A DNA stretch of 64,000 bases from a virus (IMGVR_UViG_3300010354_000051:54720-118719); one strand, 5' to 3'; positions 1 through 64,000 are shown, counted from the first letter of the stretch. Made by a program: numbers and translations. Notes: a model not told the origin generated them from the sequence alone.

Positions 1-2920
1 CATAAGAAGATATTGCGTTTTGCTTAAGATTTATTAAAGTTATAAGGTTGAGGTTAGTTCTTATACTAAAAGTACCGGATAGCCTACAATTCTCTGCACT
101 GAACGAGGTTAGTTTAGTGTAGCCAAGGCGGAACCAGTTCGATATGTCAATTGACGATCTGGTAAAGTACAAAGTTGATGGTAAAGTGCCAGGTATATCC
201 GCACTTATAATAATCTCCGTGCTGGTTACTGACATTACTTTGGCTAATTCTGGGCCAGTCTCACTCGCTCTTACCGAATCATAAACCATCACTTTTTGGT
301 TAAGGGCGGTAGGCCCGGTTAGAGAGTATACGGCATCGTCGGGTGAAGAGGCCGGTACTTTTCTGGTGATTGAGAGACCGGTTAAGGCAGTGCTGGGTTG
401 TCTGCTAAGAACGCAAGCTCCTCTTAGCGATTGGACTCCCCAATCAGACCGGTAAACACTAGGCAAAGAGTTATCTAACTTTACAGAAACTACAGGGGTC
501 TCTGTAACACCTTCGAAAGAGGGCAATAATGCTCCGCCTCCACTCGGATTACAGTTATCTGCAGTTATCCTAGTTATATCTCTAGAGAAATACTGGTTAG
601 ATGTTGTAATGGACAGCGGGCTAATATCATAAAATCCTGACGAGTTTATGGTTATCGCCACATCTTTTCTCTCGGTATCTGGGAAATACCGAGAAGGGAA
701 AGTTGGGAAACGGCCGGTGAAGTTAGATTGCCTGACATCTATCGTATCTAAATAATGTAAGTTAATAAGGTCATTTTTTCTAAACCGGTAAGGGTTTGAA
801 GAGAACCCAAGTGATAGGGTTTTTAAGTTGTGTTGGTTAACTGGGCCTCGGGCCGGAGCAAAAGTCACCGGTAGGAAGAAGTCTACTCCGTTGTCAGTTA
901 CGGGGAGTAGGTTGTCGCAAGCTCCCAAGTCTAATGTAACTAAACTACCAGTTTCAGTTGCCGGATCTGTACCTAAAGACGGAACTTTACCTTCTGTAAA
1001 AGAGCTGCCAAGGGATAGAGTTGTTAACTTAGGTGCTTTTATGGAGGACGATAACAGGTCGAACTTCACCCCTCCTCTTGAGGCCGGTGCTTCAAGTGTG
1101 ACAAGAGAATCCCATTGGCCGTTTTGCAGATTTACAAAAACAGAAGTTCGGGTGAGTGAAATGCTGACCGAGCTGCTTCTCCATGCTGACCAGTCTTCAC
1201 CTACCGGGTTGTTTATGTATCCGGTCGATTCAAAAAGTGAAGCACCGCTTCTTGTAGTGCCTATGTTAAAAGACACTATACGGTATTTTGATATATGGCC
1301 GAAGTTTGTCGGGTCTGTCGAAGTACCTATTTGTGTAATATCTCCTTTGCCGCCTGAGTTATAAATATCGTAACTTATAAGAGACCCGTTATTGTTAATT
1401 TTGGGTAGATTTCCATACAAGAAGCGGGAAAACGGACGGGTCAAGTCTCTATTAGACCATGTCAACACTCTAAGGTTAGGAAATACATCATCGAGTCGTG
1501 GAGAATACCCTTTAAACCTGTCCCCTAGTACCAGCTCTTCCATCGAGCTAAATTGTCTATAATCGACATTAGCTACCCGACCAGACTCATTTAAGACATA
1601 CTTTCTAAACAGTGCGTCAGACCAGTCGTTACCTGCCTCGTTTACAAAAATTCCTTTTCTGGGTACGGTTAGATAGCTGACCGCAGTGCATTGAGGGGTA
1701 GAGGCAGAGGGTAAAAGAGTTGGGTCTCTGTAGTCAAACCAGCCCATAACTCCCGACTTCCAGACATCCCCTGACTTGCTCAAGTCTAGCCTTCTAAGTT
1801 TATTTTTTAAAGTCTTGAGCCAGAGGGGTAGTATAGTCATCGACCCGCCGACCATTGTAAAACTTTCTAGGTTATCATATCCAATCAGGCCCAGGTCTTT
1901 TCTATCCTGAGTCTCCCTTATATCTATACCTGAAAACTCAATAGCTTTTACTTTTACCGGATTGACATAGAGGTAGAGGTATAGGTCATAGATTGTTTGA
2001 TAACCTGTTGCTGTAATGTCAATATTTACCGTGTACTGTAAAGATCCGGAAGCCTGAGCTACGGACACCACAGGGAGAAAGTCGACTGCGGGTGAATTGG
2101 GTCTTTTTTGCAGAGGTTGGATCTGGAACCCGTAGAAATACGGGCTGTTCGAGTCGGTGAAAGTGAACTTAATTGTCCCGGTGGACATTCTGCAAAGCAC
2201 TTTCAGCGGTGTATTTTTAGTCGAAAGTAGCTTGAGCGGAGTACTAGTCCCGGAGTTGTTGTCGATGTACATGTCCAGAGAATGGCTAGGACTTTCCACT
2301 ATCTCCGGACGCGGCAATACACTGTTTAGAGGTAGAAAGATTCTATTTACATGAGATCTTCTGCGAACTCTAACACTTCCAGCATAACTTGCATTCTTAA
2401 AATAGCCCAGGTTGACCGGATCTCCTTCCGAGTTAAACAGGCTGTTTCTAGAGGTCGATACCGCTACTAGTTTTCTAACCGGGTTGCTAAATATCGTGTC
2501 CCCTATAGTATTAGTCAGATACTGAGCACCTTCGCACTGAATGGACCCATTGAAAATAATGACGTTTGGGTAGTTTACATACGGAGAACCTTCGCCGCCT
2601 AGTGGCAGAGACGGGGAATAATAATCCTTTGAATCGTATAAACTAGTCGGAATCTGATACACATATATTTCACTTAACTGCTGAAGAGCGGGTAGCAGAG
2701 TTTTTTCTAACCCAGAACAGAATCGAAAATCCTCTCTATCACTTAACTGCCCACTAAGACCGTACAGCGAGTCCAGAACCTCCGGGCTCAGCCCCATATT
2801 CCTAAGTGCTGTCCTTTTGTCCGACTCAAAAATCTCTGACAGGTTCTGGAACCCGTCTGAAACCAGTCCAATATCCGGACGAGCTGCTTCTCTAAAAGTA
2901 AAAAAGGACTGTTCGGCCAT
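1..2920 (-). CDS. Large leucine-rich-repeat virion/tail protein (partial; runs off the left edge; missed by the ORF track)
   Basis: Manually translated from ATG at 2920 (MAEQSFFTFREAARPDIG...), open for 973 codons to base 2. LRR-like units include LRRLDLSKS, LTTLSLGSSFTEGKVP, LDTIDVRQSNFTGRFP and LTSFSAENCRLSG. A late-motif variant lies at 2939-2947. Confidence 0.8.
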   Translation of the reverse strand, partial: MAEQSFFTFREAARPDIGLVSDGFQNLSEIFESDKRTALRNMGLSPEVLDSLYGLSGQLSDREDFRFCSGLEKTLLPALQQLSEIYVYQIPTSLYDSKDYYSPSLPLGGEGSPYVNYPNVIIFNGSIQCEGAQYLTNTIGDTIFSNPVRKLVAVSTSRNSLFNSEGDPVNLGYFKNASYAGSVRVRRRSHVNRIFLPLNSVLPRPEIVESPSHSLDMYIDNNSGTSTPLKLLSTKNTPLKVLCRMSTGTIKFTFTDSNSPYFYGFQIQPLQKRPNSPAVDFLPVVSVAQASGSLQYTVNIDITATGYQTIYDLYLYLYVNPVKVKAIEFSGIDIRETQDRKDLGLIGYDNLESFTMVGGSMTILPLWLKTLKNKLRRLDLSKSGDVWKSGVMGWFDYRDPTLLPSASTPQCTAVSYLTVPRKGIFVNEAGNDWSDALFRKYVLNESGRVANVDYRQFSSMEELVLGDRFKGYSPRLDDVFPNLRVLTWSNRDLTRPFSRFLYGNLPKINNNGSLISYDIYNSGGKGDITQIGTSTDPTNFGHISKYRIVSFNIGTTRSGASLFESTGYINNPVGEDWSAWRSSSVSISLTRTSVFVNLQNGQWDSLVTLEAPASRGGVKFDLLSSSIKAPKLTTLSLGSSFTEGKVPSLGTDPATETGSLVTLDLGACDNLLPVTDNGVDFFLPVTFAPARGPVNQHNLKTLSLGFSSNPYRFRKNDLINLHYLDTIDVRQSNFTGRFPTFPSRYFPDTERKDVAITINSSGFYDISPLSITTSNQYFSRDITRITADNCNPSGGGALLPSFEGVTETPVVSVKLDNSLPSVYRSDWGVQSLRGACVLSRQPSTALTGLSITRKVPASSPDDAVYSLTGPTALNQKVMVYDSVRASETGPELAKVMSVTSTEIIISADIPGTLPSTLYFTRSSIDISNWFRLGYTKLTSFSAENCRLSGTFSIRTNLNLITLINLKQNAISSY

Positions 2921-2954
2921 GAGCAACGAATCTATATAGCTTTTAACGCTCTGA

Positions 2955-5900
2955 TTACTGTTCTGTGTAATTCAGTGAGAGGTAGATCTCATTGTCTGAC
3001 CCGGAATGGTTAGTTAAAGATCGAGCTATGAAGAATGTCGCCAGATTGCCCTCGTCATCATTTATGATGCTCTCTGCAGAGATGTTAAAAATATCTTGTA
3101 AGTTGATTTCGGTAGAGGTATTGGCTGAGACGTAGTAGGTGGCTAGAGAGTCTCCTGAATCAGAAGTCAGCCAACGAATCGGGTACTCAGAAGGGGTGAA
3201 TATGCCAGCCGAATTGGCTCCGCCCGAAGTTAAAAAACTTCCACATTTTTTAGGGGAGTTGTGGATAGATTTGCGCGTGTTCAGGCTGTCCTCTTGCGGG
3301 TCTATAGTAGGGGCGGTAGACAGACCGAATTTGTCCTGGGCTGTGTAAGTTCGGATTGCTTTTACCACGCCATCTGTTTCAGGAACAGAGGCCCATTCAC
3401 CGTGAGAATCAACACCGGTATCGGAGATAGACAGCGTGCAGCGGTGGGGGGTAAACGGCTCTACTTTTATCCCTTCTGAGGTCTTTTGACCGATCCAAAC
3501 CCCGCCCAGACTAGCTCCTTGCCTACCCTGCAGAAACACTCGGACAAAGGGCAATGAGCCCGGAGCTATCTTTGATGTAATGATGCTGGTGACATTCAGA
3601 TCTCTATTTATGTGACCTATGTATATTGTTCGGTAAGACACACTGACTAGTGAACTGGTGGTTATGTTTGCCGGTAATGTGGTTCCTATGGGCAGTAAGA
3701 ATTGGGTGACATCTCCCACCACTCTAACAACACCACCAGTAGTTGTGACATTGCGTACAAATGAGCCCTGGGTTATAGTAACCACATAAGTTTGTGACCC
3801 GAGGTTGGGCCAGGGTGTCGCATTATCACTCAGGTAGTAGGTTGTTACAGAGGTGGCCGGATTGACTTCGGAAATAATGCTGATGTTGTCCCTGATTTCC
3901 CTACCTGCTCTGCAATACAATCCTCTGCAAGTACCTCCATCCACACCAGGAACTGATGGATAGGTTCTATCCAGCTCCGTGTCAAAATTATACCCGGAAA
4001 GCTCTCTAGTCTCGAAATTGAAAGTGTTGCGCAGTAGGTATATAGAAGTCTCGTAGTAAATTGAGTTATTGCTGTAGTCGAAGGCGAAGTCATAAGGTAA
4101 GCCCTCGTAGTAAGTTGACTGCTGGTCGTAAGTTGGTGAACTTTCAATTCCCCAGCTATTGGACAGGGTAGTAGCATACAGCGGGCTGGATACGTCTGTA
4201 CTCGGCCAAGCCAAACCAATCCTCAGCGATGAAGAGTGAGCTGGTACGACAGTAGTATCCATGTCACCCCCGGTCCAGAAAATATAAAACTCACTACTAA
4301 CCACATCTATCGTACTGAGCAAGATTTGATCTCGTCTGAAATAGTCAAATTCTATATCGTAACCGTCAGAGTAGTTGTCAACTAAGGGGAAAGTGAACGG
4401 CAGATAGACTCCATCCGGGCTGGGTAGTTGCTTACTGCTGGACAAATTTAATATCCCGCTTTTATCTCTGGTCAGTTTAACAGTTACGTTGTCTTGGCCG
4501 AAATCTTTTTGATTATCAGCACACAAGACAAACATATCTTTGCCCAGCGCTCTGACGGACTGCCCGCCTATACTCGTCCAGTTATTACTATCAAACGGGC
4601 TCCTGAAATTACCAGCGGAAGGACCGTTGTAAGTAGCTATTGCCGTATGAGTTCTGCCGTCATCGGATGCAATACCTAGTTCGGGATAGTCCAAGGTATA
4701 AAACGGAGTGATTGCAAACTTACCCCTCATACGTCTTTCTTCGGGCAAAGCATCCCAAATATACCCTTCCTGGTGAGAGAAAGCCCACTCCGGACAACCT
4801 CTTTGCCGAACGATTTTAATCTCACAGTCCTGTTGGCTCCTGACCATGAGCTTGTCGGGGAAAATCTCCTTCTTATTGAAGAACTGGTTTCCAAACCGGT
4901 TAATAATGTATTGCTTGGGTTTTATACCCAATACGGTAACCCAGTCAATAGCGTTTATGTTGGTTTTTATTTCGCTAAACTCAGGGCTGGGCAAATAACG
5001 AACACGAGACTGAGCATTTAAACTATATAAAGTCCCCTTGTCATAGCCGTCGATGTAGTAAGACGCACCGTACTTAGACAGGTTTTGATTTACCCTGATC
5101 GTGGATGAATCACTTACCTTCAGTCGATATTTGAAGTAGAAGAAGGGGTCGGCTAGACACGGTCTGCCTAATTGGTTCTCTATAACCAAAGTGTGCATAG
5201 TTACCCATCTACAATCTCCGCTTCCAGTGGGCACATACGCATAGAATCTCGCCCCGATAGCACCGTACCAGCCGAATTCAATCTTGTACATGGTAACCGT
5301 ATCCGGGTTCAGGAAATAACCACTTTTCCCCTCTCCACTAAGGGGATCACCGTTCATATACTTTTGCTCGATTACAGTCTCGTACTGAGTCAGACCGTTT
5401 ACCGTCACAGCCTTGGTATTAGCCGCATAGTTTGCATTAGCTAAGAACTCTGTACTTTCCAGGGGCACGGTAGACCGTCTGACGATAGAGAACAGTGAAC
5501 CGTTTGTCAGCCTGAACATGTAAGAATCGGTAAGATTCTCCACACCGAATTCGAGCACAGTTCCTGGCCCAGCCCCTATCTCACTAACCTTTACGCCATA
5601 AGTAAATCCGCTTATGCGCCCTGGCTGGTATCTAAAAGCCCTGATTGATTTTATAGTCACCTCACTGCTTATACCCTCTATCCCGCCTATTTTGTTGTTG
5701 TTAGTAGGCAGGTTGATTTGCTGACCGAAGGCTTGAGAAGGCCAGAAGTTGGTGAATGTGTTGTTGATTTTGTCCGGGACTAGGGGGGTGTCCAGAACAA
5801 AATACGGTAGTTTCAGGTCTTTCTCTACCTGGGTTATGGTAGACTCGTTGGCATGGACGGTAAATTCCCAATCCTTTAGATCAGATCTAATTTGAGACCA

Positions 5901-6983
5901 TCTCAGGCCGTGATAAGACGACCACAGATCTGGTGTCGGGTTTGTCTTAATCTTAAAATGACCTGTGTTCTCTGCTAAGTTTTCAGGAAAATACGTCCGG
6001 GTCGTGCTGAAAAAGAAACTGTCCCAGGATACATTGAGATCGACAGGCAGTTTGTTGGTGGACTGGTTGATAATTACTGTACTGCTGCCCCAGAGGGCTG
6101 GATTAGCTCTCCAGTTAGGTATAGTAACGTTTTTGAAGTTATAAGCTCTGCCGCTGGGTATAATGGGGTAGTCCTCGGACGATCTACCAAAACGTGACTG
6201 TTTAATGTCTAGCCAAATACTATCCCAGTAGACCCGATTGAAGACTTTTGTACCATTAGGCCCTGGTATAGTCGGGTATTTAGCCAGCAGCGGGATTAGA
6301 TTGTAGTTCAGTAGCTGCTTCTGGTCAAAGTTATTTACCATATACTCGATTAAGTACATGGCTACCAGAGTGTTTAAATACTGACCCCAGTCGTTATTAG
6401 ACAGGTCTGTAGTAGATCCAGTTAGCTGATCTTGAAGAGCAGGTCTGGTCGGCTCTAGAAAAGGTGTCGGGTATGTCAGAATAACAAGGGCGGAATTTTT
6501 CTCGTCCTCAGTGTACTTTTCAGGGAAGTAGTTGCCACCAGCCGCAGGCCTTCTAGTCCACCATAAATTTGCTCGGTCGTCACGCCCAAAAAATTCAATC
6601 TTCCAATCCTTAGAGTCTAAGCCGTAAGAAGAAACATTACTGAACAAGCTTTGCTGGGTAGTCCGTCTGTCGATACCTAGCAAAGACCGGGACGTTTCAG
6701 ACTGCTCAGGAAACTGCTCGACTATAGGTAGAGCAGCCGGGCTACCTTTACTGAAAACGTTTAAGGTGCTTTTTGCTGTGAGCAGATACGATTCGGGGTC
6801 GACTGTAACACTCAAAGCGGATTTTGAAGAGTATTCGGACGACAAGTACGAATCTTTTTCCGTCACCAGAGGCGAACCTTGCTCGGTGGACAGGGGGAAA
6901 CCCTTAACGTCCACCATCTGCTCTGTAACCTTAGTTGTTCTCGGAGATACTTTCTCCGCCCTTAGACTCTTATCGCTGGACAT
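2955..6983 (-). CDS. Large virion structural protein (RYQPG / KIEFxWYGA family), paralog of the 6987-10043 protein
   Basis: 1342 aa, beta-rich and S/T-rich; motifs FRYQPGRISG and TMYKIEFGWYGAIGARFYAYVP; structural gene neighbourhood. Confidence 0.65.
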   Translation of the reverse strand: MSSDKSLRAEKVSPRTTKVTEQMVDVKGFPLSTEQGSPLVTEKDSYLSSEYSSKSALSVTVDPESYLLTAKSTLNVFSKGSPAALPIVEQFPEQSETSRSLLGIDRRTTQQSLFSNVSSYGLDSKDWKIEFFGRDDRANLWWTRRPAAGGNYFPEKYTEDEKNSALVILTYPTPFLEPTRPALQDQLTGSTTDLSNNDWGQYLNTLVAMYLIEYMVNNFDQKQLLNYNLIPLLAKYPTIPGPNGTKVFNRVYWDSIWLDIKQSRFGRSSEDYPIIPSGRAYNFKNVTIPNWRANPALWGSSTVIINQSTNKLPVDLNVSWDSFFFSTTRTYFPENLAENTGHFKIKTNPTPDLWSSYHGLRWSQIRSDLKDWEFTVHANESTITQVEKDLKLPYFVLDTPLVPDKINNTFTNFWPSQAFGQQINLPTNNNKIGGIEGISSEVTIKSIRAFRYQPGRISGFTYGVKVSEIGAGPGTVLEFGVENLTDSYMFRLTNGSLFSIVRRSTVPLESTEFLANANYAANTKAVTVNGLTQYETVIEQKYMNGDPLSGEGKSGYFLNPDTVTMYKIEFGWYGAIGARFYAYVPTGSGDCRWVTMHTLVIENQLGRPCLADPFFYFKYRLKVSDSSTIRVNQNLSKYGASYYIDGYDKGTLYSLNAQSRVRYLPSPEFSEIKTNINAIDWVTVLGIKPKQYIINRFGNQFFNKKEIFPDKLMVRSQQDCEIKIVRQRGCPEWAFSHQEGYIWDALPEERRMRGKFAITPFYTLDYPELGIASDDGRTHTAIATYNGPSAGNFRSPFDSNNWTSIGGQSVRALGKDMFVLCADNQKDFGQDNVTVKLTRDKSGILNLSSSKQLPSPDGVYLPFTFPLVDNYSDGYDIEFDYFRRDQILLSTIDVVSSEFYIFWTGGDMDTTVVPAHSSSLRIGLAWPSTDVSSPLYATTLSNSWGIESSPTYDQQSTYYEGLPYDFAFDYSNNSIYYETSIYLLRNTFNFETRELSGYNFDTELDRTYPSVPGVDGGTCRGLYCRAGREIRDNISIISEVNPATSVTTYYLSDNATPWPNLGSQTYVVTITQGSFVRNVTTTGGVVRVVGDVTQFLLPIGTTLPANITTSSLVSVSYRTIYIGHINRDLNVTSIITSKIAPGSLPFVRVFLQGRQGASLGGVWIGQKTSEGIKVEPFTPHRCTLSISDTGVDSHGEWASVPETDGVVKAIRTYTAQDKFGLSTAPTIDPQEDSLNTRKSIHNSPKKCGSFLTSGGANSAGIFTPSEYPIRWLTSDSGDSLATYYVSANTSTEINLQDIFNISAESIINDDEGNLATFFIARSLTNHSGSDNEIYLSLNYTEQ

Positions 6984-6986
6984 GGA

Positions 6987-9900
6987 TCACTGCTCCTCCC
7001 AGGTTAGGGAATTTACAACAGAGAGCTGAGACGAAGGTTGGATAGTGGAAGATGTAGACTCCCACATTGCGTATACACAAAGTATATCTACCTCGTTTGT
7101 TAGCGGGTAGGAAATATACTCTTTGTTGTAGGAGAAGTAATCAGTCAGGTCAAATTGAGAACCTCCGTTGTTGCAGTACAGGGAGAAGATAGTATTGCCC
7201 GTATTGGCCACTGGAGACAGCCTGAAGTCCTGAGAAACCGAAGCCCCGGATAGCTGAGCTACGGATTCAAAACTACCTACTCGATCAGACTCGTTCCACT
7301 TTTTCTGGTCCTCGTACTGGCTATGGGTAAACTGACCAGTGAATAGGGTTGACAGACCGGCATTACTAAATGTGTACATTCTGACCGGCATTAGGTTACC
7401 ATACACATTATATGGTTCTACTTGAGGTTGGTAGTTTTGGATGTAGATCTTAGTGCCTTTTTTGAAGAATCTGACCAGAGCGGGGACTTCTAGTGCATCG
7501 GGGACAGAACCAAACCCGCCCGAAGGGACGGATTTTGTAGGTAGACTTCTCATATAGCAGAAGAAGTAAGACCCGGAGTTCGGCAACAAAGCACTTAGCG
7601 AGGCGTAGTTGCCACTGGTGATGTTAGTTCCGGAGACAATTTCTTTCGGAGCTGTCCCCGAACCGAGATTGAACCCTAGCCCTTGGTTAGAGCTGAGGGT
7701 GTAGATAGGATAGGAGTAGGTCTGGGACAGAGTACTATTGTCTAGGTTATTAGTAATAAGCAGAGGATTTTTAATGAAGTTTATGGTAAGGATATTGCTA
7801 TATGATGTCGAATCTACCACGCCGATGCCAAACTTAATCGGATATAGCTGGATCCGGTTTCTGATCGGGGTGCCGGAAGAATTGCTTACTTCGTCTTTAG
7901 CCCTGAGAGACATTACCGACCTTTGTTTCCTGGGAACAATCAGGTCTATAGAATCGCCATTAGAAAAGCCGCTAATCGCCCCGTTGAAGTACAGCCGGAT
8001 TTTGTCCGTACTTTCATTCTCGGCCCAGATAACTTTTAGTGTAACGTTATTCTTCAAATAAGACCCAATAAGTAGATCTTTCTCGGCCTGAGTAATGCCA
8101 CTGGAAGTGGAAATGCAGAAGTAGTTGGACAAAAGCGGAGTTGTTACAGTGGTTTTTATACCACTGAAAGCCACATTCTTTGAATAGTCTGAAGACTTGG
8201 ACAGCAGTTTAACCGTGCCTTTATCCCCACCATCAATATAATAAGATGCACCGTACTTAACCAGAATACTCTTCTGGCTAGGCAAACCGTTACTCAGGCC
8301 GGAGTGAGTTAGATAAGTAATTGGCAGTGTAGCATTACCCAACGAGGCCACATCGTGCTGGTTAGAAGATCGCATGTGGTGTACTCTGACCCACCTCGCT
8401 TCTCCACTAGATACAGGGACATAACAAAGGAATAACGCACCTACCGCACCATACCAGCTAAACTCGATCTTCCACATTGTCACTTTAGAAAAGTCAATGT
8501 TATAGACAGAAGTATCGGTCAGAACTTGGTTGTCGATTGTTACCGGATCTCCAGGTCTCTTAATGCCAGTATCTGCCGGGTCTACGTTTGCAGTGGATAC
8601 GTCGCTCCAGCGTAGAGTGTTTACTTCACCATTGAGCTGGTCGCCGCTGAACATAGCACGAACCGGACGCCACTCGTACACCATTCTGTACTGCGGAGGG
8701 ACGCAGATCTTGAACCACTCCTTCAAGGTGATGTTTTTTACGCCAGGAGTGGTGCTGGAGGGGTTATAAGCTACGGTTCGGTGGGCGGTTGGGAAAGCAG
8801 CATTATACTGAGCGCTGGTAACTTGGCTACTACCCTGGACCGATACTAGCAAGTTCCAAACTTTCACTCCACTATAAGTTTCACTAGGAGAGCTGTCATA
8901 ACCAAATCTGGAATTAGTATCGTCTACATCCAGAATTGTCAGATCGCTGCTGGTAACCACATTGATTTCCGAACTGAAGCCCGTTCCGCCGCCTCTGCTT
9001 AAGTTGGTCACAAGATGCTCCCATTTACAGTGAGCATCAAGTCTAATATATTCAGATTCGGGCTTGAGGAAAGAGTCGTTGGCTTTCCAAGTATTATAAT
9101 CGCTTAGGTTATAGGTTTCCTTTTGATCGAAAGGGAATTCGTATTGGCGATTCAGCAAGTGCTCTATCGAGTTGCCAGCAGAGTCTATATAAGCTAGTCT
9201 TACAGCATAGCCCTCATTAAAGGTATACTCTGACAAAGTGCTTGGAGACGCTTCTATATTCCGCACGTCATCAGGGCTGTAACAAAGGCTTGGATCGTAA
9301 ATTGCTGCAGCGACATAGCACAAGCCATTTCTATAAATTACCGGGTCTACACCTACCACGCCCCAGTTACCCTCTTTGATGTTGCTAACCCCGGCTGCAG
9401 TATCCCCAGTAACCGCATTCCATCTTTCCGGAGTGGCTTCAATACCGCTGGGTTGACTAGGAATCAGGGCCTGGGTACGTCTGACACAGTGGAAGTCATT
9501 CTTGTCCCCGCTATTAAAAATTTCAAAGTAATACCCGTCATACTTATCAAATATGCCCCACTTTTTGATAGTAGGAGCGCCTTTCATTATATTTCTGCTA
9601 GGTGTAGTATTTGAATAAGTTGAGCGGGTTTTATTCATCTTCACACCCATGGTAGAGGCTGATACTCTACCAGGCTGATAGCGGAAGAATCTCTTAGAGG
9701 TTAAGATGGCAGTTCTGCCACTCGACGCTACTATCTCAGCTCCGGCTTCTTGAGGGATATGGTTTACCCCGGTGCCCGTGGTAGGGTCATTCTCAATCGG
9801 GAATTGGGACCATTCGGACGGGTTTACATCATAAGTATTTACGTCAGCAAAAATACCCAGAGCTACTTCAGCTCGGGGTATACCCAATAGAGACAGAGCA

Positions 9901-10043
9901 ACTTCAGACTGAATCTTATTCTGTTCTTCTACAGGTAACGGAGCCTGATCTTCTGCGAATACAACAGGCAAAGAGTTTTGGGCCTTTTGCTGACCAAGAG
10001 GTACAGCAGCAGTTTTACCGATTATGGTCTGTCTGTTAGCCAT
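6987..10043 (-). CDS. Large virion structural protein (RYQPG / KIEFxWYGA family)
   Basis: 1018 aa; motifs FRYQPGRVSA and TMWKIEFSWYGAVGALFLCYVP, shared with the adjacent gene. Confidence 0.65.
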   Translation of the reverse strand: MANRQTIIGKTAAVPLGQQKAQNSLPVVFAEDQAPLPVEEQNKIQSEVALSLLGIPRAEVALGIFADVNTYDVNPSEWSQFPIENDPTTGTGVNHIPQEAGAEIVASSGRTAILTSKRFFRYQPGRVSASTMGVKMNKTRSTYSNTTPSRNIMKGAPTIKKWGIFDKYDGYYFEIFNSGDKNDFHCVRRTQALIPSQPSGIEATPERWNAVTGDTAAGVSNIKEGNWGVVGVDPVIYRNGLCYVAAAIYDPSLCYSPDDVRNIEASPSTLSEYTFNEGYAVRLAYIDSAGNSIEHLLNRQYEFPFDQKETYNLSDYNTWKANDSFLKPESEYIRLDAHCKWEHLVTNLSRGGGTGFSSEINVVTSSDLTILDVDDTNSRFGYDSSPSETYSGVKVWNLLVSVQGSSQVTSAQYNAAFPTAHRTVAYNPSSTTPGVKNITLKEWFKICVPPQYRMVYEWRPVRAMFSGDQLNGEVNTLRWSDVSTANVDPADTGIKRPGDPVTIDNQVLTDTSVYNIDFSKVTMWKIEFSWYGAVGALFLCYVPVSSGEARWVRVHHMRSSNQHDVASLGNATLPITYLTHSGLSNGLPSQKSILVKYGASYYIDGGDKGTVKLLSKSSDYSKNVAFSGIKTTVTTPLLSNYFCISTSSGITQAEKDLLIGSYLKNNVTLKVIWAENESTDKIRLYFNGAISGFSNGDSIDLIVPRKQRSVMSLRAKDEVSNSSGTPIRNRIQLYPIKFGIGVVDSTSYSNILTINFIKNPLLITNNLDNSTLSQTYSYPIYTLSSNQGLGFNLGSGTAPKEIVSGTNITSGNYASLSALLPNSGSYFFCYMRSLPTKSVPSGGFGSVPDALEVPALVRFFKKGTKIYIQNYQPQVEPYNVYGNLMPVRMYTFSNAGLSTLFTGQFTHSQYEDQKKWNESDRVGSFESVAQLSGASVSQDFRLSPVANTGNTIFSLYCNNGGSQFDLTDYFSYNKEYISYPLTNEVDILCVYAMWESTSSTIQPSSQLSVVNSLTWEEQ

Positions 10044-10070
10044 GGAAGATTAGTTAGCTAGGGTAGAAGT

Positions 10071-12326
10071 TCAATCGCCAGAGTGAACAATAACGTTTCC
10101 GTCTGCGATAAAGTAGTCCGATCTGGCAATTGATAGATTGCCACCCAAGAACTCCACTTCTTGGGACAGGTTTTGTACTTGGGAGATGACAATAGAGTTG
10201 TTGTCAACATCAATGCCTACTATCTGATAGTAGCTATTCGGGTTTAATCCGGGCAGATCGGTATTGGTAAAGCCTGATATTTGTATCCGGTCATTAGCAG
10301 TAATATCTGCAGTGGAGGAGATGCCGGAGTAGATTTGGAAACTGAGCATGTCGCTCGAGTTTAACAGCTTAATCGAGTTGTACTGGACTTGGTTAATAGT
10401 GGTAGAGGATATGGAAAGTACTCTGAAGCTGCCGAATACCACCGTGCCTTTAACTTCATACATATACCCGTAGGGATTATTCAAGTTGCCTGTTGCAAGT
10501 ATAGTTTTAGAGTCTGCGCTTAGGTTAGTCAGACCTCCGGGTAAAGTAATTGAGAAAATACCTGCACTTAGTTGGTCGGCTGTCTGCAAAACCTTAAACG
10601 AGCCGGCCAAAGCGCTCTTAGTTTTACTTAAGTCGAGGGTATAAATATCGGCACTTATGCTATTTTTGGCAATTCTGACTGATTCGCCTGCGTATGACAC
10701 GGTCATGAAGATCGGGTCTAGAGCAAACCCTTTCCGAACCTCAATAGCCGCTCGGCTGTAGTTGTTATTATACGTGTCAATAAAATCGATTATTGAGTCG
10801 TTGTCGCTATAAGCAAGGTTCCCCTGAGCGTTCCACTGGAAAGAGCTTTCCAGTATCAGACCTCTGTCCCCACATGCTCGGATAATGTTGGAGTTGATAA
10901 GGCTGAAGTCAGTCTGGGTTATTCTCGGGCTGGTTGTGGAGTGCTGGAATATGTTACCTTGAATAATAGCATTTTCGCTTTGGCTAACTAACAAAGGGCT
11001 CACCTGCTCTTCGTAAGCTCGGCCAGACCTTAGAATTTTATTAGACAGGATAGTAGGGTTATTAGAGTTAATTATTACAAGTCCGCTATTCCCATTGTCG
11101 TAAATAGTGCAGTCTGACACAACAATATTGTCCGCATTGCTGAGCTGTAGTGTTACTTCAGACGCCGAGGGGGAATTTAAGGAGAAAGACTCGTTTCTAT
11201 TACCGTTAAAGGCTAGGGATCTGATCTTCACCCCGTAGATTCGAGGGTTTTGTGACTGTCCTGAGAAGTTTAATAGACCGGGGTAAGAAGTGTTAGACGG
11301 GCTACATGGCAACCTTTTAATGACCGATCCGTCGCCCACCCCTCTCAAGGTTATGTTAGAATAGTCAATCCCAATATTGCTAGAGAAATATGTATCGCGG
11401 ATTGAGTAAACTCCGGCCGGGAAGAAAATATCCTTAATCCCGCCACCGGCCGCAGTAACAACTGCTTGCTGGAAGAATTTAGTATCGTCTATGGTAAATT
11501 TTATCTGATCGCCTGCTGACAAGAGGCTGGACTGAGATAGACCTGAGCACTGTATGAAATTAGACTGAGAACCGACAGGAAGGGGAAGTATTTCCAGAGT
11601 CTCTTTGGCTTTGAGTTTTTTAACTAGGGACGCATCACCACCACCGACTGAAAAAATATCAAACAGGAACGAGGGCAGTACCGGATCGTCTTCCCAACTG
11701 GCAATTTCAGTGTTGCCCAGATCTCTAAACTGTGCAGATAGGGAAGTATAGCCTACCTTGTTATTACCTATAACGCCTAGGAATTTAAAGCTAGTACCCC
11801 ATTGTCTGAATATGATTGGAAGGACAGAGCCAGAAGTACGGGTGAGATTTAGCTGAACATAGTTATCAATATCCCAAAGGTTAGGGTTTAAAATGCGGGA
11901 GTTTTCAGCTTCGGCAGGTTTAACTACATACTCAACTTTTGAGTTAGGTACAATACCTTTAACTTCATCCAAACCGAACACAATATATTTTAACTGGGCA
12001 AGGTTGGAGTTAGGAGCGGTTGAAGTAGAATAGTCTACATTCCCACCTATTAAATGGCTAGAGACTGTGATAGAGGGAGATTCGGCAGGCGGCAGAGAAT
12101 TATATGCAAATGTTCTTAGTTGAACTCCCGGTTTCAGATAGTCTGTAGCAGACCCTACTATATCCCCCAAGGTAACAATACCACTCTCATCAATACTCAG
12201 GACATTAGCAGTAAACTCCACATCCCCTACCCCGCTAGCCCCAACATTTTTTATGTTAATGTAGGAGTTTTTGTCCTCAGGGACCTGAGTAATTACATCT
12301 GCTGTTAGTTGGGGGATGTAGTGCAT
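10071..12326 (-). CDS. Right-handed parallel beta-helix (pectate-lyase-like) tailspike, possible depolymerase
   Basis: IFFPAGVYSI...NITLRGVGDGSVIKR cap followed by beta-helix rungs (NIVVSDCTIYDNGNSGLVI, NAIIQGNIF). Confidence 0.7.
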   Translation of the reverse strand: MHYIPQLTADVITQVPEDKNSYINIKNVGASGVGDVEFTANVLSIDESGIVTLGDIVGSATDYLKPGVQLRTFAYNSLPPAESPSITVSSHLIGGNVDYSTSTAPNSNLAQLKYIVFGLDEVKGIVPNSKVEYVVKPAEAENSRILNPNLWDIDNYVQLNLTRTSGSVLPIIFRQWGTSFKFLGVIGNNKVGYTSLSAQFRDLGNTEIASWEDDPVLPSFLFDIFSVGGGDASLVKKLKAKETLEILPLPVGSQSNFIQCSGLSQSSLLSAGDQIKFTIDDTKFFQQAVVTAAGGGIKDIFFPAGVYSIRDTYFSSNIGIDYSNITLRGVGDGSVIKRLPCSPSNTSYPGLLNFSGQSQNPRIYGVKIRSLAFNGNRNESFSLNSPSASEVTLQLSNADNIVVSDCTIYDNGNSGLVIINSNNPTILSNKILRSGRAYEEQVSPLLVSQSENAIIQGNIFQHSTTSPRITQTDFSLINSNIIRACGDRGLILESSFQWNAQGNLAYSDNDSIIDFIDTYNNNYSRAAIEVRKGFALDPIFMTVSYAGESVRIAKNSISADIYTLDLSKTKSALAGSFKVLQTADQLSAGIFSITLPGGLTNLSADSKTILATGNLNNPYGYMYEVKGTVVFGSFRVLSISSTTINQVQYNSIKLLNSSDMLSFQIYSGISSTADITANDRIQISGFTNTDLPGLNPNSYYQIVGIDVDNNSIVISQVQNLSQEVEFLGGNLSIARSDYFIADGNVIVHSGD

Positions 12327-12328
12327 GA

Positions 12329-12724
12329 TCAGATGTCGTAAGTAGACAGAGGACTGTGAAGAGTGTAGGATAGTACAGCACTTAGTGAATTAGCTGTAGC
12401 GCTGCTATGCCATACATACAACTTATCACCTTCCTTAAGGATAATTTTATTGCCGGTGATTACATCGAAGGAGAGGTTAGGGGGGATATTCTGGCCGCTC
12501 AGGAGAAAAGCTGAAGTCGTACCATTGACTATTTTCGCTGATACAGCCAAATTAGTGCTGCTTCTGTTACAAAGAACTAGAGAGGTTACCAAAGCGAAAT
12601 TTTTCTGGTAGTCGTAATCAGAATTAGCTGAAACCGGAACTTCTAGCATCAAGCCAGCTACTGACTGCTCGATGTTGTTAGGAGATGCAAAACTATTAGT
12701 AGAGTAATTGGATGGTAAAAGCAT
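12329..12724 (-). CDS. Small beta-sandwich virion protein
   Basis: VTSLVLCN...IPPNLSFDVITGNKIILKEGDKL pattern, common in cyanophage structural genes; similar to 27562-27888. Confidence 0.5.
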   Translation of the reverse strand: MLLPSNYSTNSFASPNNIEQSVAGLMLEVPVSANSDYDYQKNFALVTSLVLCNRSSTNLAVSAKIVNGTTSAFLLSGQNIPPNLSFDVITGNKIILKEGDKLYVWHSSATANSLSAVLSYTLHSPLSTYDI

Positions 12725-12728
12725 CTAT

Positions 12729-13037
12729 TCAGCTCCAGAGCAAATTGTTGATGAAAGAAGAGGCGTAGAGATTTACGAGATCTACTCTGCGAATAGCGGA
12801 GAAAGCGCTGGCGGGCTCGCTCTCCACTTCGATAAGGTTTGAGGTAAGAACCAGAGGGGCAGACGTTCCAAAGCCGTCCTGGACCCGGCCCTGGTCTCTC
12901 AGGGCCATATTTCCGGTTCTGCGGGCCGGAACCACGGCGGTAGGTAAACCGTCTGTATCCGGCTCGCCTGTTACATTAGTCAGAACAACATTTCTATACG
13001 TTTTAGAAATGTCGAACTCTGATACATTCTGCGCCAT
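12729..13037 (-). CDS. Hypothetical structural protein
   Basis: 102-aa ORF heading the structural operon; late motif at 13059-13067. Confidence 0.55.
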   Translation of the reverse strand: MAQNVSEFDISKTYRNVVLTNVTGEPDTDGLPTAVVPARRTGNMALRDQGRVQDGFGTSAPLVLTSNLIEVESEPASAFSAIRRVDLVNLYASSFINNLLWS

Positions 13038-13058
13038 GTCGAGGTCAAACTCTAAAAA

Positions 13059-13067
13059 GCTTTCAAC
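13059..13067 (-). promoter_or_regulatory. Putative late promoter motif GTTGAAAGC
   Basis: Upstream of ATG 13037; divergent partner GTTGAAAGT at 13092 (+). Confidence 0.65.
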
Positions 13068-13117
13068 GCCATTACTCTTTTCTGAAAAACCGTTGAAAGT
13101 AGGGAGAAGGAGACAAC

Positions 13118-13264
13118 ATGGACAAAAAGGATCTGGCTATGCTAATTGATGCTTATGCCGATGCGAAATCGACAAAGAATCAATACCTAATCAAAACCAT
13201 CGGGTCTCAACTTGAGCAAGTTTTAGACCAACTCTTCCCCGAAATTGATGGCGAGCAACAATAA
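13118..13264 (+). CDS. Small cyanophage-type hypothetical protein (48 aa; below the ORF-track cutoff)
   Basis: MDKKDLAMLIDAYADAKSTKNQYLIKTIGSQLEQVLDQLFPEIDGEQQ; RBS GGAG upstream; motif GTTGAAAGT at 13092. Confidence 0.7.
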   Translation: MDKKDLAMLIDAYADAKSTKNQYLIKTIGSQLEQVLDQLFPEIDGEQQ

Positions 13265-13583
13265 AATATCTATTTATGTACTAAGGAAAAATCTAGACCA
13301 GTTCCCCAAAAGAGACTCGTGTAGTCTTGGGGATACTGTCATATTGCCTAGTGGGGATATGCTGGTCTGGACTAACTTAAACTGGTTCTTATTACCAAGC
13401 AGGTTCATCACTGTAGACGAGCTAAAAGAATTCATCAGGTACATTTCTTCTGGCTGGCCTGAAACCTCTGAGTTGTTTTTGGAAGATCTGGCCCCTCTGA
13501 TCTCCAATAAGGATTTCCTGGCCAAAGCTTCAGAGGTTTGTTCCCTTATCCGGCAGACAGATCAAATCGCTGAAACCGTCTGA
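13245..13583 (+). CDS. Hypothetical protein
   Basis: 112-aa ORF overlapping the stop of the preceding small ORF. Confidence 0.5.
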   Translation: MMASNNKISIYVLRKNLDQFPKRDSCSLGDTVILPSGDMLVWTNLNWFLLPSRFITVDELKEFIRYISSGWPETSELFLEDLAPLISNKDFLAKASEVCSLIRQTDQIAETV

Positions 13584-14270
13584 CAAAGACACCTGATCAC
13601 AAGAAGCTGATTTTATACACTTGTTCGGCTTGCCATTCTCCACACATACGACTCTTTTCCACGAGCTAACTTCCGGCGGGTTCAAAGCTATTTGATCTGC
13701 AGGTACGTTGGCAATAGCCAAAAACATGCAAGTTAAGTTGCCACAATCCGAATCAAACAGTACTATTTTCCCCGAAGAATATGAACTGGCATCAGGAGAG
13801 TAATATGGGTATTTACTGATCAGACTCTCGTAAGTATACAACTCAATCTGTTCCGCACTATCTATCGAACACACCTCAGACCATTTTGACGGATCGAGAT
13901 CTCCTGGCAAAACTTCAATATTACTAACAGCCTCATAAACGGTCAAGGTATGGCCATTGTTACTCAGGTATAGTACTTGAGTACCTTGGGGATAGCTATA
14001 CGTCGCTACAAATTTAGCAAATCCCCACCTCGGATCCTCTGATTCGTCCGTCCAAGGGACGGAACTTTCCCCCCACTTTGTATAAAACTTTCTAAGGGGG
14101 TCGTACAGTATAAGGTTAGGATCAGAAAGAACTTCTTTAACTGTCCTGCCACAGGTATTATTAACCCTGCACTTAGTACTCTTAACCCCCTCTTCGTCCA
14201 CACCGATGGACTCCAAGGCAGTAATTTGCCCTGGAGTTAAACATCCACCGGCATAGATCCTAGACCCCAT
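13530..14270 (-). CDS. Structural protein with CBM5/12-like (chitin-binding-type) repeats
   Basis: Two units of the type YxxGxxVxY...YxA......P....W (YPQGTQVLY...SKW; YSSGKIVLF...SSW); translationally coupled to the tube gene. Confidence 0.45.
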   Translation of the reverse strand: MGSRIYAGGCLTPGQITALESIGVDEEGVKSTKCRVNNTCGRTVKEVLSDPNLILYDPLRKFYTKWGESSVPWTDESEDPRWGFAKFVATYSYPQGTQVLYLSNNGHTLTVYEAVSNIEVLPGDLDPSKWSEVCSIDSAEQIELYTYESLISKYPYYSPDASSYSSGKIVLFDSDCGNLTCMFLAIANVPADQIALNPPEVSSWKRVVCVENGKPNKCIKSASCDQVSLSDGFSDLICLPDKGTNL

Positions 14271-14698
14271 CAGTTGTAAGTAAAGTTGTCCATTACAAAG
14301 GTCATCTCAATGGTGCTCGGAGCACCACTGGTTCTGTCCACCGTACCGAAGTTCAGGGAGGTGAATTGAGCGTCGGGGATAATGATGGTTCTGGAACCTA
14401 GGGGTTGAGGGTCTTCGCCGCAGGTTACAGGAGTGATGGTAATGGTTACAAACTCACAACCACTTGACTTCCAGAAGTCGACCATATCGTAGTGAATACG
14501 GGGGTCGAAGGGGGTCATGATAGTGGCTTCTTGCAGAGTTTTTACACCCTTGAGCTGGAATACTCTTTGACGGATGCCGTCAGCGTATTGAGAGTTGGCT
14601 GCGGTGTCTCTGATGCCAGAAAAAGAAGTGAAGTAGTGACTCCAGGGTGAAGCCTGTACCCAGAATTGGGATTGAGTTGAAGGTCTAATCTGTAGCAT
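14270..14698 (-). CDS. Tail tube protein
   Basis: 142 aa with tube-like pattern YFTSFSGIRD...TLQEATIMTPFDP...FTSLNFGTVDRTSGAPSTIEMTF; own late motif at 14730. Confidence 0.6.
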   Translation of the reverse strand: MLQIRPSTQSQFWVQASPWSHYFTSFSGIRDTAANSQYADGIRQRVFQLKGVKTLQEATIMTPFDPRIHYDMVDFWKSSGCEFVTITITPVTCGEDPQPLGSRTIIIPDAQFTSLNFGTVDRTSGAPSTIEMTFVMDNFTYN

Positions 14699-14729
14699 GA
14701 TTTGTGAGAGGTCGGTCTACACCTACTCA

Positions 14730-14738
14730 GCTTTCACC
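14730..14738 (-). promoter_or_regulatory. Putative late promoter motif GGTGAAAGC
   Basis: Upstream of the tail tube gene. Confidence 0.65.
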
Positions 14739-14739
14739 A

Positions 14740-16674
14740 TTACATATAGTACGGGGCAAATGAACTCCAGTAACCCATTTCTTCCGTATCGATAACTACA
14801 CACTCCTTGTGAACCGCTACTCGGTTTAGTCTGAACGCCTTGGAATAAAGGCCGATTAGGAGAGAGACTTGGTCAGGAGTAAACCACTCATCTCTGAGGG
14901 CTTGAGACTCGTAGGTTGCCAAACTCATGTGGATTTTGTTTGCCATGTCGCAATGTTCGCCACAAGGACGGGGAATCATCTTGATTTCGTCCAGTAGACG
15001 TTTTGCAATGTAGATAATGTCGCCTGGAGAGGTGTACTCGTCCACGACAATACGGCTAGACTCAGCATCGGTGTTACTAATCCCAATAGCAACCCTCTCC
15101 CAACCAACTTCGTCAATACCCCCGTTATTAAACCGTTCGGAGATGAGCTTAGACACTCTGTCTCGGACAGATTTGTCCTTAAGATCTCCTTGCTCATCAA
15201 ACTCGGAAAAGTCGAGATTTTCATGGGAGACAGAGGCCTGATCGGACAGTAGTTTACCAATCGCTCTTTCTCCAACAATCGATTCGGAGGCTTCTGTAGT
15301 GCGCTGCTTAGTGGCTGGTTTTTCAGACATTCCTCCGGGCATTTCAGGAGGTTCGCCTTTAGCCAGCGAGGGAATTTCCAGCTTATCTCTGATCCAGTCC
15401 AGATCCGTTACATCAAAACCTAGCGCTTTAAGCTGAGACATTATCTGCACAACTTTTACCGGATCTTCTCTCTGCTCCAGGTCTTCAAAGTTACGACGAA
15501 GTCTGGGTACAGAAGCCCCAGGATAATTCAGTTCGACTATCCAGCGAATTAAGGTAGCATTGATCGTTTCATCAAGCTGTTCGCTAAATGCCTTGGCTTT
15601 GCGCATTCTGACGCTATCAGCTACGCTATCCCTAGCATAAGAACCTGTAGAGCCCGTATCCTGACCTACTGTCGATTCGCCATTAATCAAGAATGAGATC
15701 TGCTGATCGATATAGCTGATCATGTTCTCGTAAAGCTCAGGTCTGCCTGCTCCGCCTTCTAGCCACTTAACATCCATCTCATCAGGAATTACTATGGCTG
15801 TTTCTTGACCTAGTCGCTGCAAAGCAGAGAATAGAGAAGTCACTTCTTCGTCTGGAGTACCCAGGCTAAACTTACCAATAGCGGTAGGAGTGGTATGTTT
15901 GTCTGCGTATTGCAGCCAGAATGACATAAGAGTTCGGCGGAACTCGACCAACGAGTATAGTTGTCTACCTAGACCTGTACCATACGGGTCCATTGTATTA
16001 CTATAAGCCCAATGCCTATGGATTATCATAGAGCGTAGAGGTATAGCGACACCCTCTACCGGAGATTGAATAGTGACCACTCTCGGGCTCAGAGAGCCGT
16101 CCATATTTAGTACGAATTGAAAACGTCTCGGGTCTCTTAGTTTAATCTCCGCCGGAACGACATAATCTCCCTGCCTCATCCAACATATCTCGCCTACGCT
16201 AATACCCAAGATCAAACTTTCGCACATCCCTCGCACAAAAGAATTGAATCCGGAGTTAGATGAAGCTAGCATATCTCTACCACGGCTCTGCCTGGTATTG
16301 CTGCCCATGTGGTAAATAACTTGTCTGACAAACTCCGCTACCTCTTCATCCCTATCCGAACCGGAGACAGGAAAAACTTCCCATTTTCTTTGTATAATTT
16401 CCCCTACCAGTTTCTCCCAAGCTGAAATAACCGCATTGTCATTAAAAAGACGGGCGTAATGCTCAATTGCTCGAGCACCGCCCCCGCCTTCTTCGATGAG
16501 AATGTCATCTCTTCTGGGGAGGATCGTACCAGCTATGGCGCTGGGTAATCCACCCCAGGTATACGGGTCGGATTTATAGCCTGCCAGACTCCCCTGGTTA
16601 ACGCCTAATCCGTACAACCTGTCATTGTAACCAGTCTTTACGACTCGTTTAGGGGACTGTGCAGAGCCGACCAC
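14740..16674 (-). CDS. Portal protein, Mu gp29-like (DUF935)
   Basis: EIKLRDPRRF, DPYGTGLGRQLY...FWLQYADKHTTPTAIGK, YIDQQISFLINGES...GSYA, TLIRWIVELNYP. Confidence 0.85.
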   Translation of the reverse strand: MVGSAQSPKRVVKTGYNDRLYGLGVNQGSLAGYKSDPYTWGGLPSAIAGTILPRRDDILIEEGGGGARAIEHYARLFNDNAVISAWEKLVGEIIQRKWEVFPVSGSDRDEEVAEFVRQVIYHMGSNTRQSRGRDMLASSNSGFNSFVRGMCESLILGISVGEICWMRQGDYVVPAEIKLRDPRRFQFVLNMDGSLSPRVVTIQSPVEGVAIPLRSMIIHRHWAYSNTMDPYGTGLGRQLYSLVEFRRTLMSFWLQYADKHTTPTAIGKFSLGTPDEEVTSLFSALQRLGQETAIVIPDEMDVKWLEGGAGRPELYENMISYIDQQISFLINGESTVGQDTGSTGSYARDSVADSVRMRKAKAFSEQLDETINATLIRWIVELNYPGASVPRLRRNFEDLEQREDPVKVVQIMSQLKALGFDVTDLDWIRDKLEIPSLAKGEPPEMPGGMSEKPATKQRTTEASESIVGERAIGKLLSDQASVSHENLDFSEFDEQGDLKDKSVRDRVSKLISERFNNGGIDEVGWERVAIGISNTDAESSRIVVDEYTSPGDIIYIAKRLLDEIKMIPRPCGEHCDMANKIHMSLATYESQALRDEWFTPDQVSLLIGLYSKAFRLNRVAVHKECVVIDTEEMGYWSSFAPYYM

Positions 16675-16676
16675 GA

Positions 16677-16964
16677 TTAATTCATATCTTCTTCTCTTTT
16701 GCTTTCAACGACATTTTTGCCTTTAAACACGACTTCTAGATCAAGGATCGAGTTGTAAAGATCAGACCGAGAAATCTGACCTTTTTCGTACATGTCAATC
16801 ACTTGTTCTGCCCCTTCTACATAGACTCCGTGCTTGGAGTCTGTGAGGATATTGATTCCTTCCACGCCCTTTGGGCCATTCTCATTCTTGTCTCTATCGA
16901 TTTTAGATTTTTTTGCCATAGGAGGAGTTGCGGTGGTAGATACTGAGGCCAGATCTTTTTCCAA
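16677..16964 (-). CDS. Hypothetical protein
   Basis: 95-aa ORF abutting the portal start. Confidence 0.5.
   Translation of the reverse strand: MEKDLASVSTTATPPMAKKSKIDRDKNENGPKGVEGINILTDSKHGVYVEGAEQVIDMYEKGQISRSDLYNSILDLEVVFKGKNVVESKREEDMN
16701..16709 (-). promoter_or_regulatory. Putative late promoter motif GTTGAAAGC
   Basis: Upstream of the portal gene, embedded in the preceding ORF. Confidence 0.6.
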
Positions 16965-17656
16965 TGTTCGAGATTTTCGGGAGCTAGACCGCTAGGCGGG
17001 TTGTTTTTGAACTCTCTCCGCAGGATGTAAATCCCGGACTGGACAAATTTCTGCCCTTGTTTATTATACACATTTTCAAAGTCTCTAAGACTTATGTGTG
17101 GATAAGCTTTTGCGAATTCGGCAAACAGTGGGGAGTTGACCGCCCGGAAGTTTTGTTTATCCCTTAGCAAACTGACCTGTTCGGCTATAATCCGCAAGTC
17201 CAGTCCTTCAGAAATAGCTTCATCGCTAGCAGATAGAAAATCGGCAGGGTCGATTTTGTCAACCAGATTAGCCATGTCTTGCCGGATGGATTTAATGGCC
17301 GATTCGGCGTCTCGGGCGTTTGGCCATCTGTCCAGACGTTGACCGCACCAAGATGTGGTCAGGAAGAAAGCCTGTAGTTCGCTTTCTCCGGCCGTTGCAG
17401 AAGCCCCTGCAGCCACCTTAGACTTGGCTATGAGGCCTTCATGGCTAGAAGTACAGACCCCGCCTGAAGTGCTCTTGTTAAAGTCTGAGAGTATTTTACT
17501 ATTCGGTGACGATTTTTGTTTCGTCGACCTCATCTCCTCCAGCTCTCGCTCGTGCCGATGGTTTTCTAGAGTTTTCCACCGGTCGTGCTGTATCAGGTCC
17601 TGAACTATCTGGCTCAGCAGGCTTTCGAGGCTCATGGCGGAGAATAGTGTGGACAA
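16817..17656 (-). CDS. Hypothetical protein
   Basis: 279-aa ORF; start uncertain because of overlaps. Confidence 0.5.
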   Translation of the reverse strand: MSTLFSAMSLESLLSQIVQDLIQHDRWKTLENHRHERELEEMRSTKQKSSPNSKILSDFNKSTSGGVCTSSHEGLIAKSKVAAGASATAGESELQAFFLTTSWCGQRLDRWPNARDAESAIKSIRQDMANLVDKIDPADFLSASDEAISEGLDLRIIAEQVSLLRDKQNFRAVNSPLFAEFAKAYPHISLRDFENVYNKQGQKFVQSGIYILRREFKNNPPSGLAPENLEHWKKIWPQYLPPQLLLWQKNLKSIETRMRMAQRAWKESISSQTPSTESM

Positions 17657-18032
17657 CCCCTGTAATGTCTCTGTAATTCCAGGAGTGGGTGATACAGCTC
17701 AGGGAGGAGGAGGGGATGCGCCCCTGATCCATACCTAAGAATAGCACGGAATTGATCTCGCGCTCGACCGATTTCCCCGGTTCGTCAAAAAGGATAATTT
17801 TTTTCTCCGAGTCCAGAGCGAGGTGGATTGCTGACAGGGTGATGTGGTCATACCCACAAAACACCAGAACATCCGAGCCTGAGAACTTGGGGAGTGAGGC
17901 TTTGGTCAACACTTGTCGTTTGGCTTGTACGCCCTCGATCTCGTTCAAAACCTTTTCAAGATGGTCAGACATGATTGACATGTCCTTCTCAGAAAAAGTT
18001 CTTTCCGTGCCAAAAATTGAAACTTTAACCAT
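17499..18032 (-). CDS. Hypothetical protein (weak resemblance to a LOG/Rossmann-like fold)
   Basis: SDVLVFCGYDHITLSAIHLALDSEKKIILF; ATG start downstream of motif variant GGTGAAAGA at 18052-18060. Confidence 0.45.
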   Translation of the reverse strand: MVKVSIFGTERTFSEKDMSIMSDHLEKVLNEIEGVQAKRQVLTKASLPKFSGSDVLVFCGYDHITLSAIHLALDSEKKIILFDEPGKSVEREINSVLFLGMDQGRIPSSSLSCITHSWNYRDITGVVHTILRHEPRKPAEPDSSGPDTARPVENSRKPSARARAGGDEVDETKIVTE

Positions 18033-18068
18033 AGCTATTTTAGTCTATTGTTCTTTCACCGTAATAAG

Positions 18069-18077
18069 GGTGAAAGC
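18069..18077 (+). promoter_or_regulatory. Putative late promoter motif GGTGAAAGC
   Basis: Upstream of ORF 18099. Confidence 0.6.
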
Positions 18078-18098
18078 TCAGTAGAGCATTAGGTCGAA

Positions 18099-21000
18099 GT
18101 GGAAGTTTCTAGCCTTGTCGAAGAAAGGGTTAGCCTTATAGTTACTCGGGCTTTCGACAAGTACAGCAAATTCAATACGGGAGAGGAGTATAAAAATTTG
18201 TACTCGTCCACTGTCAGAATGACTTTGGAAATAAATAGCCGGATTAGAGATAAGAAGATACCGACAATCTTACCCCTTAAGACTGAAATACTTAAAGCGG
18301 CTTATACATTCAATTTTAACATCAGCTCGTTAAGGGAAATTTTTTCTTTGGTGGCTGAGGAGGTTTTTGTAGAGGCTGGAGCAGACTATTCAGCTTTATT
18401 TAAGGCTTATGTAGATAGGGTGATTGAGGGAATTTCAGACCTAGATCAGTTTTCTCGAACAAGCATACTAGAACACTTGCTACAGCTTGAGGCTTATGCT
18501 CCGTCTGACAGTCCGTCTCCCAGGGCAAGAAGTTCCAAGACCAGGCTGAATAAACAAAATAGACAAACCGCCAGTCCGGTTTCTTCTCGCATAGCCAAAA
18601 AATTCAACAGCATCTACTCAGAGAAAGTAGACCTTAAGATAGGGGATATTTCTAACTCGTATAAGGATATTAACTCAATAACCTCTGATTCTGTGGTAAA
18701 AGAGGACGAGATCGAGCAAACTGACATTGACTTGCTCGGCTCTACTTTTGCTGGCGAGGGAAAGTCAATCTACCAAGAATTAATAACTCTTTACAATGCT
18801 GTAGTAGAATTTAGCGGGTTTCAAGGCTCTCTGTCAGATTCGGTCGAGTACTTTTCCACCTTTAGCGAATTCATCTTGGCCATGGCCTACGGTAAAAAGA
18901 TAGAGAGTGGGATATTAGATGACCGGTTTGGTAAGTTTAACCTAATCTACGAGCAGGACGAGCTATCCGGGTTAAGTTTCCTAAACAGCTTGTTCAAAAC
19001 TCAATCAGCTAATCAAGATGGCAATTTGCATGAGAGATTTGCCAAGGGTGTGAAGAATAGATATGTAAGAGCAGATCAGGAAGTTGGCATGGCATGTTTA
19101 GTTCTTGAATCGATATATTCTGAGTGTTTGAAGATCGGGGACAGCATTCAGTCTTTAATAGCTGATCCTTTGCCAGGGATAGGAAATACCACCTATTTGT
19201 TATCAATCCTGTCCGGCATATTCCCTCCGTCTCTAGAGGGTAGAAGTAGAGAGAAAGGGTTTACGGCCGGAGTCTATAAACTTCTGCTTTCATATAGGAA
19301 ACTACTGGGCTTGTATGGGTACGAGCCAAAGCTGCCCGAATTGACGGATAACTTGGTCAAGATTTCCTCTGTACTGTTAGAGTTTTCTAATACGGTCAGA
19401 TCGGCCGGGTTTAGAGAAAGCAATTCTGCCATTGTACCGAATTTAGCGCTAACTTATTACGACCCGTCTAAAATTGGTATTAGACAGAACTTGTTAAGGG
19501 CAGGGTTTACTGAGCCCGAAGTTGAAGAGATACTGTCAGTAAAAACTTTCCCCGAATTGGTAAATAAATTCGCCCCGATTACCGATTCACAAGACGTGAT
19601 CTCTTTCTTCAGAGCTTATGAACTTACCAAACTAATTTATGAATTTGGGGGTCAGGAAGGAGTAGATGCTTATATTTCTTTCTTATACGGTACGGATAAG
19701 TCTGTTATTAGGCTACTTGGTTACTTGACCAAGAACCGGTCTTTAGCTTCTACTGTTATTGCTAGCGACTACCCCAAATTGGTAGGATATTTAATCACTC
19801 TTACTTACGCTGTTAATCCTGCCGAATTAATCAACCTGGAAAAAGTGTTGAGGAATAACAGGCTTAACTTACTAGAGTCTGTGTCTTATCTGTTAAGCAA
19901 AGGTGAAAACTCTGTCCTGAAATCTAAAGAGGATATTGACATGCTGAGCGCTGTTGCTGCTCAGATGGTTACAACGAGCAGCCTAGATTATTCTACTCAT
20001 AAACCAATGTGGAATAGGCTAATTGAGGAGTCGGCAGGCAATGCAAAGAGAGAAGAATTAGAAGGGGTGTATAATAGGTTGAGTGGAATAATTCCAGAAG
20101 AGTTGAACAGTATTCTCCACACTCCATCAGCATTCTCCCCCGTAGGGAAATTAATTGATGGGGTTAGAGGGGGCAATTTTACTTCGCTACTGCGTTACTG
20201 CAATATATTTGGCTTGCTTCATTCCCTGTCCCCATACAGAAATTCAGGGCAGTTGGTAAATAATCATGTTTCTAATTATGGCCGGATGGTTGATTTTCTA
20301 TCCAGCCTGGACAAATTATCTGAGCGTTTGAAGTTAAGCGGTGCCTTGTTGGAGTCTTATATAGATGAGACCCCTGTCACCGATATTGTATTAGTTCAGA
20401 ACAAGAAATTTTCTGCTTTTGTAAAACTAATTGACGGCACTTTAACTTCTGCCGGTAACGAGGCTATTATGCCCTCTCCGGGAATAGGGAACTCCAGAAT
20501 ACCTAATGGGGTCAGAGTTGATAACTCTCTCACCCCAGAAGAAGCCCAGGTAGTTCAGACTAAGGGGGCTGGATTAGGGCTATTCTCTCAATCTAACAGA
20601 AACTCCGAATTTAGTTCGTTTATTCGTTTCGCCCAATCAAATATACTTAGCATGGCTAATTTGTCCCAGTCCGAATTGACCGCTTTGCAAAGCACTTCGC
20701 CACAACCTGCGGGCAGTTCTGCCTCTACAGAAATCTACCCGAAAAGTGTGGACTATTCCGACACTTACAGTCCGTCTACTACCTCAGCAGTCTCTTTGCT
20801 AAACCCGCCCCGGTTTAACTCAGCAACTTCTTGCAAAAGATTTGGTGGCAGTTCATGCCCGAACGAGTCCGCATCAATATGTCGAACAGGGTATAATAAA
20901 GCTCTTGAGCCTGAGGAGGGGTATGGCAGCACTCCCGGACTAGGTTTGTCCGGTGTACCTATTGATCGACCACTAGGGGCAAAAATATCATCGGCCAGGT

Positions 21001-21233
21001 CGTATCCCGCAATTAGCCCGGACCATCCTCAAGCCTCATTTAGCAAAACCGGTCTGGTTAGTAGGATGACATCTCGATCCGTATTCAAAAACTCCGAAAT
21101 ACTTTGTGCGTCATTAGAAGACCCGTTTGATTACAGCGCTTGTATGTCACTTCTAAAGTGCAAGAGGTATGGTAAACTGTCCGGTTCGCTGAGTTTTTGT
21201 CCCGAGACTTTGATAGGAGGCAGGCTAGAATGA
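18099..21233 (+). CDS. Large helical late protein with Cys-rich C-terminus, function unknown
   Basis: 1044-aa ORF preceded by the late motif at 18069. Confidence 0.6.
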   Translation: MEVSSLVEERVSLIVTRAFDKYSKFNTGEEYKNLYSSTVRMTLEINSRIRDKKIPTILPLKTEILKAAYTFNFNISSLREIFSLVAEEVFVEAGADYSALFKAYVDRVIEGISDLDQFSRTSILEHLLQLEAYAPSDSPSPRARSSKTRLNKQNRQTASPVSSRIAKKFNSIYSEKVDLKIGDISNSYKDINSITSDSVVKEDEIEQTDIDLLGSTFAGEGKSIYQELITLYNAVVEFSGFQGSLSDSVEYFSTFSEFILAMAYGKKIESGILDDRFGKFNLIYEQDELSGLSFLNSLFKTQSANQDGNLHERFAKGVKNRYVRADQEVGMACLVLESIYSECLKIGDSIQSLIADPLPGIGNTTYLLSILSGIFPPSLEGRSREKGFTAGVYKLLLSYRKLLGLYGYEPKLPELTDNLVKISSVLLEFSNTVRSAGFRESNSAIVPNLALTYYDPSKIGIRQNLLRAGFTEPEVEEILSVKTFPELVNKFAPITDSQDVISFFRAYELTKLIYEFGGQEGVDAYISFLYGTDKSVIRLLGYLTKNRSLASTVIASDYPKLVGYLITLTYAVNPAELINLEKVLRNNRLNLLESVSYLLSKGENSVLKSKEDIDMLSAVAAQMVTTSSLDYSTHKPMWNRLIEESAGNAKREELEGVYNRLSGIIPEELNSILHTPSAFSPVGKLIDGVRGGNFTSLLRYCNIFGLLHSLSPYRNSGQLVNNHVSNYGRMVDFLSSLDKLSERLKLSGALLESYIDETPVTDIVLVQNKKFSAFVKLIDGTLTSAGNEAIMPSPGIGNSRIPNGVRVDNSLTPEEAQVVQTKGAGLGLFSQSNRNSEFSSFIRFAQSNILSMANLSQSELTALQSTSPQPAGSSASTEIYPKSVDYSDTYSPSTTSAVSLLNPPRFNSATSCKRFGGSSCPNESASICRTGYNKALEPEEGYGSTPGLGLSGVPIDRPLGAKISSARSYPAISPDHPQASFSKTGLVSRMTSRSVFKNSEILCASLEDPFDYSACMSLLKCKRYGKLSGSLSFCPETLIGGRLE

Positions 21234-22003
21234 AAAATAGATCAATGTGTTCGTTTTTCAAGACGAGCGGAAATGTAAACCTTTTGTCGTTTGGCACGTA
21301 TGGGGATTTTAACGGGGCGTTTGGGGAATCGGTCCGCAGATGTCATATTGACAAAGATTTTAACGACTCTTGCAAGGTTCATATTGAACTGGAGAATAGT
21401 GAGCCGATCGACCAGTTCAAACTAACCAATCAGAACTTGCTGACTTGGGATGACTATTGGATCGATTCAGATAGTGGGAAAATAATCGACCCGATGATGA
21501 AGTCGGTTAATTTACAAAGGAACGATTTAGTTTATGTAAATATGAGCTTGCACAGAGACAGCCTTGAGTCACTGAATCTGGAGGGGAATAACTCCCTACA
21601 GCATTTATACATTCACTCCGCTCCCAAGCTCTCCAGCCTTATTATTGACAACTGCACGTCACTCAGGTATATTTGTCTAGGGGAGAACAGATCTTTAACC
21701 CACATCAGTGCTAAGAATTGCGGATTGAGTTCGGATGCGTTAGAGCAGCTATTAAGGGATTTCCGCCCTACTATAGCTTATACCAGGCCGATAACAGGAG
21801 CAGGCCTATTTCGAAAGGCTCCGTCGACTCTTCTAGACCTGAGGGGGAATGTAATAGACTGGTCTAATCGTAAAATCTCCAGCAAAATCAGGCTACTCTT
21901 GACCAATCATTGGGAGGTCAGATGGGATAATCCACCCCCGACAGACATAATTCCGCTCCGCATGTATTCTTTTCCAGTTGAAAGCAGAATAGCATTAAAC
22001 TAA
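21230..22003 (+). CDS. LRR-containing protein
   Basis: LESLNLEGNNSLQHLYIHSAPKLSSLIIDNCTSLRYICLGENRSLTHISAKNCGL; ATG at 21230 overlaps the upstream stop. Confidence 0.65.
   Translation: MKNRSMCSFFKTSGNVNLLSFGTYGDFNGAFGESVRRCHIDKDFNDSCKVHIELENSEPIDQFKLTNQNLLTWDDYWIDSDSGKIIDPMMKSVNLQRNDLVYVNMSLHRDSLESLNLEGNNSLQHLYIHSAPKLSSLIIDNCTSLRYICLGENRSLTHISAKNCGLSSDALEQLLRDFRPTIAYTRPITGAGLFRKAPSTLLDLRGNVIDWSNRKISSKIRLLLTNHWEVRWDNPPPTDIIPLRMYSFPVESRIALN
21977..21985 (+). promoter_or_regulatory. Putative late promoter motif GTTGAAAGC
   Basis: Upstream of ATG 22010. Confidence 0.6.
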
Positions 22004-22009
22004 CATAGC

Positions 22010-22909
22010 ATGGCCGATCTGCGAGCTAGATTTCTTGAAGATTATGCTGGCGGATTGCTAAATGTCGCCAGACAAGAACTTTCTAGCACGGGAGAAGTAC
22101 TGGCTCAGGATGGGTTTGTAGACGGGTTAACTCTTTTCGTAGAAGACGGTAGAGGAGTTAAAAGCGGCTTAAAACTAGGGGCGGGGTTGGTAGAGTGTAT
22201 CGACCCTGAAACTGACTCTGGCGTACTAAACTTTAGAACGGCAGAAAGGACGTTTGCAAAGGTACGAGACCTGAAAACGTTTTCTACCGCATTGGCTTCG
22301 GCCCAAGCCGCTCTTTCTGAGTCAGTGGCAGAGTCGATCAGCAACCTGGAAAGCGCATTCGAATCTTTGGAATTTGACTTTCAGTCTCAGCAAAACCAGC
22401 TATCATTGTATTCCGACAGTACTAACTCGTCACTAGAAACGATTAACTCAACGCTGACCACTCTTCAATCCGACTTATCAGAAACCAAGTCGGAACTCTC
22501 CACTCTAACTTTTGAAGTAAACTCTATAAAGGAAGTGATTAATAAAAAGGGATTAGAGACACAAGAGCAGGTTATTTCTAGCACTAGCCCGGAGATAAAT
22601 AATGACGCCCACTCTAATCTAGAATTGGTAATGAGCAGATATTACGGCTTGTTGTATGTCACTACCAATGTTCCGGCCTGGGTTACAATATACACATCAC
22701 CCGCCGCTAGAGATCTCGATACCCGGACCTCAGTTACTACGGCAACAGGAGTTGTAGCTGATATTGTAACTAGCTCGGGCAATCTTATTAAACAACTGGC
22801 TCCGGCTCTTGTTGGTTACAGCAATTCGTCTACTGTCTATCTCCGTGTTCGTAACAAAAGCGGAGTTAGCAGCAAAATCTCCACAGAACTTCGTTACATT
22901 AATCTGTAG
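22010..22909 (+). CDS. Coiled-coil fibre-like virion protein
   Basis: Heptad-rich central region and beta-rich C-terminal domain; late motif at 21977. Confidence 0.55.
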   Translation: MADLRARFLEDYAGGLLNVARQELSSTGEVLAQDGFVDGLTLFVEDGRGVKSGLKLGAGLVECIDPETDSGVLNFRTAERTFAKVRDLKTFSTALASAQAALSESVAESISNLESAFESLEFDFQSQQNQLSLYSDSTNSSLETINSTLTTLQSDLSETKSELSTLTFEVNSIKEVINKKGLETQEQVISSTSPEINNDAHSNLELVMSRYYGLLYVTTNVPAWVTIYTSPAARDLDTRTSVTTATGVVADIVTSSGNLIKQLAPALVGYSNSSTVYLRVRNKSGVSSKISTELRYINL

Positions 22910-23294
22910 AAGAATCGGATAAGGACTCCATAACAGACTTTATAGAGGAGTCTGTCAATCTAACAGCAACAATCGGACCGATTTTTCTAAAGATATAAAA
23001 CAAAATTCCCGCTTCTCTCTCTTGTTCGGTTAAGAACAGTGAGCGGAAAGTTTTTGAGTGTATGTCCTCTCCGCCCAGCATGTCAAAAACTGTAGATTTA
23101 TCGAAAATCCAAGAGCAGGAAGATCGGTCCGCAGTCGCTATGTACAGGGCGAAGGGGTTTCGGGTATCGAGAACGTTCTGAAGGTTTTTCAGAATCTGTT
23201 CAGTTTTCCCGGTCCGCTTAAGGGTTCGGGCCAGGAGATTAGTCTCGGACGAGTTGTCAAACACGAAACGATCTGGATGGGGAATTGGGGTCAA
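22899..23294 (-). CDS. Hypothetical protein
   Basis: 131-aa ORF with ATG start. Confidence 0.5.
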   Translation of the reverse strand: MTPIPHPDRFVFDNSSETNLLARTLKRTGKTEQILKNLQNVLDTRNPFALYIATADRSSCSWIFDKSTVFDMLGGEDIHSKTFRSLFLTEQEREAGILFYIFRKIGPIVAVRLTDSSIKSVMESLSDSSTD

Positions 23295-23562
23295 AACCGA
23301 TTCTTTCGGCGATTGACCGGTTCATTAACCTTTGAATTTTTTTATCGTCAGAGGTAAGGATCACCCGATTGCTTTTGAATCCGGGGCGAGTCTTGATTTC
23401 AGGGCACCCATCGGATTCTTCTGCAGCTTTGACAACCTGTTCCTCTGATAGGTCGCTGGACTTCTGCTGTTCGGGGCAAGGGCTGCTCTTTGAGTTGGAC
23501 AGACTGTTGTCTTCTTGCCCATTCGTGCCAGGCTGCGATTTGCGATTTGCTGAAGTTGGCAT
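23257..23562 (-). CDS. Hypothetical protein
   Basis: 101-aa ORF; late motif at 23588. Confidence 0.5.
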   Translation of the reverse strand: MPTSANRKSQPGTNGQEDNSLSNSKSSPCPEQQKSSDLSEEQVVKAAEESDGCPEIKTRPGFKSNRVILTSDDKKIQRLMNRSIAERIGFDPNSPSRSFRV

Positions 23563-23587
23563 TTGACATTCTGATACGGCTTACCTA

Positions 23588-23596
23588 GCTTTCAAC
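23588..23596 (-). promoter_or_regulatory. Putative late promoter motif GTTGAAAGC
   Basis: Upstream of ATG 23562. Confidence 0.6.
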
Positions 23597-24659
23597 CCAG
23601 TTCATACCAACCATTGCCATACAAGGAATGGGCCTGTTTGAAGATTTTGGAATACTTCTGACCACAGACCTCCAGGCTATATTTTGACCGAGCGATATTG
23701 GCTATATTACCTCGGTCCAGATCACTGACTTTCTCAATAGCCTCTAGCCAATCTGCTAACGTATGACACCTGAACCCCATCCCATCTTGAACAGTTTCAG
23801 TCATAGCCCCGTAATCTACACTAATAACAGGAGTGCCACACAACATAGCCTCTACTGACATGCCACAGAACGGCTCGACAAATATAGAAGGGGCTAGCAG
23901 AGCTTTGGCAGAACCGAGAAAATTACTCCTGGCTCTACCACTTATAGGTGGCATATAAGTTATGTTGGGGTGTTTCCACCTATCCAGATTACCCTGTCCA
24001 CAGACAACAATAGGGACCGAGCTGTTATCAGCAATAGCCCGGATTGTGTCAAAGCCTTTAATCTCGGTTATCCTTCCCAAAAATGCCAGATAATCACCGT
24101 GGCTGGTGTTGACTTTCCAGTCATCTAAATCGTAATAATTCGGGACTACCCATTCAAAATTATGTCCGTGCCTTTTCTCCATGCCAAGATGATAGTGCAT
24201 CCAGGCATAGGACTCATAGATTTTCAAGCTAGTGGGCATTAAGGTAGTATAGCCTATTCCTGTTTCTATGTGTAGGTTATTGGGGAAAATTTCCAACAAG
24301 GTCTGATGAGCATGACCGAATGGGTGACAGATTATGTCCTCTTCCTCTACCCTGCCTATCATCTCCCTAATGAGTTTTTGCTGAAAAAGGGTGTGACCTG
24401 GACTACCAATATTAGCCCTATCTCCAAAAAACTCCTGTTCAGAATTTAGGCCATAGAACTGCCTAAACTCGTCTTCTGTCAATATCTCAATTTTCTCTTC
24501 AGCTCCTGATTCCGATCCAGCATTGCTATACTCGATGACTTGATGACCGGCTCTGGCCATCATTTTCGGGAACCTGAGAGCTTTCCCTGTGAAAGCGCAA
24601 TGGGAGTAGGAGCTGGAGTGGACGGTATGAAAAATACCGATTAGGTGGAGTTTTGGCAA
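23592..24659 (-). CDS. Glycosyltransferase, GT-B fold (GT4-like)
   Basis: YLAFLGRITEIKG, ALLAPSIFVEPFCGMSVEAMLCGTPVISVDYGAMTETV (EX7E motif). Confidence 0.9.
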   Translation of the reverse strand: MPKLHLIGIFHTVHSSSYSHCAFTGKALRFPKMMARAGHQVIEYSNAGSESGAEEKIEILTEDEFRQFYGLNSEQEFFGDRANIGSPGHTLFQQKLIREMIGRVEEEDIICHPFGHAHQTLLEIFPNNLHIETGIGYTTLMPTSLKIYESYAWMHYHLGMEKRHGHNFEWVVPNYYDLDDWKVNTSHGDYLAFLGRITEIKGFDTIRAIADNSSVPIVVCGQGNLDRWKHPNITYMPPISGRARSNFLGSAKALLAPSIFVEPFCGMSVEAMLCGTPVISVDYGAMTETVQDGMGFRCHTLADWLEAIEKVSDLDRGNIANIARSKYSLEVCGQKYSKIFKQAHSLYGNGWYELG

Positions 24660-24670
24660 TGGTTTAAGGG

Positions 24671-24853
24671 CTAGTCAATACCTGTTCCCAAGAATTCTAC
24701 CGCTTCAGTTTTAGAATCGAACCATCTCCATCCGCCAACTGGATATTGGTATGTGTCGTGGAGGTCAGAGAGCAGATTGTAATCAGCGTGGGATACTTCT
24801 GTAGAAGCGTATAGGAGTACGCCTTGGTCAAGTTTATAAAAACCGGGTTTCAT
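24671..24853 (-). CDS. Small tail-fibre-associated hypothetical protein
   Basis: 60 aa (GFYKLD...YQYPVGGWRWFDS), directly downstream of the fibre gene. Confidence 0.55.
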   Translation of the reverse strand: MKPGFYKLDQGVLLYASTEVSHADYNLLSDLHDTYQYPVGGWRWFDSKTEAVEFLGTGID

Positions 24854-24865
24854 TGGGGGATAGGG

Positions 24866-27562
24866 TTAGAGGACCAGAGCCCAGTTTTTAAGTAGGGCAT
24901 TGGCCGTATCCAGGGTGCGGAAAGACAAGCTGCTGTTGGAGGCAGTGCTGGCGCAAGGTGTGCTTAGTGTTATGGATACGTTCGGGTTAATATTAGTAAT
25001 GTAGTTGGCATATCTGACCACTACTGTGCCGTTACTGCCAGTTAAATCTATAGCGGCTCCGTTCAAAGTAAGGGATATTTGGAATGTGTCGGCGGTTGAG
25101 TTAACAACGTAGTAAGGAGTCCAGGTACTGATGCCTGTCGTAGTACCTATTGATGAAAAACTGACCACGGTTCCGTTACTAAGACCGTGGCTGGTGTATG
25201 TAAGTGTATCGGCTGTTGTGCTAGAAGTAGCGGATATGCCAGTAGTTATACCGGTTCCAGTGCCAGAGTGTAAAATCATGCCAGTGCTGAGTCCGCTAGT
25301 ATCGCTAAGGCTTATAGTGCTAGATCTTAGTGTTAAGTTTGCTGTTTTAGTTGTTAATGTACCTACCCCATAATTACTCGCGATGGTGAGAGTTTGAGAA
25401 GTGGTTACGGTAGGCAAGTTAGAAAATACTTCTTCTAGAGCGGTTTTAGACAACCTGTTGCCTACTAAAGAGAAAGAAAAACGGAAATTTTTTGCTTGAA
25501 CTCTGCCATTAGAGTTACAGGTTAGGACAAAGTTTGTAAAGTTTGCGCTGGAGGAAACTGAAGTTACAACTAGAGCTGGGATAGAACTTAAAGATGTACA
25601 TCCGCTAAACATAGAGTTTACCGTAGTTACAGAAGAAGTATCTAGCAGAGGTACTGTTCTTAAGAATGAGCAGGCACTGAACATGCTAGCCATAGTGGTA
25701 ACTAGAGAAGTATTGAATAGGGGTACACCTCTTAGGCTTTGGCAGAAAGTGAACATATTATTCATAGCAGTAACCGCCGCAGTATTGAATAAAGGGACAG
25801 ATTGCAGCCGGTAACAGTTCTGGAACATGCTAGCCATAGAGGTTACCAAGGCTGTATTAAACAATGGTACGGATTCAATTTGAGTACAGCCAGAAAACAT
25901 GCTGGCCATGGTGGTGACTAAAGCCGTATTAAACGCTGGTATTGATTTCAAGGAATAGCAGGCGTTGAACATGGAAGACATGTTCGTTACCGATACTGTA
26001 TTTAATAACGGCACAGATTCTAATTTACCACACCCGCTGAATGTACTGGCCATAGTTGTGACCAAAGGAGTGTTCAAGGCAGGTATAGAGCGAATGGAAG
26101 AACATCCGGAAAATGTGCTAGCCATAGTGGTAACCAAAGAAGTATCTAGTTCTGGTAGTTCTAATAGGCTATTACAGTTCTGGAACATGCTAGACATATC
26201 AGTTACTTTTGAAGTGTTGAAACAAGGTATATAACTTAGCGATCTACAGCCCAAGAACATGCTAGCCATAGTAGTAACTTCAGTAGTATTGAAAAATGGG
26301 ACTGATCTCAGGGCAGTACAGCCATTAAACATACCACTCATATCCGTAACCAGACCCGTGTCAAAAAACGGGCAAGTGGTTAAGGAAGAACATGCTGCAA
26401 ACATATTCTTCATAGTTGTTACTTTGCCGGTTTTAAATTGTGGAACGTAAGACAGAGCTGACAGAACAGAGCTAGAGCAGTTAAACATGCCCTCCATTGT
26501 CGTGGCGTTTTGCGTATTGAATTCGGGCACTGTCACTAGTGAATAACAGTTAGCGAACATATTGCTGAAAATAACCCCAGATGAAGTATTATAAGCCGGA
26601 ACATATTTTAAAGGGGCACAGCCCGAGAACATAGATTGGAAATTAGTTACTGAAGACGTGTCAAAAAACGGTGCGTAATTGATCCCAGATACAAAAAACA
26701 TATAACTTACATCGGTAACATTTTGAGTGTTAGCTTCTATAGATACCGACCTTAAAGCCGGGCAATTCGCGAGTAAATAGGTGAAAGAGGTTATTGAACC
26801 CATAGATAATAGGTTTACCCTTTCTATATAAGTATGCCTTATAGCTCCTAAAGATAATGTATTGATACTAGGCCCGCTAATTGCTAAATCTAACCAGGAC
26901 GTTGTTCGGTTAGCAGCTAGAGTGTTAGACGGGTGAGTAGTGGTAAAATCAACAGAAGTTAAATTCTGTCCGGATTGTGGGGTGATAGTTACTGTTGCTA
27001 TTTTATAGGGGAGTAGGGAGGCTGAACCATTAGTGGAGAAGGTTATGACTGATCCGCCCTCTTCTAAAGAGATTTGAAATGAGCTAGAAGTTGAGTTTAC
27101 AACATAGTAGAATTGATCCTCTGTAATATATGTCGCTGTTACCAGTCGATAGAATCTTACTCTATCCCCATTAACATATCCATGCGACGCTCTCTGTACT
27201 GTACTGCCAGCACTATTAAATGTTACAGTAGCGTCATACAGATTAGCGCTATTAAAATTATATTCGTAGTCTCTTTGAACTCCGGCGGAGACGTTAGCCA
27301 CAGTCCCATCGCCTTGGTCAATTGTATAGTCTCCAGACACCAGGACCGAGAAAAAGTTCCCCAGGCCGGTAGTTCCGTCCCCTGGCAAAACAGCATAGAG
27401 TCCGGTTACGGTTTGAGAAGTAGGGTCTGGTTGAGTTAATACCGGCCAGGCCTGATTTCTAACCCAGGTATTCGTGGAGTCTATTGAGTAGACATAGTCT
27501 TCATAGCCTTTTCGTAGGTTTCTTGAATGTACTGTTAAGCCTTGAACATTCCTAGCGCTCAT
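24866..27562 (-). CDS. BspA/DUF285-type 22-aa repeat surface or tail-fibre protein
   Basis: Many tandem FNTxxVTxMxxMFxxCxxLxxVP repeats (66-nt period), flanked by two copies of an HGxxNG...YYVVNST..FQISL module. Confidence 0.85.
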   Translation of the reverse strand: MSARNVQGLTVHSRNLRKGYEDYVYSIDSTNTWVRNQAWPVLTQPDPTSQTVTGLYAVLPGDGTTGLGNFFSVLVSGDYTIDQGDGTVANVSAGVQRDYEYNFNSANLYDATVTFNSAGSTVQRASHGYVNGDRVRFYRLVTATYITEDQFYYVVNSTSSSFQISLEEGGSVITFSTNGSASLLPYKIATVTITPQSGQNLTSVDFTTTHPSNTLAANRTTSWLDLAISGPSINTLSLGAIRHTYIERVNLLSMGSITSFTYLLANCPALRSVSIEANTQNVTDVSYMFFVSGINYAPFFDTSSVTNFQSMFSGCAPLKYVPAYNTSSGVIFSNMFANCYSLVTVPEFNTQNATTMEGMFNCSSSVLSALSYVPQFKTGKVTTMKNMFAACSSLTTCPFFDTGLVTDMSGMFNGCTALRSVPFFNTTEVTTMASMFLGCRSLSYIPCFNTSKVTDMSSMFQNCNSLLELPELDTSLVTTMASTFSGCSSIRSIPALNTPLVTTMASTFSGCGKLESVPLLNTVSVTNMSSMFNACYSLKSIPAFNTALVTTMASMFSGCTQIESVPLFNTALVTSMASMFQNCYRLQSVPLFNTAAVTAMNNMFTFCQSLRGVPLFNTSLVTTMASMFSACSFLRTVPLLDTSSVTTVNSMFSGCTSLSSIPALVVTSVSSSANFTNFVLTCNSNGRVQAKNFRFSFSLVGNRLSKTALEEVFSNLPTVTTSQTLTIASNYGVGTLTTKTANLTLRSSTISLSDTSGLSTGMILHSGTGTGITTGISATSSTTADTLTYTSHGLSNGTVVSFSSIGTTTGISTWTPYYVVNSTADTFQISLTLNGAAIDLTGSNGTVVVRYANYITNINPNVSITLSTPCASTASNSSLSFRTLDTANALLKNWALVL

Positions 27563-27888
27563 CAGACAATCTCCGACCCGAATAGACAGAAACTAAGATT
27601 AGACGTACTTGAATAGACCGTGACAACATCCGTAGCAGCTAAAGTTATTCCTAAGGTGAGAAATAACGAGTCATACTGTTCAACATAGTTATCATAAACA
27701 ATGTAGTGTTTGTTAGCCAGAGTTTCGCCAGCCGGCCTAACAGCCACTCTGAATGTGGCAGAAGCCCCTCTGTTACAAACAGACAATGTTGAAATTACTG
27801 AACTGGTTGAAGCCGGTACAGTGTATATATCTGAAGTGGTTGTAGCTGCAGGGGAATTCTGAGCGAGAACTTTGTAATTAATAGCCAT
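27562..27888 (-). CDS. Small beta-sandwich virion protein
   Basis: MAINYKVLAQNSPAATT..DIYTVP..VISTLSVCNR...LTLGITLAATDVVTVY, a pattern common in freshwater phages. Confidence 0.6.
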   Translation of the reverse strand: MAINYKVLAQNSPAATTTSDIYTVPASTSSVISTLSVCNRGASATFRVAVRPAGETLANKHYIVYDNYVEQYDSLFLTLGITLAATDVVTVYSSTSNLSFCLFGSEIV

Positions 27889-27889
27889 T

Positions 27890-28285
27890 TTATGCCCCTA
27901 TGAGTAGGAATTGATTTAGTATGGCGTCGGCAAGACCTGGGCCGGTGGGTCCGATAGGCCCGGTGGCACCAGTTGCGCCAGCCCCTGTAGGTCCGATAGG
28001 CCCGGTAGCCCCAGTTGCACCCACTCCCGTAGGTCCGATAGGGCCTGTAGCCCCGGTTATTGACGGGCCAGTAGGTCCGATAGGTCCGGTAGCCCCAGTT
28101 ACACCTACTCCAGTAGCCCCGGCAGGCCCTGTCGGGCCGATTGAACCGACTCCAGTCGGGCCAGTAGCACCAATTAGGTATTCTACTTGGCTAACTCCAG
28201 TCGCACCTAGAAAGCAATTGCTCAGATCTCTGGATTTTCTGATCCCTCCACAACCAGGACCGCTTTTGGGGGAAAATTGACCCAT
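27890..28285 (-). CDS. Collagen-like (Gly-X-Y) fibre protein
   Basis: GATGPTGVG / GPIGPTG repeats; late motif at 28307. Confidence 0.8.
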
Positions 28286-28306
28286 CGTGTTAGTAAGCCT
28301 CTAGAG

Positions 28307-28315
28307 GCTTTCAAC
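28307..28315 (-). promoter_or_regulatory. Putative late promoter motif GTTGAAAGC
   Basis: Upstream of the collagen-like gene. Confidence 0.65.
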
Positions 28316-28321
28316 AAAACC

Positions 28322-29161
28322 TTAAAAAATTAACACTCTTCTTCGAGAATAACTGTCTAGTATTGTGTCCGTGAAACTGACATAGACTGGGGAGGTATTG
28401 GCGGATAAGATACGGCTTGTGATGAGAGACGGGGCAGTAGCAGATATATTAAAATTAGCGCTGGGCGCACTTATAACCCGGTTAAATATCAAAGTGACAG
28501 AATTGACCTGCACTTCAAAATTTACCGAATTCGCTAGTATTTTTCGGCTTGCGAGAAGAGATTGGTTGGGGGTAGTCAGATTGTAATAAGAGCTTTCCGT
28601 TGTTAGTTTACGTTTGGCTGATAAGCCAATATTCTGCACACTGAGGGTATAACTGGTGCTGTTTGAAAAAAGTCTTCTGCCAGCTAGAATACCTGTAGAT
28701 GTTCCGGTCAGTGAATAGCTTCTCGTATCAGATTTTAGCCTTCTACTAGCTAACAACCTGACAGAGGAGACGTTCAGTGTAAAAATTCCCGGACTCAAAG
28801 ATAGTTTTCTATTTGCTAACAACCTTGAGTTCGACCCGGATAGTGAATAGCTTCTCGTATCAGATCTGAGACGCCTGTTAGCTAGCAATCCGGCAGCGGA
28901 TGTGCCCAGTGCAAAACTCCTCGGGCTCAGAATAATTTTTCTGCCCGCCAAAGTATCAACAGTTCTACCCGTGAAGGTAAACGACCTGACCTCTGCGGTC
29001 ATGGAGTATTGAGAGCCGCCACCAATTCCAACGAAAGGTTGAGCTAGATATGCTATGTCTAAACTCTCGCTACTTAACCCCTTAGATTCAACTAGGCAAA
29101 ACGGTTGGCCTAAGTAGACATAGTCTAAAGTACCTAGGTCATTTTTGCTTGGTAAAGGCAT
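28322..29161 (-). CDS. Beta-repeat virion protein (about 22-aa repeats)
   Basis: Repeats such as LLANRRLRSDTRSYSLSG; DNA repeat gaatagcttctcgtatcaga recurs 132 nt apart. Confidence 0.6.
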   Translation of the reverse strand: MPLPSKNDLGTLDYVYLGQPFCLVESKGLSSESLDIAYLAQPFVGIGGGSQYSMTAEVRSFTFTGRTVDTLAGRKIILSPRSFALGTSAAGLLANRRLRSDTRSYSLSGSNSRLLANRKLSLSPGIFTLNVSSVRLLASRRLKSDTRSYSLTGTSTGILAGRRLFSNSTSYTLSVQNIGLSAKRKLTTESSYYNLTTPNQSLLASRKILANSVNFEVQVNSVTLIFNRVISAPSANFNISATAPSLITSRILSANTSPVYVSFTDTILDSYSRRRVLIF

Positions 29162-29168
29162 ATACTAC

Positions 29169-29348
29169 TTACACCTCGGGGGTCTCAAGCTCCCTGTTTC
29201 TTACAAACTCCAGAGCTATTTCTTGTATACTTTCCATTGTAGGGAAATCTTCGAACTTAAAAAATACAGACTCGTGGTCTGATATGCAAACACGGGCATA
29301 CCATCTGTTCGCCAGGTCTTGCTCTACAGAATGAACTCGGAAAGCCAT
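29169..29348 (-). CDS. Small hypothetical protein (59 aa; missed by the track)
   Basis: MAFRVHSVEQDLANRWYARVCISDHESVFFKFEDFPTMESIQEIALEFVRNRELETPEV exactly fills the gap between two fibre genes. Confidence 0.65.
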   Translation of the reverse strand: MAFRVHSVEQDLANRWYARVCISDHESVFFKFEDFPTMESIQEIALEFVRNRELETPEV

Positions 29349-29353
29349 GGTAG

Positions 29354-31600
29354 TTAAATTTGAGTGATAGTTAGGTCGTCTACCCAGCCAGAGAAAGTTG
29401 TACCTCCCCAGGCTTCTGCCAGTATCTCAACCACACCTATCTCAGTAGGTGTAAAAGAGATAGAAACTTGTTGCCAAGAGTTAGTAGAAGTTGCAAGGGT
29501 TGCTACGTCGTCCGGCACGCCGGAGATCTGACCCCCTTTACAAATTAAACGCAGATTTAGAGAGGCATTATCCCGGTATAGCCATACTTTGACTGTAACA
29601 AGCGAGTTAGCTGAACAAGCCACTTTAGCCAAACTTAAACATACTGGCCGGATCGAGTTTCGAAGGACTGTTGAAGTAGGTTGAAGTTTCCAACTAATGC
29701 CGGAGGGAGTTTTTCTTTGATCTGTCGCACTGGATATTAGCCCGCCGTCCATGAAGATTTTGTGGTTGCCCACTACCCCGTCGTGATTTTGTGAAAATAT
29801 TCTGGTCGGGTTATAGTTAGGAAGAAAAACTTCTAGAGTGTCAGATAGGATACAGTTGTTCAGATAGCAGTCTGTAACAGACCCGGACGCGGATAAAGCA
29901 TAGCTACCGTTATCTAGAAAAGTGATATTGGAAACAGTTGTTGCACCGATGTTAGTTGTAATTCCCGTAGCTGAGCAATTAGCTATTAGAGCGCTAGTCG
30001 AAGATGTAGATTTTACGTTATAGTAAGACTGGTTAAATGATATAGCGTTGGAGGGGATAGAAACAAGTTTATTCGTTATTTCTACATCAAGTGAAAATAT
30101 GGCAGAAGTTGAGTTTATAAAACTTACTAATGACGCCACTGAGGAGTAGTAAAATCCAACACGTAACCTGCAATTGCTAGTTGTGTTGGGTAGAGTCACA
30201 GGCTCGGTCTGAAATGCAGTTAGAGATCCAAAACTAAACTTACAAAAGCTAGCAGTTCCAGGAAAGCTCAACGCCCTGTTAAATCTACATAGAGATAAGG
30301 TTTCTATTTCTACAAACTCTCTACTAGTCAGGTTAAGAGCAAGACCGTTACCATTTCTCCCATCTAGCCATGTTTCTGAAGTCTGTGTGCTCATGTCTGT
30401 ACGATCCCAGCCACCAGAAAATACAATCGGGTTACCATCAGTGCCAGAGTTATTAACTACTTGAGAGGTGGTGGTTGTTGAGGCTAAAGGACCCAGAGCG
30501 ATAGTTTCCCTCTTCCAAGTAGTTATAGTTTCACTGATTCCATAGTAACCTCTGTTATTGGTACTGGTCAGCAGAGTATTAGTATCACAATCCAACATTA
30601 CTCTAGTTCCGTTAATACTTTGAATAGGCCACCAAGATTCAGTCGCTGTATTTTTACCTATTAGACTGGCCAAATTCAAACTGTCCGGAGAATTACTGTT
30701 CTTGCAAGCAATTATATTGTTAATAAGAAATGTCTGTGCGCCATTGTCCGTATTCACATAAAAAGCAATACTTCGTATCGAACTACCCAAATTAACACCT
30801 AAGTTGGTGGTTACTAAAGTCCATCTGCCCGTAGCAGCCAAACCTATAATACTTACAGTATTGACTGCAACTGCCCCAGCAGTATCAGAACATAGTCGGA
30901 GTTCAATAGAGCCCGCAGCACCTACCGTGCCTGCGGTCTGCTTGATCCAAAAAGAAACTTGTTGATAACCGGACAAATCTAAAGTTCCGGTAGGCCAGTA
31001 GGCTGCTAGGCCTGTAGTAAAAGCCGCCCCTATATCAATACTATCTGAATAGCTATGCTCTCTCCAGTCAGCAGTGTTCAAAGCGGTGACTACGTTAGCT
31101 GAAGCTGTCCAAGCAACCCTGTTGGGTCCAGTGCTAGCTATGCTCTGTGTAACAGGCGAGGATAAAATAATTCTTGTGTTATTTCTTAACCTGAGAGTAC
31201 CTCCACTGACTCTGTTACCGCTACCAACCGAACCATTCAAAGTGAATGTGTTAGCACCAGTAACCGTAATTTCCCATGTACCATTAGCTGCTTCATTGCC
31301 AACTACACCGCTTAAGGTAATAGTATCTCCTGTGCTATAGCCATGGTTAGAGGATGTTATAGCGATAGGGGTAGCATTAGTTGCAGCGCTGATTGTTTTT
31401 GTAGCCTGGAGGACACCAGAAGTCCACACCCCATTCACACCCAAGCTGGTAGGGCTAGGGCTAGCCATTATCCTTATAGTATCACCCGGAGCTATTCGGC
31501 CTGACGTAGCACCAGACGTTAGTGTTTTCCATCTGGTGGCGAACGTCGTCCCAGAGTTGGCATCATTACCGTTTTCAAAATCCAGGTAGTAAATGGCCAT
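29354..31600 (-). CDS. Tail fibre or spike protein with beta-helix and HGxxxGD module
   Basis: YYLDFENGNDANSG...WKT...PGDTIRI start; TNATPIAITSSNHGYSTGDTITLSG module; beta-helix C-terminal half. Confidence 0.65.
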   Translation of the reverse strand: MAIYYLDFENGNDANSGTTFATRWKTLTSGATSGRIAPGDTIRIMASPSPTSLGVNGVWTSGVLQATKTISAATNATPIAITSSNHGYSTGDTITLSGVVGNEAANGTWEITVTGANTFTLNGSVGSGNRVSGGTLRLRNNTRIILSSPVTQSIASTGPNRVAWTASANVVTALNTADWREHSYSDSIDIGAAFTTGLAAYWPTGTLDLSGYQQVSFWIKQTAGTVGAAGSIELRLCSDTAGAVAVNTVSIIGLAATGRWTLVTTNLGVNLGSSIRSIAFYVNTDNGAQTFLINNIIACKNSNSPDSLNLASLIGKNTATESWWPIQSINGTRVMLDCDTNTLLTSTNNRGYYGISETITTWKRETIALGPLASTTTTSQVVNNSGTDGNPIVFSGGWDRTDMSTQTSETWLDGRNGNGLALNLTSREFVEIETLSLCRFNRALSFPGTASFCKFSFGSLTAFQTEPVTLPNTTSNCRLRVGFYYSSVASLVSFINSTSAIFSLDVEITNKLVSIPSNAISFNQSYYNVKSTSSTSALIANCSATGITTNIGATTVSNITFLDNGSYALSASGSVTDCYLNNCILSDTLEVFLPNYNPTRIFSQNHDGVVGNHKIFMDGGLISSATDQRKTPSGISWKLQPTSTVLRNSIRPVCLSLAKVACSANSLVTVKVWLYRDNASLNLRLICKGGQISGVPDDVATLATSTNSWQQVSISFTPTEIGVVEILAEAWGGTTFSGWVDDLTITQI

Positions 31601-31604
31601 ACTA

Positions 31605-32054
31605 TCAGGTTACAGTCAGAAGGCCGTTTACTTGGTCGAAGTCAATAGTTAGAGTTTCCCCGTTAAGCAGAGTAATCGAACTGCCATAGTCATAATACCC
31701 AATTAAAGGGTTGGCTGGAGACACCGGAGTGCTATTGTACAAGTACACATACCGGAACGGCCCGACATCACCGTTAGCTGTCAGTACAAGGTCGGAGCAA
31801 ACCAATTTATAAGTTCCGCTAGTCTGATCGCTACTTGTAGTAGTTACGTTTCTAGGGTTAGTACCGCTTAAGTTGGTATAGTCTACTTGAGTGACGTTAG
31901 CCAGAATACACGCAGCGGTAGTACTGTTCGGATTAGTAGACTCGGATGACGGAGCCGTATTGCTCAGAGCAACGACTAGCTGATTGCTGCCCAGATTATG
32001 AACACCTTCGGAGAGATGCTCTACAAACCCGTTGAGTTTATTGAAGATGGCCAT
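31605..32054 (-). CDS. Conserved phage virion/tail protein
   Basis: [11 protein letters not shown]...[12 protein letters not shown]...[10 protein letters not shown]...[21 protein letters not shown]. Confidence 0.6.
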
Positions 32055-32075
32055 TAGATTTTCCTATAAGGTCGG

Positions 32076-32687
32076 TTAAATTTCTACCGAGACATTGAAT
32101 TCTCGGACAGTGCCTTCTACTTGGGTGATTTTGACCCATAAGTAGTTATCCGGTGGGATAGGCATATTCTGTACTACTATTAATTCACCGGTAGTAGAGT
32201 TGGTTATGGTTTTAGGAACGCAGGCGAGGGTCCCCTGATTCGACCTGTTATTCGAGTAACGAAGTTCAAAAGTTACAGAAGGGTTGGTCCCTCTGACTAC
32301 TCCCAAAGCTTGAGTAATAGTAGTGGGGTACTGGGTATAAAAAAGAGTGAATTCGTCTCCTGCACGGGGTGAATCAATGCTTATGGCTTTGGGCGGTCCA
32401 GGATCTCCTTTAGGGCCAGGGACAAGCAATGAAACCCCATCCGGCCATTGCCCGTTTTCCTTCGGCCCAAATAAATCCCCGGATGACCGATTGATATAGA
32501 AATCTCCATTTTTACCTAAGCCAGGGGTCGGGTCTACTACACCGGATAGCAAAGTCGCTTGTGAAAAAAGCTCGACAGCCTGCTCAAGGATAAGCGGATC
32601 GTTGTCGTCTACAGCCCGTGGCAAATTGACGATACGGCTAGAGCCTTTAAAATCGTAGTTGGTATATATTGGTCTGTATTTTGACAT
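32076..32687 (-). CDS. Tail-fibre-associated protein with short collagen motif
   Basis: GVVDPTPGLGKNGDFYINRSSGDLFGPK...GPKGDPGPP. Confidence 0.6.
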   Translation of the reverse strand: MSKYRPIYTNYDFKGSSRIVNLPRAVDDNDPLILEQAVELFSQATLLSGVVDPTPGLGKNGDFYINRSSGDLFGPKENGQWPDGVSLLVPGPKGDPGPPKAISIDSPRAGDEFTLFYTQYPTTITQALGVVRGTNPSVTFELRYSNNRSNQGTLACVPKTITNSTTGELIVVQNMPIPPDNYLWVKITQVEGTVREFNVSVEI

Positions 32688-33385
32688 CAGAGCAGCCTGG
32701 CAAATCCGGATACAGGTGTAGTAAAATATATTATGGTTTGATAGATGCTTGGGTGAGTTACATCCGCATCTATTTCTTGGCCACTGCCATTAAATAGTTC
32801 GACTGAGGGTATAAATCCAAGGTTATGGTTAATGACCCACTCGTCAGAAGGAGCTTGTTGTTGGTGATTAAACCCGGAAGGGTTGGGGTTATTAGTACTG
32901 TAGTTGATCGATTGTAACCATTCTTGCTCCGTACCAACAAACCCATTAGCCACAGCAATCTCATAAGCACTCGCCCCGAACCTATTTGGCGGTACTCCGG
33001 GCAAAGTATACTCTTGATCGGGTATAGAAGGATAAAATCCTACCAGAAGCATTTCTCCCACACCTGGAATATCCTCTCTATTCGGGCGTTCTTTCAAGCC
33101 AGAGGCATAGGACGATGTGGTCAGGTATTCACCAGGCTCTGTCCATTTTTGCCAGCCCCACATGTCCTCAATACCTAGTAGGTGAGGGACCTGGCCCATT
33201 TGGTCGGCATGTCTTGCCCGCAAATTGCGACTAGGGCCGGGATTCACCCTGTTCCTATCCCTCAAATACTCAGCAGAAGATAGCATTTGCCGGGTAAGAG
33301 AACTCATCTGAGTCTCTCTAGACCGGTAGTCAGCAACATCCCTGACGCCGATCCACCTCTCAAATGGGTTTCTCTTGACAGACAC
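32687..33385 (-). CDS. Tail-fibre-associated protein
   Basis: GASAYEIAVANGFVGTEQEWL motif plus HQQQAPSDEWVINHNLG..P C-terminal domain; late motif at 33404. Confidence 0.6.
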   Translation of the reverse strand: MSVKRNPFERWIGVRDVADYRSRETQMSSLTRQMLSSAEYLRDRNRVNPGPSRNLRARHADQMGQVPHLLGIEDMWGWQKWTEPGEYLTTSSYASGLKERPNREDIPGVGEMLLVGFYPSIPDQEYTLPGVPPNRFGASAYEIAVANGFVGTEQEWLQSINYSTNNPNPSGFNHQQQAPSDEWVINHNLGFIPSVELFNGSGQEIDADVTHPSIYQTIIYFTTPVSGFARLL

Positions 33386-33403
33386 TTGATAATCTCCTAA
33401 CCA

Positions 33404-33412
33404 GCTTTCAAC
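33404..33412 (-). promoter_or_regulatory. Putative late promoter motif GTTGAAAGC
   Basis: Upstream of the fibre operon start at 33385. Confidence 0.65.
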
Positions 33413-33462
33413 ATGACGATTCTTGAAAAACTAGGTGAAATTTATATGTTAAGAAGAGGTTT

Positions 33463-33870
33463 ATGGCACTCAGCGCAAAACAAATGAGGGATCTGGAGTC
33501 AGTTGCAACTGAGTCAGTGACTGATTTCGACTTCGGTGAACCGGAAGTATTGAGCGTAGAAATCGCTCCGGGCAAGTTTCTTTCCCTGCAAGAACCTAGT
33601 GCGGAGGACTTAATTGAAATTGGTAAGGTAGAGTCGGCTTTGGGCAAAGAAGGTACGGAGGAAATCGAAGTTACTCTTCGTATCATTTGCATCATGCACC
33701 ACCCTACGGCAGGTCAGAGAAAACTAACCCTCAAAGATGCTAGAAAGCTGCGTTCTAAGCAAATTGCCAAACTAGCGGCGGGGATTAAGGAGCTGATTGG
33801 TGGTGAACAGGATGACGACGACACCAAAAGTGACGACGGCACCGGAAGTGACGACGAAGATAAACTATAA
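33463..33870 (+). CDS. Tail assembly chaperone-like protein
   Basis: LSLQEPSAEDL...LTLKDARKL...IKELIG resembles myophage TAC proteins; lies upstream of the sheath gene. Confidence 0.5.
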   Translation: MALSAKQMRDLESVATESVTDFDFGEPEVLSVEIAPGKFLSLQEPSAEDLIEIGKVESALGKEGTEEIEVTLRIICIMHHPTAGQRKLTLKDARKLRSKQIAKLAAGIKELIGGEQDDDDTKSDDGTGSDDEDKL

Positions 33871-34285
33871 CTATACGGTAAGTTGCATAGACTCTAAAAA
33901 CAATGCCTTGGTATTCAGAGACATGCTAGGGTCTGATTTAGAGTTTTTTGACAGTGTAGTTATCAGGAAAGACAACCTACTATCTCTCAATTCGGGCAAG
34001 ATTATAGAAGTATTGCAGAGGCTACTCGTCTCTCCAACAATACGAATCGAGTCACTAACTCCTCGAGCCATAAGAGCAGTCTTCTTGTCCGTTTCGGAGA
34101 ACATAATAAAAAACTACATGCCTAAGGAGGACTGGTTAAGACAATGTTACTCGATTCAGAACGGCTCATTTCAGAATATCGCGCAGATGGAAGAAGTTCC
34201 AATGTCGAAATTTACCGCTATGTGTGTCATACACAAAGAGGCTATGGAGTTAATGAATAATGATAAGCCCGCAGAGCAAATTTAG
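33812..34285 (+). CDS. Second tail assembly chaperone-like protein
   Basis: LVFRDMLGSDL...; C-terminal DWL...MEEVPMSKF; ATG at 33812 lies inside the previous ORF. Confidence 0.4.
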   Translation: MTTTPKVTTAPEVTTKINYNYTVSCIDSKNNALVFRDMLGSDLEFFDSVVIRKDNLLSLNSGKIIEVLQRLLVSPTIRIESLTPRAIRAVFLSVSENIIKNYMPKEDWLRQCYSIQNGSFQNIAQMEEVPMSKFTAMCVIHKEAMELMNNDKPAEQI

Positions 34286-34550
34286 TGACGAGGTTACTAG
34301 CGACGAGCTTCTCTCGCTGATGGTAATTCTCTATCGAATTTGCCTTGACAGGGATATTGTCAACCTGAACCGATTTGTAGTCGTATCATCAAAAATAATG
34401 GGGGTGGAGGATTTTAACAAGCTTTTGAGGACTGTTGTGAGAATGTTGGGCGGTAGTAAGTGCGGAGATTCGCTGTGTTCGGATTGGGTTATGACGAAAC
34501 TTTATGAAATTTATACCTCATACGGGGCTAATCCAGCTCCTGATTTGTAA
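34260..34550 (+). CDS. Hypothetical protein
   Basis: 96-aa ORF in the operon. Confidence 0.5.
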   Translation: MISPQSKFSDEVTSDELLSLMVILYRICLDRDIVNLNRFVVVSSKIMGVEDFNKLLRTVVRMLGGSKCGDSLCSDWVMTKLYEIYTSYGANPAPDL

Positions 34551-34566
34551 AAATCGCAAAAACAGG

Positions 34567-34575
34567 GGTGAAAGC
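34567..34575 (+). promoter_or_regulatory. Putative late promoter motif GGTGAAAGC
   Basis: Upstream of the sheath gene. Confidence 0.65.
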
Positions 34576-34610
34576 TAATAGAGAGGTCTGTACACTAATG
34601 GAGATCAACC

Positions 34611-37439
34611 TTGGCTAATCAAGTCACCGTTAATGCAGCTACCCTAAATCGTCCGGGAGTTTTTGTTACCCAGACGGCCACTGGTGGTCTGCCACAGCCT
34701 ATCGCAAGCCATGCCGTAGCGTACCTGTTCGGTACTACTGCGGCCGATGAATACTATGAAGGCAATGCGGAAGGCATTTATTCCCCCTACCTACCTTACA
34801 CTCTAACCCAAGTAGCCTCTGAGCAGGATTTTTTGGCTAAGACTGGTGGTAGCAAACCTGTTGGTAGCCCTGGAGCACTAACTACTTACGACTCGGTCAA
34901 AGCATTTTTTGACAACGTAGGCACTAATGGGATCCTTTACTTCAGTAGAGTTACCCCAACCCCCGAAACAGTAATCGATCTGAGCCTGAGCGGTGCTGGT
35001 GCAGGATATAATGCGTTTGCGATCAAGGTAAACGGCAGATACTTCGGCACTCCGATTGGTGTGAACGATGTAGACGGCGATGAGATCAGAGTTATCTCTA
35101 CGACCGCTCTGGACGTGGTAGATAATGCTAGAGACCTTTTCGTTTTTCTGTCCGGTACAGACTCCGATGACTTCTCCAGCTTCTATCAAGTAGAGCAAAC
35201 TGCAACAGAAGCCACTCAGGCCAAGTTCAGAATCTTCTCCAGAGACAATACTCTGCTCCCTGAAGTTGAGAGATTTGTCGCTTATCAGTTTAGCGACACT
35301 TCCTACCTCAACCCGCTCAGCCTCAACACCAGCAACGTAGTAAAACTCTACACCTCGGTAAAAGAGATCAACTTCCGTTGCAATAGCAGAGAGATCGCAA
35401 CGGGTGAAGGCATCCTCTATATCGACGGTTCGGCCCTCAGCCTGTACGTCCAGGCCGCCAACGACGCTGTCTCCGGCACTTACGATCCGTCAGTAGATCA
35501 GTCAGACATTATCGTTGACTATCTGCTCGATCAGGGTGTCTATACCGCTGACACCGCTATTCCCGATGACAAGATTATCGCAGTTAGCAAGGACTTTAGC
35601 TCGGGTGCTGGCAGTGGTGACAAGTGGCTAGACGTTAATGCGGTGTACTGGAGATATGATCTGGGCACGACCACCTTTGCAAAAATCGTATCCGGTTCTA
35701 ATAGCGCTGTTCCCACCGGCTCGGTAACGACCACGGGCGGAGTTACTACTCGCACAGGCTATCTTCCCGACTCGGTTCAGGTGTTCTATGTGTCTGTGGC
35801 TGGAGAGAACCGGGCAATTATTGTCAATGGCGCCACTCCTAGCGAACTAACTGTAAACCTGAAAAACGAGCTTGTAGCTATCCTGGCCGAAAAAGGTCTA
35901 GCTCAGTATTACGACCTGGAAGCAGTAACGACCAATGCCAACTACAGCGGCACTTCCTACGCCCCTAATAATGGCTACGGAGTGAGCAACCTGATCTCAG
36001 TAGCCGGTGCGCCGTTTATCCGCCCGGATATTGAAGAGATTGCACTGTCAGGTACTTTGGCTATTTCTTCCGGTACTGTTACTGGCTCGAACACTAAGTT
36101 CACTGAAGAGCTAGGTGTAGGCAGTGTGTTTGTTGCTAACGGGACCAGATTCACTGTAACTGCCCTTACCAGCGACACAGCCCTGACGGTTACCCCGTCT
36201 ACCGTAACCGTCGCCTCTGGCTCTAGCGCTAGCTTGGACAAGTCCTTAGCCAATGGCTTCTTCTCCCATGACTATGTGCTGCGTGTCCGTATCACGGCTA
36301 AAAATGGTCTGGTAAGCCCGGTTCTGGCTGGTACTAATCGCCAGGGTCTAGTCGACCAGAACGTGGTCAAACTGACCTCGGTTGCTGAGAATGTTGGTTA
36401 TAGCAGCTATAAGCTGACTTCATCCGCCAAAGCTCAGGACTTTGTCTACGGCATTGAAAAGAGCATGACGGATACTTACTATTCGCCAGGCTTCCTGCTA
36501 GCCCCTGAGGCATATAGCTCATTGTCCTACAGCGCTGGTTCTGACATCGCTTCCAGAAGCGAAGGTATGAGAGAAAGACTGAAAGTTACCCAGTCCTTGA
36601 TCTCCGCTGCTGAAGGCCGGTTCGGTTCGACTGAAGGTATCAGCAACACTCAACATGTCGCACTGATTGACTGCGGCGGTGATTCGGAAATCCTTCCTCA
36701 TGCCCAGGAAGAGCTAGATCTGATCAAAAAGAGCGCAGGTTCATTCTATGGCCATGCCTCCTTCTTCGCTCCGTACATCAAAAACCTTGATGATAGATAT
36801 GTACCCGCTAGCGGTTTCGTAGCTGGTATCGCCTGCGGCAGATACATTAACGAAGGTTTCCAACAGCCTCCCGCTGGTGCCAGATACCCGCTACGCGGAG
36901 CTACCGGTCTCAAGTTCAACATTACTGCCCAGCAGCAGGAAGTCACCTATTCCCTAGGTCTGAACCCAATCCGGTCTCTGCCTAACCGTGGCATTGTTGT
37001 TTGGGGTTCGCGAACCCTTTCTAGCAGCCCGCTGTTCCGATTTGTCAATACTCGAGTCATACTCAACGTATTGATTGATGTGATGAACAGAAGCTTTGAC
37101 GACTTGCTGTTTGAGAATATTGATAGCGCGGGTACGGTTTACTCCAGAGTGAAATCGATCGCGTCTCAAGTACTCAACCAGTTCTACCGCCAAGGTGCTC
37201 TGTTTGGCAACAGACCTGAGCAAGCATACCTAGTCGTATGTGACGATTCCAACAACTCCACAACTCTACTCGAACAGGGTACAGTTCGTATGGATGCGTA
37301 TGTGGCTACTAGCCCGACCCTGGAGAGACTGGCTATTACAATTGCCAGAACTCCCGCCGGTCAGGTAGCCCTGTTGGCCGACTCGTTCAGTAGAAACGAG
37401 GAAAGATTTGCTGCGTTCCTGAGCGCTACTAACCTGTAA
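34611..37439 (+). CDS. Contractile tail sheath protein with large insertions
   Basis: N-terminal NRPGVFVTQ; C-terminal VPASGFVAG...QQPPAG...LNPIRSLPNRGIVVWGSRTL...FRFVNTRVILN...FENID; TTG start with GGAG RBS. Confidence 0.9.
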   Translation: MANQVTVNAATLNRPGVFVTQTATGGLPQPIASHAVAYLFGTTAADEYYEGNAEGIYSPYLPYTLTQVASEQDFLAKTGGSKPVGSPGALTTYDSVKAFFDNVGTNGILYFSRVTPTPETVIDLSLSGAGAGYNAFAIKVNGRYFGTPIGVNDVDGDEIRVISTTALDVVDNARDLFVFLSGTDSDDFSSFYQVEQTATEATQAKFRIFSRDNTLLPEVERFVAYQFSDTSYLNPLSLNTSNVVKLYTSVKEINFRCNSREIATGEGILYIDGSALSLYVQAANDAVSGTYDPSVDQSDIIVDYLLDQGVYTADTAIPDDKIIAVSKDFSSGAGSGDKWLDVNAVYWRYDLGTTTFAKIVSGSNSAVPTGSVTTTGGVTTRTGYLPDSVQVFYVSVAGENRAIIVNGATPSELTVNLKNELVAILAEKGLAQYYDLEAVTTNANYSGTSYAPNNGYGVSNLISVAGAPFIRPDIEEIALSGTLAISSGTVTGSNTKFTEELGVGSVFVANGTRFTVTALTSDTALTVTPSTVTVASGSSASLDKSLANGFFSHDYVLRVRITAKNGLVSPVLAGTNRQGLVDQNVVKLTSVAENVGYSSYKLTSSAKAQDFVYGIEKSMTDTYYSPGFLLAPEAYSSLSYSAGSDIASRSEGMRERLKVTQSLISAAEGRFGSTEGISNTQHVALIDCGGDSEILPHAQEELDLIKKSAGSFYGHASFFAPYIKNLDDRYVPASGFVAGIACGRYINEGFQQPPAGARYPLRGATGLKFNITAQQQEVTYSLGLNPIRSLPNRGIVVWGSRTLSSSPLFRFVNTRVILNVLIDVMNRSFDDLLFENIDSAGTVYSRVKSIASQVLNQFYRQGALFGNRPEQAYLVVCDDSNNSTTLLEQGTVRMDAYVATSPTLERLAITIARTPAGQVALLADSFSRNEERFAAFLSATNL

Positions 37440-37441
37440 TC

Positions 37442-39001
37442 ATGGCTCGCAGATTTCGCCAACAACCCGAAATAGTTCTCAACTCTGAGAAGCCCTTGAC
37501 AGAACAACAGCCCAGACGGGTTGTATATGTCGAGATGTTTCGGGCCGGCCCGCAGATCAGTTCTACGGGTCAGAAGATGGTGTTTTCGGAAGAAGACCTT
37601 GATCAGGTAGTGAATAGCTACCGGCCAACCAAACACGAAGCACCATTAATTATCGGCCATGACCAAGATGACAGTACACCTGCTCTAGGTCATGTCCGAG
37701 AAGTTTGGCGGAAGGGCAAATCTCTGTGGGGTAAGGTAGAACTTACCCCTAAAGCAGAAAAACTAATCCGAGACGGGGTGTTCAAAAAGGTAAGTAGCTC
37801 GTTCTACTTGCCCGATGCGGACACTAATCCCACTCCGGGTAGTCTGTCCCTTCGCCATCTCGGACTTGTGTCCATACCGGCGGTAAAAGGACTCACAGCC
37901 TTTTCCGAAACCCTACCCGAAGGCTCGATTACAATAACTCCAAGGGAGTCTTCTATTTCATTTCAAGAAAATCACCCAACTATGGCTAGAAGAAAAACCG
38001 AAGCCCCCAAGCAGCAAGTTGTCGATCACGCTGACGGCAAGGGGATGACCATTAATGTGAATATTAATGGTGTTAAGGCTAATGAGCCGGACGAAGTAAA
38101 CGAAGCCGGCTTTGAAACCCAGAATACGGGCGCTGCTGCTCCGTATGACATGGAATATGGGGATGACATGAACCCTGAATCTCCCGCACCCGGTCAGGTC
38201 GATCCGAGCCTTCAGCGAACCGACATGGTCGAAGGGCCTGATGGTGGCGGCGACATGGGCGATGAGAGCGATGGCCAGGGCGACCCGATTCCGCCCGATG
38301 GCGAAGGCCCGGACGGTGACCAGGGCGATTCCGGCCCGGACGACAGCGGTGTGGACGACATGTCCGGTGACGACGACGAGAAAGTTGCTTCAGATCTCGC
38401 CTCTAAGTACACCGAAGAACAGCTCATTATGGCCCTGTACCAGCTTGCTCAGTCTTCCAGCAATATGGCTGAAGATTGCAACATGCCCGGTTATAGCGAA
38501 GAAGAGCCTGGTGAAGAAGAGGTTTACACGGCGGAGTTCTCTGAGACTCCCGACCCTCTAGCTGAGAAAGTTGCCCAGCTTGAAGAAGAACTAGCCACTC
38601 AAAAGCGTGCTATGAGACAAAAAGAAATCTCTGATTTCTGTGAGACTCTGTACGATGATGGTAAGTTGACTCCCCAGGTTGTTTCCAGTGGCGATCTTGT
38701 TCGCTTTATGGAGACCTTGAACTCCAAGAACAGTGTGAACTTTAGCGAAAGCGGCAAAGTTTCCCAGTTCGAGTTCATGAAGTCTATGCTGGACAGCCTG
38801 CCCTCCATGGTCAGCTTCAGCGAAGTTGCAACTCAAGCCAGTGCTCCGAAGAAAGCTAAGCCGGTTCGGCCCAATGCCGAAGGTTATGTTTACGACGAGC
38901 GCAATTCCGAATTGCACTCCAAGGCTCTGAGCTACGCAGAGAAGAACAATACGGACTATATGTCCGCCCTAAGACTCGTCATCTCTGACGAAATTGACTG
39001 A
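37442..39001 (+). CDS. Mu-like prohead protease/scaffold (gpI-like)
   Basis: EMFRAG, APLIIGH, ALGHVREV..KGKSLWGKVE, FKKVSSSFY, LRHLGLVSIPAVKGL; acidic linker and coiled-coil scaffold C-terminus. Confidence 0.85.
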   Translation: MARRFRQQPEIVLNSEKPLTEQQPRRVVYVEMFRAGPQISSTGQKMVFSEEDLDQVVNSYRPTKHEAPLIIGHDQDDSTPALGHVREVWRKGKSLWGKVELTPKAEKLIRDGVFKKVSSSFYLPDADTNPTPGSLSLRHLGLVSIPAVKGLTAFSETLPEGSITITPRESSISFQENHPTMARRKTEAPKQQVVDHADGKGMTINVNINGVKANEPDEVNEAGFETQNTGAAAPYDMEYGDDMNPESPAPGQVDPSLQRTDMVEGPDGGGDMGDESDGQGDPIPPDGEGPDGDQGDSGPDDSGVDDMSGDDDEKVASDLASKYTEEQLIMALYQLAQSSSNMAEDCNMPGYSEEEPGEEEVYTAEFSETPDPLAEKVAQLEEELATQKRAMRQKEISDFCETLYDDGKLTPQVVSSGDLVRFMETLNSKNSVNFSESGKVSQFEFMKSMLDSLPSMVSFSEVATQASAPKKAKPVRPNAEGYVYDERNSELHSKALSYAEKNNTDYMSALRLVISDEID

Positions 39002-39024
39002 AGCCTGTTGAAGGCTTATTAGCT

Positions 39025-39129
39025 GATCAGTGTAACAACGGTTGGGGGAGAGTAATCTCCCCTTATCGGCAGATAGCTGAGACTATCTGTTCTGGTTACA
39101 CAGAGTAGTAGAAATACTATCAACTGATC
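39025..39129 (+). ncRNA. Putative structured leader RNA of the capsid operon
   Basis: Five nested or adjacent stems in a 165-nt intergenic gap (see findings). Confidence 0.5.
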
Positions 39130-39166
39130 GGGACGATCAATCTAACTCACACGGAGACTTAACTAC

Positions 39167-39880
39167 ATGGCGACTGATCCTCGTTACATGTCGTTCGACC
39201 ACCAGTATGTAGAGACCGTAACCGTCTCTGATGCTACCGCTCTACTTAATGGTGTAGAACGATGCCGGTTTGTTAAGAGAACTGGCGCTTACCCTGTTGC
39301 CGGTGGCTATGCCGCTGGCGTGAACATCTACCGTATTTACGGTCAAGGTGAACTGACTGACAAAGGCTATCAGGTTGTCGAATCTGATATGACCGCTCTT
39401 ACTGGTACTCTGTCTATCAGCACCGCTGGTGTTGTGACCGGAGCCGGTACTAATTTCGATCCGCAAATGCCTGTCGGCACTACGATCAAAATTGGTGCGA
39501 ATCTTTACCGGGTTATGAGTGTAGCTAGCGACACTAGCGCTACCGTATCTCCCGCCCCTGCTACTTCCATTTCCGGCGCTACTGCCTATATCTGGCCTGG
39601 TACTTGGGATGGTAAGTTTAACCCCAGCACTACCCCTAACAAGCCTGGCGTATTCCCGTACCAGGGCCTGATGAGTGTGGTAACGACTGGTATTGCCATT
39701 GTCGAAGTAGATTCAGCTTCTACTTTCGCTGTAGACGACGCTGTTTATTCCACCACTTCCGGTACTGCTTCTAGCACTGCTGGCTCGGGTGTAGTGATGG
39801 GTCGCTGCTTGGATGTAATCAGCGCTGCTGGTGCTGGTCAATACATTCGGGTGAAGCTCGGCAACGAGACTGGCGCCTGA
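39167..39880 (+). CDS. Capsid cement/decoration protein (DUF2190-like) with inserted domain
   Basis: VVTTGIAIVEV...AVDDAVYSTTSGTA...MGRCLD...AGQYIRVKLG; lies between the protease and major capsid genes. Confidence 0.65.
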   Translation: MATDPRYMSFDHQYVETVTVSDATALLNGVERCRFVKRTGAYPVAGGYAAGVNIYRIYGQGELTDKGYQVVESDMTALTGTLSISTAGVVTGAGTNFDPQMPVGTTIKIGANLYRVMSVASDTSATVSPAPATSISGATAYIWPGTWDGKFNPSTTPNKPGVFPYQGLMSVVTTGIAIVEVDSASTFAVDDAVYSTTSGTASSTAGSGVVMGRCLDVISAAGAGQYIRVKLGNETGA

Positions 39881-39911
39881 ATCTAATTCTTTTCACTAAG
39901 GGAAAATCATC

Positions 39912-41813
39912 ATGATGAATCTTGATCAGGTAAGGGTAATTGACCCCATCCTAACTCAGCTAGCACAAGGTTAATTGTAGCCGTGCCAAAAAGAAATTTT
40001 TGGTATTATAAAGGGGTGAATTGCTGGAAAGCCTAAATCTCTTTGGTTATGGAAACTGTGTATGAGCAATTTATCGAGCATTGTCGCTTGATAGAAGAAA
40101 CAGATAAAGTGTCTGGGGTCTATATGGAAAAACACCACATTTTGCCCAGACATTCTGGAGGAACAAATGAAAAACAAAACCTCATTTATCTCACCAGAAA
40201 AAATCACATTCTAGCTCATTACTACAGATGGATAGCTTACAACTCTAAACCTGACAGGTTAGCTTACCTTTTTATGAGGGGAGACATAACTGGAGAGGCT
40301 AAGAGAGAAGCTAGTAAACTCGCACAAAAAACCTGGACATTTGAAAAAAGGTCTGCATGCTCTAAAAAAGCCTATCAGACTATGCTTAAAAGAAAATCGG
40401 GGATTGCTGCTAGGGGAGAAACTTGGAGACAAAATGTCTCAAAAGCCTCTAAGAAAAACATCCTCCAAAACAGAAAGAGCAGATTTACGAATAAAACAGT
40501 TAGTCTGCAAAACTGTTCTTTTAGGTTTAAACATGGATCCAGGGTCCTTTTTATAAATCAAAAGGACTTTTCTGACTTTTCAGAAACTAGCAAATACCTG
40601 TGTGTTTTGTTGGGAATAAAAGTTAAGAAAAGTGAGCACTTAAAGTTTATAAGACTAGTGCGCGGCGAAAGAAAAGTATTCCATGGCATCAAAGTAGACA
40701 TGGTGATCAGCAGCCAAGCCGAGAATGGGCAAAGTTTTCTCGGAAGGTTCAGAGACTAGGAGAATGAGTCCCAACAATAATTTCTCCCACGAGTGCCCCT
40801 CAGCCTCAAGGCTGAAGATATAGTCCGAACTTACAGGAAACTGTAAGAAGTAGAAGATAAAGAGCTTCTACGATAACATTCTGTACAAGAACGCTGACGG
40901 TGTAGCTACCTTCTTCGCTCCTTCCGTTTCCATGAACGTTAGAGCGGGTAGAACTTTGGTATTCGGTAAGGAGGCTTTTGCCGCTCAGAACTTCCTACGT
41001 TCTCCCGGCACTAACATCCAGAAGATCCAGAACCAATTCGGCACTCGGAGCTTCGCTCTTCGTCAAGAAGCCATTAGCTGGGAAATTGCCGAAGAAGTAG
41101 CCGCTGAGGCTAAGAATGGTGCTGCGGCTATCGACCTTCGCGCCTATGCCGCCAAGGACGCCGCTAACCGTCTAATGCAGTCTTGGGAAATCCAAGTAGC
41201 TGCTAAAGTCCAAGACATTACTCAGTACGAGACCGGTAACGTACTCGATCTGGCCACTTACAACGGTGGTGCTGATCAGTTCAACAACCCGACCTCTGAT
41301 GTGGAAGTCCTAATGGACGCCATGAGAGAGCAAATTCGTAGCCAGATTGGTTGCTATCCCAACAAGCTCGTTCTCTCTCCCGAAGCCTTTAACGCCCTCA
41401 AGCGTAACAAGCGTATTCGTGACTTCATGCAGCGCGGTATTCTTGTCAACGAGAAGACTCTGGCCGAGATCTTTGGTCTTGACGAAATCCGCGTCGCCCG
41501 TCGTCTGAAGCTGAACCAGAACACTGGTGAACTCGAGAATATCTACAGCAATGTCGCTATTCTGTTCTACCATCCTTCCAGCTCAACTGACGGTTTCACC
41601 CCCGCCCTCGATGCGAACTATGGTAATCCGGCCTTTGGGTATACCTATACCCTGTCCGGCTATCCTATCGCTACTCCCGAGCGCTTTAACGTCGAGCGTC
41701 GCACCTTCACTGGTGACATTCTTGTCGAGCGTTCATTCGAGCTTGTTGGCATGGGCGAAACTGGCCGTTGCGGTGCCGGTGCTGTCTTCCTCAACCCCGT
41801 AGGCACTTACTGA
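39912..41813 (+). CDS. Major capsid protein (Mu-like/HK97 fold), spliced: join(39912..39971,40884..41813), 329 aa
   Basis: Exon 1 MMNLDQVRVIDPILTQLAQG joins in frame to exon 2 YKNADGVATFFAPSVSMNVRAGRTLVFGKEAF, restoring the capsid N-terminal motif DPxLTxxAxGYxN. Confidence 0.9.
39972..40883 (+). mobile_element. Group I self-splicing intron (IA-like, P7.1 extension), 912 nt
   Basis: 5' exon ends in U and intron ends in G; P AATTGCTGGAAA 40019, Q GATCAGCAGCC 40705, R GTTCAGAGACTA 40747, S AAGATATAGTCC 40815; P1, P7, P8, P9 and P10 pairings are visible. Confidence 0.93.
40049..40759 (+). CDS. Intron-encoded HNH homing endonuclease
   Basis: EKHHILPRHSGGTNEKQNLIYLTRKNHILAHYYRW; lies inside the intron. 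Confidence 0.85.
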   Translation: METVYEQFIEHCRLIEETDKVSGVYMEKHHILPRHSGGTNEKQNLIYLTRKNHILAHYYRWIAYNSKPDRLAYLFMRGDITGEAKREASKLAQKTWTFEKRSACSKKAYQTMLKRKSGIAARGETWRQNVSKASKKNILQNRKSRFTNKTVSLQNCSFRFKHGSRVLFINQKDFSDFSETSKYLCVLLGIKVKKSEHLKFIRLVRGERKVFHGIKVDMVISSQAENGQSFLGRFRD

Positions 41814-41840
41814 GCCTAGCCCCTAACAAGAGCTAATTAC

Positions 41841-41866
41841 GCCCGCCCTAATAGGCGGGCTTTTTT
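41841..41866 (+). terminator. Rho-independent terminator after the major capsid gene
   Basis: gcccgcc-ctaata-ggcgggc followed by T6. Confidence 0.85.
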
Positions 41867-41875
41867 GTTGAAAGC
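41867..41875 (+). promoter_or_regulatory. Putative late promoter motif GTTGAAAGC
   Basis: Immediately after the capsid terminator, upstream of ATG 41900. Confidence 0.65.
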
Positions 41876-41899
41876 AGCTTAGAGATCTATTTAATAGAT

Positions 41900-42691
41900 A
41901 TGCCACTTTACACTCCACCTCCAGACTCTTTCGGAGTAGCTAACAACTGTACCCCGGCTACAGTTGACTACTTTATAGAGGTGTTCGGGTTTAATGAGGC
42001 TCTTGAGCTATCCAGATTAGAAGACCCGACTGCAAACACAATAAACTATAACAGAATTCAAACAGCGTTAAATGATTCTGCCGTACTGATTAATAACTAT
42101 ATCGAAACTGCTCCGCCCCAGGGGAAACTGCTAATCGCAGGGTCTTACAGAAGGACTCAGGCAACTATTGCCAGATGGTATCTAGACACACTGCGGCCTA
42201 GAGAACAAGTCATATACGCTTACGAAACCGCCCTAAAACAGCTCGAATTATGGTCTAGTAAAGCGTCTCCTTCAGCCGGATTGAAATGGCAAGAGGCTTA
42301 TCGGTACTGGACTGGTGGTTGCTCTATGGTAATGACCAATACCCAGAGAGACCGATCATTCACTGATACATCACTAGCGAGGTGGGAGATGAGATGGGGT
42401 ACTAACAACAGATGGAACCCGTACAAGAGAAAAGACGCTGTGGTTATTGATAATGTAGCTAGTAGACAACCTAGCGGATCTATTGACAGAAAAAATGTCA
42501 CGCTGATTGGTGATTCGACCCTGGCTGTAAACAGACTATTTGACGAATTGGAGACAACCAGGGACCTGGCCTCGTTCTCCGATACTCAAGACGCTGCTAC
42601 ACCGGTCGAAGGAGATGTCCTGATTGTTAAGGACACAGATGGCAACATAACCACTTATGACGGTGGTCTACAAGAATCGGACACTTTCTAA
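41900..42691 (+). CDS. Head-tail joining protein, Mu gp36-like (DUF1320)
   Basis: IQTALNDSAVLINNYI...IARWYLD...YETALKQLE. Confidence 0.65.
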   Translation: MPLYTPPPDSFGVANNCTPATVDYFIEVFGFNEALELSRLEDPTANTINYNRIQTALNDSAVLINNYIETAPPQGKLLIAGSYRRTQATIARWYLDTLRPREQVIYAYETALKQLELWSSKASPSAGLKWQEAYRYWTGGCSMVMTNTQRDRSFTDTSLARWEMRWGTNNRWNPYKRKDAVVIDNVASRQPSGSIDRKNVTLIGDSTLAVNRLFDELETTRDLASFSDTQDAATPVEGDVLIVKDTDGNITTYDGGLQESDTF

Positions 42692-42692
42692 C

Positions 42693-43043
42693 ATGTCACT
42701 TAACCAGCCCTACGGTTACGACCCGTTCAACCCAGCCCAGCCTGGCGGTGCCGGACTGCTAACCATACTACCAAACTCCTCCGGAAGCGCTTGCAGTTAC
42801 AACTCTTCCGGACTGCAAGGACTTAACCATTCCTCATTCGGGGTGTTTCCCGACTCGACTCCTTACAAGCAGTCGGCTAGCGAGCTGCGTCAGTATATTA
42901 TCGCACTGGAAGGGACTAGAAAGCTTAGGGATCTGTCCGATGTAAACTTTACCCGGTCTCCACAACCTGACGACCTGCTAGCGTATAACTACACCACAGG
43001 GTATTGGGAACTGGTAGATTTTATTTCAGGGGGAGAGTTTTAA
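42693..43043 (+). CDS. Small virion protein
   Basis: LRDLSDVNFTRSPQPDDLLAYNYTTGYWE motif typical of phage fibre and structural repeats. Confidence 0.55.
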   Translation: MSLNQPYGYDPFNPAQPGGAGLLTILPNSSGSACSYNSSGLQGLNHSSFGVFPDSTPYKQSASELRQYIIALEGTRKLRDLSDVNFTRSPQPDDLLAYNYTTGYWELVDFISGGEF

Positions 43044-43439
43044 TTCTTCCCATTTGCCTCCGTCAGTCGAATAATAAACTCTTTTCACACCCGATTCGGA
43101 TATGGCCAGTTGGCATGCCGGGCAGGGCTTAGACAAGCACAACTTATTTGCCTTGTTGACTCGACCAACAATCAACGTGTCGGCCCTTACTCGAGATTTA
43201 ATCAAGGCCCTGATCTCGGCATGAAGAGAGACTCGGTAAGGTTGTCCGACTCTGGCCGCAAAATTAGATTGGATAGGATGTGTCTTACCCTCTAGGTTAG
43301 TAGTACTGACTACTACTCTACCTTTCTTTAGCAATACGCATCCTACTCTCCGAGCAGAGGGTGAGGACATTGCCAACACCCTTACCTGCTCGGACATTTT
43401 GTCAGCTACGAGCTGAACTTTTTCGCTTCGATCAGACAC
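43026..43439 (-). CDS. Cytidine/dCMP deaminase family protein
   Basis: VGCVL, HAE and PCxxC (LHAEIRAL...SKPCPACQ) zinc-binding motifs. Confidence 0.85.
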   Translation of the reverse strand: MSDRSEKVQLVADKMSEQVRVLAMSSPSARRVGCVLLKKGRVVVSTTNLEGKTHPIQSNFAARVGQPYRVSLHAEIRALIKSRVRADTLIVGRVNKANKLCLSKPCPACQLAISESGVKRVYYSTDGGKWEELKLSP

Positions 43440-43636
43440 AAATTACCCCAGCTAAGAATGTCCTGTTGACGGAAGTATTTTGAGACCGGGACTAGCTTCT
43501 GAAAGACGCATTCGTCTGTCTCAATATCCACCATTTTTAACACTCCGACAACATCGGACTCTTTCTCGACAAAGCAGCGCCACTTTTCATCTAAAGTGTT
43601 TTCCCAAAAGGTGGTCATGATTTTCTCCCTTGCCAA
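43406..43636 (-). CDS. Hypothetical protein
   Basis: Short ORF; ATG probably at 43618. Confidence 0.5.
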   Translation of the reverse strand: MAREKIMTTFWENTLDEKWRCFVEKESDVVGVLKMVDIETDECVFQKLVPVSKYFRQQDILSWGNLCLIEAKKFSS

Positions 43637-43653
43637 TATTTTAACAAAAAACC

Positions 43654-43662
43654 GTTGAAAGC
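43654..43662 (+). promoter_or_regulatory. Putative late promoter motif GTTGAAAGC
   Basis: Upstream of ATG 43683. Confidence 0.65.
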
Positions 43663-43682
43663 TCGAAAGAGAACGAATATCA

Positions 43683-44627
43683 ATGCTCCTGGAGATTGAA
43701 AATCAGCTTCATAAACGGGTTCATACCGCGCTGGGGCAAAGCGCGGTCGTGCTCCGTCTCGCTGAGGAAATAGACAAATCCGGAAGAGTAGCCGAACAGG
43801 CAATGATAATTGTTTCTTTTGTCGGATCGAATACAGACAACCCAAACAAAGGTGCGTATATCCCGACAGTCAGAAAGCGGACAATAAACTATTCTCTGAC
43901 CCTGGTTTACAAGCAGGCGCAGCGAGAAGGGCACTCGTTCTGTTTACCCATCCTTGACCTTCTAGCGGATACGGTCACTGGCTGGGTGCCTGAAGTACCA
44001 GGGTTAGAGTTTCAAACCGGTTTTGAACTCGGTCCGGAAAAATTTGTCCAGGTTACCAAGGAGTCATCACAATTCATCTACGAGCAGCAGTACAGCATAG
44101 AAGTTCTTTTAGCAGATGGCAGATTCTACTCTCAACCCTGCGCTGCATTCGACCCCATTAAGGTGGAGGATTTCCTGCCTAAGAGAAAGTGCCTGGTCAC
44201 CCCGGAAAATAGGCAGACCGGATTAGCGGTTTGGAGGAGGTTGATTGGGGAGGGGCAGACAGAGACTTATGTAGTTGAGGATGAGAGATGTGGCAGGAAT
44301 GTAGGAGATAACCTCTCCGTATCCTGCACTAATCCGGGAGATGGCACGGCCAGCTACGTGTTTATTCCGATCACTGCTATAAGAGTTGACGGAACTGTAG
44401 ACACGACCAAGACTATTTCCGGCACGCTGAGCAATGTGTGGAAATGCACCAAAGCCGGAGCACTGGACGGAGGTGAAATACCCCCCTGGTTTAAACTGAA
44501 CATCGACATGGGGCTTTGGAGAAATTCAGTGGGGACCGTGCCCAATACTCTTCCAGGAACTAGCAGCCACCAACCTGTTGAAATTAACTTAGAAAGAAGC
44601 TATAATACTGAGAAGTCAAGCCCCTGA
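43683..44627 (+). CDS. Tail completion protein, Mu gp37-like, with C-terminal extension
   Basis: MLLEIENQLHKRV...IIVSFVGS...YSLTLVYK...ILDLLADTVTGW; late motif at 43654. Confidence 0.55.
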   Translation: MLLEIENQLHKRVHTALGQSAVVLRLAEEIDKSGRVAEQAMIIVSFVGSNTDNPNKGAYIPTVRKRTINYSLTLVYKQAQREGHSFCLPILDLLADTVTGWVPEVPGLEFQTGFELGPEKFVQVTKESSQFIYEQQYSIEVLLADGRFYSQPCAAFDPIKVEDFLPKRKCLVTPENRQTGLAVWRRLIGEGQTETYVVEDERCGRNVGDNLSVSCTNPGDGTASYVFIPITAIRVDGTVDTTKTISGTLSNVWKCTKAGALDGGEIPPWFKLNIDMGLWRNSVGTVPNTLPGTSSHQPVEINLERSYNTEKSSP

Positions 44628-44653
44628 CTTTTCAGATTGCCCGCCCCCTACTT

Positions 44654-45070
44654 ATGGAATCCGCTTTTGTAGACGCTCTAACAGCGCAAGTTAATCTGTC
44701 CAGTTCGGCTCAACTAGCCCACTGGAACTGTGAAGGTGAACAGTTTTTCCACTTTCATCTCCTGTTCGAACGAGTTTATGAAACCGCCAGCGCAAAAATT
44801 GATACGCTGGCTGAGCAAGCCAGAGGGCAAGGAGTTGAAATCCCTGCCAAAATCTTCGGCTCGGTAGCTGAGATTGAGTGGGAGACTCTACCCGGTCTGG
44901 CCAAAGAGATCGAGAACCTTGTAGACGAACTAAGCAGCGCTCTTGACTCTTTGCACGAGCAGTGTGATAAAAAGTCTCATTACGGTACTCTGAATGTGAT
45001 CGAGGACATTATGTCCGACTGCAACACTTTGAAGTATCTGCTCGGTTCGGTTAACAAAGAGTTCGACTGA
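44654..45070 (+). CDS. Dps/ferritin-like protein
   Basis: AQLAHWNCEGEQFFHFHLLFERVYE...IDTLAEQARG (Dps ferroxidase H-W-N...H...D..AE pattern). Confidence 0.8.
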   Translation: MESAFVDALTAQVNLSSSAQLAHWNCEGEQFFHFHLLFERVYETASAKIDTLAEQARGQGVEIPAKIFGSVAEIEWETLPGLAKEIENLVDELSSALDSLHEQCDKKSHYGTLNVIEDIMSDCNTLKYLLGSVNKEFD

Positions 45071-45092
45071 AAACCCCTCTGGTTAGAGGGGT
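45070..45092. terminator. Hairpin terminator between convergent genes
   Basis: acccctct-ggtt-agaggggt with a T tract on the minus strand. Confidence 0.65.
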
Positions 45093-45110
45093 AGACGTTA
45101 GTGCGGGAGT

Positions 45111-45479
45111 TTACAACCGGCTGTAGCAAACATCTGCTGTACCGGACCGCAACGGGGCGATCACTGAGAAAGCCCTCGGAGACAGGTCAAGTATTCTCCC
45201 CCCTACAAACGGACCTCGGTCATTAACCCGGACCGTAACTTCACGACCGTTTGACATGTTCCGAATTGCAATTCGGGTGCCGAACGGTAGTGAGGGGTGA
45301 GCAGTTGCCAATTCCCCAGGGTTCATCCTTTCGCCAGAGGCAGTTCTTTGCCAGGCATACCCGTCTTCACTCGTGCCGTAGTAGCTTGCTTTGCCGCAAG
45401 CTGCCATGGCAGATGGAGCAGAGACGAGTCCGGTAAACCCTAGAGCGGCTACAAGAGCGGTTGAAAAAGAATGTCGCAT
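45111..45479 (-). CDS. rlpA: RlpA-family (DPBB) lytic transglycosylase with signal peptide
   Basis: GKASYYG, TASGERMNP..LATAHPSLPFGT, VRVNDRGPFVGGRILDLS; start probably ATG 45479 (MRHSFSTALVAALG). Confidence 0.9.
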   Translation of the reverse strand: MRHSFSTALVAALGFTGLVSAPSAMAACGKASYYGTSEDGYAWQRTASGERMNPGELATAHPSLPFGTRIAIRNMSNGREVTVRVNDRGPFVGGRILDLSPRAFSVIAPLRSGTADVCYSRL

Positions 45480-45499
45480 GATAACGTTGCAGAGGACAG

Positions 45500-45637
45500 C
45501 AACAAGAACTCGGTAGCCGGGTAGGAATGATAACTCAGTTCCCATTACCCCGGCTAGGCTCTTGTTGTGACGGGCGGCGAGAACGACTTGTCGAAAAAGC
45601 CGACCGGTTAAGGAGAGTTAGGAGGTGATCTCTCCCC
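45500..45637 (-). ncRNA. Putative small structured RNA or leader with an anti-Shine-Dalgarno loop
   Basis: Hairpin ggagag/ctctcc with loop AUCACCUCCUAA, plus a long interrupted hairpin at 45500-45567. Confidence 0.4.
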
Positions 45638-45647
45638 GACAGAACAC

Positions 45648-45908
45648 TTAGGGGAACATTTCATTGAAAAAAGTTTCGGACATCCTGCACAGCAGCAAAA
45701 CAATCTCTTCTTGAGACAATTCGCCCCTCTCAGTAAGGATCTCTTTGGCTAAGAGAAAAGGAGAAGCTGACTCTGAGTCGGGATCGAAGTCGTGATAGGA
45801 CAAAAAGGCAGAAAAGAGGTCAGTCTCCCCTTTCTCTTCCGCCCAGGCAAGAACTTCCCGGTACTCCTCCCCTTCACGTAGGGCTTCCGTGATTCTGGAT
45901 AGTTCCAT
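45648..45908 (-). CDS. Hypothetical acidic protein
   Basis: 86-aa ORF coupled to the polymerase gene. Confidence 0.55.
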   Translation of the reverse strand: MELSRITEALREGEEYREVLAWAEEKGETDLFSAFLSYHDFDPDSESASPFLLAKEILTERGELSQEEIVLLLCRMSETFFNEMFP

Positions 45909-48621
45909 TCCTGGTCTGGAGTCTCTTACCCAAACATTCTAGCACGGGAACAAGGGAGACGATGGTGTGCGCTCTGCCATCCGGCTCGGGATTAGGCTGA
46001 GACACGGTCACAGTGCTGGCAGTAGCCGATTTGCGAAAGATCTTATCGACCTCGATACTGCTGAACCAGGCGTTGGCGTGGGGCATTTCACAAATCCCAT
46101 ATCGGTATCTTAGCCAAGCCCAGCTCCACAAATGGGCAATTTGGTACAGGGCGGATACTAAGTCCGCATCTTCCTCTCTGCACATGTACAAAACACTGTC
46201 ATGTACAGACATGCAGAACCGAGCTGATACACTAAATTTTCTCGTCAAGTACTCCATAGAGGTTAGGAATGCGTGAAGCATTGCACTTCCTGTAGATTGA
46301 ATCACCCAGTTATTTCTCATGGTAAAGAAGTCTTTACCGACTGAGGATGGTCGGAAAGCAGTGGACATTCTCGTACCACTTAAGGGGTTGCAAGGCGTAG
46401 TCATATTGGCTATACGGGCCATTTCGTTGTAGGCATAAGAATCACTACCGCCTATCAGGAAAGTGGAGGTTTTGCTTGCTTTCTTTCCTTTCTTTCTTTC
46501 TATAAGCCTTTTGGCTAGTTTTTCAGCTTCAGCCACCGGTATGGATTTATTACCCTTGCGTATAGTCGATGCGAGAGTTCTTACACCAGCTCCGTACATC
46601 ATGCCATAGTTACAACCCTTTGCTATCGATCTGCTTATACCAATAGTATTAGCGGTGACACTGTGCATGTCACTGCCATCGTCTTTTGATCCGGCCAAAA
46701 TACTATGGCCGAATTGTGTGCTGCCGGAGATCCGGTGGTAAGAGTCGGCAAAGATACTAGCAACTACAGCTTCTTGTCCATCATAGTCCGACGAAATAAA
46801 CGTATACGGGCTGCTAACCTGGACTCGAGTTTTAACCTCTGTCCCTATCTTTTCAGGCTTGGGGTCAGGAACAGTCAGCCAAAGACTTTCCCCTGCCCGA
46901 TTAGTAGCAGTGTTATGGGGTACGGTTTGAGGGACGATAACCGTCAGATCGGAGTCATTAGCCTTCATGGGGAGCTGAGCCAAAACCCTGCTTCTAACCG
47001 AAGTCCAGTAGGAGACTTTAATGGCCAGTTTAATAAGCTCTTTGGCCTGTGGGAGTTCGCTAGACAAAGTACCTGACTCGAAATCGGACAGGAAGTCTTT
47101 ACTCAGTACCCCTCCGACATTGACCCCTTCTCCGTTCACATGTGGAATACGCTCATAAAGGCCCTTCTCTTTGTTGAAGAAAGTCCAGCCCTGATCTGAA
47201 GTATGGACAATAGGTTGTCCTAGCCAAGTCAGCCTTAAGAGCAAGTGGCTCAATATAGTCTTAGTCGTTATAGCCTTTAGTTTAATTTCTCCCGTCTCTT
47301 TATTAATCTCACAGTTTTTCCTATACCACATAGGTACACCATACCATTTGGATTTGGGCTGACCATTCAACTTCAGCGCATAGTTAGCGGTCCAGTCAAG
47401 TTGGTTAAGCCACGGGTCGTTTTCAATATCGACTTCGTCATTTTTCCAGTCCTGAAGTAGCTGCTGAGCTAGCTCGGTGAGGAGTTGACTCTGCCGATCA
47501 ATAGATTGTCTCCAAACACTCTCGCAGTTATTCACCCAATCATGCCAATCTGGAGTGATGGGCAGAATAGAAGAGGTTTGAGCAAAATGTCCATACAGGG
47601 TGGTTAGGGACGGATTAGATTGGAGATACTTGAGGACTAGTATTGAATACAGATCGAAGGTGAGTTTTGCGTCGTTCAGGGCGTATGCGACAAGCTTATC
47701 TCTATCCGGAAGAAACTCCGACATGCTCGTAGCATCGACAAACAAGTTACGGGTCTTTTTTGTGTCTTTTTCTGCCGGGATGAGGGGCTTACAGTGAAAA
47801 TTATACGCATCGATCAAATTGTTCATCGAGCCTTTATCAGCCCAGGCCGGAAGAACCGAATCGTCCAAATCCTTGCTGACAAACAGAAACCGCTGATCAG
47901 AGGCTAATCCGCTCACATTTATATGCGCGGAGAAAGTATCGAACCACAAGTTGCCTGAGGGGGATGTGGGGTGGTAAGGATCGTGGTGAAGATCGTAGGC
48001 TTCTTGAGTGCGTTGTCGGTCAAACCCGACATTATGGGCGATAAGCAGGCTATTCTTTGTATTTAACGGGACAAGTTTAGGGGTATAGGCTATGCTAGTG
48101 TCTGCAAAAGACTCATGCATCCACAAGTAGTACGAATCGGCGGACACGACACTGGCCAAGATTGGGTGGCCGAATATCGAACCTTGTACGAAAGTCTCGC
48201 AGTCAAAAATAGCAATTGGTACATCTTTTAGACCCTTATCGCCAATCCACTCAACCTCGCCATTAAACCCGTACCGGGTCCAGCCAGCCTTGTATACAAA
48301 ACAGTCTGGTGAAGGGGGTTCGGGGACCTCAGCGCTAGAAAAATTTCTGAGCAGTCTTACCTTATCTTCTAGAATTGTTTTACTGATAGTGGCAAAATGC
48401 TGAGATATGTTTTCGCCCTCGATCTCCGGAATATAAAAATCGGGCAAGTTGGTGAATATGCCAGGGTTTTTTATAGGAAAATTAACCCCGAACTTTTTCA
48501 TTTCGTCAATAATTGAGTTGACGTTGGCACGAGGCTTGTACTCGCTGACCGGAGTCTTACCAAACACTCTCTCCGCCATATTGCTGGGGAGAATAGAGTA
48601 TCCGAGAGGGTTCAGAGTCAT
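45874..48621 (-). CDS. polG: Family A DNA polymerase, mitochondrial polymerase gamma (PolG/Mip1)-type
   Basis: PolG-specific motifs: NPLGYSILP..M..RVFG, FDCET (ExoI), IAHNVGFDRQR (ExoII), WFDTFSAHINVSGL, YALND (ExoIII), SDYDGQE (A), DMHSVTA..IGISR..AKGCNYGMMYGAG (B), RNNWVIQS, RFCMSVHD (C). Confidence 0.92.
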   Translation of the reverse strand: MTLNPLGYSILPSNMAERVFGKTPVSEYKPRANVNSIIDEMKKFGVNFPIKNPGIFTNLPDFYIPEIEGENISQHFATISKTILEDKVRLLRNFSSAEVPEPPSPDCFVYKAGWTRYGFNGEVEWIGDKGLKDVPIAIFDCETFVQGSIFGHPILASVVSADSYYLWMHESFADTSIAYTPKLVPLNTKNSLLIAHNVGFDRQRTQEAYDLHHDPYHPTSPSGNLWFDTFSAHINVSGLASDQRFLFVSKDLDDSVLPAWADKGSMNNLIDAYNFHCKPLIPAEKDTKKTRNLFVDATSMSEFLPDRDKLVAYALNDAKLTFDLYSILVLKYLQSNPSLTTLYGHFAQTSSILPITPDWHDWVNNCESVWRQSIDRQSQLLTELAQQLLQDWKNDEVDIENDPWLNQLDWTANYALKLNGQPKSKWYGVPMWYRKNCEINKETGEIKLKAITTKTILSHLLLRLTWLGQPIVHTSDQGWTFFNKEKGLYERIPHVNGEGVNVGGVLSKDFLSDFESGTLSSELPQAKELIKLAIKVSYWTSVRSRVLAQLPMKANDSDLTVIVPQTVPHNTATNRAGESLWLTVPDPKPEKIGTEVKTRVQVSSPYTFISSDYDGQEAVVASIFADSYHRISGSTQFGHSILAGSKDDGSDMHSVTANTIGISRSIAKGCNYGMMYGAGVRTLASTIRKGNKSIPVAEAEKLAKRLIERKKGKKASKTSTFLIGGSDSYAYNEMARIANMTTPCNPLSGTRMSTAFRPSSVGKDFFTMRNNWVIQSTGSAMLHAFLTSMEYLTRKFSVSARFCMSVHDSVLYMCREEDADLVSALYQIAHLWSWAWLRYRYGICEMPHANAWFSSIEVDKIFRKSATASTVTVSQPNPEPDGRAHTIVSLVPVLECLGKRLQTRNGTIQNHGSPT

Positions 48622-48665
48622 GGGTCGAGTAGAGTAGTGAAGTCGGAAGAATAAAAGCGGTAATG

Positions 48666-49313
48666 TTAGTAGTATAGCATGAATTCGTCCCTGTCCGAAT
48701 AATATACACCTACCGCTTCTAATTTAGTCGCATCAAGTATTTTTATGTTCTGCCGGAGATAGGGCAAACCGTAATGGCCGTGGATATAGGTATACTTCGG
48801 GTCGATTTTATGCTTGAGGCGCAGATCATCATCTTTGAACCAGGCATAGCCCGGACCGTACAAGCAGGACTCTCTGTCCTCAGGGTTGTAATAAGCGTGA
48901 GCGACTCTAAATCTCCCATCTAGTTCCAAGCTGCAGGGTGAACTAGCCAACATATTGATGTATTTGACTCGGTCAGCTAGACTAATTTGCTTGAGGCAAT
49001 TCAACGTATACTTAGCTTCCCTTTTTCTAATCTCGGCTTCGGGCAAAATAAGATGTTTAAGGATGTAGTTTTCATTATTGCCAACAACTAAAGTTGCTTT
49101 ACCTGACTGGATCAGAGAGTGAACCAGACTTAGCATGGAGATGGGAGATGTTCTCTTGGTAGTTTTAAAATGGTGCTTGTGATGTAGAATGTCTCCTGTG
49201 AGTACAAAGTGGTAACTGTTGTCTTTATCCCTACTCAGGATAAATTCAAGCAAGCTAGTACGCCCATGCAGATCACCTACAAAAGCGTACTTACGTTCGC
49301 CAGTGTCATACAT
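48666..49313 (-). CDS. Calcineurin-like metallophosphoesterase (phage Ser/Thr phosphatase-like)
   Basis: GDLHG, GDILH, GNNE, VAHA and IHGH motifs. Confidence 0.85.
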   Translation of the reverse strand: MYDTGERKYAFVGDLHGRTSLLEFILSRDKDNSYHFVLTGDILHHKHHFKTTKRTSPISMLSLVHSLIQSGKATLVVGNNENYILKHLILPEAEIRKREAKYTLNCLKQISLADRVKYINMLASSPCSLELDGRFRVAHAYYNPEDRESCLYGPGYAWFKDDDLRLKHKIDPKYTYIHGHYGLPYLRQNIKILDATKLEAVGVYYSDRDEFMLYY

Positions 49314-49458
49314 CGTAAACCTTAGCGCAAGGTGCCCAGGGATTCTCGCTGCAATATGAGGCGAATCTGTCAGATGTAGGTAGGTTTTTTTGTTGGTTTT
49401 TGAGTCTGGAGATTATTTGTCCAAGCCTGTTGAAGAGGTCAGTTAATGCTTTGCCCAT
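49306..49458 (-). CDS. CP12-like small protein, C-terminal motif only (50 aa; missed by the track)
   Basis: MGKALTDLFNRLGQIISRLKNQQKNLPTSDRFASYCSENPWAPCAKVYDV; its stop overlaps the phosphatase ATG. Confidence 0.6.
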   Translation of the reverse strand: MGKALTDLFNRLGQIISRLKNQQKNLPTSDRFASYCSENPWAPCAKVYDV

Positions 49459-49477
49459 AAAGCTCCAGAATTCCCGC

Positions 49478-49630
49478 TCAGTCTAGCAACGTGCATCGCC
49501 TAGAGTCGACCACTTTCGTCTCATTACAATCTTTTATGACCCATATAGCGTAATGTCCGGAAAAATCCACAATCGTGCTGAGAATAGTGTAGATTTTACC
49601 GTCGCTACAGACTACTTTTCTACCTCGCAT
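49478..49630 (-). CDS. Small hypothetical protein (50 aa)
   Basis: MRGRKVVCSDGKIYTILSTIVDFSGHYAIWVIKDCNETKVVDSRRCTLLD fills the gap and overlaps the upstream stop. Confidence 0.55.
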   Translation of the reverse strand: MRGRKVVCSDGKIYTILSTIVDFSGHYAIWVIKDCNETKVVDSRRCTLLD

Positions 49631-50042
49631 GGGGAGCGGAAGGCTGGTCTATTCTTCCCTGATTAAACATTTGGATATTGTCGTAGTAAGCTATAAAGAA
49701 TGAAATGGCCATGAGCACTCCAGCCCATAGCCACTGCTTACTCTTCAACCCGTCTATCTCTTTTGACAGACCATTTACCCTCTGATCTACATTTTTTATA
49801 TCCTCTCCCAGGCTTTTTTCTAACCGGTCAATAACCTGAACCGTAGAATTGTTTATCTGTACAGATCGTTCAATTCTTTCCTCGTGTCGGATAAGAATCT
49901 GAGAAATTTCCCTGGTCGATTCGGAAATTTTTTCAACAGCCTGCTCCAGTTTCTCAAGCATTTGTTTAGATATTTCCTCTTGCGTCTGCTGCTTTTCCTC
50001 AAGCAGAGAGATCCTTAGCTCGGTCTGATTTCGGTTAAACAT
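49620..50042 (-). CDS. Coiled-coil protein with C-terminal transmembrane helix (possible holin or XhlA-like)
   Basis: Long heptad region then WLWAGVLMAISFFIAY; late motif at 50073. Confidence 0.55.
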   Translation of the reverse strand: MFNRNQTELRISLLEEKQQTQEEISKQMLEKLEQAVEKISESTREISQILIRHEERIERSVQINNSTVQVIDRLEKSLGEDIKNVDQRVNGLSKEIDGLKSKQWLWAGVLMAISFFIAYYDNIQMFNQGRIDQPSAPHAR

Positions 50043-50072
50043 CTACGCTAAGGGTCGTGACGCAGTCAAATT

Positions 50073-50081
50073 GCTTTCAAC
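50073..50081 (-). promoter_or_regulatory. Putative late promoter motif GTTGAAAGC
   Basis: Upstream of ATG 50042. Confidence 0.6.
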
Positions 50082-50117
50082 AACCGCCCGTAATTTTTTT
50101 GTTAAAATATAGGCTAG

Positions 50118-50723
50118 GTGAACTTTATGGCCAGTTGCGATTTAAGCCCAGAGACAATTTCCCACACTCACCACGTTCTCCCTCGGTACAGGGGCGGATC
50201 GGATTCACGCGAGAATACAGTAAAAGTGTCTGTAGCTCGCCATGCCATGTGGCACTACGCTAACTACAGATTGTGGGGTAACTTGGAAGATAGAATGGCC
50301 TGGAAGGGTTTGAGTAAACAGTACACTAAAGAGGAGATATTAAGAGAACTGTCCCCCCTCGGCAATAAACCCAAATATCTAAAGTGGTATCACAAAGATC
50401 ATGGACTGGTAACTGATATGAGCATTAACAAGTTTTGTGAGTTCTATGGTTTAGATAGGCGTAATATTCGCAGGGTAATAAAAAAAGAGCAAAAAAGTCA
50501 CAAAGGTTGGATACATTATACTGAAGAGGGGATATTAAGAGAACTGCCTCCCTCTGTCGATAAGCCCAAATATTTAAAGTGGTATCACAAAGAGCATGGA
50601 TTGGTAACTAATATGAGAATTAGCGAGTTATGTAAGTTCTATAGTTTAAATAAGCGTAATGTCTATAGGTTAATGAAAAAAGAAAGAAAAAGTCACAAAG
50701 GCTGGGTTTTCATCGATTCTTAA
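50118..50723 (+). CDS. Free-standing HNH homing endonuclease with duplicated C-terminal DNA-binding repeat
   Basis: HTHHVLPRYRGGSDSRENTVKVSVARHAMWH; 65-aa (195-nt) direct repeat. Confidence 0.85.
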   Translation: MNFMASCDLSPETISHTHHVLPRYRGGSDSRENTVKVSVARHAMWHYANYRLWGNLEDRMAWKGLSKQYTKEEILRELSPLGNKPKYLKWYHKDHGLVTDMSINKFCEFYGLDRRNIRRVIKKEQKSHKGWIHYTEEGILRELPPSVDKPKYLKWYHKEHGLVTNMRISELCKFYSLNKRNVYRLMKKERKSHKGWVFIDS

Positions 50724-50724
50724 A

Positions 50725-50798
50725 CGTTCCAGGAGGGACTTGAACCCCCGACCGACCGCTTAGAAGGCGGATGCTCTATCCGGCTGAGCTACTGGAAC
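50725..50798 (-). tRNA. tRNA-Arg(UCU)
   Basis: Cloverleaf GTTCCAG/CTGGAAC, anticodon loop CTTCTAA, T loop TTCAAGT; no encoded CCA. Confidence 0.95.
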
Positions 50799-50820
50799 AA
50801 AAGACAGTCGTGACTGTCAG

Positions 50821-50902
50821 TCGGAAAGACGAGACTCGAACTCGTATGCCTTTCGGCGGCGCATTTTGAGTGCGCTGTGTCTACCAATTCCACCACAATC
50901 CG
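50821..50902 (-). tRNA. tRNA-Leu(CAA)
   Basis: Long variable arm (GCC-GAAA-GGC), anticodon loop CTCAAAA, TTCGAGT; acceptor stem CGGATTG/CTTTCCG has two U-U mismatches. Confidence 0.85.
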
Positions 50903-50908
50903 ATTAGG

Positions 50909-50981
50909 TAGGGGTCGCGAGGATCGAACTCGCCTGTGGCGGATTATGAGTCCGCTGCATTCACCAGATTGCTAGACCCCC
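50909..50981 (-). tRNA. tRNA with CAU anticodon (elongator Met or Ile2/lysidine type)
   Basis: GGGGGTC/GACCCCT acceptor, GCGGA-CTCATAA-TCCGC anticodon arm, TTCGATC; lacks the initiator 3 G-C stem. Confidence 0.9.
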
Positions 50982-50991
50982 AAGAGGGGTA

Positions 50992-51144
50992 TTACCCCTT
51001 TCCTTGCCTATTGTACTTCTTCTTCTTGCCGTTTCTGCTGCTGGCAGACCAGTCCGTGTTTTTGCTTCGACCCTGACGAGTCTTCTTGGGCTTGGGCTCG
51101 AATTTCAGAGCGCTGACGGCTGTGAAAGATGGCTTTTTGGCCAT
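50992..51144 (-). CDS. Small basic cyanophage-conserved protein (PKKTRQG...SSRN..KK.Y..QG family, 50 aa)
   Basis: MAKKPSFTAVSALKFEPKPKKTRQGRSKNTDWSASSRNGKKKKYNRQGKG; GGAGG RBS upstream; a different frame from track ORF 51008-51199. Confidence 0.75.
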   Translation of the reverse strand: MAKKPSFTAVSALKFEPKPKKTRQGRSKNTDWSASSRNGKKKKYNRQGKG

Positions 51145-51162
51145 GGTTCCTCCGGGACCCTC

Positions 51163-51486
51163 TTACCTTAGCACATCGGAGACGGAGTGGCGTCCGCATC
51201 GGAAGTAAGCGATCAGCTCGGCGACAATCCTGTCCGTCTCAACGGCCCCGCACGTAAATATATCTATAGCAGCACTGGAGTACTCAGGCCAGGTATGTAT
51301 AGAAAAATGCGATGTGGTGAGCAGGTACAGAAGAGTAAACCCTCCGTCGAATTGATGACCGGTCTGAGATAAAACTTGAGCGTTAGAGGCAAGCAACAAT
51401 CTGCTGGCGAAAGGTTCAAAAACGGCCATATCGGACAGTGTTGATTTGTCCGCGTCATAGATGTTGAGCAGGACATGGTGACCCAT
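51163..51486 (-). CDS. speD: Pyruvoyl-dependent S-adenosylmethionine decarboxylase family proenzyme
   Basis: MGHHVLLNIYD, HQF.GGFT...LLTTSHFSIHTWPEY..AAIDIFTCG. Confidence 0.9.
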   Translation of the reverse strand: MGHHVLLNIYDADKSTLSDMAVFEPFASRLLLASNAQVLSQTGHQFDGGFTLLYLLTTSHFSIHTWPEYSSAAIDIFTCGAVETDRIVAELIAYFRCGRHSVSDVLR

Positions 51487-51496
51487 CTCAGGACCG

Positions 51497-52324
51497 TCAG
51501 AAGTTCGCACAATAAAATACCTCAGAGTTTCGGTTGTTAAGGCCGTATTTACTCGGAGCTTTCAACTCGTAGTAGGTACGGGGAGTGAATAGTCTAGCAG
51601 GTAGCAGGTCCTTAGTGAAGGGGATCTCATGACCCCATTTATGGCCTGCAGTACTGACACAGACTTTATACCCGAGTTCGGCTAGCTCACAAACTTGCTT
51701 TTTTACCAGATCGACTTTACGCTTATTCCAAACACATCCACACCCGTATTGGGCAGGCTGAGCCGGAACGTGCAGATAGATTATTGTGTTATCGTCAACC
51801 AGCGAAATAGGGAAATTTTTGAGGCCGCTGTTGTGATATATTAGGTCTTTTGTTTGAAGGCCGGCTTGCCACTCCCTGATCTGTTCAAAAGGGGGTGGGA
51901 TAGGATTGTTAAATTCCATAACCAGCTTTCTTCTGCGGAAGTGATATGAAAACCCTGACTGGGCAAGCAGACAATAATACCTGGCAACTTCTGTCCAGGA
52001 CTTAAATGCCGTGCTTCTAAGTGCGCTACGGATATTAGTAGTTTGAAGTAATGCTATGGCATAGCGCACGTTTCTACCCTGGTCAAATTCATTAACCCAT
52101 ACATCTTTTAACAAGGATAATGAGGTTGATGTGGACAAGAACTTGTGCAGATCGAGAACAAATCTCTCATCGGAACAGATGATTAGCTTGCTTGATGCTG
52201 AGTAGTATGGCAGATAGGAAGATCCGGACTCTACACACAAGTAGTTATGTGAACGGGCTTGAGTATAATCACCCATGAACTGGTCATGGGTGCGCGTATA
52301 CCTGCCGGGCAGTGGTATAATCAT
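51497..52324 (-). CDS. Dam/D12-class methyltransferase homolog with degenerate catalytic motifs
   Basis: Collinear with Dam, but FxGxG is replaced by VESGSS and DPPY by HVPA. Confidence 0.65.
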   Translation of the reverse strand: MIIPLPGRYTRTHDQFMGDYTQARSHNYLCVESGSSYLPYYSASSKLIICSDERFVLDLHKFLSTSTSLSLLKDVWVNEFDQGRNVRYAIALLQTTNIRSALRSTAFKSWTEVARYYCLLAQSGFSYHFRRRKLVMEFNNPIPPPFEQIREWQAGLQTKDLIYHNSGLKNFPISLVDDNTIIYLHVPAQPAQYGCGCVWNKRKVDLVKKQVCELAELGYKVCVSTAGHKWGHEIPFTKDLLPARLFTPRTYYELKAPSKYGLNNRNSEVFYCANF

Positions 52325-52734
52325 TCCAATTTATGCCAATTCTTTCCATCATACCAAGAAATTAGGTCTTGAGAGTAGATATGAACAGTACCTACCGGAG
52401 TACCGGTCCTTTTAGACACGATTTTAGGGTCTTCAAACAACACACTTAACTTGTAATCCATGCCTCTTACCGAATTGCATAGCAGCTTGTCGACTTTTGA
52501 CAAGACCTCGTAGTAATAGTGGTAACTTTCTGCAACTAAATTAATGCTGTACACAGGCTCCAGACTTGAATCATCTGAAAACTGTCTGTGGGAGAGCATA
52601 TACCCACCAACCGAAGCATGATCTCTATAAACTTGTAAATTCTTCAGGTAAAGTACAATCTTTTTCTCTGAAGAAACAATCGCATTAACTAACTTTTTAC
52701 CCGAACAAGAACTCTCTGATGTACTCATCTGCAA
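52321..52734 (-). CDS. Hypothetical protein
   Basis: 137-aa ORF coupled to its neighbours. Confidence 0.55.
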   Translation of the reverse strand: MQMSTSESSCSGKKLVNAIVSSEKKIVLYLKNLQVYRDHASVGGYMLSHRQFSDDSSLEPVYSINLVAESYHYYYEVLSKVDKLLCNSVRGMDYKLSVLFEDPKIVSKRTGTPVGTVHIYSQDLISWYDGKNWHKLE

Positions 52735-53320
52735 ACTCCTTGCTGAAATACGCCTTCAGTATACCATGGGCCGGGTCGTTGGCGCCCATGTACTCGTTGT
52801 AAGGAGCGTGAAGAGTCCTGTAATCGCCACCTGAGGGCAAATTACCCCCTAACAAGCCGTAATACCGGTCAATATATCGCTCTGCTGCCTCTTTAAACGG
52901 CTCATATATCTCTTTTCCACCCCTCTCATGCCACATTTTGGGCGAAAAGAAGCCATTTAGGTCATAAAAAGCCGATTTTTCGACTTTTCGATCGGGCTCG
53001 GAGGACAAAGACTCCATCACCGGGCCTAAATTACCGCCTATTGGGTGAAAATCAATAACCGCGAGAGATTTTGATGGCAATTCGATGTATTCACAACCAA
53101 ATACGGGCAGTAATTGGCCTACACAAGGGTAAATCACAAGCGTTTCCGCCCTAAATTTACCCTTTGCCTCGAAAACACACGTCCTCGCCCTATAAAAACC
53201 CGCCGATTCACCGTTCCAAGCCTTTGAAATCAGCAAAGCAGGCGGATTTTCTTTCTTTTCGTAGTAGGTTAGGTCGGGTTCTGCCCTTTGGACGAGGGTA
53301 TCAATCCAGTTTTCCTGCAA
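52697..53320 (-). CDS. Ferredoxin-dependent bilin reductase, PebA-like
   Basis: LVIYP...LPVFGCEYI...AVIDFHP, FYDLNGFFSP..WHERGG, YNEYMGANDPAHGILKAYFSKEFADEYIREFLF. Confidence 0.85.
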   Translation of the reverse strand: MQENWIDTLVQRAEPDLTYYEKKENPPALLISKAWNGESAGFYRARTCVFEAKGKFRAETLVIYPCVGQLLPVFGCEYIELPSKSLAVIDFHPIGGNLGPVMESLSSEPDRKVEKSAFYDLNGFFSPKMWHERGGKEIYEPFKEAAERYIDRYYGLLGGNLPSGGDYRTLHAPYNEYMGANDPAHGILKAYFSKEFADEYIREFLFG

Positions 53321-53661
53321 ATTACTTCTCCGTTGTCATTTAATCTCCAATTAATTATATCACCGGGAAAGATAGAAAGCGTATCGGATACGACTCGGGT
53401 CAGATTCAGCTTGTAATCCGGCTCGACAAGAATCTCACCGCTGATTCCTGTCTCTCTTCCACCGGATAAATTTTCCAACCCGTCACTCACCTCTTCAAGG
53501 GCCGAATCCACTAACTCTTTCAGGCCGATAAGCAAATTGGCCATTTTATCCCGGTCCAAATTTTCACCTTCCAAGTGGTAAAGGCAGGTGTCGAGAATAT
53601 GGTCGGCAGCGATAAAGAATTTATTCAAATTCTGCTGGAGATCATCTGGAGATGGATACAT
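53269..53661 (-). CDS. Protein with C-terminal AbrB/MazE-like DNA-binding domain
   Basis: ILVEPDYKLNLTRVVSDTLSIFPGDIINWRLNDNGEVICRK. Confidence 0.55.
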   Translation of the reverse strand: MYPSPDDLQQNLNKFFIAADHILDTCLYHLEGENLDRDKMANLLIGLKELVDSALEEVSDGLENLSGGRETGISGEILVEPDYKLNLTRVVSDTLSIFPGDIINWRLNDNGEVICRKTGLIPSSKGQNPT

Positions 53662-53695
53662 GGCGGTAAGAGTCCTACCGCCATGCTAGCAAAAA

Positions 53696-53887
53696 TTACT
53701 CCTTGGTGATTTCCGATACCATTTTGAAGTATTTTTTGGGGATTACTCCACGGCGCATTTGCAGCATCTCGTAGCGGATTGCGATATAGAGCCGGATTTG
53801 GTAAGCTCGGATTTTAACTAGCAAGATCGGAGTTTTGATCAGCTTAAGGTAGAGGTAATCGGCCACGTTTCTGTCAACGTATACCAA
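53696..53887 (-). CDS. Hypothetical protein
   Basis: 63-aa ORF filling the gap. Confidence 0.4.
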   Translation of the reverse strand: MVYVDRNVADYLYLKLIKTPILLVKIRAYQIRLYIAIRYEMLQMRRGVIPKKYFKMVSEITKE

Positions 53888-53921
53888 ATAGGTTAAAATG
53901 CCAAGAGCAAGATTGTCCCGG

Positions 53922-54440
53922 TCATAGAATTTCTGTCTCCGTTTCCTCAGCTTTCAACTCTAATGTTTCAATCGGTCTTAACACCTTCTTCGGTACGAAA
54001 TAGGCCGGTCGTCCACGGGCCGGATCAGACCAATACTCTTTCTTCATAACCTCTTCGGCTATGCACCAGCCCCAAATAATTATCGTGCCTTTTTCCACCG
54101 TAATCAGAATCATTTTCTTATCCGGCCTTTCATCTTTCTGAACAATAAGGTCGTAAGAGTGCTTACTCCTGGTCTTTACCTCTATGTCCCCAGGCAAATC
54201 AGAACTTCCACGGACGGAAGTTGTTGCTTGAAAAACCTGATCTTGCAAGTTGAGAAATACCGCAGCGGCCATTTCTCCCATTGCCCCTATCCGGTGCATG
54301 TTGAGAGACGACGGGCCGAAAGCCGGAGCGTTGTTACGACCTAGGAGGTTTTTCTGCTCGTTGACAGTCTGCCTCCTATTCGCCTCTTCTAAAGCCTTTT
54401 TCTTCTGGTCGGGGGTGAGGTAGATGATTCGACCTGACAT
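53922..54440 (-). CDS. Putative PD-(D/E)XK-type nuclease
   Basis: IGAMGEMAAA...GSSDLPGDIEVKTRSK. Confidence 0.55.
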   Translation of the reverse strand: MSGRIIYLTPDQKKKALEEANRRQTVNEQKNLLGRNNAPAFGPSSLNMHRIGAMGEMAAAVFLNLQDQVFQATTSVRGSSDLPGDIEVKTRSKHSYDLIVQKDERPDKKMILITVEKGTIIIWGWCIAEEVMKKEYWSDPARGRPAYFVPKKVLRPIETLELKAEETETEIL

Positions 54441-56161
54441 CTTTTAGCAGCGGAGGTTTTTCTTATCCTAGCGCTTTTTTTGCTGGCCGTCTTCAATTCA
54501 GCCTTATACTTCTCCCAATTTTCCATGATTTTACCTGTTCCGGTATTAGTCCGGATCCATTTATTCAAGCCTCTGCTTGTCATCCCAAGGGTTTTACCCT
54601 CTGAAAAGATCTTTTCCTTCAAGGTTGGGGGTTTTTCAACAACGGTCTCGGGCTGGCTCAGTTCGGCCCAGACGCAGCGAGGAGTAAACTCAAGCTGTTT
54701 TTCGCTAGGCATAGAACTAATGATGTGGTTATCAAGGTCGGGACCGGCAGCGCATAACTTTTCAACACTGGACAATTCGGACTGAAGAGTGTTCAGGCGT
54801 TCGGACACCTTACCGGATTCGGTAGCGATCAAGGTGCGGATTGGTATGGAGAGCAGATGCTGACTAACAACCCTACTTAATTTCCATATCTTTTCAATTT
54901 GAGCAATAGCCGACTCGGAGTCTTTTGCCTTCCGTACAAGTTTTATAAACCTGTCCACATCGGACAATATTGTCTGGACTCCAGACAGCTTATCTATCTC
55001 AAGCTGTAGCGACTCTTTTAATTTTTTGTTCCGGCTAATAACATACTTGACCCGTTCCCCATACCAGGACCGAATTACTTCTCTCACCCCTGTCAGTACG
55101 GGTTTACCGTCAACTCCGACTGTCGTACAGTTAATATTATATATGTGCTTTAAGCCAGTAGACGATAGAAGAGCGGGCAAGATACAGCCCTTTATATCCT
55201 CTGGTGTTTTTGCCACTAGAACAATTCTAATTCCTTCCCGGCTTGAGTGGTCCGAGGCATCGACCAGATTCTGCAATCTGCCCGAATCAGCCAGGTCTCT
55301 GACTTTTTCCAGGAACTTTTCGGAAGAGCCGTAGGCTAGCCTGGTTATGATCAGGGCAGGGCGGGTTGATTTTTTCTTCCAGGCAAACTTCTCCTCTACT
55401 GACCATTCCCCCCAAACTTCCACCTGGCCTTTGCCATGGAGTATTACTTCAGACAACTTACAAGAGTTCTTGTCTACTCTGCCCCCCTGGGCAAACTCCG
55501 GGGGTGAAGAAAACTTGGACAGCAATTGCTTATCTGTTATATTTTTATTTTTTATAAAAGCCCTGGTCGCATTTACTACATCGCTGATTCGGTAAGGCAA
55601 GTGATAACAGGCGTAGCCAGAGGCTATGCCCTGAGCCCCTGTGATAAGTAGTGCGGGCAGCGAGGGAACCATCCTCACCGGTTCGGTTGTCGAATCGTCG
55701 TAGTTAGAGCGCCAGTCCCCCAGAGTCCTATCCAGATCGGCCAGGTAAACTCGCTCAACAAGGGTGGTTGATCTCACCTCTAAGTATCGTGCTGCTGCAG
55801 CCTCATCCTCACTAATGAGCTGACCTATGGCCGGACCGGTTTGTATACTTCCGCCCACATTGCCGTGAATGTCCGTAAGTGTGTATCTGGTTGAAGACTG
55901 CTGCCCGAGGTTAATAATAGTCCCGGAACATCCACCTTGAGGGTGATATTTACCCAGTACGTGCCCTTCTAGCCTGGAGACCTTGCAATACTGGGAGTTG
56001 CTGGTGAGGGATAGGTCTTTTAGGCCGAGTATAGCACGTCTCTGGGCAACCTTTAGCCCGTCGACTATGTCAGGCAAAGCCCGGTTATAAATGGCCGTGG
56101 TATAGGTTAAAAAATCCGAAACCAATTCGGATGTTAACGATACGGAAATACTCTCTGACAT
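54389..56161 (-). CDS. gyrA: Type IIA DNA topoisomerase subunit A (GyrA/ParC-like, no C-terminal pinwheel)
   Basis: RALPDIVDGLKVAQRR, KVSRLEGHVLGKYHPQG, AAARY (catalytic Tyr), EPVRMVPSLPALLITGAQGIASG. Confidence 0.9.
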   Translation of the reverse strand: MSESISVSLTSELVSDFLTYTTAIYNRALPDIVDGLKVAQRRAILGLKDLSLTSNSQYCKVSRLEGHVLGKYHPQGGCSGTIINLGQQSSTRYTLTDIHGNVGGSIQTGPAIGQLISEDEAAAARYLEVRSTTLVERVYLADLDRTLGDWRSNYDDSTTEPVRMVPSLPALLITGAQGIASGYACYHLPYRISDVVNATRAFIKNKNITDKQLLSKFSSPPEFAQGGRVDKNSCKLSEVILHGKGQVEVWGEWSVEEKFAWKKKSTRPALIITRLAYGSSEKFLEKVRDLADSGRLQNLVDASDHSSREGIRIVLVAKTPEDIKGCILPALLSSTGLKHIYNINCTTVGVDGKPVLTGVREVIRSWYGERVKYVISRNKKLKESLQLEIDKLSGVQTILSDVDRFIKLVRKAKDSESAIAQIEKIWKLSRVVSQHLLSIPIRTLIATESGKVSERLNTLQSELSSVEKLCAAGPDLDNHIISSMPSEKQLEFTPRCVWAELSQPETVVEKPPTLKEKIFSEGKTLGMTSRGLNKWIRTNTGTGKIMENWEKYKAELKTASKKSARIRKTSAAKRCQVESSTSPPTRRKRL

Positions 56162-56163
56162 TA

Positions 56164-56523
56164 CTAGTCTTCGTTTGTCGCGTATACTCCGTTGTTTCTT
56201 GAGAGAAGGAAATATCCTAGCTCGGGATTGAAGTAGTCAATGTAAGTCTGCTCGCCTTCCAATAAGAAATTGTTGTAGTAGTCTTTAACAATCTCCATCT
56301 CCTCCGGGGTTTGCATCTCGGATGGGAATGAGCTTTTTAAACACAACGTGCCGTCTCTTTTGTCGATCTCAAAGATCTCGATTGTCGTACCGAAGACGGG
56401 GTGTTCCAGAGTTACCTTATAGGTAAGGTCATTTAACTTAATTACTTCGGTGACAATATCGTCCCGCGATGTAAGAAATTCCGCCTCGACGAAAATCTCC
56501 GGGTAGCGTCTCTGTTTCTTCAA
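56164..56523 (-). CDS. Hypothetical protein
   Basis: 119-aa ORF; motif variant GTTTAAAGT upstream. Confidence 0.55.
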   Translation of the reverse strand: MKKQRRYPEIFVEAEFLTSRDDIVTEVIKLNDLTYKVTLEHPVFGTTIEIFEIDKRDGTLCLKSSFPSEMQTPEEMEIVKDYYNNFLLEGEQTYIDYFNPELGYFLLSRNNGVYATNED

Positions 56524-56616
56524 AAGGATCCTCCTCGGGCCGCACTCTGATTCTACCCCTACTTTAAACGCCAGGAGAAACTTTTATCAACCGGCCGAAG
56601 TTTTGGTAAAATTTAT

Positions 56617-56895
56617 ATGTCCAAATGCTCGGAGTGGTCTATGACCAGCCCCAACAGCCGGCCAAAACGCGAATACTTTGGCCCGGAAGAACCCTTCGTC
56701 CACTGTCACGACGACACGTACTATCGCCAGCAAAATACTGGCCGGTGCGGAGTTTGCGGCAAGCGGACTCACTACAAGTCCCTGTACGCAGCCGAACACT
56801 GCTGCAGCGTGGAATGCAGCAACGAACTCTGGTGCGACATTACCGAACGCATCGCAACATCAACCCGATCCGCTCTAAGAAAAAGAGGTAAGTGA
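56617..56895 (+). CDS. Small Cys-rich zinc-finger-like protein
   Basis: CGVCGKRTHYKSLYAAEHCCSVEC; ATG start; stop overlaps the next GTG. Confidence 0.6.
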   Translation: MSKCSEWSMTSPNSRPKREYFGPEEPFVHCHDDTYYRQQNTGRCGVCGKRTHYKSLYAAEHCCSVECSNELWCDITERIATSTRSALRKRGK

Positions 56896-58388
56896 CCATG
56901 GCTAATCTAGAAGCGCTTTTAGTCGAAGCCAAAGACTCCACTACGAGCAGAGAAAGGCTCAGAGAGATTTGGGATATGACCAAGTCTTCTCGAGTTAGAA
57001 AAGCTATCAGCAGCAATCCTAATCTCGATGCGAAATTGCTGAAGTTGGCTTCGCGCCTCTACATCAAAGAGGTGGTTACCAACAGCTCGGTAGAACTGGT
57101 TCAGTTGTTTACCGAGGACGAATTCATGAAGAAGATCTACTATGCGTATAACGACCCAGCCAAATTCTTCTCCGAATTCAAGATCAGTAGACTACAGCAG
57201 GTCAGTAAAGTTGAGGATAGAGTGTGCCTGGCCAGAGCCATGCTCATTTCCCCTAAACTCAACAGTCCCACGTTGCTACTGATGATCAGTGGTGCGCTTA
57301 GTACACCTGAATTTACCAGGGAATTCAACATGAATCCTGAGGCGTTCGATCGAGCAAAAAAAATATGCTCGGAGAACGTAAAAGATTTTAATCTGGGCCA
57401 GATACTGAATTTCCAAGATCGCGGATTAATAGGGGAGGATAAAGCCCGAATCGGGGTTAAAAACTCTATAAAGCTGCACTCTTATCTGACCGATGGGACC
57501 TTTGTTAGCTTTTTCCAAAAGAGGTATGAGGGGTGGCTAAAAGGGTCGACCGCAGACTACTCCTATCTCCTGGAGTTTCTGCTGGCTGCTGCTTACAAAA
57601 ACTTGGAGAATCTGGCCAAGGTCAGCAAAAAGAACAAGTTTATTCTTGGAGATGATTGTCTAAAGCTTCTCTCTAATTTGTACAGAGACATGCTGTATGT
57701 AGAAGTAGCTGCAGGGAGAATAGGTTCAGGATCTAATTCTCCTTATTCTTGGATGCACTTTAGGAATCTGGGAAGCCAATCCAAATCCTACTCCCTGTCC
57801 GAGTTGATTTGGAAGATTATCTCGATACGGAACAAAATTACCAAAAGCAGTTCGGTAAAGGATTGGGATTTGGAGTCATTTTATTCCGATATTAAGATGA
57901 TTGGGTTTAACAAGGACATGGGTCCTTGGGGAGGGTATACAGTAATGACCAGTGTGGTAAACACCCCTGATAAATTAGAGGCTCTTTGTCAGAAGCTCAA
58001 CCTGCTTGATGACGAGTCATTAATTTTTTACCTGACAGCTAATCTGGTAAATAGAGAGTACTACTGTAGGAATTCTGGAGGAAGCGAGTATAGTAAGTTG
58101 GTTGACCGTATTAACTTACTCAATCAGCATTCTTTTGAAAAGAACTACGGGATTTTGTATAGGTATTCTAGCCTAGACTCTTATCCAACTTTCTGCTTAG
58201 ATAAGGCCCACCCGGCCATTAAAACCGGGTCGGAAAGGTACACTGTAAGGGGGCAAAAACCCCCCAAGTTGTTGCCTGTAGGCTCGGGCTTTATTAGCAA
58301 GGATGATTTGGGAGGCCTGGTCGGGTTAGAAACCGGACTTTCTTATCCAGAGTCAAAACGGCTGAAAGAAGTTCTATCTGAGCAATAG
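56892..58388 (+). CDS. Protein with N-terminal leucine-rich-repeat-variant (LRV)-like unit
   Basis: AKDSTTSRERLREIW...RVRKAISSNPNLDAKLL..L...EVVTN. Confidence 0.55.
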   Translation: MTMANLEALLVEAKDSTTSRERLREIWDMTKSSRVRKAISSNPNLDAKLLKLASRLYIKEVVTNSSVELVQLFTEDEFMKKIYYAYNDPAKFFSEFKISRLQQVSKVEDRVCLARAMLISPKLNSPTLLLMISGALSTPEFTREFNMNPEAFDRAKKICSENVKDFNLGQILNFQDRGLIGEDKARIGVKNSIKLHSYLTDGTFVSFFQKRYEGWLKGSTADYSYLLEFLLAAAYKNLENLAKVSKKNKFILGDDCLKLLSNLYRDMLYVEVAAGRIGSGSNSPYSWMHFRNLGSQSKSYSLSELIWKIISIRNKITKSSSVKDWDLESFYSDIKMIGFNKDMGPWGGYTVMTSVVNTPDKLEALCQKLNLLDDESLIFYLTANLVNREYYCRNSGGSEYSKLVDRINLLNQHSFEKNYGILYRYSSLDSYPTFCLDKAHPAIKTGSERYTVRGQKPPKLLPVGSGFISKDDLGGLVGLETGLSYPESKRLKEVLSEQ

Positions 58389-59483
58389 AGGCTGGTAAAA
58401 AGAGTCATACTCGCCCTTCTTGAGAGAGTTAAACCTTTCAAGAGGGGTTTTATGTTCGGCCTTCCAGGTAAAGAACACTGGAAGTCGATTCACCGTGCAG
58501 GTTTTTCTCAACAACTCTTTGGTCAGATTTTCTACTCCGCCCACCCGGCTCGCCCTCTCCATAAGAATCTTTACCACTTCAGTGTCCTTATACCCGTAGA
58601 TTTTTTTGCATACGTCCGCACAGTAATTTTCAGGGGAGGGCCTGGAAGCCTCTACAATGCGCTTGAAGCGGGTGGTCAGGGACAAGGACTCACGAGGCAG
58701 GTTCAAGGCTGCTTCCAGGCGATCACAGAGGCCGATCAGGAAGGATTTGCCATAAGCGGTTTCCAGAGTTTTACTGGGTTGGGATAGGAGGGAGACGAGG
58801 TCGTTCTCCGGCATGGCCTCGGCAAGCTTGTAACCTTTCTCCCACTGATCTAGTTTTTTTAGAACGGTGGAAGTTTTGGTCGGTCGGGTGTTGTTGGAGT
58901 TCCATCTCAGGCCCTGACTCAAGGCCTGGTTTACTCTTTGCTCAAGATCGGGCGGAGGAGCGGGAGCTGGGGATGAAGCCTGGCCGGAGATTATTCTGGC
59001 CGTAGACTGTGCTATACTTTTTACAGCCATGTGGGTATAGTCTTCTCCCTGGTGGTTTTCGCTATACTTAAGGACCGTGTCGCACATGGTCTGAACAGCC
59101 TGTACGGCAGAAGCCGTCTTATACGCTTCGAGTCTCCGATCTTCCTGCCTGCTGTGGTACTCGGCCAATAGCTGTATGCACTGAAGACTTCTCTGCTGGT
59201 CGCTAAGGTCATTCAGCAGGCTGAATCGGCGGTCGAGGTTTTTCTGGCAAGCGCTGAGCGTATCGGCCAATCTGCTCACGGCAAATTGCTGCGATTTAAC
59301 GGCCTGCAGCAGTTCCTGATCGGTCAGGAGGTGGGCTGGTATGGGCGTGGTCATCACCTGGCCCATGTATACCTCCCACTCCGGGCTAGAGACGACTTCC
59401 GGGCAGTGGAGAGGGTATTCGTTCATGGTTGTGTCTCGGCCCCCGAATTGTAGCAGGTCGAGGTGGGGAATTTTTTCGGCCAC
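58374..59483 (-). CDS. Hypothetical helical protein next to the iteron block
   Basis: 369-aa ORF; start uncertain. Confidence 0.55.
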   Translation of the reverse strand: MAEKIPHLDLLQFGGRDTTMNEYPLHCPEVVSSPEWEVYMGQVMTTPIPAHLLTDQELLQAVKSQQFAVSRLADTLSACQKNLDRRFSLLNDLSDQQRSLQCIQLLAEYHSRQEDRRLEAYKTASAVQAVQTMCDTVLKYSENHQGEDYTHMAVKSIAQSTARIISGQASSPAPAPPPDLEQRVNQALSQGLRWNSNNTRPTKTSTVLKKLDQWEKGYKLAEAMPENDLVSLLSQPSKTLETAYGKSFLIGLCDRLEAALNLPRESLSLTTRFKRIVEASRPSPENYCADVCKKIYGYKDTEVVKILMERASRVGGVENLTKELLRKTCTVNRLPVFFTWKAEHKTPLERFNSLKKGEYDSFYQPLLLR

Positions 59484-59623
59484 CCAACTCTAAGCACATA
59501 CAGGCCTTATATACATTTACACTTACCCTTCGGGCACAAAAAAACAAAAGGTAAAATTATGAAATTTATGACGCTGTATATCTGGCGTGGAGTTGTGCCC
59601 ATTTCCGGTTTTGGCGAAAGGTA

Positions 59624-60164
59624 AACCCCTTGCAGCGCAAGGGTTCTCATTTTTGGACAGGTTTGAGACAACGAGATTGACCCCTATTCGGCCCTGTTTC
59701 AGACTGTTTTAGGGGGGGCCTAACTGTAGTTTTGAACTGTGAAATTTATGGAAAAATCGCCCAAATTTGTGGTCGTTTTTGAAAACTACACTTAGGCCTA
59801 TTCGCTGAAACTCGTTGCGCTGCAAGGGATTACAAGGAATACCACAAAAATACCACAAAAACCGAAAATACAGTTAGGCCCTAGCTGCTTTTTCCATAAT
59901 TCCCTGAGATCGCTTCCAGCGCAAGGGATCTGAGCAAAAAACACCTAGGCCTGCGAAAATACAGTTAGGCCTATCGAAAATACAGTTAGGCCCCTAAACC
60001 CATTGCGCTGCAAGGGTTCTCAGAAACTACAGCCAGGCCCCCCTCGAACCAAATTTATGGCTGGAAAATACAGTTAGGCCCCCTGACCGCCATACTTTAT
60101 GGCTGGAAAATACAGTTAGGCCCCCTGACCGCCATACTTTATGGCTGGAAAATACAGTTAGGCC
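59624..60164. repeat. Non-coding iteron and palindrome block (candidate origin or packaging site)
   Basis: 6 exact GAAAATACAGTTAGGCC copies plus 3 variants (one inverted); 42-bp tandem repeat with three iteron copies; 4 imperfect AACCCnTTGC-n-GCAAGGGTT palindromes. Confidence 0.85.
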
Positions 60165-60167
60165 TCT

Positions 60168-60425
60168 TCAAAAAACCTTGTGCCCTTCAAACAAAACCCT
60201 CAATCTGGCATGCTCGGCAAGCCCTTCTACCCCCATCGTGTTCAAAATATCAACAGCCTCTTTCTCATCCATCCACGACATAATTCCATATACCCCCCTC
60301 AGAGCCAAATAAAAAATCCTGTAGTTTCCTCCTACTGTCCGGGTTCCAGAGACCACAATTCGCACCCCGTATTCCACTTCTAAAGTGTTTCTTGTGCTCA
60401 GGGGAAGCCAGGGTTCTTCTAACAT
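60168..60425 (-). CDS. Hypothetical protein
   Basis: 85-aa ORF in a coupled run. Confidence 0.5.
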   Translation of the reverse strand: MLEEPWLPLSTRNTLEVEYGVRIVVSGTRTVGGNYRIFYLALRGVYGIMSWMDEKEAVDILNTMGVEGLAEHARLRVLFEGHKVF

Positions 60426-60703
60426 TTAAACAACACCGTTGTTCTTATAATTTCAACTGCTACTTCTGTCGTACAGCCGGATAGTTCGCTAATCCTCACT
60501 TTGTCCCATTCCCACCAGTCAAAGCAGAAAAAGAAATACTCCTCATCCCAACCGGAGTCTTCTATAACCTTACCTTCGTACAACAGGTCTTCGAACTTAG
60601 ATTTGTTGAATTTGCTAGCCATATTAATCCGTCTCAAACAGAAATTGATATAGAAGGGTTTGAGCGCAGCATTCTGCCGATCCGGCTCTAAGCATTTCCT
60701 CAT
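60419..60703 (-). CDS. Hypothetical protein
   Basis: ORF in a coupled run; start probably MASKFNK. Confidence 0.5.
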   Translation of the reverse strand: MRKCLEPDRQNAALKPFYINFCLRRINMASKFNKSKFEDLLYEGKVIEDSGWDEEYFFFCFDWWEWDKVRISELSGCTTEVAVEIIRTTVLFKC

Positions 60704-60923
60704 ACATGTAATAAACAGTGCTATATAGACATGTAGAAGTTGCTAAGTGGGTTATTTTTACACAACAAACACGCGAGTAGCTTATCTCAGCACGTATACC
60801 AACTTCAGCTAAAGCCGGAACTAGCTCTACTTTCAAGATCTGACAGAGTTTTTCAAACTCGCCATCGTACTGCGACTGCATGCTCAAAAGCTCATCTCCA
60901 AAATCACTACTTGCAGAATACAC
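60624..60923 (-). CDS. Hypothetical protein
   Basis: 99-aa ORF. Confidence 0.45.
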   Translation of the reverse strand: MYSASSDFGDELLSMQSQYDGEFEKLCQILKVELVPALAEVGIRAEISYSRVCCVKITHLATSTCLYSTVYYMYEEMLRAGSAECCAQTLLYQFLFETD

Positions 60924-61240
60924 TTCTCTTGAGTCAGATCATGTCTTCTTTCAGCAAGATATATCAAGTCAGACTTTGGGAGTATGCAGAGCTGAGGTGA
61001 AAAAGTTAGCACGGTCCAAGCCTCACACAAAATATGGTCGATAGATTTATTTTCGTAAGCCTTTCTATCCAGCACTTTTACGGGAGTTGTTGAGTGATAG
61101 TATGTACTATCACCCTCTAACCAAAAGATAAAATGGTCGCTGGTCACACCAAGCCTCAGGCCGTATTTTTTCTGGGCTGCTGACCTGAGCCTACGGGTTC
61201 TGAAAAGTCGGTCGAAGATCACAGGGCCAGAGCTAGACAA
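60884..61240 (-). CDS. Member of the early-region paralog family
   Basis: HFIFWL...ILCEAWTVLTFSP. Confidence 0.5.
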   Translation of the reverse strand: MSSSGPVIFDRLFRTRRLRSAAQKKYGLRLGVTSDHFIFWLEGDSTYYHSTTPVKVLDRKAYENKSIDHILCEAWTVLTFSPQLCILPKSDLIYLAERRHDLTQEKCILQVVILEMSF

Positions 61241-61716
61241 AGCAAGCCTAGCACGGAAACCAGGCAGTAGAAGGGCAGGTGGTTGCGAGGCATGATCACC
61301 CGGTAAATGTTACTACCCTGATTTCCAAAAACCACTTCGAGCAACAAATCGTTATAAACAGCATTGACTCCTCGCCTCCTAACAGACCTGATCAGTTTCT
61401 TCCTATCCTCCTGGTATACCGGATTCTCCCTATCTGTTATAAAAACACTATGTCGGCAATCTGTCAGCTTCAAGTTATGTTTTCTGAATCTCCACCCTAA
61501 GAGAATTAGATAAATAGAAGGCCTGTTACCTAAAGAGTACAGTAATGACTCACGGCATATACTAATAAAGAGTATTACTAACATTAAGAAAAGTTTGATC
61601 AGGTTGTAGGCTATAATACCGAACGCTATAAGAGTAGAAACTAATACATATAAAAGGCCGACTAAAAAAAGTACAAAGAGGATTAGTAACCCTATAGGGG
61701 TGAGAAATTCAAGCAT
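61219..61716 (-). CDS. Membrane protein, paralog family
   Basis: N- and C-terminal hydrophobic helices; SVRRRGVNAVYNDLLLEVVF. Confidence 0.55.
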   Translation of the reverse strand: MLEFLTPIGLLILFVLFLVGLLYVLVSTLIAFGIIAYNLIKLFLMLVILFISICRESLLYSLGNRPSIYLILLGWRFRKHNLKLTDCRHSVFITDRENPVYQEDRKKLIRSVRRRGVNAVYNDLLLEVVFGNQGSNIYRVIMPRNHLPFYCLVSVLGLLCLALAL

Positions 61717-61722
61717 GGCTAG

Positions 61723-62220
61723 TTACCTCACCTGTTTAATAATTGTTTTCACTACATAAAAGGCATTTGCAGTGTGTAAGAGCATTGCTAGTGCGAATAC
61801 GCAGGCTAGTGCTAAGTATTTAGCATGGATAAGATTCCATGAGTTGAGTGAAACCATCGTCAAATTAAATATGGCAAACCAGACTTTGTCGTAATCCAAA
61901 TAGCCTGTAATCCCTGCGTTTGAGTAGACAAGAAACAGCTCGTAGTAGTCGATTTCTTCCGTACCCGCATCAAACTCCAGGCAGGTTTTTATCTCGGCTA
62001 GTAATCCGCTAGCACCTGACGTTTGTATTTTCCTCCTCACAAACTGGTCATCCAGTCGGAACTGCCTGTTTACACCATGTGTTCTATAAAATGCAAGTGA
62101 AGATTTGAACTTGTTTGGGCAGTACCAAAAACAATAAGTGTTGCTGACTAAGGCCTTATACATCCTAACTCGGCCAAACCACCTAAAATAAGCATAAAGC
62201 AGCAGGTCTCTAACTATCAT
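61723..62220 (-). CDS. Membrane protein, paralog family
   Basis: ATGA-coupled start at 62220 (MIVRDLLLYAYFRW); SGASGLLAEIKTCLEF; C-terminal TM helices. Confidence 0.55.
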   Translation of the reverse strand: MIVRDLLLYAYFRWFGRVRMYKALVSNTYCFWYCPNKFKSSLAFYRTHGVNRQFRLDDQFVRRKIQTSGASGLLAEIKTCLEFDAGTEEIDYYELFLVYSNAGITGYLDYDKVWFAIFNLTMVSLNSWNLIHAKYLALACVFALAMLLHTANAFYVVKTIIKQVR

Positions 62221-62729
62221 TTCTTTTTCAGAATAAAGCCCGTACAAAATGCTACCGCAAACGCGATTCCCCACCCTATGCAAAGAGATACCAAAGCCCT
62301 GATGAAAGTTTCCCAACCAAAAATAATAAACAAAGCACCCATCAATAATCCAATCCACATTGAATCAAACATTAACGGGTAAGATTGAACAATTTTTATA
62401 TCCGGGCTCACTACCTCATGCTCTTCAAAGACAGCCGGAGAGAACACCAGCAGAGTGTGAACTTCGTTCAGAACAGAATTCAACCCGCGACTTTTTGCAG
62501 CCGCTTTGAGGCCCGCTAATCTAACTGATCTATACCCGATGCAATTTCTAATTCTTTCTCTTATATTCTGTCCTCTCTTCCTCCCTTTGCCATCAATCCA
62601 AAACAGAAGATTCTTCTCCCCATCTACAATTATTTCCCTTACACGAACTTTCTTACCCAGCATAAAGAGAGCGGACCGGATAAAAAGAATTTCCGGCAGT
62701 AGCGGTGAAGAGTTAGTTGACATTTTCAA
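62217..62729 (-). CDS. Membrane protein, paralog family
   Basis: NLLFWID...KSRGLNSVLNEVHTLLVFSP; two C-terminal TM helices. Confidence 0.55.
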   Translation of the reverse strand: MKMSTNSSPLLPEILFIRSALFMLGKKVRVREIIVDGEKNLLFWIDGKGRKRGQNIRERIRNCIGYRSVRLAGLKAAAKSRGLNSVLNEVHTLLVFSPAVFEEHEVVSPDIKIVQSYPLMFDSMWIGLLMGALFIIFGWETFIRALVSLCIGWGIAFAVAFCTGFILKKK

Positions 62730-63021
62730 AAGATAGTCGAAGGATAATGCACTGAAGTAGGTAATCTAACAAAACTTCACGACCTTTTTCGTTTAAAATG
62801 CGGACCAAATCATTATGGTCAAGTTTGTTTAACCATTTGCGTATACCAAACTTCTTCCAGAGGGAATAGTGATCGTATTCATCCAGATCACAAACAGTAC
62901 GATTGATATAAGATATACGACGGTATTCTTCGCAATGTACAAACACTTCAAACGCTGCTATCTCCCCTCTCTCTGTTAAATAATAAGACAAGTTCGTTTC
63001 TTCGTTAATCATCATTCCCAC
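62713..63021 (-). CDS. Hypothetical protein
   Basis: 102-aa ORF. Confidence 0.5.
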   Translation of the reverse strand: MGMMINEETNLSYYLTERGEIAAFEVFVHCEEYRRISYINRTVCDLDEYDHYSLWKKFGIRKWLNKLDHNDLVRILNEKGREVLLDYLLQCIILRLSFENVN

Positions 63022-63183
63022 TCCGGGATAAGAAAAGCAGAGACGGCCTTGCTGCCCATCAGCTCAGTGCCGACTAACAAAGCATGATACGCACTGAACG
63101 CCATCACCTCGATACACTTGAATGATGTACAGACTCGGTAGGGTAGAAGCTCGGCCATCAGAGCTAACCAAGAACAACCCAAT

Positions 63184-63194
63184 CATTCTACCAC
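63184..63194 (-). promoter_or_regulatory. Sigma70-like extended -10 element GTGGTAGAATG
   Basis: TG-n-TAGAAT upstream of the early gene run. Confidence 0.45.
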
Positions 63195-63252
63195 AATTCG
63201 GACCCTGGGGCGGGCGGAGTCCGCCCCAGCCCCTCCCGTTAGGGAGGACAAG

Positions 63253-63774
63253 TCAAATGTACCAGGGATGCCTAAATCTTAACTGTACTATTATACGAAC
63301 AATCGTTTTCGCCCCGTACACATAGGCTAAGAACCCTAGTGGCAATATAAGACCAGGGACAACATATATTACAGGTATTACTGAGATTACACCTATACAC
63401 CTTAGTAATACCGACCATACCTGGCCAATTTCGTAAAGGTTAATTCTAGCCTTTAAAGTCATAACAGTAGTTTTCCTGTTGACGGAACCAACATCAAGCT
63501 CAAAATGCAAAAGGGTCGTTATTTCACTTGCCACAGCTTTAATCCCCCTTTCTCTTACCTGTTCCCAAAAGCTTATCTCACCAGTAACATAATAAGCGAA
63601 ATCACCTTCTCCCTCAAGGGATCTCTCTGCGCTGATTAGCCTGTTAGGCTCGTACCACATATATAAGACATTAGTATCATACCCTTCCCCTACCATACGG
63701 GCTATCCTAACACCATAAACGAATCTGAAGTAAGCATAGACAACCATCAGTTTAACAAGCTTCATGTCAGCCAA
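63253..63774 (-). CDS. Membrane protein, paralog family
   Basis: VVYAYFRFVYGVR...RERGIKAVASEITTLLHF; C-terminal TM hairpin. Confidence 0.55.
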   Translation of the reverse strand: MADMKLVKLMVVYAYFRFVYGVRIARMVGEGYDTNVLYMWYEPNRLISAERSLEGEGDFAYYVTGEISFWEQVRERGIKAVASEITTLLHFELDVGSVNRKTTVMTLKARINLYEIGQVWSVLLRCIGVISVIPVIYVVPGLILPLGFLAYVYGAKTIVRIIVQLRFRHPWYI

Positions 63775-63874
63775 AAGCCTCCAGCTTTATAAAATTAAAA
63801 GAGGGTGAAAGCCAGATAGGCCCTAATTGTAACAACTCTTAGTAATATTATCAGACCGTCACACAAACGACGCA

Positions 63875-63885
63875 CATTATACCAC
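63875..63885 (-). promoter_or_regulatory. Sigma70-like extended -10 element GTGGTATAATG
   Basis: TG-n-TATAAT upstream of ORF 63774. Confidence 0.5.
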
Positions 63886-64000
63886 GGCCATCTCCCCCGG
63901 CGGCATGGACTCCGAGTCCATGCCCCATGGCGAAGTCGTCCGGATCATGCTGTAACTTGGCCGGCCACTAAGCTCGGCCTGACCAGACGGGCGGGGGGCC

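Follow-up and report, generated by a model that had tools for sequence, protein, structure and literature searches.

The stretch of DNA considered here (hereafter, the window; 64,000 nt) makes up the final 64 kb of an IMG/VR virus record of 118,719 nt, the completeness of which is estimated at 74%. PHROG and Pfam profile searches revealed a Mu-type head module on the plus strand surrounding a major capsid gene that is split in two by an intron (Table 1). The protein encoded by the second, longer exon shares 79-81% identity with the capsids of S-TIM5, S-TIM54, S-TIM61 and S-TIM66, phages of the genus Aurunvirus that infect marine Synechococcus. Given this level of identity, the phage is taken to be an S-TIM5-like cyanomyovirus. 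Directly 3' of the capsid stop codon, at positions 41843-41868, a G+C-rich inverted repeat (GCCCGCC...GGCGGGC) precedes a T run, an arrangement that looks like an intrinsic terminator. Elsewhere in the window, three tRNA genes are found in tandem on the minus strand (50725-50981; RF00005, 64.7, 47.1 and 49.9 bits), as is a 137-aa ORF on the same strand (43029-43439) with a cytidine/deoxycytidylate deaminase zinc-binding domain (Pfam PF00383, E 4e-10).

Exon 1 of the capsid gene extends from its ATG at 39912 through a GGT codon and is directly followed by an in-frame TAA (39972-39974). The frame of exon 2 (YKNADGVATFF...) opens with the TAC that follows the last intron base, G40883, and is in frame with the ORF that is called mechanically from the ATG at 40932, yielding a 293-aa product. 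Joining the two exons gives MMNLDQVRVIDPILTQLAQG followed by YKNADGVATFF, which is exactly the N-terminus of uninterrupted homologues of 329 aa, the commonest length among 252 database capsid homologues. Indeed, two such intronless proteins (P0001 and P0015) begin with MMNLDQVRVIDPILTQLAQGYKN and continue directly into YRN/YKNADGVATFF, with their first 20 residues being identical to those encoded by exon 1. In S-TIM5 itself, the two capsid pieces are likewise contiguous. In addition, the PHROG 1005 (major head protein) profile aligns to exon 2 only from profile position 23 on, indicating that some 20 N-terminal residues are absent from exon 2; these are supplied by exon 1. The exon and intron boundaries, the in-frame TAA and the restored junction had all been proposed in a first-pass annotation made from the sequence, and they agree with the intronless relatives, in which the 329-aa homologue equals exon 1 plus exon 2.

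The same annotation had warned that automated gene calling would truncate the N-terminus of the capsid protein. This is borne out in the protein databases, where 24 of the best 120 clusters hold capsid calls of 292/293 or 309 aa. These lengths correspond to truncated calls with M37 or the exon 2 boundary as their start, and in each of the eight such clusters that were looked up, this intron lies just upstream.

Table 1. Features of the split capsid gene, its intron and the flanking head genes (positions are those of the window).
Feature	Position	Strand	Evidence or remark
Protease-scaffold	37442-39001	+	PHROG 976, E 9e-72
Decoration/cement-like protein	39167-39880	+	
Capsid exon 1, 20 codons (MMNLDQVRVIDPILTQLAQG), last base U of GGU	39912-39971	+	ORF list; intronless homologues
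P1 hairpin: exon CAAGGU 39966-39971/internal guide GCCGUG 39980-39985	39966-39985	+	U.G at 5' splice site
Group I intron, 912 nt, phase 0 between the G20 and Y21 codons	39972-40883	+	
P10: guide UUGUA in P1 loop/exon 2 UACAA	39975-39979/40884-40888	+	Covariation
P2, 7 bp, GAAA loop	39986-40003	+	2 pairs changed on both sides; recovered in MFE fold
5' core strands: P3 40012-17, P4 40022-27, P5 40031-33, P5a 40038-45	40012-40045	+	
Partner strands	P5a' 40690-40698, P5' 40702-40704, P4' 40707-40712, P3' 40795-40800	+	
HNH homing endonuclease ORF, 235 aa, in loop L5a	40052-40759	+	PHROG 655, E 6e-17
3' half of catalytic core, P5a' through P9, including J8/7	40690-40848	+	RF00028 match; covariation of P6a, P7.1, P8, P9
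P6	40714-15/40746-47	+	
P6a	40719-25/40737-43	+	
P7, GACUA/UAGUC	40754-58/40821-25	+	
P7.1, GGAGAA/UUCUCC	40759-64/40782-87	+	
P8, CAGCC/GGCUG	40801-05/40810-14	+	
P9, GAAA loop	40830-36/40841-47	+	
P9.1 hairpin (40850-56/40865-71) and 3' tail to omega-G 40883	40850-40883	+	5 of 7 P9.1 pairs changed on both sides
Capsid exon 2, 309 codons and stop, HK97-fold Mu-like major head protein	40884-41813	+	PHROG 1005, E 1e-58
Head-tail adaptor	41900-42691	+	

The intervening 912 nt present the features of a group I ribozyme. The in-frame UAA that makes up its first three bases is kept in each of the 10 variants that extend to the 5' end. U39971, the last base of exon 1, pairs with G39980 to form the U.G pair at the 5' splice site, while the last intron base, G40883, provides omega-G; these three bases are invariant in all variants. 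P1, which contains one internal A.G mismatch, is invariant in 10 sequences, and P4 (the P/Q pairing) consists of UGCUGG/UCAGCA. Each of the pairings named at first reading, namely, P1, P10, P4, P7, P7.1, P8 and a GAAA-capped P9, is present. The occurrence of the P7.1 hairpin between P7 and P3' assigns the intron to subgroup IA; the IA2 criterion is P7.1 together with P7.2, and only one covarying hairpin, P7.1, is evident in this interval, with an extra inner hairpin appearing in the P7.1 loop of some relatives. In BLASTN searches, the 3' core of the intron was found to resemble annotated DNA polymerase gene introns of Bacillus phages, as well as elements in Staphylococcus, Clostridium and crAss-like phages. 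An intein or a group II intron was considered and rejected, given the stop codons in the capsid frame, the lack of a reverse transcriptase and the group I core.

Comparison with the Rfam model RF00028, as had been suggested earlier, returned a match on the window's own intron at 40614-40847 (44.7 bits, E 7e-10) that covers only the 3' half of the core, from P4' to P9. This score lies below the gathering score of 50 bits and was seen using an E-value threshold on a small region; a search of the whole window against Rfam at gathering thresholds returned the three tRNAs only and not the intron. Both the low score and the miss in the whole-window search reflect the 650-nt ORF that separates the two halves of the core. 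In L210, a relative, the intron at this very site lacks the ORF and matched the full model at 84.9 bits (E 2e-22).

The proposed structure was assessed in an alignment of 13 site-matched introns (alignment A1), in which the 79 pairs of P1-P10, as written on the window sequence, correspond to 814 cells. With identities of only 63-74% to the intron of the window, the variants provide a good test of structure. Of the cells, 96.7% are paired, and sliding the 3' partners by 1-3 columns lowers this to 34-46%; likewise, 33 of the 79 pairs have changes on both sides, as compared to 3-6 when slid, and none of 500 shuffles reached the observed covariation score. Together with the RF00028 matches, this places the structure well outside chance expectation. 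Most compensatory changes fall in P5a, P6a, P7.1, P8, P9 and P9.1. P1, P6 and P7 never vary in the alignment and are thus uninformative either way with regard to covariation. P4 is also invariant in the alignment, yet the ORF-less intron of L229 carries the compensatory pairing UGCGGG/UCCGCA. P10 covaries with the 3' exon, being UUGUA/UACAA in the window, CGGUA/UACCG in L335, where exon 2 begins with UACCGC, and including a G-U pair in L229. In the ORF-less rows, the joint MAFFT alignment put the 5' halves in the wrong place, and the affected cells were counted as gaps.

For folding, cores from which the ORF had been deleted were re-aligned separately. Both RNAalifold on these cores and the minimum free energy (MFE) fold of the window's own ORF-deleted core recovered P2-P6a, P8, P9 and P9.1, with P7.1 also appearing in the latter, and the folding z-score was -4.25 relative to mononucleotide shuffles. 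P7, which forms a pseudoknot with P3, cannot appear in folds of either type.

The ORF within the intron starts at an ATG (40052) that is conserved in relatives and lies 6 nt past the P5a 5' strand. The final 70 nt or so of the ORF double as P5a', P5', P4', P6 and P6a, and its stop codon (40757-40759) is the UAG found inside P7 (GACUAG). The predicted product matches the PHROG 655 homing endonuclease family and was also picked up by the Pfam HNH profile PF01844 (E 7e-4), with a score of 20.1 bits against a cut-off of 21.4. The stretch EKHHILPRHSGGTNEKQNLIYLTRKNHILAH, containing an HH..N..H motif, aligns to HNH domains of solved structure, namely, those of a group II maturase and McrA; a search of PDB sequences with the endonuclease returned weak matches to the HNH motif only. 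Its closest annotated relative is the endonuclease encoded between two psbA fragments of the freshwater Synechococcus phage S-SRM01, with 47% identity across the N-terminal 93 aa. When the ORF was compared to the copy found in the L038 group, pN was 0.22 and pS was 0.77, with synonymous sites being saturated, while dN/dS within the L038 group was 0.14. The values of pN well below pS and the low dN/dS indicate that the endonuclease ORF is maintained by purifying selection. In one relative (L033:2086-3000), the ORF is frameshifted and stops after 54 codons, with all ribozyme helices remaining intact, such that this looks like a decaying homing endonuclease gene within a still-structured intron.

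To describe the distribution of the intron, its insertion point (site B) was inspected in related sequences. About 70 of 80 related viral contigs have no intron at this position. Across the 94 loci examined, 12 contain a site B intron, 75 are empty and seven are cut off by the end of the contig, with intron sequence being found immediately upstream of exon 2 in all seven. The occupied sites hold introns of two sizes, namely, those of 913-915 nt with an ORF (L033, the L038 group and L335) and those of 266-269 nt without one (L210, L339 and L229), and among the site-matched variants compared, none is closer than 74% identity to the intron of the window. Empty sites, intact ORFs, decayed ORFs and ORF-less forms at a single position are the pattern expected of a homing element passing through a cycle of invasion, decay and loss.

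Two sequence patterns were also used as probes. A pattern based on the guide region returned mostly chance matches on metagenome contigs, with eight loci being real. The J8/7-P7 motif TGAAGATATAGTCYGRACTT proved too generic to serve as a site-specific probe, being shared by many phage group I introns and occurring in more than 113 viral contigs. Loci L086-L165 contain this motif (e.g., L149:6311-7846, L114 and L130), and one locus carries four copies within 1.5 kb, suggesting that other multi-intron genes may exist in unrelated phages.

Two further positions in the capsid gene of relatives are also occupied by introns. Site A, following capsid codon 8 (between R8 and V9), is filled in about 11 of 80 related viral contigs, either by a long form of 873-898 nt with a GIY-YIG ORF (Pfam E 3e-17; L004, L006, L007, L008, L022, L028, L060 and L061) or by a short form of 298-322 nt with no ORF (L030, L210 and L345). 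Site C, following R194, contains a 997-nt intron encoding a homing endonuclease of PHROG 314. Each site thus has, in the relatives, an endonuclease ORF of its own: GIY-YIG at A, HNH at B and PHROG 314 at C. The window holds an intron at site B only, one relative holds introns at both A and B (L210:829-1452), and a 127-kb contig holds three in one capsid gene (L345/L339, L345:1300-3460; IMGVR_UViG_3300035670_000044), these scoring 67.6, 82.9 and 93.3 bits against RF00028 for A, B and C, respectively, each above the gathering score. One further contig (L204:1-1500; Logan SRR22497789_392347) is chimeric, passing from mid-capsid sequence (...FNALKR) into the 5' part and ORF of a site C intron, then into the 3' end of a site B intron and from there into the capsid gene from codon 21 onward. 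As the two capsid copies on this contig differ, the assembler probably jumped between strains through a shared intron core.

The first-pass annotation had implied that an intron in a gene of this kind would be unusual. Published examples speak against this, with group I introns having already been described in phage capsid genes and other late genes. In mycobacteriophage LittleE (Cluster J), a group I intron in the capsid gene was demonstrated by RT-PCR and N-terminal sequencing (PMC3706429), and the same paper cites a capsid gene intron in lactococcal phage Tuc2009. Introns in terL are supported by RT-PCR in Shewanella phage KASIA (PMC8541194) and by metatranscriptome reads in the Jug phages (PMC12880540). 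Like LittleE, the S-TIM5-like phage considered here is a tailed phage with a self-splicing-type intron and a homing endonuclease gene near the 5' end of its major capsid gene, the intron being present in only some members of the lineage. The two differ in host and phage lineage, the present phage belonging to the S-TIM5 group of cyanomyoviruses, and in the nuclease, which is LAGLIDADG-like and encoded on the opposite strand in LittleE, whereas here it is of the HNH type and encoded on the sense strand, overlapping the ribozyme core. Moreover, splicing was demonstrated in LittleE and is deduced from sequence here.

[quoted passage not shown] Both are cyanophage IA-type introns with P7.1, a sense-strand HNH ORF that contributes core helices and a P10 of 4-5 bp. 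By contrast, the helices encoded by the ORF are P6a-P7.2 in Pf-WMP3 and P5a'-P7 here, the ORF starts in P6a in the former and in L5a in the latter, and P2 is absent from Pf-WMP3 and present here. The host genes also differ (polymerase versus capsid), and nicking was assayed in Pf-WMP3, whereas the present endonuclease is known from its sequence. As to the psbA introns of S-PM2, S-CBWM1 and S-SRM01, it is the HNH catalytic domain that is shared with the S-SRM01 endonuclease (47% identity over 93 aa); the target gene is different and the C-terminal two-thirds of the protein, presumably responsible for DNA binding, are unrelated. Finally, the capsid gene of the window's relatives, with as many as three related group I introns (L345), recalls orf142 of Staphylococcus phage Twort, a single gene that, as cited in PMC6669764, contains three group I introns (Landthaler and Shub, 1999), although the window itself has one. 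A literature search found no paper on an intron in the S-TIM5 lineage. The present case clearly adds one more instance of a selfish element with precedents in other phage capsid genes and does not constitute a new kind of system.

The capsid gene is interrupted, joining its exons restores the protein, the intervening RNA has a group I architecture upheld by covariation, its ORF is intact and constrained, and its presence is patchy and confined to one site. The conclusion that a group I intron with an HNH homing endonuclease splits the capsid gene thus draws on RF00028, covariation, the restored protein and the distribution among relatives, as the first-pass annotation had proposed. More specifically, we assign a probability of about 0.92 to the reading that a mobile IA-type group I intron encoding an HNH endonuclease interrupts an S-TIM5-like major capsid gene between codons 20 and 21, in phase 0.

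Splicing, endonuclease activity and homing would be expected to proceed as follows. The late head-operon transcript would carry the intron, and a ribosome translating exon 1 would halt at the UAA with which the intron begins and so not unfold the ribozyme, a protective role that draws on a review of bacterial group I introns in protein-coding hosts (PMC3984707). The intron would then fold, with P1 presenting the U.G pair at the 5' splice site alongside the P3-P7 pseudoknot and the P4-P6 domain, upon which exogenous guanosine would attack the 5' splice site. With the 3' splice site aligned by P10 and omega-G, ligation of the exons (...CAAGGU to UACAAG...) would restore the 329-aa capsid protein. 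The 235-aa HNH endonuclease, for its part, would presumably act on capsid alleles that lack the intron in co-infecting relatives, nicking or cutting them, with repair copying the intron into the broken site.

A dead, non-splicing remnant, separating a relic exon 1 from a capsid protein made from the internal ATG at 40932 and lacking its first 36 residues, would account for gene callers yielding exactly the 293-aa product. Such a remnant is nonetheless very improbable, as the protein encoded by exon 1 is still identical to that of intronless homologues, compensatory changes have preserved all core helices across lineages that are 63-74% identical to the window's intron, and the UAA, U.G pair, omega-G and P10 are all intact. 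The 36 residues that would be missing are, moreover, conserved in every full-length homologue. A foreign intron might also have been placed in the capsid gene by an assembly artefact, and one Logan contig (L204) does show a visible chimera spanning intron cores; yet, more than 15 contigs of diverged sequence, obtained from varied samples and assemblers (JGI, ENA, Logan and IMG/VR), share the insertion at that exact nucleotide, which makes this the least credible of the explanations considered.

The first-pass annotation had further proposed that splicing could serve as a timing or dosage switch. In such a case, the ribozyme would have been co-opted as a regulator, with the rate of splicing setting when or how much capsid is made in response to translation, energy or light. 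Capsid synthesis in this phage must indeed go through splicing, and a psbA intron of a cyanophage reportedly affects expression under high light (PMC8557907). Still, the same capsid is encoded with no site B intron in some 70 of 80 related contigs, forms with no ORF or a frameshifted ORF coexist with intact ones, and relatives carry anywhere from zero to three introns at the three sites. This pattern of gain and loss is the signature of a selfish element rather than of a conserved regulatory device, and no sensor-like extra domain was seen in the intron RNA, nor any other feature pointing to regulation. A switch of this sort is accordingly considered quite unlikely; the absence of the intron from most relatives, together with the ORF-less and frameshifted forms, fits a near-neutral selfish element. 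It also seems unlikely that splicing of the capsid pre-mRNA is non-neutral and acts as a checkpoint tying capsid output to the translational or energy state of the host, or that the nucleases of the three sites serve competition between co-infecting S-TIM5-like phages through marker exclusion at the capsid gene.

As a mobile intron of a familiar kind, the element leaves existing knowledge of how such elements work unchanged. Its significance lies in part in annotation, with approximately one fifth of the database capsid clusters of this lineage having been shortened to 293 or 309 aa by gene callers; such truncated calls introduce wrong N-termini into capsid phylogenies, marker-gene surveys and proteomics of S-TIM5-like cyanophages. 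At the same time, one site in this lineage displays the homing cycle as a compact natural series of empty, intact, frameshifted and ORF-less forms, and the three sites, each with a different endonuclease ORF, are useful for studying how introns spread within and between phage genomes.
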